Positions 1 to 37,286 of a stretch of DNA of 37,286 nucleotides are shown one piece after another. The translations under genes were made by a program, and so were the position numbers. Position 1 is the stretch's first letter. Each line of letters opens with the position of its first letter. The DNA comes from an uncultured bacterium. GTDB taxonomy: Bacteria; Lernaellota; Lernaellaia; Lernaellales; Lernaellaceae. The stretch spans positions 1 to 37,286 of the forward strand of contig CAZHPN010000040.1 in NCBI GenBank assembly GCA_964534375.1, written 5' to 3'. A model generated the notes under the pieces. That model did not search any database. It was not told the DNA's origin and saw only the letters and a list, made by a program, of their open reading frames with translations.

Positions 1-151
1 CGCTTCGCCCGATGACGACGCTTCGCCCGATGACGACGCTGCGCCCGACGACGACGCTGCGCCCGACGACGACGCGGCGCCGGATGACGACCAGTCGCCA
101 GCCCATCGCCTTGGCGGCGGAGGCCAGGCCAGCGGCGGCTGCGGCTGTTGA
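1..151 (+). CDS. 3' end of a gene (partial): Asp-rich linker ending in SGGCGC-stop
   Basis: Frame starting at nt 2 reads ASPDDDASPDDDAAPDDDAAPDDDAAPDDDQSPAHRLGGGGQASGGCGC then TGA at 149-151. Same Asp-repeat style as other genes here. Not in the ORF track because it has no start in the window. Confidence 0.85.
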   Translation, partial: ASPDDDASPDDDAAPDDDAAPDDDAAPDDDQSPAHRLGGGGQASGGCGC

Positions 152-463
152 GCGGAGCGGCGAGCGTTCGAACGCGGGGGCTCGCCGCGCGGCAATCGAT
201 GATCGTCAACGCCGGCCCAGGGAATATCGCGCAATCGGAACCGCGCCGCCAATTGTCCGCCGCCGATTGAAAACGCCGAACAATATTGGCATCATAGCCG
301 AACGTGAAATTCCCCTCCGCGGCGAACGGCGCGGGCGCGTTGCCGCGTGGGTGACGCCGAAAGACGAGATGGCCGGGACAATGATTCGCTGCAGCGCGAA
401 ACCCCGCCGGCAGGCCCCGACGGGCTCGCGCCGGACGGCGCCAGGCGGCGCGGCGGGCCCGCG

Positions 464-2773
464 ATGACGCAATTGACCGCCATCGGTCCGTATCAGATCG
501 TGCAACTCCTGGGCGAAGGCGGCATGGCCCAGGTGTTTCTCGCCAAGAGAACCCGCGAGGGCGGCGTCGAGTTGACGTGCGTGGTGAAGACCATCCGCGC
601 CGCGCACGCCGGCGACGAGAACTTCGTGCGCATGTTTCTCCGCGAGGCGCGCATCCTGGCCTCGCTGCGGCATCAGAACATCGTGCAGCTTTTCGATTTC
701 GACCGCGTGGACGGCACGCTGTACCTGGCGATGGAGTACGTCGAAGGCCACGACCTGCGCGATGTGCTGCTCCAGGCGCGGGCGAGCGGCGGCGGGTTGC
801 CGCTGCCGGCGGCGGTGCACATCGCCGTCGAGGCCCTCAAAGGGCTGGATTACGCGCACCGCCGCGTCGGCCCCGACGGCCGGCCGCTGCACATCGTCCA
901 TCGCGACCTGACGCCGACCAACATCTTGCTGTCCCGCGAAGGCGAGGTGAAGCTCGTCGATTTCGGCATCGCCAAGGACGCCGTGTCCGAAAATTACACG
1001 ATCGCCGGCGCCATCAAAGGCAAGCTGCCGTACATGGCGCCGGAGCAACTGGAGGGCGGCGTCCTCGACGCCCGCGCCGATCTCTTCGCCATGGGCGTCG
1101 TTTTGTACGAAATGGCGACGGGCCGCCGGCCGTTCGAGGCCGACACCTCCGCCGCGCTGATCGCCAAGATTTTGCGCGGCGAATATGAGCCGGCGACCCT
1201 GGCCGCCGACGCGCCCGCCGAACTCGACGAGGTGCTGGCGCTCGCTTTGGCGACCGATCCGGCCGACCGCTTCGGCTCGGCGGCGGCGATGCTCGCGGCG
1301 CTGGAAAAACTCGCCTTGCAGCTCGGCCCGTTTCCCGCGACCGGCTTGCGCGATTATTTCCGGAGCTCGTTTGAATTGTCGGCGGTCGGGCCGGAGGCGG
1401 ACGAAAGCGCTCGGCTGGACGACACCGTGCCGCTCACCGAGTTCCTGCACGCCCTCGACAAGCCGGCGGCCGGCGCGGCGGAACCGGCTGCGAAAATCCG
1501 CACCACCGCGGTCTCGAAGACGAACAAACGGCGGCGAACCGCGCCGCGCCGCCGGCGGCTGGTCGCCGTTGCCGCGGCGGCCGTCGCGGTCGCGATCGCG
1601 ATGAGCGCGCTTGTCTATTTCGGGCGCTCGTCGGCAACCGCGCCGCAGATTGCGTCGTCGCCGGCGCGGCCGGCCCCGGAATCGCCGGCGCTCGCCGCCG
1701 CGCCGACGCCGGCGACCGCGCCGCCGGCGGCATTGGTGGTCCACGCCGTCCCCTGGGCGAACGTGTATCTCGATACGGCGGAAATCGGGCGCACGCCGTT
1801 AGGGCCGACGCCCGTGAAACCCGGTTCGCATCAAATCCTGCTGACCAATGCGGATCTCGGGAAGAACCGTTCCATCCAACGCACGTTCGAAGCGGGCGCG
1901 ACCGTCGTCATCGACGAAGATCTGACGATGGTGGAGAGCCCGGCCGCCGGTTGCCGCTTTGTCGCCATTCCGGCGGGTCGTTTTCAGATGGGCTCGCCGG
2001 GCGGCGAGCCGGGGCGAAAGCCGAATGAAACGCGGCATTGGGTGACGATCGGCGCCGGATTTCTGCTGGGCGCGACGGCGGTGACCCAGGGCCAGTGGCA
2101 GAAGGTGATGGGCGTCAATCCCAGCTTTTTCAAGAACTGCGGCGTCGACTGCCCGGTGGAAAGCGTGTCCTGGTTCGAGGCGGTGGATTTTTGCAACCGA
2201 CTGTCGGATCTGGAAGGGCTGAGCCGCTGTTACAGCGGCGCGGGCGACGCCGTCCAGTGGGACCGGACCTGCCAGGGATACCGGCTGCCGACCGAGGCGG
2301 AATGGGAGTACGCGGCGCGGGCGGGAAGCGCGACGCCGTTGTACAGCGGGCCGCTCACGATTCGCGCCGACAACGACGGCCCGGAACTCGACCCGATTTC
2401 GTGGTACGGCGGGAACAGCGCGGTCCGCTATGCGGGCGGCGTCGATTGCTCGGGTTGGAAGGGCAAACAGTATCCCTCGTCGACGTGCGGGACCCACCCG
2501 GTGGCCGGCAAGCGCAAGAATGGCTGGGGGCTTTACGACATGCAGGGCAACGTGTGGCAATGGGTCTGGGATTGGGAAGGCGAATACCCGGCCGATCCCG
2601 TGCTCGATCCGGCGGGTCCGGATCGCCCCAACCACGGCGCGCGCCGCGCCGATCGCGGCGGAAGCTGGGACTGCTACGCGCGGTTCTGCCGCTCCGCCAA
2701 TCGCGACTTCACCGTTCCCGGCTTGAATCATTACAGCCTCGGCTTTCGTCTCGCCAGGTCGTTGCCCAAGTGA
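464..2773 (+). CDS. Ser/Thr protein kinase with TM helix, PEGA-like domain and C-terminal FGE-sulfatase (SUMF1/C-type lectin fold) domain
   Basis: Hanks motifs LGEGGMAQV, VVK, HRDLTPTN, DFGIAK and GKLPYMAPE; hydrophobic segment LVAVAAAAVAVAIAMSALVYF; PWANVYLD..IGRTP (PEGA-like); FQMGSP, YRLPTEAEWEYAARAG, NGWGLYDMQGNVWQW, RGGSW and GFRLAR (FGE). The likely start is ATG 464; the ORF is open from 347. Confidence 0.93.
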   Translation: MTQLTAIGPYQIVQLLGEGGMAQVFLAKRTREGGVELTCVVKTIRAAHAGDENFVRMFLREARILASLRHQNIVQLFDFDRVDGTLYLAMEYVEGHDLRDVLLQARASGGGLPLPAAVHIAVEALKGLDYAHRRVGPDGRPLHIVHRDLTPTNILLSREGEVKLVDFGIAKDAVSENYTIAGAIKGKLPYMAPEQLEGGVLDARADLFAMGVVLYEMATGRRPFEADTSAALIAKILRGEYEPATLAADAPAELDEVLALALATDPADRFGSAAAMLAALEKLALQLGPFPATGLRDYFRSSFELSAVGPEADESARLDDTVPLTEFLHALDKPAAGAAEPAAKIRTTAVSKTNKRRRTAPRRRRLVAVAAAAVAVAIAMSALVYFGRSSATAPQIASSPARPAPESPALAAAPTPATAPPAALVVHAVPWANVYLDTAEIGRTPLGPTPVKPGSHQILLTNADLGKNRSIQRTFEAGATVVIDEDLTMVESPAAGCRFVAIPAGRFQMGSPGGEPGRKPNETRHWVTIGAGFLLGATAVTQGQWQKVMGVNPSFFKNCGVDCPVESVSWFEAVDFCNRLSDLEGLSRCYSGAGDAVQWDRTCQGYRLPTEAEWEYAARAGSATPLYSGPLTIRADNDGPELDPISWYGGNSAVRYAGGVDCSGWKGKQYPSSTCGTHPVAGKRKNGWGLYDMQGNVWQWVWDWEGEYPADPVLDPAGPDRPNHGARRADRGGSWDCYARFCRSANRDFTVPGLNHYSLGFRLARSLPK

Positions 2774-2988
2774 CGAGCGAAATCTGGCGCCTGAAATAAC
2801 TTGACGGAAACGAAATGCCGCGCGATCCGGCCGGAATCGGAGCTTGACCGGCGGTGAGAGCGCAACATATTCTGGCGCGAATCGAATTGGCGTGGAGTTC
2901 ATTCGCTCTTGTTCGGTAAAAAGATCTGGCGCAAACGTGGCGCGTCGCCAATGGCCCGCACGATCGGGGGGCTGGGGAGAAAACACCG

Positions 2989-4473
2989 ATGAAGTTCCGA
3001 ATCTTTTCCTCGCTGGCGCTGGCGCTGTTTCTGGCGTTGTTCGCCGGCTCGCTGGCATCGTGCGGCGGCGCGGCAAGTTCGAGCAACCGCGCGGCCGACG
3101 ACGACAATGACGATGACACCGTCAGCGTTGACGTCTTCGCGGATCAACCCGGCGGGACGTCAACCGGGCTTCACGGATCGGCCGGCGAGCGGTTGATCGT
3201 CAAGGCCAGCGGCACGGTCGATTTGGGCGTCGCCGGCCACGACGTGCCGCCGGGCGGCCTGCCCTCGATCTGCGGCCAGGGCTGCCCGAACGTCATCGGC
3301 CATCTCGGGGCGTTGACCGGCCGGGTCGAACTCGTCGAATCGCGCGCGGGAACATCCGGTTGCATTTTTGAAGTCGGCGCAAGTTTCGACGGCCCGCTGC
3401 CGTGCTCGGGCGCTTTGACGCTGCTGGTCGACGACAACAATTACGCGGGCAATTCGGGTGAATTTCACGCCGTCGTGTCGCTTCAGCCGGTCGCCGACGA
3501 TGACGACGACAATGACGACGATACGGTTTTCTCTTGGTCGGCGATGACGAGCGGGACGGGGCTGGGGTTGGAAGGCGTTTGGGGCAGCTCGCCCTCGGAT
3601 GTGTTTGTCGTGGGATTGCCCTCGTCCGTCGGGCCGGGCCCAATTCTGCATTACGACGGTTTCACCTGGTCGGCGATGGCGAACGCCACGACCTCGTATT
3701 TGAGCGGCGTCTGGGGAAGCTCTGCCACGGACGTGTTTGCCGTGGGATCAAGCACGCAAGGCACGGAGACCGCAGTCTCCGTGATTTTGCATTATGACGG
3801 TTCGTCGTGGTCGCCGATGACGCTGCCGGAGGATGCGAAGGCGTGGCTGGCCGGCGTCTGGGGAAGCTCGCCGACGGACGTGTTCGCCGTCGGCTACAAC
3901 GCGTCGCCGTATGTCGAGATCTTGCACTATGATGGTTCCGAGTGGACGACGATGCCGCCGGGCACGAGCGCCCTTATCTACTTGAACGGCGTCTGGGGAA
4001 GCTCGGCGACGGACGTCTTTGCCGCGGGCTATGACGACGCCAATTTCGACGTCACGATCTTGCACTATGACGGTTCGTCGTGGTCGCCCATGACGAGCAG
4101 TGCGACCGGGAAATTGTTCGGCGTCTGGGGAACCGCTGCCACCGACGTTTTCGCGGTGGGCGACGACGACAGCCCCGAGGCCGGCGTGATCTTGCACTCG
4201 GATGGTTCGTCGTGGACGGAAATGGCGAACGTTCCCGCCGCGAATTGGACGTTGCGCGGCGTTTGGGGAAGTTCCGGCGATGACGTTTTCATCGGGGGCG
4301 AAGCCTTCGATCCGTCGTCAATTGGGATCATGTTGCACTACGATGGCGCTTCGTGGTCCGTGATGACCCTGCCGAGCGCGACGACGGCGGGGTTGTACGG
4401 CGTCTGGGGATTCTCCGCGACCGACGTGTTCGCCGTGGGCGGCGGGGGAACGATCCTGCACTACGGCCCGTAA
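2989..4473 (+). CDS. Lipoprotein: Asp-rich linker, LecA/PA-IL-like domain, second Asp linker, 7-repeat beta-propeller
   Basis: Lipobox LASC after a hydrophobic leader; GGAG RBS; STG..ASG..GAL.G..VG..G.L.L.VDD.NY.GNSGEF pattern resembling PA-IL-like domains; seven VWGSSxxDVFAVG...ILHYDG..W repeats. Confidence 0.8.
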   Translation: MKFRIFSSLALALFLALFAGSLASCGGAASSSNRAADDDNDDDTVSVDVFADQPGGTSTGLHGSAGERLIVKASGTVDLGVAGHDVPPGGLPSICGQGCPNVIGHLGALTGRVELVESRAGTSGCIFEVGASFDGPLPCSGALTLLVDDNNYAGNSGEFHAVVSLQPVADDDDDNDDDTVFSWSAMTSGTGLGLEGVWGSSPSDVFVVGLPSSVGPGPILHYDGFTWSAMANATTSYLSGVWGSSATDVFAVGSSTQGTETAVSVILHYDGSSWSPMTLPEDAKAWLAGVWGSSPTDVFAVGYNASPYVEILHYDGSEWTTMPPGTSALIYLNGVWGSSATDVFAAGYDDANFDVTILHYDGSSWSPMTSSATGKLFGVWGTAATDVFAVGDDDSPEAGVILHSDGSSWTEMANVPAANWTLRGVWGSSGDDVFIGGEAFDPSSIGIMLHYDGASWSVMTLPSATTAGLYGVWGFSATDVFAVGGGGTILHYGP

Positions 4474-4689
4474 CGAGCGCCGCGGTTGCGGCTAAACCGC
4501 GAAACCGCGCGCGGTCTCGTCGTTTGCCGACAGGCTCGATAGGTCTGATCGAGAGCCCCCGGCGCCCGCCTCCGGGGATAACGCGCCGCGGCCGTTTGCT
4601 TGACGCCGCGAGCCTCCACGGGTATCAATGAAACGCAAGACCGCGGCGCCGCCGGCGCCCGGCCGATTCCGCAGAACACGGAGCAACCG

Positions 4690-7053
4690 ATGAAGACGAC
4701 GTGTTGGCCTTTCGCTTTCTTTCTGGCCGCTATTCTGGCGTTGATTCTCCTGGCCGCGTGCTCGTCCGGCAGCAGTTCCGGCAACGGCGCCGCGGACGAC
4801 GATGACAACGACGACAACGACGCCAGTCCGACCGACGACGACGCCAGTCCGACCGACGACGACGCCTCGCCGGCGGACGACGATTCCTCGCCCGTCGACA
4901 TCGTCGATTACGTCGACCCGCTGATCGGCACGGGCAATTTCGGCATCGGCGTGGCCTCGTGCTATCCGGGGCCGAGCGCGCCGTTCGGCATGATGGGCCT
5001 CAGCCCCGACACGACGTTCTTCGGCCTGATCGTCGATTCGTTCCATTGCGCCGGATACTATTATCCGGACCCGCAAATCCGCGGCTTCACGCACACCCAC
5101 ATGCAGGGCACCGGCGTCCCGGATTACGGCAACATTTTGATCATGCCGATGAAGGCAAAACCTGCCGCGCCCATCGGCGAACCCACCTTCCGCAGCAAGT
5201 TCTCGCACGACAACGAGACGGCCCAGGCGGGCTACTACAGCGTGGTGCTCGACGATCCGCAGGTCTTCGCCGAATTGACCGCGACCGACTGGGCGGCGAT
5301 GCACCGCTACACCTGGCAGGGCGGCGGCGAACCGTACGTCGTGGTCGATCCGTCGTACGGCATCCTTCCCAAATGGGTCAACAGCGCGACGGTCGCCATC
5401 GACGCCTCCAACCAGACGGTCTCGGGCGTGAGCAACTTCTCCGGCGGCCTGACCGGCGGCCATCCGGGCGGCACGAACGTCTACTACGTCGTGCAGTTCT
5501 CGCAGCCGTTCGCCGCCTACGGCACGTGGACCGGCGGCGAGCCGACCGACGGCAGCGTCTCGGCGGCAGGGACCGACGTCGGCGCGTATCTCGGCTTCGC
5601 GGCCGGCGGCCAGCCGTTGCTGATCCGCGTCGGCATCAGTTTCCAGAGCCTCGCGCAGGCGCAGGCGAACCTGGCCGCGCGGGCGCCGAATTGGGATTTC
5701 GACGGCATGATGAACGCGACGCGCGACGCCTGGCGGCAGTACCTTGGCAAGATCGAGGTCAGCGGCGGCTCGCTGTCCGATCGCCGCGTGTTTTACACGG
5801 CGCTCTACCACGCGGGCCTGATGCCGCACGACTGGACGGAGACGAACGGTCAGTACATGGGCTTTGACGCCCAGGCCCACGACGCCGGGGCGCGGCAGTA
5901 CTACACGGATTTCTCGCTGTGGGATACGTTCCGCACCTTCCATCCGCTGCTGACGCTGCTTGACCCGGTCCGCACCGCGGATTTCATGCAGTCGCTGACG
6001 TTGATGTACGAACAGGGCGGCTCGATGCCCAAGTGGCCGGCGGGCATGGCCTACACGGGCTGCATGGACGGCACGAGCGCCGATATCGTGCTCGCGGACG
6101 CTTATCTGAAAGGCATCCGCAATTTCGACTACGCGACGGCCTACGAAGGCTGCTACGCGCACGCGACGGGGCCCGTGCCCAACGACGGCCGCGACGGACT
6201 CGATTCCTACATCTCGCTCGGCTACATTCCGGCGGACGAATATCAGAAGGGCCTGAGCTACACGACCGAATATTGTTACGACGACTCGGCGCTCTCGGCC
6301 TGGGCGACGGCGCTGAACAAGCCCGACGACGCGGCGATGTTCCTCGCGCGCAGCAAGAATTACCGCAACTATTGGGATTCATCGACCGGGTTCCTGCGGC
6401 CGCGCCTCGCCGACGGCACGTGGGTTTCGCCGTTCGATCCGGTCGATATCCTCGATCCGTATTACACCGAAGGCGACTCCTGGAATTACACATTTTTCGC
6501 GCCGCACGACGTCGCGGGCCTGGCCGCGCTGTTCGGTTCCCCCGCGGCGCTGGTGGAAAAGCTGAACTACGCCTTCGAGATGAACGTGCCGTTCCAGTAT
6601 TTCGATTGGGCGCCGGCGGCGTATGTCTGGCTCGGCAACGAGCCGTGCCTGTTCCACCCGTTCATCTTCGCCGAGGCCGGCCGGCCCGACCTGACGCAGA
6701 AGTGGAGCCGCTGGGCGTCGGCCACGAAGTACCGCGACTTTGTCGGCGGCCTGCCGGGCAACGACGACGCGGGCACGATGTCGTCTTTTTACATCTTCTC
6801 CGCGCTGGGCTTTTTCCCGCAAGCCGGCTCGGTCAAGTACGTGCTCGGCAGCCCGGTCTTCGACGGCGCGGTCCTGCACTTGCCCAACGGCGACCTCAAG
6901 ATCACCGCCGCGAACAACGGACCCAACAACGTCTACGTGCAATCCGCGACGCTCAACGGCGCACCGTTGACGACGCCCCTGTTCACGCACGACCAAATTG
7001 CGAACGGCGGCACGCTGGAATTTGCGATGGGGCCGCTGCCCGCCGGGCAGTGA
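4690..7053 (+). CDS. GH92 family alpha-mannosidase, lipoprotein with Asp-rich linker
   Basis: YVDPLIGTG, PFGMMGLSPDT, GFTHTHMQGTG, FYTALYH, SLWDTFRT, EGDSWNY, GNEP and PGNDDAGTMSS motifs; lipobox LAAC; ATG 4690 with a GGAG RBS. Confidence 0.93.
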   Translation: MKTTCWPFAFFLAAILALILLAACSSGSSSGNGAADDDDNDDNDASPTDDDASPTDDDASPADDDSSPVDIVDYVDPLIGTGNFGIGVASCYPGPSAPFGMMGLSPDTTFFGLIVDSFHCAGYYYPDPQIRGFTHTHMQGTGVPDYGNILIMPMKAKPAAPIGEPTFRSKFSHDNETAQAGYYSVVLDDPQVFAELTATDWAAMHRYTWQGGGEPYVVVDPSYGILPKWVNSATVAIDASNQTVSGVSNFSGGLTGGHPGGTNVYYVVQFSQPFAAYGTWTGGEPTDGSVSAAGTDVGAYLGFAAGGQPLLIRVGISFQSLAQAQANLAARAPNWDFDGMMNATRDAWRQYLGKIEVSGGSLSDRRVFYTALYHAGLMPHDWTETNGQYMGFDAQAHDAGARQYYTDFSLWDTFRTFHPLLTLLDPVRTADFMQSLTLMYEQGGSMPKWPAGMAYTGCMDGTSADIVLADAYLKGIRNFDYATAYEGCYAHATGPVPNDGRDGLDSYISLGYIPADEYQKGLSYTTEYCYDDSALSAWATALNKPDDAAMFLARSKNYRNYWDSSTGFLRPRLADGTWVSPFDPVDILDPYYTEGDSWNYTFFAPHDVAGLAALFGSPAALVEKLNYAFEMNVPFQYFDWAPAAYVWLGNEPCLFHPFIFAEAGRPDLTQKWSRWASATKYRDFVGGLPGNDDAGTMSSFYIFSALGFFPQAGSVKYVLGSPVFDGAVLHLPNGDLKITAANNGPNNVYVQSATLNGAPLTTPLFTHDQIANGGTLEFAMGPLPAGQ

Positions 7054-7081
7054 GGGCGGGAACAATCGGCCGCGCCGGCGG

Positions 7082-8116
7082 TTATTGGGCCAGCAGCGGC
7101 GCCCCGTGCACGCCGAGGCTGATGCGCCACACCTTCGGACCCCAGGTCTCGGTGACGTAGATGGAACACGGGTCGTAGTTCGCGCCGCGGCCGAAGGCGA
7201 TCGACGCCGGCGACTCCATCCCGGAGCCGACGACCGTTTGCGAGCCGTCCGCCAGGTCGATGCGCACGATCTGGCCCAGGAAATTTTCCATGATGTAAAG
7301 CCCGCCTTTTTCGTCGAGCCCGGCGCCGTCGGGCAGGGCGGCCGCGGGCAAGTGGGCGATGGTCGTGAAGCCCGTCGCGACCCCTGCGGCGGTCAGATCG
7401 ACGCGATACACGGGGCTCGTAATCGGGACCGTGCCGGCCACGTACAGCGAGCGCCAATCGGCCGTGAACACCATGCCGTTGGGCGCGAGCGGGCCGTCGA
7501 TCCAGTGCGACACCTTCCCGTCGAGCGTCACCTCGTAGATCGTCGCCGTGAAGTTGTCGGAAACCAGCAGCGTGTCCCACGGCGTGTACGCGACGAAGTT
7601 CGGGTTGTCGATGCCGCGCGCGAGCAGCGTCAGGTTGCCGTCCATGTCGAGCCGCCACATGGCGCCGTCGTCGATGCCAGGCAGGGAACTGGCGCCGAAG
7701 TCGCACACGTACATCACGTCGTCCGGGCCGAACGCGAGGCCGACGGCGTGCGTGACCTTGGCGATCATTTCCCACGTGCCGTCGGGGTGCACGTGCGCGA
7801 CGCCGGTCGTGGCCCCGACGAACAATTCGCCCGTTGACGAAAAGCCGATGCCCTCCGTGCCCGAGAAGCCTTCGGCGACGACGGCCTTTTCGCCGACGGG
7901 CAGGTCGGTCCAGCAGGCCGCGTCATCGTCGTTGTCGTCGTCGTTGTCGTTGTTGTCGTCGTTGTCATCGTCGTCGTCGGCCGCATCGTCGTCGGCCGCG
8001 GCGCTGGCGTTGCCGCCGCTCTTGGCGCACGACACGCCGCCCAGCACGAGAAGCAAGCAAAGAAGCGAAAGCGACCGGCAAGCCAATTTCACGGGGATTC
8101 TCCTTGATTTTCTCAT
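7082..8116 (-). CDS. SMP-30/gluconolactonase/LRE-like beta-propeller lipoprotein with Asp-rich linker
   Basis: TEGIGF, PNGMVF and PDGAGLDEKGGLY motifs typical of SGL six-bladed propellers; lipobox GVSC; poly-Asp tract. Confidence 0.82.
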   Translation of the reverse strand: MRKSRRIPVKLACRSLSLLCLLLVLGGVSCAKSGGNASAAADDDAADDDDDNDDNNDNDDDNDDDAACWTDLPVGEKAVVAEGFSGTEGIGFSSTGELFVGATTGVAHVHPDGTWEMIAKVTHAVGLAFGPDDVMYVCDFGASSLPGIDDGAMWRLDMDGNLTLLARGIDNPNFVAYTPWDTLLVSDNFTATIYEVTLDGKVSHWIDGPLAPNGMVFTADWRSLYVAGTVPITSPVYRVDLTAAGVATGFTTIAHLPAAALPDGAGLDEKGGLYIMENFLGQIVRIDLADGSQTVVGSGMESPASIAFGRGANYDPCSIYVTETWGPKVWRISLGVHGAPLLAQ

Positions 8117-8297
8117 CGCGGAACTTTTGTTTTCTGCGCCACGCGGCAGATCATAAAGGTTGGCGATTTTCTCGGCAATGGAGAAGATCCGTTAATGAGA
8201 AGACGATCCGCCTGCCGACCGCACGTCGGTGGGCGGATTCGTCGCGGGCGATTTTTTTGCAGAATTCGTTATCGACAAGGGCCGCGGTTGAGGCCTC

Positions 8298-8471
8298 TCA
8301 GTGATGGAAAAAAAGGCCATCCGATAGCGGGGGGGAGTCCCAGGAGGAGTTGTCCCAGACATGGAAAATATTTACCTCCGGGCCGTACCCAACGGGGTGA
8401 CCGGGAGGGCTCGCAGTCGGCGGCAACGACATCACGGGCGGCGCTGCGATCGTCATCTTCGCGGGTCTCAC
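8298..8471 (-). CDS. Putative small protein (57 aa), absent from the ORF track
   Basis: GGAGG (8479-8483) lies 7 nt before GTG 8471. The frame reads (M)RPAKMTIAAPPVMSLPPTASPPGHPVGYGPEVNIFHVWDNSSWDSPPLSDGLFFHH to TGA 8298-8300, and lies just downstream of a sigma54-like promoter. Confidence 0.5.
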   Translation of the reverse strand: MRPAKMTIAAPPVMSLPPTASPPGHPVGYGPEVNIFHVWDNSSWDSPPLSDGLFFHH

Positions 8472-8538
8472 GGCATTGCCTCCACGTTCGACGTTCTAGC
8501 GCTCGCGCCACACATCATTTCTTGTTGAATTTGCCGGT

Positions 8539-8554
8539 TGCATTTTCTGTGCCG
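8539..8554 (-). promoter_or_regulatory. Sigma54 (-24/-12) promoter-like motif
   Basis: Minus strand CGGCACAGAAAATGCA has GG-N10-GC spacing, with an IHF-like site AATCAAATAGTTC at 8592-8604 and tandem palindromes further upstream. Confidence 0.6.
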
Positions 8555-8637
8555 TGTTTCCGCAGATGCTGGAAATAGTTTTCTTCATAAAAATCAAATA
8601 GTTCCACGGAACAGCCTGACGGGCGTCGCCGCCAAAT

Positions 8638-8674
8638 TGTGAAAACTTTTCACACGATGTGCAACTTGTTCACA
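8638..8674. promoter_or_regulatory. Tandem 17-bp palindromic operator/enhancer (TGTGAAAAnTTTTCACA)
   Basis: TGTGAAAACTTTTCACA at 8638-8654 and TGTGCAACTTGTTCACA at 8658-8674, 20 bp start to start. The same arrangement recurs at 23305-23341. Confidence 0.7.
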
Positions 8675-8862
8675 ATCGCGGCCGGCGGGCCGCTCGCCGC
8701 GCCAGGGTGACGCGGGCCCGCGAGCAACGCCGGGAAAGCGGCTCGATTTGCTTGCTTGACCGTGAGCGCCGGCATTGGTACAAACAAAGTACACCCTACG
8801 GAACGTGCAACCGGGATGCCGGGAAACGTCATGCTTGCCTCGACGGCGCCGGAGTCATCGCT

Positions 8863-10404
8863 ATGAAACGCGGCCAGCGCTTTTTGCCGTTCGTGTTGGC
8901 GACGGCCTTGCTCGCCTGCGCCATTGCCTGCCGCGGTTCCAGCGGCAGCGACGGCGGCCGAGCGGCGAGCGTGAGCGACGACGATGCGTCGTCGAACGAC
9001 GATGACGACGATGACGACCACGTGTTGCCCGACGACGATCAGTCTCCGGACGATGACGATAACGACGCATTTGCCTGCAATGTCGCCCACCCCGATTCGA
9101 CGGTCGGTTTGATCTCCTGCCGGCCCGGCGCCTTCGGCGGTTACACGCTGTTCGCGCCGGCGGTGGCGAACACGGTGTATCTCATCGACATGTTCGGCCA
9201 CGTCGTCAACGCCTGGACCGGGCCCTACTGGCCGGGGTTGTCCGTTTATCTGCTCGAAGACGGCCAACTGTTGCGCACGGGAAACACGATCAACGAGAAT
9301 TTCGACAGCGGCGGGCAGGGCGGCGTCGTCATGCTGCAAGACTGGGATGGCGCGATCGCGTGGAGTTACCTCGTGTCCGACGCTCACGTCTGCTCGCACC
9401 ATGACGTTCGCCGGCTCCCCAACGGCAACATCTTGATGATCGTCTGGGAAAAGAAGACGCCGGCCGAGGCCGCCGCGGCGGGCCGCGACCCGAATTCGCT
9501 GCCCGGCGACGAACTGTGGCCCGATTACTACGTCGAGATTACGCCGGAGGGGACGGACGGCGCCAAAGTCGTTTGGGAATGGCACGCGTGGGACCACCTC
9601 GTGCAAGATTACGATCCGGCGCAGGCGAATTATGGCGTCGTCGCCGACCATCCGGAATGGATCGATGTCAATTACGGCACGCCGCGGCAAACCGATTGGC
9701 TGCACACCAACGGCATCGATTACAACGCCCAGTACGATCAGATTCTCGTGAGCGTCCGCAATTTCAGCGAAGTGTGGGTGATCGACCACAGCACGACGAC
9801 CGCCGAAGCGGCGACGCACAGCGGCGGCGTGCGGGGCCGCGGCGGCGACCTGCTCTACCGCTGGGGAAATCCGGGCGCTTATCGGCAGGACGGCGCGCCG
9901 CGCGACCTGTACTACCAGCACAACGGCCAATGGATCGCCCCTGGTTTGCCGGGCGCCGGCCATCTGCTCGTGTTCAACAACGGCGTCGGTCGCCCGGCCG
10001 GAAATTATTCGAGCGCGGACGAGTTCGCGCCCGACGTGAACGCCGACGGCAGCTATCCGGCGCCCGATCCGACGTACGGGCCCGAGGGCCTGAGCTGGAC
10101 GTTCGTCGATGCGGTTCCGGCCGACATGTTTTCGGCGTATTACTCCGGCGTTCAACGCCTGGCCAACGGCAACACGTTGATCTGCGTCGGCGGAACCGCG
10201 GTGTTCATGGAGGTGACCGCCGCCGGGGCCGTCGTTTGGCAATACGTCAGCCCCGTCACCGACGCCGGCGTTGCGCAGCAGGGACAACACCTCACCGGGG
10301 GCGCCAACACCTCGTTCCGCGCGAACCGCTATCCGCCCGATTACCCGGGCTTTGTCGGCCAGAATCTGACGCCCGGCCCTTGTTTGGTCCCGCCGTGCAA
10401 CTGA
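8863..10404 (+). CDS. Arylsulfotransferase (ASST) family lipoprotein with Asp-rich linker
   Basis: GYTLFAP, HHDVRRLPNGNIL, WEWHAWDH, DWLHTNGIDYN, GDLLYRWGNP, QH and SGVQRLANGNTLI motifs; lipobox AIAC; ATG 8863 with a GGAG RBS. Confidence 0.88.
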   Translation: MKRGQRFLPFVLATALLACAIACRGSSGSDGGRAASVSDDDASSNDDDDDDDHVLPDDDQSPDDDDNDAFACNVAHPDSTVGLISCRPGAFGGYTLFAPAVANTVYLIDMFGHVVNAWTGPYWPGLSVYLLEDGQLLRTGNTINENFDSGGQGGVVMLQDWDGAIAWSYLVSDAHVCSHHDVRRLPNGNILMIVWEKKTPAEAAAAGRDPNSLPGDELWPDYYVEITPEGTDGAKVVWEWHAWDHLVQDYDPAQANYGVVADHPEWIDVNYGTPRQTDWLHTNGIDYNAQYDQILVSVRNFSEVWVIDHSTTTAEAATHSGGVRGRGGDLLYRWGNPGAYRQDGAPRDLYYQHNGQWIAPGLPGAGHLLVFNNGVGRPAGNYSSADEFAPDVNADGSYPAPDPTYGPEGLSWTFVDAVPADMFSAYYSGVQRLANGNTLICVGGTAVFMEVTAAGAVVWQYVSPVTDAGVAQQGQHLTGGANTSFRANRYPPDYPGFVGQNLTPGPCLVPPCN

Positions 10405-10432
10405 TCGTGCGGCCGCGCGCGACGGCCGCCGG

Positions 10433-13015
10433 CTATTCGTACTTCAACGCTTCGCGCAACGGCAGGCCGGCCGCTTTGCGCGCCGGGAACAAGCCGGCGA
10501 CGACGGCGACGATGATCGCGGCGACGAAAATGACGGCGATCCAAGCGAGCGAGTAGTGCATCTCCATCGCCCAGCCGGACATCATGCGGGAGAGGCGCGT
10601 CATGTGCAGCCAACCCAGGCCGTAGCCGATGAACGCGCCGACGAACGCGCCGGAAAAGCCGAGCAGGCCGGATTGCACGACGTAGATCGCCGCCACCTGC
10701 GCGCGCGTCGCGCCGAGCGAGCGCAGCACGCCGATTTCCCGCGTGTGGTCGATGACGTTCGCCATTAAATTATTGATAATGCCGATGAGCGCGATGAAGA
10801 GCGTCAGCAATTCGAGCGAGACGGCCAGCGCGAACATCTGGTCGACGGCGTCGAGGATCGAGTCGCGGAATTCGCGGTTGGTGAGCACGTAGAGGTTGAA
10901 TTCCTCGCCGAGCAGGGCCTCGACGCTCTTGCGCACTTCGTTGATGGGCGCGCCGGGCCGCAGAAACAGGTGAAACGTGTCGACCAGCGTGTCGCCGAAC
11001 GTCTTGGTGTAGAGCCCGCGATTGATGATGACCGCGCCGGTCTCGCAGGCGTAGTCGACGATGACGCCGACGATCGGCAGCCGCTTTTTGCCGTCCGGCG
11101 TCGGGAGTTCGATTTCGCGCGCGCCGCGCAGGTCCGGATGCCGGCCGATCATGTTTTCGGAAAGCAAGACGCCCTCGTCGCGGGCGAACGCCTCGACGGC
11201 GGGCGCGTCGTAGCGGTCGCGGAAGTGGAAGCGCGAGCGGTCGAGGCGGCCGGTGTAATTGACGCTGAGCACGAGGATGCGCGTTTTTTCGTAGTCCGTG
11301 AATTGGCCGCGCACTTGCATGGCGTCGGCGACGCCCGGCACGGCGAGCAGTTTGCCGGTCATTTCTTCGCTCATCGGCACGCTGGAGCGCGTCGCGAAGG
11401 TGGACGAAGAGGTGACCATCAAATCGGCGGTCAGCACTTCGGTCATCCAGTTTTTCACCTCGGTGCGCGTGGAGTTCATGAAGAGGTAGATTTCGAACAT
11501 GACCGCGAGCGCGACCATGAATGCGGCGACGGTCATCGCCGAGCGGCCGAGGTCGCGCACGATGTTCTCGGCCGCCATGCGGCCCAGCGGGCTTTTCAGC
11601 CGGCTCGTGAAGCGCGTGGTCAGCGCCAGAAACCCGCGCATGAACAGCGGCGTCGAGCCGATGCCGCACAGGAGCAGCGCCAGCATGGCGACGGCGAGCC
11701 CCGACAGCGAGTTCAGCGCCGGCACGAACAGCGCCGCGAGGACGTAGGCGGCGCAGAGCAGCGTCAGCGCGGCCCAACGGCCGAGCGCAGAGCCCTTGCC
11801 CAGCGACAGCGAGGGTTTGAAGTGCAGCACTTCCAGCGGCGTGATGCGCGTGGCGCGGATCGCGGGCCACAGGCCGCCGGCGACGCTGACGCCGAGGCCG
11901 ATCGCGACGCCGCGCGCCACCATTTTCCAGTCGAACGCGGCGTAGTTGACGCTGACCGGCACGAAGGCGTTGCTGACCGTGGCGAGGTAACGCAGGATCG
12001 TGACGCGGCCGATCCAGAAGCCGCTGCCGACGCCGATCGCGACGCCGACGAGGCCGAGCAGGGCCGCCTCCAACACGAAGAGCGAGGCGATGCCGCTGCG
12101 CGTCACGCCGACCATGCGCAGGATGCCGATTTCGCGCAGGCGCTGATAGACGAGCGTGGTGACGGTGTTGTAGACGATGAAGGCGCCCATCAACAGCACG
12201 ACGAAGGACATGATCATCAGGCCGCTGCGGATGTTGCCCAGCAGCGAATCGACCCCCTGGTTGCGGTTCGCCGGGCGCTGCACGTCGTAGCGGCCGTGCA
12301 GCAGCGCTTCGACGCCGGCTTTCACCCGGTCGACGTCGGCGTCGGGCGCGAGCACGAGGTCGACGGTGTCGAAGCGGCCCTTTTTGTCGAAAATGAGCTG
12401 CGCGGCATAAATATCCATCAGCCCGAACGCGCCGCCGAAGGCGGTCGCCGCGCCGACGGCGGCCAGGTAGCCGCGGACGACGAACGACTTGCGGCCGTGC
12501 GCGGTGAGCAGTTCGATGCGCGAATCGAGCGCGATGTCGTGCGCCTTGGCGAAGTCGATGTTCAGCAGCAGCGAATCTTTCGAGTTGAGCAGTTCGAGCG
12601 GATCGGTGATTTCGACGCCGCCCTGGCCCGTCGTTTTGTAATCGCGCGCGGCGCGGTCGTTGAGCAAATCGACCGCGAGGACCATCAGCCGTTCGCTTTT
12701 GAATTTCGTGACGATCTGAATCGTCGGCGCGGCCGCGGCCAGCCCGGGCACGGGCAAACGGCCGGCGGCGTCCTTTTTTTGCAGCACGTCGTAAATGGCG
12801 TCGTCGACGCCCGTTTCGCCGCCGGTGATTTGCAGCTTGGCCTTGCCGGCGACGGCGTCGATCATCGAGGCGAACGAATCGGTCATCGTGTGCAGGATCA
12901 TCTGCACCGACACGAGCGAGGCGACGCCCAGGGCGATGCCGACGATCGTCAGCAGCGTGCGGAACGGGTGCTCGACCAATCGTCGCGCGGAAACGGTTCG
13001 CAGCAAAGAACGCAT
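10433..13015 (-). CDS. FtsX/MacB-like ABC transporter permease (double-module, 860 aa)
   Basis: RTLLTIVGIALGVA N-terminal helix; two REIG(I/V)LRxxG motifs each followed by three TM helices; two periplasmic domains. Confidence 0.92.
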   Translation of the reverse strand: MRSLLRTVSARRLVEHPFRTLLTIVGIALGVASLVSVQMILHTMTDSFASMIDAVAGKAKLQITGGETGVDDAIYDVLQKKDAAGRLPVPGLAAAAPTIQIVTKFKSERLMVLAVDLLNDRAARDYKTTGQGGVEITDPLELLNSKDSLLLNIDFAKAHDIALDSRIELLTAHGRKSFVVRGYLAAVGAATAFGGAFGLMDIYAAQLIFDKKGRFDTVDLVLAPDADVDRVKAGVEALLHGRYDVQRPANRNQGVDSLLGNIRSGLMIMSFVVLLMGAFIVYNTVTTLVYQRLREIGILRMVGVTRSGIASLFVLEAALLGLVGVAIGVGSGFWIGRVTILRYLATVSNAFVPVSVNYAAFDWKMVARGVAIGLGVSVAGGLWPAIRATRITPLEVLHFKPSLSLGKGSALGRWAALTLLCAAYVLAALFVPALNSLSGLAVAMLALLLCGIGSTPLFMRGFLALTTRFTSRLKSPLGRMAAENIVRDLGRSAMTVAAFMVALAVMFEIYLFMNSTRTEVKNWMTEVLTADLMVTSSSTFATRSSVPMSEEMTGKLLAVPGVADAMQVRGQFTDYEKTRILVLSVNYTGRLDRSRFHFRDRYDAPAVEAFARDEGVLLSENMIGRHPDLRGAREIELPTPDGKKRLPIVGVIVDYACETGAVIINRGLYTKTFGDTLVDTFHLFLRPGAPINEVRKSVEALLGEEFNLYVLTNREFRDSILDAVDQMFALAVSLELLTLFIALIGIINNLMANVIDHTREIGVLRSLGATRAQVAAIYVVQSGLLGFSGAFVGAFIGYGLGWLHMTRLSRMMSGWAMEMHYSLAWIAVIFVAAIIVAVVAGLFPARKAAGLPLREALKYE

Positions 13016-13036
13016 GGCGTCGTCAGATCCTTTCTT

Positions 13037-13633
13037 TCATTGCGAATGCCGAGTGGTTATCTTGACTTTTCGGGCCAAGCGAGTTTTCGGGTTCTCCGGG
13101 TTAGGGCCGAGCTGATATTCTTGCAAACGGCTTCTCGGAGTCCATGGACGCGTGTAAACAATACGTTTCTCGGCAATCAATTTGAGCATCACCTTCTTCA
13201 ATTGGCCCGAGATCGCCTTCTGCCCCAGGCGATTGGCAATCTCCGATTTCGACAGCGGCCCGGCGCCAAGCATTTCGACCACTCGTTCTTCCGTCGACTT
13301 GGGCCGTGACTTGGGCCGTGACTTGGGCCGTGACTTGGGCTGTTCGACCGCAATTTGCGCGGGAAAGACGACGGTGATTCCGCCCGCCTCTTCGCGAAAT
13401 ATCGGCGGTTTCAAATGGTATTTCAGACACTCTTCTTCCATGGTTTTTGCCGAAATCGTTTGGCCGACAAGCTCGCCGGCGTCCGTCACGCCAAAAACCA
13501 CATGGCCGCCCTTGCCATTCAACATCGCGCATAGCGTCTTGGCGGCGTCCGTCCGCTGCCCGGTCGATTTCTTGAACTCCAAGCGCTCGGATTCGCCGGC
13601 CGCGATCAATTGCCCCAGTTCGGTGAGGGTCAT
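13037..13633 (-). pseudogene. AlbA_2 (Schlafen-like) DNA-binding / RecG-like regulator with apparent in-frame internal deletion and C-terminal HTH
   Basis: N-terminal GESERLEFKKS..CAMLNGKGG.V.FGV.D.G is joined directly to ECLKYHLKPPIFREE..ITVVF and an HTH (GPLSKSEIANRLG..SRLQEY). The central region expected in full-length members is absent. It may still be translated. Confidence 0.65.
13296..13340. repeat. 12-bp tandem repeat GACTTGGGCCGT x3.75 (encodes a PKSR linker)
   Basis: Read directly: three exact copies plus a 9-nt partial copy. Confidence 0.95.
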
Positions 13634-13658
13634 TTTACACCTTCACCGGTTTCGTCGC

Positions 13659-13777
13659 GTCGTTGCCGAAATTCTCCAACTGGCCGCCGGAAAATTAGAA
13701 TGCCCCGTTTCACACCCTTGCCTCCACCGCCATCGCCGTGTCGTTGCGGAAATTCTCCAACCGCTAGTTGGAGAATT
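13659..13777. repeat. 81-bp-period direct repeat with a hairpin in the second copy
   Basis: GTCGTTGC(C/G)GAAATTCTCCAAC at 13659-13680 and 13740-13761 (21/22 identical). AATTCTCCAAC-CGCTA-GTTGGAGAATT forms an inverted repeat at 13751-13777. Confidence 0.85.
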
Positions 13778-13885
13778 GGCGCCCTTCGCGTTTCCGGATG
13801 TTCGGCGGATCATAGGAAACCCGGCCGCAACAAGCAACCGGCGGTCTCGCGCGGACCCTTCTCCGACGCCGCCGCGGCGGCATGG

Positions 13886-13920
13886 AACTCGTAACTTGTC
13901 ATTCGTGACTCGCCACCCGC
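13886..13920. repeat. Degenerate heptamer array (AACTCGT-like x5)
   Basis: AACTCGT AACTTGT CATTCGT GACTCGC CACCCGC; same unit as the arrays at 26061-26207. Confidence 0.7.
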
Positions 13921-13933
13921 CTGCAAGCGCAGT

Positions 13934-13969
13934 TCGTCGCGCGGAAACTGTTCGCAAAAGCGAGCGCAT
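13934..13969 (-). repeat. Duplicate of the first 12 codons of the permease gene
   Basis: Encodes MRSLLRTVSARR, as does 12980-13015; 30/36 nt identical and all differences are synonymous. Confidence 0.9.
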
Positions 13970-14006
13970 GTCGACGCCAAAAAATGTTCTTACCGCTGTA
14001 AGAGAT

Positions 14007-14300
14007 TTAACGTATCACCTCAAATTGATCTTCAATGACCCTACAAAAACTTTCCGAAACCTGCCTCCAATCGAGCACATCGACGCGAAACGGCAGATCG
14101 GATTCCTGAAAGGCTTCGCGCAGATCGCCGATCGCGTCGGCGCCGAGCGAATCGCAGGCAACCACCGCCAAATCGAGATCGGAATATTTTCTCGCCGTCC
14201 CGTTCACCCGCGAGCCAAAAGCGCGAACCTCGCAACCGGGCACATGCGCGGCGAGCAGGCGCCTCACGATTTCGAGATGCGCCGGAGACAGGTCAATCAT
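14007..14300 (-). CDS. Minimal nucleotidyltransferase (MNT, HI0073-like antitoxin)
   Basis: 97 aa with AFGSRVNG..YSDLDLAV and LPFRVDVLD motifs; overlaps the upstream HEPN gene. Confidence 0.92.
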   Translation of the reverse strand: MIDLSPAHLEIVRRLLAAHVPGCEVRAFGSRVNGTARKYSDLDLAVVACDSLGADAIGDLREAFQESDLPFRVDVLDWRQVSESFCRVIEDQFEVIR

Positions 14301-14715
14301 TGTGCGCTTCCAGCGTTTTCAAAAGTGCGGCGGCGTCGCGCGCGAAGTCGTGCGCCACGACGCAAACACTTTCGGCGATCGCGGCTTGGTAAGTATTCGC
14401 CGTTTGATTTCGCGCCTCGTGATGCCGAAACCAACGCTCGACATCGTCGATGAGGCCGCTTTCGCCAGCCAGCCGGAAAAGCGCGCGCCGGGTCATGGCG
14501 CCGGTCGCGTTTGGGCTGACGTTCAGGTCCAGCCACCGTTTCATGAATTTCCAGCACAACTCATAGGTGAACTCGAAAGCGTGGATGACGCCGGCTTTTA
14601 CGGTGTCCTGCCTGGCCTTGGGCAACCGGTTCATAAAATCGGCGTCATCGCTCATCGCGAGCGCCTCATTCAGCGCCGTTACAGCCTTTCGCAGACTTTC
14701 GAGTTCGAGCAACAT
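14293..14715 (-). CDS. Nucleotidyltransferase substrate-binding protein / HEPN toxin (HI0074 family)
   Basis: GVIHAFEFTYELCWKFMKRWL, LFRLA..GLI and W....RN.T..TY motifs; coupled to the MNT gene. Confidence 0.9.
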   Translation of the reverse strand: MLLELESLRKAVTALNEALAMSDDADFMNRLPKARQDTVKAGVIHAFEFTYELCWKFMKRWLDLNVSPNATGAMTRRALFRLAGESGLIDDVERWFRHHEARNQTANTYQAAIAESVCVVAHDFARDAAALLKTLEAHND

Positions 14716-14748
14716 GGCCCATCTCCACGGCGAGGTTGTCTTAGCGGC

Positions 14749-16164
14749 TTATAAATAACATTGCGCCCGATGGACCACCAGCCGTGCGAACTCCTCGGCG
14801 TCGGCGTCGGCGATCTTGTGGCGGTCGAACGGGAACACGAGATAAAGCCGGTCGAGGAACGTGCGCAGAATCAGCGTGCCGCCGTTTTTTTGCGAGGTGC
14901 CGACGCTGTTGTGCAGGTCGACAAGCTGCATGCGGCCGGCTTCGCGGATCGACGTTTCGCCGGTGGGCCGGCCGTTTTCCATCCGCGGCCAAACCACGCC
15001 GAGGTTGGTGACCATGAACGAGATGCGGATGTCGAAAAACGGGCGCAGCGCCGGCCAACGGACGCCCAGCGGCAGCGCGCGGCTCATGCCGATCAGTTGC
15101 CGGCCGAACCACGACAGCCAATAATCGTGGCCGCCGGCCATCTTGCGCTTCCGTTCCGCGATCACGCGCCGCAACAGCGACTCCGGGTCGCGGCGGTCGG
15201 CGGAATTGCTCGCCACGGAGATCGCGCCGAGCGGCACGCCTTGACCGGCGGTTTCCTCGCGGGTGCGGCGCAGGCGCTGGTTCACCGCCAGGCCGTGCAC
15301 CATGATTTCATGATCGCCGCCGCGCGCCGCATTGAATTCCTCGAGCGCGCACTTCGACGCCGCAATGAAGAGGTCGCTCAACGAACCGCCATCGCGCCGC
15401 GCGCGATCGCGCCACGCCTGCTGCAGCGCGCAATCGTCGATGACGTGCCGCACGATTTTCCGGCCGGGCTTCGCCGCCGGCTGGCTGGTCGGATGCGCGG
15501 CGCGCCAGGGCGGGTATTTGAGGCATTCGGTCAGCGTTTCGCGCAGCATCCGCCCGCCCGAAATTGGCGCGATCGGTTGCACGGCGCCGGCTTGCGCGTG
15601 CATCGCCTCGACCCCGGCCCACGCGGGTTCGCGGCCGGTGACGAGGCGGTGGTAGATCCGGAAAACGTCAGCGAAAAAACTGTAGAAGGCGCCGCCATCG
15701 GCCGCGCAATGATGGAAGAGGAGAAGCATGACGTGGCGTTCGCCGGGGAAACAGAACAGAAAAATTCGCACCGGGCAACACGCCTGAAGGTCTTGAACGT
15801 GCTCGACCAGCGGCGCCATTTCGGCCTGAATCCACGATTCCATATCGGCCGGCGCTTCGGCGAGCGACGTCAAATCGCGCACCTCCAACGCGATCGGCTC
15901 CGGCCGCACGCGCCAACCCCAGACGGTCCACGGTCCCCGGCGGCACGGAACCAAATTGGCACGGAAGCGCGGGTAGCCGGCCTGCGCCTCGCACACGGCG
16001 CGCTTCAAGGCGTCCACGTCGCACGGGCCGCAGAGGGAAAACGCGCCGTAATTCGTTTGCGTCAGGCCGTCGCGTTCCCAAACCAGCAGCGCTTCGGAAG
16101 ACGCATCCAGAAGAATCGGCTTTTGAGAAATAAGAGCGCCATCCGAATTCATCGAGCGATCCAT
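14749..16164 (-). CDS. Stand-alone condensation-domain-like / CoA-dependent acyltransferase, paralog 3
   Basis: FHHCAADGG (HHxxxDG) motif; VNQRLR and VTNLGVV motifs; colinear with the two upstream paralogs. Confidence 0.8.
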   Translation of the reverse strand: MDRSMNSDGALISQKPILLDASSEALLVWERDGLTQTNYGAFSLCGPCDVDALKRAVCEAQAGYPRFRANLVPCRRGPWTVWGWRVRPEPIALEVRDLTSLAEAPADMESWIQAEMAPLVEHVQDLQACCPVRIFLFCFPGERHVMLLLFHHCAADGGAFYSFFADVFRIYHRLVTGREPAWAGVEAMHAQAGAVQPIAPISGGRMLRETLTECLKYPPWRAAHPTSQPAAKPGRKIVRHVIDDCALQQAWRDRARRDGGSLSDLFIAASKCALEEFNAARGGDHEIMVHGLAVNQRLRRTREETAGQGVPLGAISVASNSADRRDPESLLRRVIAERKRKMAGGHDYWLSWFGRQLIGMSRALPLGVRWPALRPFFDIRISFMVTNLGVVWPRMENGRPTGETSIREAGRMQLVDLHNSVGTSQKNGGTLILRTFLDRLYLVFPFDRHKIADADAEEFARLVVHRAQCYL

Positions 16165-16187
16165 TTAATGCGACCCTTTTTGAGGCG

Positions 16188-17609
16188 TTACAGATAGCGT
16201 TGGGCGTGATCGAGGACGAGCCGGCCGTATTCTTCCGCGTCGGCGTCGCCGATCTGGTGACGGCCGAATTGGAACACCAGGTAGAGCCGGTCGAGGAACG
16301 TCCGCAAGACGAGCGCGCCGCCGTTGGTTTTCGGCTGCGCCGTGTTGTTGTGCACGTCGAGCAGCTCCATGCGGCCGACCTGGCGGATCGCCGTCTCGCC
16401 GGTCGGCCGGCCGTTTTCGATGCGCGGCCAGACCACGCCCAGGTTCGTGACGGCCAGCGTGACGCGGAAGCCCATCAGCGCCCGCAGCGCGCGCGACCGC
16501 GGCCCGAGCGGCAATATGGCGCTGGCGGCGATCGACTTCCGGCCGAGCCAGGTGAGCCAATAATCGTAGCCCCCGGTCAATTTGCGTTTGCGCTCGGATA
16601 TCACCCAGCGCAGCAGCGCCGCCGGGTCGCGGCGATCGTCCGCGTTCGACATAATGGTCACCGCGCCCAGCGGGTTGCTCTGCGCGGCGGTCTCCGCGCG
16701 CGGCCGGCGCAGCCGCTGATTCACGGGCAGCGCAAAGAACATGATTTCGCCGCCGCCGCCGCCGCCGCGCGCCGCGTTGAAATCGTCGAGCGCCCGTTTC
16801 GCCGCCGCCACGAAGATGTCGGTCATCGAGCCGCCCTCGCGCCGCGCCCGATCGCGCAGCGCCCGTTGCACGGCGCGATCCTCGACGAGCAAACGCACGA
16901 CCTTGCGGCCCGAGGCGGCCGCCGGCGGGTTGGCGAACTGGCCGATGCGCCAGGGCGGATATTTGCGAAACTCGGCGAACATCTCGCGCAGCACGCGGCC
17001 GAGCGGCAGCGGCGTCACGATTTGCGCCGCGCCGGTCTGCGAGTGAATGCCGGCGACGCCGGCCCATTCCGGGTCGCGGCCGGTCGCCAGCCGGTGGTAG
17101 CTCTGCAGCACGGCGCCAAAGAAATTGTAAAACCCCCCGCCGTCGACGGCGCAGTGATGGAACAGGAACACGAACATCTGGCGCTCGCCGGGAAAGAGGA
17201 ACAGCAGAAACCGCACCGGGTAGTTCGTTCGCAGGTCGCGGATGTTCGCGACGCGCTCGGTCATTTCTTCATGGAGCCACGCTTCCATGTCGGCCGGCGC
17301 CTGCGCCAGCGCGGTGCGATCGTAAACTTCGAGTTCGACCGGCGCCGGCTGGACCCGCCAGCCCCACTCGGTCCACACGCCGCGGCGGAACGGAACCACG
17401 AACGAGTGGAAGAGCGGGAAATCGGCCTGCGGCTCGCGCAGGGCGCAGCGAAAGGCTTCCACGTCGCACGGGCCGCCAAACGAGAAACCGCCGTAGCTCC
17501 ACTGCGTAAAGCCGGGATGTTCCAAGACCAGAAATTGCAGCGAGGCGACGTCCATCGGCATGGGGTGTTGCGGCGCAAGGGCGATGTCGGAATTCACTGG
17601 CTGATTCAC
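16188..17609 (-). CDS. Stand-alone condensation-domain-like / CoA-dependent acyltransferase, paralog 2
   Basis: FHHCAVDGG, PVNQRLR and VTNLGVV motifs. Start assigned to GTG 17609 (GAGG RBS 6 nt upstream); ATG 17627 is an alternative. Confidence 0.8.
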   Translation of the reverse strand: MNQPVNSDIALAPQHPMPMDVASLQFLVLEHPGFTQWSYGGFSFGGPCDVEAFRCALREPQADFPLFHSFVVPFRRGVWTEWGWRVQPAPVELEVYDRTALAQAPADMEAWLHEEMTERVANIRDLRTNYPVRFLLFLFPGERQMFVFLFHHCAVDGGGFYNFFGAVLQSYHRLATGRDPEWAGVAGIHSQTGAAQIVTPLPLGRVLREMFAEFRKYPPWRIGQFANPPAAASGRKVVRLLVEDRAVQRALRDRARREGGSMTDIFVAAAKRALDDFNAARGGGGGGEIMFFALPVNQRLRRPRAETAAQSNPLGAVTIMSNADDRRDPAALLRWVISERKRKLTGGYDYWLTWLGRKSIAASAILPLGPRSRALRALMGFRVTLAVTNLGVVWPRIENGRPTGETAIRQVGRMELLDVHNNTAQPKTNGGALVLRTFLDRLYLVFQFGRHQIGDADAEEYGRLVLDHAQRYL

Positions 17610-17671
17610 TTGAAACCTCGGCAACATGCCGCAATTTTCGCTATCCGAATTCTGCGGCCTTTTTCGAATCG

Positions 17672-19075
17672 TCACAAATACCGGTGCGCGTGTTCCACAA
17701 CGAGCCGGGCAAACACTTCCGCGTCGGCGTCCGCGACCTTGTGCCGCCCGAAGGGGAACACCAGATAGAGGCGGTTCAGGAACGTCCGGAGGATCAGCGC
17801 GCCGGCGTTCTTCTCCGTCGCCCCGACGCTGTTGTGCACGTCGACCAGTTCCATGCGTCCCGCCTCGCGGATCGCCGTTTCGCCGGTCGGCCGGCCATTC
17901 TCCATGCGCGGCAGCACCACGCCGAGGTTGGTGACGAAATACGAGATGCGGATGTCGAAAACGGGCCGGAGCACGCGCGGCCGGGCGCGGAGCGGCAATA
18001 CGCGGCTCGCGGCGACCAGTTGGCGGCCGAACCACGACAGCCAATAATCGTGCCCCGCGGCCATCTTGCGCTTGCGTTCGGCGATCACCCAGCGCAGGAG
18101 CGCCGCGGGGTCGCGGCGTTCGGCCTCGTTGGACCCGATGCCGATCCCGCCCATGGGATTCCCTTGCCCCGCCGTTTCCTCCTGCGGCCGGCGCACGCGC
18201 TGGTTCACCGCCAGGCCGTGCAGCATGATGTCATGGTCGGCGCCGCGGGCCCCGTTGAATTCGTCCAGCGCCTTTTTCGACGCCGCCAGAAAGAGGTCGG
18301 TCACCGAACCGCCGTCGCGGCGCGCCCGTTCGCGGAAGGCCTGTTGCAGCGCGCGGTCTTCGATGATGTGCCGCACGATTTTGCGGCCCGGCGCCGCTTC
18401 CGGCCGGCTGGCGATCTGCGCGACGCGCCAGGGCGGATATTTGCGCCACTCCGCGATCATCTCGCGCATCATCCGCCCCGCGGGGATCGGGGTGACCAGT
18501 TGCACGGCGCCGGCCTGAGCGTGCATGCCCGCAACGCCGGCCCACTCCGGTTCGCGGCCGGTGACGAGGCGGTGGTAGATGCGCAGCGCGGCCGCGAAAA
18601 AGTTATAGAAGCCGCCGCCGTCGATGACGACGTGGTGAAACAGAAACACGAACATCTGGCGGTCGCCGCGAAAGCGGTACAACAGCAGCCGCACCGGAAG
18701 GGTGGTCCCGAGGTCTTGGACGTCCGCGACGTACGGCGCCATTTCCGCTTGAATCCACGCTTCCATGTCGGCCGGCGCTTCCGGCAGCGAAGTAAAATCG
18801 CGGACCTCCAGCGCGATGGGCTGCGGCTGGCGCTGCCAACCCCAGACCGTCCACAAGCCTTTGCGGCACGGAACCAGATTGGCGTGAAAATTGGGAAAGT
18901 CGGCCTGCGCCTCTTGCAGCGCGCGATCGAGGGCTTCCACATCGCACGGACCGCACAGCGAAAAGGCACCGTAGTTCGTTTGCGAGAAACCTTCGTGCTC
19001 CCAGACCAATATTCCTTGCGAGGGGTCATCCAAGGGGATGGGCTTCCGACTGATGAGCGCTTCGTTTTGATTCAT
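17672..19075 (-). CDS. Stand-alone condensation-domain-like / CoA-dependent acyltransferase, paralog 1
   Basis: FHHVVIDGG motif; start MNQNEALISRKP chosen by alignment to the paralog N-termini. Confidence 0.8.
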   Translation of the reverse strand: MNQNEALISRKPIPLDDPSQGILVWEHEGFSQTNYGAFSLCGPCDVEALDRALQEAQADFPNFHANLVPCRKGLWTVWGWQRQPQPIALEVRDFTSLPEAPADMEAWIQAEMAPYVADVQDLGTTLPVRLLLYRFRGDRQMFVFLFHHVVIDGGGFYNFFAAALRIYHRLVTGREPEWAGVAGMHAQAGAVQLVTPIPAGRMMREMIAEWRKYPPWRVAQIASRPEAAPGRKIVRHIIEDRALQQAFRERARRDGGSVTDLFLAASKKALDEFNGARGADHDIMLHGLAVNQRVRRPQEETAGQGNPMGGIGIGSNEAERRDPAALLRWVIAERKRKMAAGHDYWLSWFGRQLVAASRVLPLRARPRVLRPVFDIRISYFVTNLGVVLPRMENGRPTGETAIREAGRMELVDVHNSVGATEKNAGALILRTFLNRLYLVFPFGRHKVADADAEVFARLVVEHAHRYL

Positions 19076-19139
19076 CGGGCGATTCTGGTGGAATCGCGCG
19101 CGGGTTTCAAGGCGCACCATGGCGGCCTGCCGCGAACGC

Positions 19140-19173
19140 AAAACGGCGCGGCGGTTTTGCGCCGCCGCGCCGT
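19140..19173 (-). terminator. Probable intrinsic terminator
   Basis: 12-bp stem ACGGCGCGGCGG/CCGCCGCGCCGT with a 7-nt loop, followed by TTTT on the minus strand, just after the 19216 stop. Confidence 0.65.
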
Positions 19174-19215
19174 CGTAGTCAAAGAAACCGAATCGCCGAA
19201 TTCCGCTCCGGCCGG

Positions 19216-20325
19216 CTAATTACGAATGCAACGCACGTACTCATTGTCGGTGACGGAGTTGTAGGTGACTTGCCCCGTGGTGAAGTCGACCTGCCACCCG
19301 TTGCTCGTGGGGTTGTCGGCATCCAATTCGGACGACCAATACAACCCGGGGTTGCCGCCGATCGCCGCCGGCCAGTAGGCGCCGACCGGCGTCGCGGTGT
19401 TGCCCATGCTGGAGCAACCGCCGCACGGGGAGTTGTCGCAACTCTCGTTCAGGCACGTGTCCGTCACGGTGCAGGAACCGCCGGTGACCGTGGCGGCGCA
19501 GCCCTGGATCAGGGTGCGAAGCTCCGAGATCGTCGGCAACCGCCAACCGGTGTAGCCGGCCCAGGTCAAGCCCGAGCAGTACGTCCCCGCGCCGCCCTGG
19601 GTTGCCTGAAGGTTCGCCGCCCCGACCGTGCCGCCGTTCTGCCACATGTGGCCGGTGGTCGTATCGGTCCACACGGTTTGCACCGGGGGAACCGTCCCGC
19701 CGCGCACGCAGATGGCGGAGTAGTTGTCGGTGAGGGAGTTGTACGTGATTTCGCCCGTGGTGAAGTCGACTTCCCACCCGTTGCTGGTGGGGTCCGTTTC
19801 GTCGCCCACGGACGACCAATAGGCGCCGACCGCGGCCGTGATCGCCGCGGGCCAGTAGGCGCCGCCCGCCCCCGGACCGGTCAGACTGCCGCAGCCGCCG
19901 CACGGGGAGTTGTCGTAAACTTCATCCAGACCATTGTCCGTCACGTTGCAGGAGCCGCCGGTAATCGTGCCGGGGCACCCCCGGATCAAGCTGCGAAGCT
20001 CCGTGATCGTCGGCAACCGCCAACCGCTGGCGTAGCCGGCCCAATTCAGGCTGGTGCAATAACTCGCCGCGCCGCCCTGGCCAAACGAAGCGGTCGACGC
20101 CCCGACCGCCGACCCGTTCTGCCACGTCAACCCGGTGGTCGTGTCGGCCCAGACGCTTTCCCCCGCAACCGGCGAGGAATCGTCGTCGGCCGGCGAAGCG
20201 TCGTCGTCGGACGTGTCGTCGTCGGCGCTGCTGGAGCTGCTGGCCGTGGCGCCGCAGGCAATGGCGAAATAGATCGAGGCCGCGAGCAATAACATAAGCG
20301 GTAGCAACCAATACATTCTTTTCAT
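19216..20325 (-). CDS. Lipoprotein with Asp-rich linker and two tandem DUF1566 (Lcl-like) domains
   Basis: Lipobox AIAC; two copies of W.DTTTG..WQ..YC..L.WAGY..WRLPTI.ELR.LI..YWSS..W.VDF..G..C.R. Confidence 0.87.
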   Translation of the reverse strand: MKRMYWLLPLMLLLAASIYFAIACGATASSSSSADDDTSDDDASPADDDSSPVAGESVWADTTTGLTWQNGSAVGASTASFGQGGAASYCTSLNWAGYASGWRLPTITELRSLIRGCPGTITGGSCNVTDNGLDEVYDNSPCGGCGSLTGPGAGGAYWPAAITAAVGAYWSSVGDETDPTSNGWEVDFTTGEITYNSLTDNYSAICVRGGTVPPVQTVWTDTTTGHMWQNGGTVGAANLQATQGGAGTYCSGLTWAGYTGWRLPTISELRTLIQGCAATVTGGSCTVTDTCLNESCDNSPCGGCSSMGNTATPVGAYWPAAIGGNPGLYWSSELDADNPTSNGWQVDFTTGQVTYNSVTDNEYVRCIRN

Positions 20326-20587
20326 GCAGACACCTCCGTCGCCTTCGCGACAAGCAATTGGGTTTCCAGATATTTTCCGTTGAGTTTATTCTAGCCGCTT
20401 GTCGAGCCTACATCCTGCCAACCGCATCGTCAAGCGCCGGGTCGCGAAAGACCCCGGGGGCGAAACCGCTTCCAAAAAACGGCGGCCGACTAAATGGCGG
20501 CTGGCGTCTCCGGGGCGCTTGGCGGAACGCACGGCGCCATTTCCGCCGCCTGGACGAAGTGTGGTTCGTCGTGGCGTGGTGGAAATC

Positions 20588-20616
20588 GGGCCGGTCCGAA
20601 GACCGGCGACCCGTAC
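20588..20616. repeat. REP-like palindrome, copy 1
   Basis: Minus strand GTACGGGTCGCCGGTCTTCGGACCGGCCC; a related copy lies at 34303-34330. Confidence 0.5.
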
Positions 20617-20617
20617 G

Positions 20618-20645
20618 AAAGGAAAAGGCCGGGAGACGCCCGGCC
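20618..20645 (-). terminator. Probable intrinsic terminator
   Basis: GGCCGGG/CCCGGCC stem followed by TTTTCCTTT on the minus strand, downstream of the 20670 stop. Confidence 0.6.
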
Positions 20646-20669
20646 CTGCTTGCGCAGCCGCGCCGGCGC

Positions 20670-21695
<1,026 letters not shown>

Positions 21696-21707
21696 CGCAC
21701 CCCTTTC

Positions 21708-23108
21708 TCAGCACCCGCATCCAGACGAGGCGTTCGCGTGTTCCGCACGGTGGATGCCCGGGGACGAATCATCATCGTCGTCGCCTGGCGACTCATCGTC
21801 ATCACTGGGCGTTGAGTCGTCGTCGTTGTCGTCGTCATCATTGTCGTCATCGTCATCCGCCGGCGAAACGTCATCGTCGTTGCCGCTGTCATCGTCGTTG
21901 TCATCGTCATCCGCCGGCGAAACGTCATCGTCGTTGCCGCTGTCATCGTCGTTGTCATCGTCATCCGCCGGCGAAACGTCATCGTCGCTGCCGCTGTCAT
22001 CGTCGTTGTCATCGGTGCACACGCCGCTGACGCACGACCAGCTTTCCGGGCAAGTCACACAGGGGATCCCGCCTTGGCCGCAGTTCGACGGATCGAGCCC
22101 CGATTCGCAGTCCGCGCCCGAACAGCAGCCGCCGCAATTCGACGAATTGCAGGGCTGCACGCAGGCGCGGTCGATGCAATTTTCCCCGTTGACGCAGTTC
22201 ACGCAGGCCGCGCCGCCCGGGCCCCCGCACCAAGAGTCATCCGTTCCCGGCCGGCAATAGAGGCCATTCTCGCAACAGCCGTCGGGGCAACTGGCCGCGT
22301 CGCAGCCGCATAGGCCGCCATCGGCGGTTGGAAGACACGCCGACAACAGCGGCCCGCACGCGCCGCAGGCGGCGCCGCCCGCCCCGCACAGGATGTTGCT
22401 TTGATCGGCGAAGGCGACGCACACGGCGCCATTGCAGCACCCGCTCGGGCAAATGGCCGGCGAACACGGCGTCTGGCAAACATTGGCAATGCACTGTTGC
22501 CCCGCGGGGCACGTTTGACAGGTCTGCGCATTGAAGCCGCAAGCGTTGTCGTCCGTGCCAGGCAGGCAGCCTTGCCCGCCGGCGTCGCAGCAGCCGTAGG
22601 GGCACGTCGCTTGGGTACATGGGCCCGTCGTGCAAACGCCCAGATTGTAGCCGCAGCCCTTTCCCTCGCCGGCGCAGTTGGTGCACGGCCCGGTGTCGAC
22701 ACCGCAGTAGCGGTCGCCTTGGAATTGGCGGCATTCGTCAAACGCATCGCAACAACCGTCATTGCAACCGACCGTGCACGGCACGCCCGCCGCGCAAACC
22801 TGCTGCGGGCCGCAGTAGTAGCCGTTTGCCGCGCAATTGGTGCACGCCATTCCCTGGATGCCGCAGACATCATCCGCCGTGCCGAGCTGGCAAGCGCCGT
22901 TCGCATCGCAACATCCCCACCAGCAATTTTCCTCGCGGCAATCCCCGGCGCGTCCGCGGGACGGCGCCGCCAGACTCCACGGGACCGCCGCCCCGGCCGC
23001 CGTTGTCATCCGCGTGGCCTCCAGCGCCTCTGCCGGTGAGCCGATTTGCAGCACGACAGCGATTCCAATTGCGAAAATTGCCGCCGCCATTGCCACATAT
23101 GCCTTCAC
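21708..23108 (-). CDS. Secreted Cys-rich repeat protein with Asp-rich tail ending in SSGCGC-stop
   Basis: AGGAGG RBS and GTG start; signal peptide with an AEA-type cleavage site and no lipobox; six ~50-aa repeats of 10 Cys each; three 18-aa Asp repeats; ends ASSGCGC. Confidence 0.85.
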   Translation of the reverse strand: MKAYVAMAAAIFAIGIAVVLQIGSPAEALEATRMTTAAGAAVPWSLAAPSRGRAGDCREENCWWGCCDANGACQLGTADDVCGIQGMACTNCAANGYYCGPQQVCAAGVPCTVGCNDGCCDAFDECRQFQGDRYCGVDTGPCTNCAGEGKGCGYNLGVCTTGPCTQATCPYGCCDAGGQGCLPGTDDNACGFNAQTCQTCPAGQQCIANVCQTPCSPAICPSGCCNGAVCVAFADQSNILCGAGGAACGACGPLLSACLPTADGGLCGCDAASCPDGCCENGLYCRPGTDDSWCGGPGGAACVNCVNGENCIDRACVQPCNSSNCGGCCSGADCESGLDPSNCGQGGIPCVTCPESWSCVSGVCTDDNDDDSGSDDDVSPADDDDNDDDSGNDDDVSPADDDDNDDDSGNDDDVSPADDDDDNDDDDNDDDSTPSDDDESPGDDDDDSSPGIHRAEHANASSGCGC

Positions 23109-23207
23109 GGAGCGCCTCCTTTCAACAATCGCGGCCCACCATGCCGATCCGCTGCCAACTGCCTCGCCGCGATTCCGTCGCCATGTTATTTGTCCTTGAA
23201 AAGTCTT

Positions 23208-23223
23208 TGCATATTGCGTGCCA
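23208..23223 (-). promoter_or_regulatory. Sigma54 (-24/-12) promoter motif
   Basis: Minus strand TGGCACGCAATATGCA closely matches the TGGCACG-N4-TTGC consensus and lies 100 nt upstream of the 23108 start. An IHF-like ATCCAAATAGTTA is at 23260-23272. Confidence 0.75.
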
Positions 23224-23304
23224 AATCTGCGCGCCGGGCTGTGCCCTTTTCCTCTTTTGATCCAAATAGTTATGCGACATATTGAAAACGATTTTCCACC
23301 GCGA

Positions 23305-23341
23305 TGTGAAAAGTTTTCACAAAGTGTGAAAACTTTTCAAC
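23305..23341. promoter_or_regulatory. Tandem 17-bp palindromic operator/enhancer (TGTGAAAAnTTTTCACA)
   Basis: TGTGAAAAGTTTTCACA at 23305-23321 and TGTGAAAACTTTTCAAC at 23325-23341, 20 bp start to start. Confidence 0.72.
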
Positions 23342-23499
23342 CTTCGATCCGATGCCGCGGCGCCCGAGAACGGAAGAGCAATATCAAAATTCGCGTTATG
23401 TTCTGTGACGGCAGCCGCGAAATGCGCGTCCGATTCCCGAGAACACCCGTGGCGCGAGAGAGAAGAGTCGCCGAAACCTCACGGATTTTGAGGCCCCGG

Positions 23500-25986
23500 T
23501 CAGCGGGCGGGTTGCCCAGCCGTCTCGTTGATGGTCGGCAGGCGCTTGCCGTCCCAGAGGCCGTGGGTCAGCGCGTACTGCTGCGCCAGGCGGATGCTTT
23601 TCAGGTACGACGCGCGCGCCTCGGCGGCGTCTTCCTCGTCGCCGGCGGCCGCCGCATACGAATCGACCGAATACTGCGCCGGCCACGGCACGCCCGGCTT
23701 CATGATCGCCCACAGCATTTCGCCCAGCCGCTGCACCTGGTCCGGCACATCCCAATTCTGGTGCGCCGCGTAGTCGCCGAGCGGAGCGCCCGCCGCGTTG
23801 TACGCCAGCGGGGTCGGATTCGGGACGGTGGCGAACGTCGCCAGGTCGGGCGTCGTGGTGAAGGCGTCGTACATGGGGCTGGTGTTGTCGTCGTAAACGG
23901 TCAACGACGGCAGGCCGAGGATCATCTCGATCGTCAGCCAGAGGGACGACATCGAATACAACACGTGCGAGGTGTACCCGTGTTTGGCGTAGGGCGAGAT
24001 CGCCAAACAAATGCTGCGGTGCGGATCGATGTGATCGGCGCCCGATTGCGGGTCGTCCTCGATCACGAAAACGGCGGTTTCCGCCCAATGGTCGCTGTGC
24101 GTGATGTAGTCGAGCAACAGGCCCAGGCCCGCGTCGTTGTCGCCGACGTAATATTGCGGCGTCGGCGCGCCGGCCTGCGAGCCGAGGGTGTGGTCGTTCG
24201 GCAGGCTGATGTACACCAATTGCGGCCAGACGCCGGCTTTCCACTCGCGGATGATTTCGTTCGCCTTGGTTACGTCGGAGATTTGCTGGTTCCAGAAGCC
24301 GTACAGGAAATCGACCTCCGGCGCGATCTCGGCGAAATCGCCCATCGTCAGCACTTCGCCGTACACGCGAAATGTGACGTTGTTTTTCAGCATCGTTTCC
24401 CACAGGCTGCCTTTGCGGCTGCGCGTCGCGGGCTCGGCGTTCGACAGCGGTTGGCGATTGAACGTCATCGCCCAGTTCTTCTCCTCGTAATCGTTGGAAT
24501 ACATCAGCGACGCCCACATGTGGCCCTGCAGACTGATGTTGGCCTCGGAATAATAGTTGTCCATGTTCGTGAATTGCGTCGCGAGCGCGTGCGTGTTGGG
24601 CGTATAGGCCTGGCCGAATTCGAGCAGCGACGGGTCGGCTTCCGTGCCCGTCATGTCGCCGAGCACTTCATCGTAGGTCTTGTTTTCCTTCATGATGAAC
24701 ACGACCCGTTTGATTTGCTGCGAAGGCACGCCGCGTTGCGTCGGAATCGGGCTGTCGAACGACAACGATTCCCAAAAGAGCGACGTGCGCGTCAGATTCG
24801 CGTTGACCGCCGTCGTCCATTCGGCGAGTTGCGCCGCATTCGGAAGGTCGATCTTCTGCAGCGTGCCGCCCATGTCGACCCCCGGCGGCGGCTCGGCGCC
24901 CGGAATGCCGCCGCCCTTGCCGTTGCCGACGTACAGCACGCTGCGGGCGGAATCGACGGCGACGGAACTCGGGTAGTAGCCGGCCGGGATCATGCCGGCG
25001 ATCGCGCCGCCGGCCGCATTCATCACCACCACCGCGTTCAGGCCGGCGGCGGCGACATACAGCGTGGCGCCGTCGCTCGCAACGGCGACATCCACCGGCG
25101 AGGTCGCCGTCATCGCCGCGCCGTCGAAGATGGGGTATTCCGCGATTTCCTGCCGCGTCGTCACGTCGATCGCGCTGACCGAGTCGCCGTCGGCGTTGGC
25201 GACGTACAGCCGCGTCCCGTCCGGCGACAACGCCAGGCCCGCCGGATGCGAGCCGACGGTCACTTCGGCCACGCGCTGGGCCGTGGCCACGTCGATAATC
25301 GTGACCGACGAGCCGCCCCAGTTCGAAACGTACGCTTCGGCGCCGCTCGCCGAGAGCGCGATGGCGTACGGATACATATTCGTCGGCGCGACCGCGGTCG
25401 CGGCGCCGGTCGCCAGGTCGTAGATCTGCACGCCCGAGCCCCAGGAATCGCAGACCAGCAATTTCGTTTCGTCGGGCGTCACCGCCAGGCCGGCGGGGAT
25501 CAATTGGCTGCCGATCGTTTGCAGCAGCGCCGGCGAGCCGGTGCTGATGTCGTATTCGTAGACGACTTGCGCGCCGCCGCCGCTCACCCACAACTTGTCG
25601 CCGGCGGCATTCGCCGCGAGGCCGACGAACGTCGCGGGAACCGCGAAATGATCCACCTCGGCGAAGGTCGCGCCGTCGATGATGGTCACGCCCGGGCTGC
25701 GCAAGGACGAGATCGCCAGATTCCCGTTGGGCAGGGGCAAAATCTTGCTGGGGTAATCCAAGACGTTCCGCATGGAGCCGACCGGCGAAATCGCCCGGCC
25801 GTTGACCATGATGATCGAGCCGTCGCCGGCGTCGCCGGGCTTCGCCAGCGCCGTGGCCGTCGGCGTCGGGACGGCTTTGTCGCCCGCCGCCTTGGCCTGG
25901 TCGGAGGAAGCCGGCTTGCCGTTTCCATTGGCGCAAGCACTGAGGGCGAGGCCCAGAACAACCGCATAAACCAGCCATCGACGCAT
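23500..25986 (-). CDS. Bifunctional YncE/YVTN beta-propeller plus phosphoesterase (alkaline phosphatase superfamily) lipoprotein
   Basis: VGSHPAGLALSPDGTRLYVANADGDSVSAID YVTN repeats; IKRVVFIMKENKTYDEVLGD, LPNDHT and EDDPQSGADHID motifs; lipobox LSAC. Confidence 0.9.
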   Translation of the reverse strand: MRRWLVYAVVLGLALSACANGNGKPASSDQAKAAGDKAVPTPTATALAKPGDAGDGSIIMVNGRAISPVGSMRNVLDYPSKILPLPNGNLAISSLRSPGVTIIDGATFAEVDHFAVPATFVGLAANAAGDKLWVSGGGAQVVYEYDISTGSPALLQTIGSQLIPAGLAVTPDETKLLVCDSWGSGVQIYDLATGAATAVAPTNMYPYAIALSASGAEAYVSNWGGSSVTIIDVATAQRVAEVTVGSHPAGLALSPDGTRLYVANADGDSVSAIDVTTRQEIAEYPIFDGAAMTATSPVDVAVASDGATLYVAAAGLNAVVVMNAAGGAIAGMIPAGYYPSSVAVDSARSVLYVGNGKGGGIPGAEPPPGVDMGGTLQKIDLPNAAQLAEWTTAVNANLTRTSLFWESLSFDSPIPTQRGVPSQQIKRVVFIMKENKTYDEVLGDMTGTEADPSLLEFGQAYTPNTHALATQFTNMDNYYSEANISLQGHMWASLMYSNDYEEKNWAMTFNRQPLSNAEPATRSRKGSLWETMLKNNVTFRVYGEVLTMGDFAEIAPEVDFLYGFWNQQISDVTKANEIIREWKAGVWPQLVYISLPNDHTLGSQAGAPTPQYYVGDNDAGLGLLLDYITHSDHWAETAVFVIEDDPQSGADHIDPHRSICLAISPYAKHGYTSHVLYSMSSLWLTIEMILGLPSLTVYDDNTSPMYDAFTTTPDLATFATVPNPTPLAYNAAGAPLGDYAAHQNWDVPDQVQRLGEMLWAIMKPGVPWPAQYSVDSYAAAAGDEEDAAEARASYLKSIRLAQQYALTHGLWDGKRLPTINETAGQPAR

Positions 25987-26060
25987 GGCGCTCTCCGTGC
26001 CTTGTTTTCCGGAAACATACCGGACGGAACGCGAAATCGCAAACGGGCGGGCGATGCGTC

Positions 26061-26207
26061 GCGAGTTACGAGTTGCGAGTTACGAGTTGCGAGTTGCATA
26101 CTCAACCCGTCATTCCTCGTTCGACCCCTGACGCCGTCTGACGCAAAAAGAGGTGGGGGGCGCTCGCAATTCGCAATTCGTAACTCGTGACTCGTAACTC
26201 GTAACTC
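26061..26207. repeat. Inverted pair of heptamer arrays ((G/A)CGAGTT)n ... (AACTCGT)n around a ~65-bp spacer
   Basis: Five RCGAGTT units at 26061-26095 and about six reverse-complement units at 26161-26207, in a divergent intergenic region. Confidence 0.88.
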
Positions 26208-26279
26208 CCTGTTGCGCGCGCCCGCGAAGACTTTTATTCTAGGACTCGATCGTACATTCGATTGCAATGGAGTTTGTTG

Positions 26280-27566
26280 ATGTCCTTCCGGCGCATTTTC
26301 CTGGCGTTCACGTTGGCTGCCGCGTTGGGGATGTTCGCGTTCGCCTGCGGCGGCGGCAGTTCCAGCAGCGCGACCCGTCCCGCGGACGACGACGGTTCGC
26401 CGGCGGATGACGACGGTTCGCCGGCCGACGACGACAGTTCGCCTTCGCCGGCCCAACCCTCCTGCGACGCGGGCAAGACCTTGCTGCTGTCGGCCGAGGG
26501 CTCGTTGGCCGCGGAGCAATTTCAGCAGGGACTGGCGCTCGACCCAAACGCCGCGAACTGCCGCTACGGTCTGACGCTGGCGGATTGTTCGACGCAGTGC
26601 AACACGCTGTCGCTGCTGGTCACCTACATCACGGCGGCGATCGCGGGCTACCAGCCGCCGACGAAAGGCGAGCCGCAGACCGGCCAGAGCTTCATCGACG
26701 ACATGGTCAACATCATGCTCGGCAACTCCTATCTCAACGCCGCCAACGACGCGATCGTGCAGGCGGAATGGGTGCGCGCGAACGCGCCGGACATGATTTA
26801 TCCGCTCGCCGGTCTGCCGATCATCTTCAACTTTCAGCAAGTCGCCGCGCCCGCCGGCAACTTCGACCTGACCGACGCCGTCGCGGCCGAGGCCTGGTCC
26901 GGCGCGATCGGCGGCCTGCTTTCGCACCTGACGACGCTGAACCTCGACTTCGAATTGGGCGTGCTTTTCGCGTTCACGAAAATCGACTTCAGCCAGTCGA
27001 TCGACCTCGTGATCGGCGACATCGTGAATCTGGCGCTGGAACTGTTCGACAACCCGCTGTTCCCCGATTTTTTCACGCTGACCGACAACGGCGCGCCCTT
27101 CCAGGCGGCGGGGTTGATGACCGGCCTCGGCTGGCTGCACGCCTCCGAAACCTACAGTTGGATGACGAAGGACAGCGGCGACGTCGCCACCGAAGTGCTC
27201 GGTTACGCCGACCTCAACGGCAACCACAAGTGGGACGCGAACGAACCGCTCGTCGTGCCGCCGTTTGGCGCGCTCGACGCCGGCGCCGACAAAGTCGCCT
27301 GGGCGGCGCAAGGCGTCTTCCAGCATCTGGCGAACAGCTTTCTGGAATACACGCCGTACGACACCGATCCGGGCGTGCCGCAGCCGTTCAAATTGTCCTA
27401 TTTGAATCCGCTGCTGCAGGCGCTGGGGTTGCCGGCGTTGATTCCGGACACGCCCCTGCTGGAAATCGACTTCGGCGCGGCGTACCACGACGCCAATCCG
27501 ACCAAACTGCGCGACGAGATCGTCGCGGTCTTGCAGATCCTTCACGCGTTGTTCCCGGGCGCTTGA
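26280..27566 (+). CDS. Lipoprotein of unknown function with Asp-rich linker
   Basis: GGAG RBS and ATG 26280; lipobox AFAC; (ADDDGSP) repeats; helical body with a TPR-like start and a DLNGNHKWDANE Ca-loop-like motif. Confidence 0.78.
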   Translation: MSFRRIFLAFTLAAALGMFAFACGGGSSSSATRPADDDGSPADDDGSPADDDSSPSPAQPSCDAGKTLLLSAEGSLAAEQFQQGLALDPNAANCRYGLTLADCSTQCNTLSLLVTYITAAIAGYQPPTKGEPQTGQSFIDDMVNIMLGNSYLNAANDAIVQAEWVRANAPDMIYPLAGLPIIFNFQQVAAPAGNFDLTDAVAAEAWSGAIGGLLSHLTTLNLDFELGVLFAFTKIDFSQSIDLVIGDIVNLALELFDNPLFPDFFTLTDNGAPFQAAGLMTGLGWLHASETYSWMTKDSGDVATEVLGYADLNGNHKWDANEPLVVPPFGALDAGADKVAWAAQGVFQHLANSFLEYTPYDTDPGVPQPFKLSYLNPLLQALGLPALIPDTPLLEIDFGAAYHDANPTKLRDEIVAVLQILHALFPGA

Positions 27567-27615
27567 TCCGCGCTTGACCAGGGGTCGGTCCGCCGACCGG
27601 CGCAACGGAGGAAGA

Positions 27616-28281
27616 ATGAGCCGGCTTCATTTGACCGTGTTGTTCGCGGCGCTCTGCCTGGCCGTGGGTTTGGCGCTTTCGTACGGCGGCGAAGGCGCCG
27701 CGCCCGCGCTTACGGCGCCCGTCAACTTGGACGTCTCGCCGCTGCCCGCCGACGCGGACGCCTCGCCGGCGCCCGCCGCAAACACGGACGCTTCGCCGGC
27801 GCCTCCGGCGCCCAAGGATCGGTGGGACGACCCCCTTTCGGGACTGACGTGGCAGACGACCTCGCCGGGCCAACAGATGACGTGGGACGAGGCGAAAGCG
27901 TTTTGCGCGAAATTGACCGTGGGCGGCCGCAACGATTGGCATCTGCCGACGATCGACGAACTGCGGTACCTGATTCGCGGCTGCGCCGCAACGCAAACCG
28001 CCGGTTCCTGCGGCGTGACGAATTCGTGCCGGAAATTCGATTGCTGGAAGGCCGACTCGTGCAAGGGATGTCCGGAAAGAAAGGGCCCCGGGCCGGACGG
28101 CGCGTACTGGTCGCCGGAGCTGGCGGGGCCGATCGACTGGTATTGGTCGTCAACGCAGCTCGTCAACGCGGGCGTCCCGCGCGCGTGGCTTATCGCCTTC
28201 GGCACGGCCGACATCTACAGCACCGAAGTCAGCTTCGGCAATTGCGCGCGCGTCGCGTGCGTGCGGACGACCGCAAACTAG
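27616..28281 (+). CDS. Secreted DUF1566 (Lcl-like) domain protein
   Basis: GGAGG RBS; signal peptide; W.DP.SGLTWQ, MTWDEAKAFC, DWHLPTIDELR, YWSST and ACVR motifs. Confidence 0.87.
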   Translation: MSRLHLTVLFAALCLAVGLALSYGGEGAAPALTAPVNLDVSPLPADADASPAPAANTDASPAPPAPKDRWDDPLSGLTWQTTSPGQQMTWDEAKAFCAKLTVGGRNDWHLPTIDELRYLIRGCAATQTAGSCGVTNSCRKFDCWKADSCKGCPERKGPGPDGAYWSPELAGPIDWYWSSTQLVNAGVPRAWLIAFGTADIYSTEVSFGNCARVACVRTTAN

Positions 28282-28291
28282 ACGAGAGTCA

Positions 28292-30457
28292 TCATAACGT
28301 CGGCAAACTAATCCGCGACGGATGATCGGGACCGGTCAGCACTTGCACATGGACCGGGCGCGTCGCGGTTTCGTCCGTCATCGAGCCGCCGGTGTTTGGA
28401 TTCGCCGAGAGGCCGCAGGTGGTGCTCCTGATCGTGACAAGGATGGGCGAACCAGCCTCGAAACGAAATGCGGCGACGTTGAACGGCAAGTGAATCTCTA
28501 CGACTTCGCCCGGCCGCATCGGTTCGGGCTTGGCCATCGAGTTGCGGAAGCGCAGGCGCAGGCCGACGCCTTGCCCGACCGGCCGATTCGAGCCGTCGAG
28601 CAGAACCGCGAAAATGTCGGCGTCGGGCGTGTCGATTTTGAGAAACAGGACCAATTCCGCTCGCCCCGCAACATCGAGAGGCGCGCTGAGCTTCGGGGTT
28701 TCGAAGGCCAGGCGTTCGGACAAAACATTGGGATCGCAGTAGTCGTCTTTCGCCGGGTCGAACGTATAACTGACAACCGCCTCGTTGCCTGGCTGGCTGG
28801 CGGCGAGCTTGCCGAAATGCGCCGGATGCCCCTTGGGCCGATCGATCAGGCGTACGCTGCTGCCGTCGAGAAAATACGTGTTCGTCTTGGCGGCGAGCGG
28901 CCAGCGATCCGACGTATGCCACTCGTTTGCATTCTGGACGAAGTAGTGGATCGGCGCGGCGTCAACCGCGGCCGACTCGTCCTTGAGATATCTCTTCACG
29001 TAACTGCGGATGATTTCTCCAGCCGGTCCCGGCGCGAACGGATGATTGACGGCGTCGCCATGATCGCCGGCGTGCAGGATGAACTTGTGGGCGGCCCGGA
29101 CCGATTCGCTGCACGAATTCCCGCGCAGCGCCAGGAACGTATCGAGACCATCCGAGGTATACTCGTTCTTCGCCTGCAAAGTGAGCACGGGCGCGCAGAT
29201 CCGCGCAAGTTTGCCGGTAAGGCTCCAGTTGTCCCAGTACTCCGACCGCCGGTCCATGAATGGCAAAGCCGCGCGCCACACCGGGTCTCGCTCGCCAAAT
29301 ATCGCTGTGTCCAGGTCGCGAACCGGCCGGGAATTCGTGATCGTGCGATTGTACTTGGGATCCTCCTGAAGGTTCTCGTGGCCCTTTACGAACCGATCCC
29401 ACCATACGAGTTGCCCCTTAATCATACCGTTCTGCGTCGCCGGCCAGGTCTCAAAGGCGCGGCTCGGCGCCCCATCGGCGATCACCAGTTTGACTTCCGA
29501 GGTGTCGACCGCTGCCGCCACCGCGGCGAACCCGGCGTAAGACGCGCCAAACGTGCCGACCGCGCCATTCGACCAGGGCTGCTTGGCGATCCAGCGAACG
29601 GCATCTTGCCCGTCGGCAAACTCCTGGCTCATCGGCCGCAACTCGCCCTCGGACTTGCCGGTCCCGCGAACCGCTTGGAACACAAGTGCATATCCCTCTT
29701 TCGTGAAGGGACGCCAGGCATCGAAGCCATATCCGGCATCGGGTGCGTAATGCGCGTAGTACGGCGAGCGGACGAGGAGCGTGGGCGCCTTTTGGCCGGC
29801 TGCCATCGCCGGCGGCAACACCACGTGCGTCTCGAGCCGCACGCCATCTCGCATGGGGACCATCACCGAACTCTCGTTTGGCGGCAGCGGCGGCGGCGCA
29901 ACATCGGACAATTCGATGCTGTCGAACGCCGCCTTGAACATGGGAGCGAGTTTGGGCCACGCGTCGGCAGCCGCCGCGAATTGGAAGATGTAGAACTTGT
30001 CGCCGACATGGACGCCGTACTCGATGGTCCGGTGCGGCGGCTCGACCTCGGTGGAATACTCCAAGACTGCGCCCGGCCGGCCGAGCACCGTTGTCTTTTC
30101 CAGACGCACTCGATGGTGCTTCGAACCAACCACTTTCATGATCCCCGCCTCGCGGATTTCAAGGCTGACGGCGCCCGGAAGCGCCAGTATCGAAATTCGT
30201 GGGAGGATGTCGCTCGGCGATGGGCTGAACACGAGAGCCTTGGCGCCGGGAGCGCTCTTGTCGATCCGCTGCCAGCCAACTGGGCAAAGGAACCGCACGC
30301 CGAGGGCCGCCTCCTCGCGTTGCTCCATGGCGGGATTGCCGCTCTGTTCTGAGGTCTGCGACGCGGCGGCGCCCGCCATCGCTCCGGTTCCGCATCCCGC
30401 AGCCAAGAGAACGAGGAGAGTCAGCAGCAGTCCGCAACTTGAGCTTCGCATGCGCAT
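28292..30457 (-). CDS. CocE/NonD family (peptidase S15-like) hydrolase with extra N-terminal domain; probable lipoprotein
   Basis: VMVPMRDGVRL, RSPY, RGTGKSEG, DGQDAVRWIAKQPWSNGAVGTFGASYAG nucleophile motif and a PepX_C-like C-terminus; leader ending AAGC. Confidence 0.9.
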   Translation of the reverse strand: MRMRSSSCGLLLTLLVLLAAGCGTGAMAGAAASQTSEQSGNPAMEQREEAALGVRFLCPVGWQRIDKSAPGAKALVFSPSPSDILPRISILALPGAVSLEIREAGIMKVVGSKHHRVRLEKTTVLGRPGAVLEYSTEVEPPHRTIEYGVHVGDKFYIFQFAAAADAWPKLAPMFKAAFDSIELSDVAPPPLPPNESSVMVPMRDGVRLETHVVLPPAMAAGQKAPTLLVRSPYYAHYAPDAGYGFDAWRPFTKEGYALVFQAVRGTGKSEGELRPMSQEFADGQDAVRWIAKQPWSNGAVGTFGASYAGFAAVAAAVDTSEVKLVIADGAPSRAFETWPATQNGMIKGQLVWWDRFVKGHENLQEDPKYNRTITNSRPVRDLDTAIFGERDPVWRAALPFMDRRSEYWDNWSLTGKLARICAPVLTLQAKNEYTSDGLDTFLALRGNSCSESVRAAHKFILHAGDHGDAVNHPFAPGPAGEIIRSYVKRYLKDESAAVDAAPIHYFVQNANEWHTSDRWPLAAKTNTYFLDGSSVRLIDRPKGHPAHFGKLAASQPGNEAVVSYTFDPAKDDYCDPNVLSERLAFETPKLSAPLDVAGRAELVLFLKIDTPDADIFAVLLDGSNRPVGQGVGLRLRFRNSMAKPEPMRPGEVVEIHLPFNVAAFRFEAGSPILVTIRSTTCGLSANPNTGGSMTDETATRPVHVQVLTGPDHPSRISLPTL

Positions 30458-30579
30458 CTCCTTATCGCGGTCACTGTGAATAACGGTCCTGCGCCTTGAA
30501 TGTCGACGTCAATCGCCTACGGCTTCGCCCGCAGGGAATCGCGATCGGGCCCGGATCGATATCGTCGCGCAAAACCATA

Positions 30580-32061
30580 TCAGTAGCCGTAGTGCAAGAT
30601 CAACGCGGATTGGGAGTCCGTGTCCTCCCCAACCGCGAACACGTTCGTGGGCGAGGCAGCCCAAATGCCTGCCAATTCCGCATGGTCCGTCACGCCGGTG
30701 GTCATCGACGACCACGACGAACCGTCGTAGTGCAGAATCAACGCGAGATCGGCCGTGATGTTCGCTCCCGCGGCGAACACGTCCGCGGCGGAACTGCCGC
30801 CGACGCCCCCCAACGTCGCAAAGCCCGTCACGCCGCTGGTCATCGACGACCACGACGAACCGTCGTAGTGCAGGATCAGCGCGTGAAATGAAGTCAGGTC
30901 GACCCCCACGGCAAACACGTCGGCGGCCGAACTTCCCCAAACGGCCTTCAAGCTCCCGTTGTCCGTCGTTCCGGTCGTCATCGGCGACCACGACGAACCG
31001 TCGAAGTGCAAGATCAGCGGGGAAAATGAGGTCCCGTCGTACCCCACCGCGAAGACGTCCGTGGCGGAGCTTCCCCAAACGCTGACCAACTGCGCCTCGT
31101 CCGTCAGGCCGGCGATCATCGGCGACCACGACGAACCGTCGTACTGCATGATCAGCGCGAGTCCGTCGTCCGCATCCTGCCCCACGGCGAATACGTCGGC
31201 GGCCGAATTGCCCCACACGCCGGCCAACGCCGCCTGGTCCGTCAGGCCGGTCGTCATCGGCGACCAGGACGCCCCATCGTATTGCACGATCAGCGCCGAA
31301 AACGAAGTTATGTCCTGACCCACGGCGAACACGTTCGTGGCGGAACTGCCCCACACGCAGCGCAAATTCGCCGTGTCGGTCACGCCGGGCGCCATCGACG
31401 ACCACGACGATCCGTCGTACTGCAGGATCAGCGCGAGATTGGACGTCGGGTCGTTCCCCACGGCGAACACGTTGGCGGCCGAACTTCCCCAAACCGCGGC
31501 CAGATTCCCTGAGCCCGCCATTCCGGTCGACATCGGCGACCAGGACGGCGTGGTGTCGTTGTCATCGTCGTTGTCGTCATCGTTGTCGTCGTTGTCGTTG
31601 TCATTGTCATTGTCATTGTCGTCGTTGTCGTCGTCATCATCGACGGTGTCGTTGTCGTCGTTGTCGTCGTTGTCGTCGTCATCGTTGTCATCGTCATCGT
31701 TGTCATCGTCATCGTCGACGGTGTCATTGTCGTCGTCGTCATCGACGGGCGAAGCGTCGTCATCGTCGTCCGTCGTGTCATTGTCGTCGTCGTCATCGAC
31801 GGGTGAGGCGTCGTCGTCGTCGTCCGTCGTGTCGTTGTCGTCGTCGTCATCGACGGGCGAGGCGTCGTCGTCGTTGTCATCGTCGACCGGCGAAGCGTCG
31901 TCATCGACGGGCGAGGCGTCGTCATCGTCGTCCGTCGCGTCGTTGTCGTCATCGACGGCAGAGCGGCGGCTTGAACTGCTGCTGGAACTGCCGCAGGCGA
32001 CGGCGCAGGCAAGCAACACTGCGGCCAACAGAAAAATTGGAAGCCAATTGCCCCGTTTCAT
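30580..32061 (-). CDS. Lipoprotein with very long Asp-rich linker and 7-repeat beta-propeller (paralog of the 2989-4473 propeller)
   Basis: GGAGG RBS and ATG 32061; lipobox AVAC; about 135 aa Asp/Asn tract; seven VWGSSAxDVFAVG..LILHYDGSSWS.M repeats. The ORF-track extension to 32505 belongs to the upstream pseudogene. Confidence 0.85.
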   Translation of the reverse strand: MKRGNWLPIFLLAAVLLACAVACGSSSSSSSRRSAVDDDNDATDDDDDASPVDDDASPVDDDNDDDASPVDDDDDNDTTDDDDDASPVDDDDDNDTTDDDDDASPVDDDDDNDTVDDDDDNDDDDNDDDDNDDNDDNDTVDDDDDNDDNDNDNDNDNDDNDDDNDDDNDTTPSWSPMSTGMAGSGNLAAVWGSSAANVFAVGNDPTSNLALILQYDGSSWSSMAPGVTDTANLRCVWGSSATNVFAVGQDITSFSALIVQYDGASWSPMTTGLTDQAALAGVWGNSAADVFAVGQDADDGLALIMQYDGSSWSPMIAGLTDEAQLVSVWGSSATDVFAVGYDGTSFSPLILHFDGSSWSPMTTGTTDNGSLKAVWGSSAADVFAVGVDLTSFHALILHYDGSSWSSMTSGVTGFATLGGVGGSSAADVFAAGANITADLALILHYDGSSWSSMTTGVTDHAELAGIWAASPTNVFAVGEDTDSQSALILHYGY

Positions 32062-32140
32062 CGGAATACCTCCAGCCGTCAGAAAGAATGAAATTGCGCT
32101 GGACCGAATTATCACGGAATCGAGACGCCGCGTAAAGGGG

Positions 32141-32743
32141 TTAATTCGCGCACAATAGGCATGAACGGCCAGACCCGGTCGCGTCGCTGCCTGCGGTTGG
32201 GCGAATCGTTGGCGAAACCAAGCAGCCTCCGGCGAAAATTGATCGCGTTTCCAGTCTTCGATGCCCGAATCCGCGAGCGCCCCCCAGCCGGCGGAACGAG
32301 CCAATTCGTCGAATTCCGCGGGCGCGAAGGACGAACGCCTCGGCTCGCCGGTCATCACGCCGAACAACAGGAGCGACAGCCGCCGGCCGAGCGACAAGCG
32401 CATTTTCTTGAGATAAGTGAGCGCGAGCCGGCTGCCCGGGGCGGAGATCGCGCGAATATCGGCCATTGTCCGGGCGACATCTTCGGGCGCGAGGCACATC
32501 GTCACGCCTTCCCACAGCCAGACCGTCGGCCGCGTTGGGTCGTGGCCGGCCGCGCGGCGCCCAAAACGGATACGGCGAGGCGGGCAGCCGCCGCGCCGCG
32601 CGGTCCACCTGCCGCCGCCAAGCCGGAGCGAGCAACTGCGCCGCTATCGGGTCCGCGAAGCCCGGAACCTCGGGGGCGAGGTTCGCCAGCGCACGGTTGA
32701 ACGCGGCAAATTGCGCGGTGTTGCTGGCCTTGCGGGCGCGCAT
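32141..32743 (-). pseudogene. LCM-family (leucine carboxyl methyltransferase-like) SAM-dependent methyltransferase, deleted and frameshifted
   Basis: N-terminus ASNTAQFAAFNRA..DPIAAQLL is in one frame and AGHDPTRPTVWLWEGVTMCL..SAPGSRL..GEP in another, switching near 32550-32560. The central LGAGLD SAM-binding motif is missing. Confidence 0.75.
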
Positions 32744-32748
32744 GCGAT

Positions 32749-33414
32749 CTAGCGCTTCGTGAGCCGCAAGTCGAAACCGATGCCGCTTTGCACAATCTCG
32801 CCGGCGCCGAAGCGGCTCGCGGCGGCCATCCGCTGGACCGCGTCACTTGTGTAGGCGGTCTTCAGGAGCATGAACCGAAACGTCAACTTCGTGAAGAACG
32901 AGTTCCAGCGCGACATCTTCATCTCGTCGACCTCGGCGTAGATCTCTTCGCGCGAGGCGTCTTTGCGGAGATCGAAAATCGAGGCCTGGCCGCCCGGCTT
33001 CAGCACGCGGTGGATCTCGTTGAGCGCGCCCACGGGGTCGGCGAAGTTTTTGAACGCGGCCCGGCAGACGACGAAATCGAAGGAGTTGTCGGCATACGGC
33101 ATCTCCGAGGCGTTGCCCTGGCGGAAGTCGATCGCCACGCCGGCCGCCCGCGCGTTCTCGGCCGCGATGCGGACGAACGACTTGCTGATGTCGAGGCCGG
33201 AGATGCGAAAGTCGCCCAGTTTGGCAATTTCGATCGCCAGGTATCCGGGCCCCGGCGCCGCTTCCAAGACCGCGCCGCCCGCCGGCAGCCGCGCGGCGAC
33301 GGATTTTGCGCAAACGAGAACGTCGCGGATGTCGCCTTTCGTGTTTTTCGCGTACCAGGAGGCGATGACGCCCTCCATCGCGATTCCCTTGTAAGCCTTC
33401 GGTTGGGTCGTCAT
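32749..33414 (-). CDS. Class I SAM-dependent methyltransferase (Methyltransf_11-like)
   Basis: VLEAAPGPGYL, GLDIS, GNASEMPYADNSFDFVV and EIHRVLKPGG motifs; AAGGAG RBS. Confidence 0.92.
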   Translation of the reverse strand: MTTQPKAYKGIAMEGVIASWYAKNTKGDIRDVLVCAKSVAARLPAGGAVLEAAPGPGYLAIEIAKLGDFRISGLDISKSFVRIAAENARAAGVAIDFRQGNASEMPYADNSFDFVVCRAAFKNFADPVGALNEIHRVLKPGGQASIFDLRKDASREEIYAEVDEMKMSRWNSFFTKLTFRFMLLKTAYTSDAVQRMAAASRFGAGEIVQSGIGFDLRLTKR

Positions 33415-33467
33415 GGCCGGCTCCTTTCGCGCCCGCGACGCCCGCCGAACTAACAGGCATCGTGAAT

Positions 33468-33484
33468 AGCTAACACCGTTAGCT
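33468..33484. promoter_or_regulatory. Probable TetR operator
   Basis: Perfect inverted repeat AGCTAAC-ACC-GTTAGCT between the divergent methyltransferase and TetR genes. Confidence 0.7.
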
Positions 33485-33543
33485 TAGGTGAACCCGGTTG
33501 CCCTGTCAAGACCGCCGTGGTAAATTTGCCGCGGAGGTTGGCC

Positions 33544-34257
33544 GTGAGCATTGTCCCCTACCGCAATTCGCCGCGCGCCCGAAAGCGGGCGCCGCTCGAC
33601 CGCGCGCAGATTGTCGCGACGGCGCTCGTCCTGCTCGATGAAGCCGGCCTCGACAGCCTGACGATGCGCAGCCTCGCCGAACGGCTGGGCGTCAAAGCCG
33701 CCTCGCTCTACCGCCACGTGCGCGACAAAGAGGAACTGCTGACCCTGCTCGCCGACGAGATCAGCGGCGAAATCGCCGTCGAATGCGCCGGCCGGACGTG
33801 GCAGCAGCAGCTTCTCGACAAGGCCCGCCGCCTGCGCCGCGGCCTGCAGAAACACCGCGACGCGGCGCGCCTGTTGTCCGCCACGATGCCGGCCGGGCCG
33901 CGGCGGCTCCGCCACATCGAGACCACCCTGCGCATCCTCCTTTCCGCCGGCTTGACCGGGCGGGATGCGGCCCGCGCGGCGTACCACATGAACAACCTGG
34001 TGACCGAGTTCGCCTCCGACGAAGCCCGGATCACCCTTGCCGCCGAGGCCCTGGGGGTGACGCGCCGCGAACTGCTCGCGGGGGCGCGCCAGTATTTTCG
34101 GGAACTGCCGCCGGGCGAGTTCCCGAGCCTCAGCAAACTCGCCAACCACGTGGCCGACGACAATCAGGACGGGCTCTTCGAATTCGGGCTGCAGGTGTGG
34201 CTGCGCGGACTTGAGCGACTCATCGAGATCCGGACCTTTGGGCGGGGGGGCCGGTGA
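33544..34257 (+). CDS. TetR/AcrR family regulator (TetR_C type)
   Basis: HTH LTMRSLAERLGVKAASLYRHVRDKEELL and C-terminal FEFGL motif; GTG 33544 with a GGAGG RBS. Confidence 0.93.
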   Translation: MSIVPYRNSPRARKRAPLDRAQIVATALVLLDEAGLDSLTMRSLAERLGVKAASLYRHVRDKEELLTLLADEISGEIAVECAGRTWQQQLLDKARRLRRGLQKHRDAARLLSATMPAGPRRLRHIETTLRILLSAGLTGRDAARAAYHMNNLVTEFASDEARITLAAEALGVTRRELLAGARQYFRELPPGEFPSLSKLANHVADDNQDGLFEFGLQVWLRGLERLIEIRTFGRGGR

Positions 34258-34302
34258 AAGTCATTCGCGATCGCAGCGCGGAATCCGGGGGTCGGATTTG
34301 GC

Positions 34303-34330
34303 GCAAGGAGCCCGGTCTTCAGACCGGCCC
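34303..34330. repeat. REP-like palindrome, copy 2
   Basis: GCAAGGAGCCCGGTCTTCAGACCGGCCC, between convergent genes and overlapping the 34319 stop codon. Confidence 0.45.
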
Positions 34331-35416
34331 CGGGCGCGCCGCCTGCCGCCGAGCCAGCGCCTTGGCGAGCGCCTCGGCGAAAACGCCGGCGGCAAGCGCG
34401 GACGGATGGCCGTCGATGGGAATCATCATATCCTCGCGGCGGTAATTGTCGAAAGCGTGGGACAAGTCAAGCAATTGGACAGGGCCGTCGGGCGCGAAAT
34501 ACAGCCGCATTCCGCGCGCGTAATTCTCGGGATAAACCGCCAGGTAAAATTCGCTGGTTGGGAAGCGTTGCAAAAATGCGCGGGCGGCCTCCTCGATCAA
34601 TTGCGCGGCGAAACGGGCGACCGCCGGCCGCGCGGCCGGCGGCCAGTCGTAGCCGGGCATCATGTACGTGCGGTGCACGGCGGCCTCCGCCGGCGAGTAG
34701 TGCGTGCGCGGCGGGCGGTCCCAATCCATCAGGCCCGCGCGCGTCAGACGGCCGGCGGCGTCGATCTCGTAGCAGGGAATCGGATATTTCTGGCACCGCA
34801 GCCACGCGAGACTGCCGATGGCGCGCGCGATCATGCCGTCATGGTAAACGAGCACCGCCGCGCCGCGTCGCTCCTTGACGCCCGCCGCGAATTCCGGGCT
34901 GCTTAAAAGCGCGAGGATCTCGTTCGGCCCCCAGCCCGGCGCACCGTAATTGTAAACCGTCGCCGTGCGCCCCGCCTCAGTTCGCGCCAATCGCGCCGCG
35001 ATCGTTTCGTCGTCGCGCAACCCCATGCCGAACGCCAACGAGCAGCCGAGAATCGCGACGAACGACTCGGGCGTCGCGGCCGTTTGCGGCGTGACGCGCC
35101 GGCCCAGCGCGTCGGTGTGCAGCCACACGTCGTACAATTCGCGCCCGTCGACCCGGCAGCGCTCGCGCGTCGCCGCGTTTTTCGTCAGCGCCGAGCCCAG
35201 CCAATCGTCGCGCTGCAACAGGGGATCGCCTTCCGTCCGGCAATCCGGCGCAACCCACCGCCGCGCCCACACCGCCCCGGCCGACCAGTGTCGCGCCGCC
35301 GTCAGGCCCGCGGCGGCTGCCAGCAGCGCGCCCAGCGCCAGCCCGAGCAGCGCCGCAGCCAGCCGTGGCCGCCACCAGCGCGCCCGTGCGCGAATTCGTT
35401 TGGTCAGTCGGAGCAA
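34319..35416 (-). CDS. Membrane-anchored SGNH/GDSL-like hydrolase-fold protein
   Basis: N-terminal TM helix; LGCSLAFGMGL.DDET (block I-like), VYNYGAPGWGP (block II) and DGHPS (DxH). Start is tentatively TTG 35416. Confidence 0.7.
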   Translation of the reverse strand: MLRLTKRIRARARWWRPRLAAALLGLALGALLAAAAGLTAARHWSAGAVWARRWVAPDCRTEGDPLLQRDDWLGSALTKNAATRERCRVDGRELYDVWLHTDALGRRVTPQTAATPESFVAILGCSLAFGMGLRDDETIAARLARTEAGRTATVYNYGAPGWGPNEILALLSSPEFAAGVKERRGAAVLVYHDGMIARAIGSLAWLRCQKYPIPCYEIDAAGRLTRAGLMDWDRPPRTHYSPAEAAVHRTYMMPGYDWPPAARPAVARFAAQLIEEAARAFLQRFPTSEFYLAVYPENYARGMRLYFAPDGPVQLLDLSHAFDNYRREDMMIPIDGHPSALAAGVFAEALAKALARRQAARPGPV

Positions 35417-35553
35417 TCCCGCGCCTCGCTTCTCGCCGGGCGCCACTATACACCGCCGGCGCTGCGGCGGTCGAGCGCGCTTCGAGGCGCTCTGGGATAA
35501 TTGGGTAAAACAGTCGCCGGCGGCGCACACGATCGGCTCTGCTCGACGCCCTT

Positions 35554-37286
35554 TCAGGCCTTCTTGATCCCCCACGATCGCATGCGGAAAGGGGTAAAAA
35601 CGCGGTCCGTAGGAGCGACGGATTCTTCGAGCGTATTCACCTCGCCGTCGCAGACGAAGCCCGCGGCGAGGCGCAAATCCAGTTCGCCGCGCGCGCCGCA
35701 GGCCTCGGCGACCCGCAGCACGCGGCCGGCGCCGTTTTCGGCGCGCTTGAAGGCGAGGGCGCGGAGGGAGAGGCCGTCCCACGCGATGGGCCGCCAACTC
35801 GCGTCGCCGCCGCGGCAGGCGATGGCCCGTGCGGCGCCGGCGAGGCCGTCGATCTCGCCCAATACTTCGTCCGACCACCAACGGCCGTCGTGCGGTAGAA
35901 TCGAGTAAGTGAAAGTTTGGCGACCTTCGTCCGCGAACGGATCGGGGAAGGTCGGCCCGCGGACGAGGCTGATCGTTAGCACGTTGCCTTTCGCGGAATG
36001 GCCGTATTTGCCGTCGTTCGCCAGGACCGCGCCGAAGCCGGCCTCGGAGAGATCGACAAAGCGGTGCGCGGCGCTCTCGAACTGCGCGCGCTGCCAACTC
36101 GTGTTTTCATCGACGGGCCGGCGCGTCACGCCCAGGGCCTGGTCGAAGGTCGCGTAGTCGGCAAGCACGGCAAATGGAAAAAGGGCGCGCAGATACGTGC
36201 GGCGGTCGCCGAGTTCGATCGTCGTGTGGATATCGAGCCGGGCGGAGTCGGCCCAAAGGCGATAGCGCTGGGTCAGCCGGCTCTTTTCGCCGAAGCGTCG
36301 CTTGACGACGATCTCGGCGCGGTGCGGCCCGCGTTCGGTGAGTTCCATGGATTCGAGATCGACGATTTCGGCGCCGCCGAGATCGAAATTCGCTTCGATA
36401 TCCCACGCGTCGTACAAACGCGTGCGGTCTTTGTAGGCCCAAATCTGGTTGCCGGGGCCCGCGAGCGTTTCGCGCTTGCGGCGCTTATCCCAAATCGAAG
36501 CGATCCGCCCCAAGTCGTCGAACCGAACCGTAACGAGATCGTTTTCGAGCCGCCGCGCAGCGGCCGAAAGCGGCGCCGGCGCGGGCGGGCGCGCAACAAA
36601 ACGCGCTTCGAGGGGCCGCAGACCCAGCGGCGACGACAGCACCCAGCCGCCATCGGCCGCGGGCTGGGCGGCGAGGGCGGTTGCGGATTCCGCGTCGGTC
36701 GCTTTCAGCGACAGCTTGAGATTCGGCGCGGCGGAGCCGGCCGTTTCCACGGCAAAGACGCCCGGAGTCGCGCCCGGGGCCACGCGCGCGGCGAGGTCGC
36801 GAAGCGCCTGATCGCAGCCCGCGTCGGCGGCGGCGAGCACGTCGCTAAGCTCTTGCTCGGCCTCGATGTAGACCTCGCGAATTGACGAGCCGGGCAGGGC
36901 GTCGTGGAATTGGCTTCGCAGCAGCGTTCGCCATTCCGGCCCGTAGTCGCGGCCGTCGCTGCCGCCGGCCATCCAGCACAGCCCTTCGAGCAGTTCCGCG
37001 GCGGCGAGGGCGGCCTGGCCGCGGCGCATGAGGGCTTTGGTGCGGCCCTGCGTGGTGAGGGTCGCGCGGTGGCATTCGAGATACATCTCGCCGCGCCAGA
37101 CGGGCAAGATTTTGTCTTTGGTTTCTTCGCGCAGCCGATCGAAGAAGCCTTCGACCGAGGACAACTCGACCGCGGGCACAACCGGCAGGCGGTTCATCGC
37201 CTCGACGCGTTCGACCTGCTCGGGCGTCGGTCCGCCGCCGCCGTCGCCGAAGCCGTAGGAGACGATCGATTCGTCGTGGATATCCT
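35554..37286 (-). CDS. GH38 alpha-mannosidase (partial, 5' end outside the window)
   Basis: The frame is open to the window edge: YGFGDGGGGPT, W.GEMYLECHRATLTTQ, QFHDALPGSSI, AWDI and NDGKYGH motifs. Confidence 0.93.
   Translation of the reverse strand, partial: DIHDESIVSYGFGDGGGGPTPEQVERVEAMNRLPVVPAVELSSVEGFFDRLREETKDKILPVWRGEMYLECHRATLTTQGRTKALMRRGQAALAAAELLEGLCWMAGGSDGRDYGPEWRTLLRSQFHDALPGSSIREVYIEAEQELSDVLAAADAGCDQALRDLAARVAPGATPGVFAVETAGSAAPNLKLSLKATDAESATALAAQPAADGGWVLSSPLGLRPLEARFVARPPAPAPLSAAARRLENDLVTVRFDDLGRIASIWDKRRKRETLAGPGNQIWAYKDRTRLYDAWDIEANFDLGGAEIVDLESMELTERGPHRAEIVVKRRFGEKSRLTQRYRLWADSARLDIHTTIELGDRRTYLRALFPFAVLADYATFDQALGVTRRPVDENTSWQRAQFESAAHRFVDLSEAGFGAVLANDGKYGHSAKGNVLTISLVRGPTFPDPFADEGRQTFTYSILPHDGRWWSDEVLGEIDGLAGAARAIACRGGDASWRPIAWDGLSLRALAFKRAENGAGRVLRVAEACGARGELDLRLAAGFVCDGEVNTLEESVAPTDRVFTPFRMRSWGIKKA

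Follow-up and report, generated by a model that had tools for sequence, protein, structure and literature searches.

In the genome of this uncultured bacterium (G000) we observed 57 bare tails, that is, protein ends in which a poly-Asp linker and a short spacer lead to a cysteine motif that stands directly before the stop codon. The tails recur far more often than by chance. They are distributed throughout the phylum, exclude the N-terminal lipobox and are kin to complete, tripartite MYXO-CTERM proteins of the same genomes. We put at about even (probability near 0.5) the chance that the poly-Asp linker, the uncharged spacer and the terminal G-C-G-x form a phylum-wide tag whose Cys at position -3 is modified after export and tethers the protein to the envelope or the surface. 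Judged from sequence, the tag is best read as the MYXO-CTERM cysteine signature made without the helix and the Arg cluster, in a 'pre-cut' form. The GCGC tail may be a new, simpler means of fastening proteins to the cell surface.

Tail genes in the window

The window, i.e. the whole stretch of 37,286 nucleotides that was analysed, contains two tail genes (Table 1). Re-reading of both open reading frames agreed with the initial annotation that each ends in a poly-Asp linker, a short spacer and GCGC-stop. The complete protein, P0001, ends in DDDESPGDDDDDSSPGIHRAEHANASSGCGC followed by TGA, while the second protein, read in frame +2 at the window start, ends in PDDDQSPAHRLGGGGQASGGCGC and TGA at 149-151; the gene is incomplete because the window is the entire contig C40. 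Among the ORFs of all six frames three end in CxC-stop, namely the two tail genes and an 11-codon noise ORF.

Table 1. Positions of the tail genes, their parts and the lipobox proteins in the window
Feature	Positions	Strand	Basis
P0001, complete tail protein, 466 aa	21708..23108 (stop included)	-	ORF and translation
P0001 predicted Sec signal peptide, residues 1-28, ...SPAEA/LEA, without lipobox	23025..23108	-	heuristic class plain signal peptide; putative cleavage site
P0001 Cys-rich repeat cargo, residues ~57-363	22020..22940	-	translation; homologue search
P0001 Asp-rich linker, residues 364-447, DDDxSP / DDDND units	21768..22019	-	translation
P0001 spacer SSPGIHRAEHANASS, 15 aa, one Glu within	21723..21767	-	translation
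P0001 G-C-G-C terminus, invariant Cys at -3	21711..21722	-	translation and genome-wide tails
P0001 TGA stop, 12 bases ahead of the next gene's ATG	21708..21710	-	sequence
Second tail gene, 3' end only	2..151	+	frame +2 translation: Asp linker 2-91, spacer 92-136, GCGC 137-148, stop 149-151
Lipobox (IATAC), Ser/Gly spacer and Asp linker lipoprotein, downstream of P0001	20670..21695	-	lipobox/linker heuristic; mirror architecture
Lipobox and Asp-linker lipoprotein	2989..4473	+	lipobox/linker heuristic
Lipobox and Asp-linker lipoprotein	4690..7053	+	lipobox/linker heuristic
Lipobox and Asp-linker lipoprotein	7082..8116	-	lipobox/linker heuristic
Lipobox and Asp-linker lipoprotein	8863..10404	+	lipobox/linker heuristic
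Lipobox and Asp-linker lipoprotein, start approximate	30580..32115	-	lipobox/linker heuristic
Lipobox protein without Asp linker	23500..25986	-	lipobox/linker heuristic
Lipobox protein without Asp linker	28292..30457	-	lipobox/linker heuristic

The N-terminus of P0001 is signal-peptide-like and its first Cys lies at residue 57 or later, as expected from the annotated ordinary signal peptide without a lipobox. No Pfam or NCBIfam family (the latter at E<=1) matched P0001; homologues of its cargo include Myxococcota lipoproteins that have no tail. The gap of 12 bases to the next gene was also as described before; that gene opens with ATG ATG, and its product has a lipoprotein signal peptide.

The annotated absence of a transmembrane tail holds throughout the genome. 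A transmembrane helix directly past the motif was found in 0 of 57 tails, and an Arg-rich cluster at the extreme end again in 0 of 57. We rejected a hidden helix reached by stop read-through, selenocysteine or frameshift, since all three stop codons are used and no helix-plus-Arg arrangement directly follows the motif. Read-through or frameshifted continuations did have a downstream hydrophobic stretch in some frame for 11 of the 57 tails; five of the 11 (C3, C6, C33, C36 and C40) read as the signal peptide of the next gene, and the in-frame continuation of P0001 is the lipoprotein signal peptide of its neighbor.

Shape and cargo of the tails

The 15-base pattern GGNTGYGGNTGYTGA had 34 matches in G000 compared to 3 for the reversed control pattern. 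In the listed matches the Gly residues are encoded by all four of their codons and the Cys residues by both of theirs, which indicates selection on the protein and not a DNA repeat. The stop codons of the tails are TGA (43), TAG (10) and TAA (5), with a background of 1265, 591 and 462, respectively.

In 51 tails the last four residues are GCG plus one and, when the tails are right-aligned, G at -4, C at -3 and G at -2 are invariant (51/51). The last residue is C in 36 tails, G in 5, R, A and S in 3 each and Y in 1; thus GCGC is the terminus of 36 of the 57 tails. The Cys of the tail is found at -3 in 51 cases, at -4 in four (GCGCG, GCGCY, GCGGQ and GCGGW) and at -2 in one, and the stop comes 1-3 residues past it. 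The initial annotation had taken CxC for the conserved unit. The second Cys is, however, replaced in 15 of the 51 tails, and therefore CxC is not the essence of the motif; its true core is G-C-G with Cys at -3.

The spacer has a median length of 14 in G000 (12-17 in 50/57) and only 5% L/I/V/F/M/W, so the Cys is preceded by polar residues. The tail is evidently disordered. The spacers of 35 tails contain His, 29 of them in a P-x(0-3)-H pattern; this, together with the metal-binding chemistries of C-x-C and poly-Asp, would suit a metal- or mineral-binding tip in which Cys2, with or without His, ends the poly-Asp chain. We find such a tip scarcely credible, for the tails of genera g9 and g7 lack His and have nearly no spacer, the tail can do without its second Cys, and the exclusion of the lipobox would be left unexplained.

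The N-terminus is intact in 50 tail proteins, and a signal peptide was present on every one of them, where signal peptides and lipoboxes were assigned by home-made heuristics run on six-frame ORFs. The 57 proteins fall into 27 clusters and are mostly hydrolases; peptidases account for 21 of 50, and 12 cargos are of the papain family. One tail protein is pilin-like, with a pilin-type N-terminal membrane anchor. The tail is, then, a recurrent tag on signal-peptide proteins. Rarity, lack of signal peptides and co-occurrence with lipoboxes were named at the outset as observations that would speak against it, and none of the three was seen.

Distribution across genomes

The phylum, probably FEN-1099/Lernaellota, was represented by 17 genomes from 12 genera, and every one of them had the GCGC-TGA DNA pattern, at 6-62 sites per genome (0-3 for the control). 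In 104 genomes of other families we counted 0-6 sites, with 0-5 for controls, and 16 of 16 sites inspected there were noise. The tail was not seen in three Myxococcota-type genomes, where GCGC-TGA was at control level, nor in nine further myxosortase-positive genomes of other families. Within the phylum, both genomes of genus g9 (99% and 98% complete) had 32 and 24 sites. A search of the tail region against 5.8 billion proteins returned the query alone, presumably due to low-complexity filtering, and is uninformative on the spread outside the phylum. We found no published description of the bare tail in the literature.

Relation to MYXO-CTERM and myxosortase

The preprint by Haft (10.1101/2023.06.07.544157) gives a 'GCGC motif' in the MYXO-CTERM logo. 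Fifteen of the 17 phylum genomes have matches that reach the cut-off of the MYXO-CTERM model TIGR03901. Complete tripartite proteins were few per genome (five in G000); the examples consist of a D-linker, GCGC or GCGGC, a helix and RRR. The best-scoring TIGR03901 matches in G000 are these tripartite proteins. The bare tails score below TIGR03901, and 0 of 8 inspected matches (of 12) fell at a bare tail. The kinship suggested by the initial annotation is borne out by the same GCGC signature and by tripartite forms in the same genomes. We rejected paralogy of the tripartite proteins with the tail or lipoprotein sets: the five proteins of G000 produced weak domain-level matches to three tail proteins only and no matches to the lipoprotein set.

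The presence of tripartite D-linker and GCGC forms in the same genomes would also agree with bare tails being functionless leftovers of MYXO-CTERM that lost the helix, with a vestigial GCGC on freely secreted enzymes; the cargo, mostly degradative, could work free in the medium. We consider this very unlikely. A vestige would decay or end randomly, whereas G-C-G at -4 to -2 is invariant, all three stop codons are used, and each of the 17 genomes, from 12 genera, retains the tail. In G000 the spacer length is tightly constrained, at 12-17 in 50 of 57 tails.

The myxosortase families compared were the Mrt core NF040914 and MrtX/MrtC/MrtP. Of the 17 phylum genomes, 15 match the core at E<=0.01 and 12 do so over the cut-off. 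In G000 a myxosortase-family CPBP protease is located on contig C155; it scores 106.2 bits against the NF040914 cut-off of 100 and does not reach the equivalog cut-offs of MrtP, MrtC or MrtX. The catalytic motifs EExxxR, FxxxH and HxxxN are conserved without exception in 6 phylum sequences. Both g9 genomes, though rich in tails, have no NF040914 core match, and Rce1-like PF02517 has no match whatever in G005. Since two tail-rich genomes thus have no detectable myxosortase, the protease is probably not required. The initial annotation proposed a dedicated enzyme not identifiable in the window: indeed none is identifiable there and the C155 protease is a candidate elsewhere in the genome, yet a candidate that the tail probably does not require.

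Two other candidates for the modifying enzyme were considered and rejected. A radical SAM/SPASM-carbamoyltransferase fusion has orthologues in 17 of 17 phylum genomes, and the stop of its gene overlaps with the start of the myxosortase gene in G000. Both genes were found on one contig in five genomes, each a member of family f1 (G000, G010, G012, G015 and G016), and on separate contigs in the eight other genomes that yielded both; this is family-level synteny with no functional link. PF01790 (Lgt) had at least three matches in 15 of the 17 phylum genomes, in all 3 Myxococcota-type genomes and in 4 of 104 others. A tree of 38 Lgt sequences, built by a quick method and with several long branches, divided the paralogues of the phylum into three old groups and contained no clade made up of the phylum and Myxococcota alone. 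Extra Lgt paralogues were rejected as the Cys-modifying enzyme given that only one Lgt is present in 6 of the 9 myxosortase-positive genomes from other families; as a lead to that enzyme the paralogues are weak.

Relation to lipobox lipoproteins

Eight neighbors had been annotated as lipobox proteins with an Asp linker. We find six that are so built; two further lipobox proteins have no Asp linker (Table 1). The claim that the tail mirrors the lipoprotein architecture is supported. A Ser/Gly/Ala-rich spacer and a poly-Asp stalk follow the lipoprotein Cys, while in the tail both precede it, and in both the Cys has small residues on either side ([GAS]-C-G). The two are mutually exclusive: the tail was found on 0 of 170 lipobox and poly-Asp proteins, and a lipobox followed by an Asp linker on 0 of 50 complete tail proteins. 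Cargo families are common to the two sets, with 18 of 57 tail proteins sharing cargo with a lipobox and poly-Asp lipoprotein (E<=1e-10).

The Cys-adjacent spacers of tails and lipoproteins measured 15 and 12 in G000, 2 and 3 in G005, and 4.5 and 1 in G002. Their lengths therefore move in step in the three genomes sampled, effectively as one contrast because the comparison is between one long/long clade and two short/short genomes from the same family.

These observations bear on two other readings. The terminal Cys could be linked by an intermolecular disulfide to a partner in the envelope or to other tail proteins, or C-G-C could act as a redox unit, with no lipid involved. A flexible stalk that exposes one Cys suits such chemistry, C-x-C is terminal in 36 of 57 tails, and many extracellular disulfides are made, as in the Cys-rich cargo of P0001 and the 12 papain-family cargos. 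We judge this unlikely, as the second Cys is dispensable (absent in 15/51) and the invariant flanking Gly, the identity with MYXO-CTERM, the exclusion from lipoproteins (0/170) and the spacer co-variation are left unexplained.

Alternatively, the tail could be a sorting tag only, recognised for outer-membrane transport (e.g. type II) or for retention, trimmed or not, and anchoring nothing covalently. Its place at the C-terminus of exported proteins that are unrelated to one another (27 clusters, 21/50 peptidases), the presence of the type II secretion secretin GspD and the pilin-like tail protein are in line with this. Known C-terminal export tags, however, consist of folded domains or of tripartite signals. 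An invariant core of three residues offers little for recognition, and the mirror relation to lipid-anchored lipoproteins and the exclusivity suggest anchoring; a pure sorting tag is quite improbable.

Proposed model

In the anchoring reading, the tail proteins, mostly hydrolases, would be exported via Sec. The invariant Cys would then most likely be modified covalently, and the protein would hang from the envelope or surface on its poly-Asp stalk, as the C-terminal mirror of the lipobox and poly-Asp lipoproteins; modification, chemistry and final location are inferred. The modification is probably a lipid, by analogy with the proposal for MYXO-CTERM, where a lipid on the Cys is yet to be demonstrated and Lgt is the published candidate enzyme. 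In genomes that have a myxosortase, this protease may remove the 1-3 residues past the Cys, as Rce1 does on CAAX proteins; this step would be dispensable because there is no helix to remove.

A more specific version, which we consider less likely than not, is that the tail is the first helix-less, CAAX-like bacterial C-terminal lipid anchor, made by a periplasm-facing acyltransferase (Lgt or a paralogue) without an intramembrane protease. Lgt needs a hydrophobic signal segment beside the Cys and acts on membrane-embedded signal peptides. In bacterial lipoproteins, which use the Lgt/LspA/Lnt pathway, the Cys lies at such an N-terminal hydrophobic signal peptide, whereas the tail Cys is C-terminal with no adjoining hydrophobic segment; the lack of a membrane tether counts against a lipid anchor. 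Likewise, the g9 genomes count against models that depend on the protease, and the N-terminal anchor of the pilin-like protein against the C-terminal tether.

Comparison with known systems

MYXO-CTERM (TIGR03901; Myxococcota, Bradymonadales) is similar to the tail in being C-terminal on unrelated Sec-exported proteins, dozens per genome, with an invariant Cys in a Gly-rich motif, often GCGC, behind a disordered linker. A myxosortase-family protease and a type II secretin are encoded in the genome here too. MYXO-CTERM differs by a helix and an Arg cluster past the motif. Strict co-occurrence with a myxosortase is characteristic of MYXO-CTERM; the tail is found also in two genomes without a detectable one. 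Guo, Haft and Wall (PMC11980579) report that MYXO-CTERM surface display depends on the type II secretion system and leave open which enzyme modifies the Cys. The bare tail provides a direct handle on that question. If the tail is a helix-less lipid anchor, its proteins are naturally 'pre-cleaved' and would allow the Cys-modifying step of the MYXO-CTERM pathway to be studied in isolation.

Eukaryotic CAAX and Rab CXC motifs are, like the tail (Cys at -3, or -4 in four), short helix-less C-terminal Cys motifs with variable residues past the Cys, and a Rce1-family protease is encoded here too. In CAAX, however, aliphatic residues follow the Cys, compared to Gly plus any residue in the tail. Eukaryotic prenylation also acts on cytosolic substrates, while the tail proteins carry signal peptides and are therefore exported; the Rab-like geranylgeranylation raised in the initial annotation is not supported.

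LPXTG/sortase, PEP-CTERM/exosortase, GlyGly-CTERM/rhombosortase and the JDVT-, Synerg- and CGP-CTERM systems also place a short tag on unrelated exported proteins, each within one lineage. Their tags combine a motif with a helix and a basic cluster, whereas the tail is the motif alone. We know of no described prokaryotic C-terminal sorting signal that is not tripartite in this way, and the helix presumably keeps the protein in the membrane's reach and presents it to the intramembrane enzyme. A Cys-motif-only tag on about 50 proteins per genome, phylum-wide and even without the protease, therefore challenges the tripartite picture; should the tail be a lipid anchor, the membrane helix would be unnecessary for recognition. 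An uncultured polymer-degrading lineage carries the tag on its main extracellular proteases and glycosidases; the tag thus bears on the surface retention of enzymes, and an anchoring tag so short and free of a helix would be useful for surface display.

Tail genes in the window

The source assembly (G000) consists of 6.30 Mb in 381 contigs with 64% G+C; the window is the entire contig C40. Its complete tail protein, P0001, had a signal-peptide-like N-terminus, with the first Cys not before residue 57. Behind a region of Cys-rich repeats came 84 residues of Asp-rich linker and the spacer SSPGIHRAEHANASS, and the protein ended with GCGC ahead of a TGA stop. No family match was found for P0001 in Pfam and NCBIfam. 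The downstream gene, which has a lipoprotein signal peptide, starts 12 bases past the P0001 stop, as the initial annotation had stated. Six other window genes code for lipoproteins with a lipobox, a Ser/Gly spacer and an Asp linker. Eight such neighbors had been claimed initially; the two remaining lipobox proteins have no Asp linker.

Three tandem ORFs in the window had similar C-termini (...RLVV/L.HA.RYL), which suggests that they are tandem paralogues. The ending type of an 808-aa ORF recurs on several G000 lipoproteins (…GFRLARTLP, …GFRVARTLP).

Coordinates of tail genes and other features
Feature	Contig	Position	Strand or frame	Description
P0001 gene	C40	21708..23108	minus	466 residues
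Second tail gene, 3' end	C40	stop 149-151	frame +2	ending ...PDDDQSPAHRLGGGGQASGGCGC-TGA, rest cut off by contig end
808-aa ORF	C40	347-2773	+	ending ...SLGFRLARSLPK
Three tandem ORFs	C40	14749-19219 (14749-16164, 16188-18230, 17672-19219)	-	
Pilin-like tail protein (L161)	C113	6999-7913	-	305 aa
'Cargo-less' tail protein (L131)	C2	44219-44500	+	94 aa
Myxosortase-family and fusion genes (L005)	C155	2373-5695		
Tandem small Cys-containing proteins (L030)	G005:C106	8900-10100		
Tandem small Cys-containing proteins (L031)	G006:C140	8100-9300		

The C-terminal motif

A six-frame scan of G000 produced 52,573 stop-to-stop ORFs of at least 60 aa, among which we selected those with high third-position G+C, 6 or more Asp among the final 80 residues and an ending [GAS]CG followed by 0-2 residues. 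The selection contained 58 ORFs, and removal of one false match (C16, ...SSCG) left 57 tails. They ended with GCGC (36), GCGG (5), GCGR, GCGA and GCGS (3 each), and GCGCG, GCGCY, GCGGQ, GCGGW, GCGY, GCG and ACGA (one each). In the 51 tails ending with GCG and one residue, Gly at -4, Cys at -3 and Gly at -2 were invariant, while position -1 alone varied. Therefore, the conserved unit is G-C-G, its Cys being the third residue from the C-terminus, and not the CxC of the initial annotation.

The spacer from the last Asp-Asp to the motif had a median of 14 residues (12-17 in 50 of 57 tails) and was rich in Ser, Ala, Gly and Pro, with His present in 35 of 57. Among 188 coding-like ORFs whose C-terminal region was rich in Asp, 43 ended in GCG plus one residue (GCGC 31, GCGG 4, GCGR 3, GCGA 3, GCGS 2); no four-residue ending other than these recurred among the endings listed. 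The stop codons after the tails were TGA 43, TAG 10 and TAA 5, compared to 1265/591/462 in long ORFs generally.

A helix could be hidden behind the stop and reached by read-through or frameshift. Downstream of 11 of the 57 tails we observed a hydrophobic 15-mer; five of these stretches (C3, C6, C33, C36, C40) read as the signal peptide of the following gene. The hidden helix was ruled out, since in none of the 11 continuations was the motif immediately followed by a helix and an Arg cluster. The in-frame continuation of P0001 past its stop is a coincidence.

Cargo of the tail proteins

Apart from seven proteins truncated by contig ends, all tail proteins (50 of 50) had a signal peptide by our heuristic, in agreement with the enrichment that the initial annotation proposed to look for. 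A loose lipobox pattern flagged four of the 50; there the Cys was positioned within the hydrophobic core with an AxA-type site after it, and none of the four combined a lipobox with an Asp linker.

Pfam domains in the 50 complete proteins included papain-family C1 peptidases (12), subtilases (6), neprosin (2), C25 peptidase (1), GH123 (one), a weak GH5 (one), DUF2961, FGE-type (two), Kelch, BNR/PKD (two) and FG-GAP, while 20 proteins had no Pfam family. The 57 tail proteins fell into 27 single-linkage clusters. With cargo so varied, the tail is therefore a tag on unrelated proteins, mostly extracellular hydrolases.

One tail protein is pilin-like, with the type IV pilin-like N-terminal methylation motif GFTLIE, a long Asp/Asn linker and the ending ...HHGGCGY. 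A 'cargo-less' tail protein consists of nothing but a signal peptide, an Asp linker, a spacer and the ending ...DGCGCY.

Relation to lipoproteins

The bare tail was present on none of the 170 G000 proteins with a lipobox, a spacer and an Asp linker. By an over-calling heuristic, it was found on 0 of 429 lipobox ORFs compared to 43 of 2350 signal-peptide ORFs (Fisher p = 0.001); the suggested mutual exclusion of tail and lipobox thus held. Of the 57 tail proteins, 18 shared their cargo with a paralogue among the lipoproteins (E<=1e-10); for example, a 383-aa tail protein and a 353-aa lipoprotein were 47% identical over ~290 residues. Ten of 28 P0001 homologues (the query's own record counted) ended in [GA]CGC, and the two with a named source, both Myxococcota, had a lipobox-like start and no tail.

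The uncharged stretch beside the Cys had a median of 15 residues in tails (n=57) and 12 in lipoproteins (n=170) of G000, 2 (n=9; 19 more tails of the genus, g9, had a median of 2) and 3 (n=17) in G005, and 4.5 (n=10) and 1 (n=15) in G002; G009 contributed one protein of each kind, too few to be informative. Across G000, G005 and G002 the stretch co-varies between tails and lipoproteins, effectively as a single evolutionary contrast because G005 and G002 are members of the same family.

A different Cys-x-Cys end was seen on two homologous G000 lipoproteins (C35, C47) with a lipobox and an Asp linker: they end with ...WYWCQ.QSYCPC, with no Asp linker before the CPC.

The simplest account is that the tail is a MYXO-CTERM signal made 'pre-cut', for which a protease removing the helix would be unnecessary. 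Relative to the Asp stalk, its Cys would take the same place as the lipidated Cys of a lipoprotein, and the tail would serve as a covalent tether, probably a lipid. The Cys could instead form a disulfide tether or a metal-binding tip, and the tail could be a pure export tag or a vestige; each of these readings explains fewer observations than the pre-cut signal.

Distribution across genomes

The count of GGNTGYGGNTGYTGA ranged from 6 to 62 per genome in all 17 phylum genomes (12 genera, 4 families), compared to 0-3 for the reversed control. All Gly codons and both Cys codons were in use in the matches listed; therefore, conservation of the tail acts at the protein level. The 104 outgroup genomes, each from another family outside the phylum, had 0-6 sites (controls 0-5), and all 16 sites inspected in the three with the highest counts were out-of-frame noise. 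Three Myxococcota-type genomes with a myxosortase homologue had 7, 3 and 1 sites versus 10, 6 and 2 for the control. The nine outgroup genomes positive for the myxosortase core model (NF040914) had 0-2 GCGC-TGA pattern sites and no bare GCGC tails. Of the 124 genomes searched, only those of this phylum have the bare tail.

The record 'isolate fen_1099', among the closest relatives by myxosortase, had 45 sites versus 2 for the control, in support of the phylum being Lernaellota/FEN-1099; FEN-1099 was equated with Ca. Lernaellota by Williams et al. (PMC9324843). Titles and abstracts on Lernaellota/FEN-1099, MYXO-CTERM and a C-terminal GCGC motif did not describe the helix-less form; supplements of the Haft preprint could hold variants.

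Candidate modifying enzymes

The myxosortase-family gene of G000 starts 4 bases ahead of the stop of a gene for an 894-aa fusion of carbamoyltransferase-N, radical SAM and SPASM domains. Orthologues of the fusion occur in 17 of 17 phylum genomes (7-15 matches per genome, not to be read as numbers of genes). Outside f1, the family of G000, no genome had both genes on one contig, a negative or weak result for the fusion as the modifying enzyme.

For TraA, whose cleavage by MrtX needs the Cys residues, lipidation (with Lgt as the leading enzyme candidate) followed by type II secretion was proposed (Guo, Haft and Wall, PMC11980579). A type II secretin is encoded in G000. Three groups of Lgt (PF01790) paralogues are kept across the phylum (C111, C110 and C35 in G000). 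Of the phylum genomes, 15 of 17 had at least three matches, as did all 3 Myxococcota-type genomes and 4 of the 104 outgroups; 80 of these 104 had a single match. One Lgt in six of the nine other myxosortase-positive genomes counts against the paralogues as candidates, and the Lgt tree had no clade exclusive to Cys-signal lineages. We regard Lgt as a weak lead for the Cys-modifying enzyme, which agrees with the proposal in the literature that ordinary Lgt may suffice.

Comparison with MYXO-CTERM and myxosortase

According to the published description (10.1101/2023.06.07.544157), the MYXO-CTERM signal is limited to Myxococcota, and myxosortases occur in Bradymonadales as well. Of the 17 phylum genomes, 15 had proteins that reached the cut-off of TIGR03901, the model of the tripartite signal, a few in each. 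Five tripartite proteins are encoded in G000, two on C3 and one each on C57, C127 and C290. NF040914 was over cut-off in 12 of 17 and matched at E<=0.01 in 15 of 17. The G000 protein (C155) reached 106 bits, with the cut-off at 100; MrtP and MrtC come nearest to it, yet it stays below the cut-offs of both, and it keeps the CPBP catalytic motifs. Among the best 80 matches of the phylum myxosortase outside the phylum, most with a named taxon were Myxococcota.

NF040914 also passed its curated cut-off in nine of the 104 outgroups (G017, G026, G034, G040, G065, G083, G098, G116, G117); its range is wider than the published Myxococcota and Bradymonadales.

In genus g9, NF040914 had no match in G005 (99% complete) or G006 (98%), neither genome had a convincing match to the G000 myxosortase protein, and G005 had zero matches to Rce1-like PF02517. 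Despite the absent protease match, 32 (G005) and 24 (G006) GCGC-TGA sites were present, and 19 of the 20 fetched were Asp-rich tails ending with GCGC-stop. The protease is probably dispensable for the tail; gaps in such assemblies may account for the missing matches, but the two genomes agree.

Tripartite proteins are also present in g9. In both genomes, which lack a myxosortase-core match, tandem small Cys-containing proteins carry the complete signal: an Asp linker, GCGGCG, a helix and RREGK.

In the phylum relatives, the tripartite form is an Asp linker, GCGC or GCGGC, a helix and RRR. Compared to it, the bare tail is missing the helix and RRR, while the remainder is the same.
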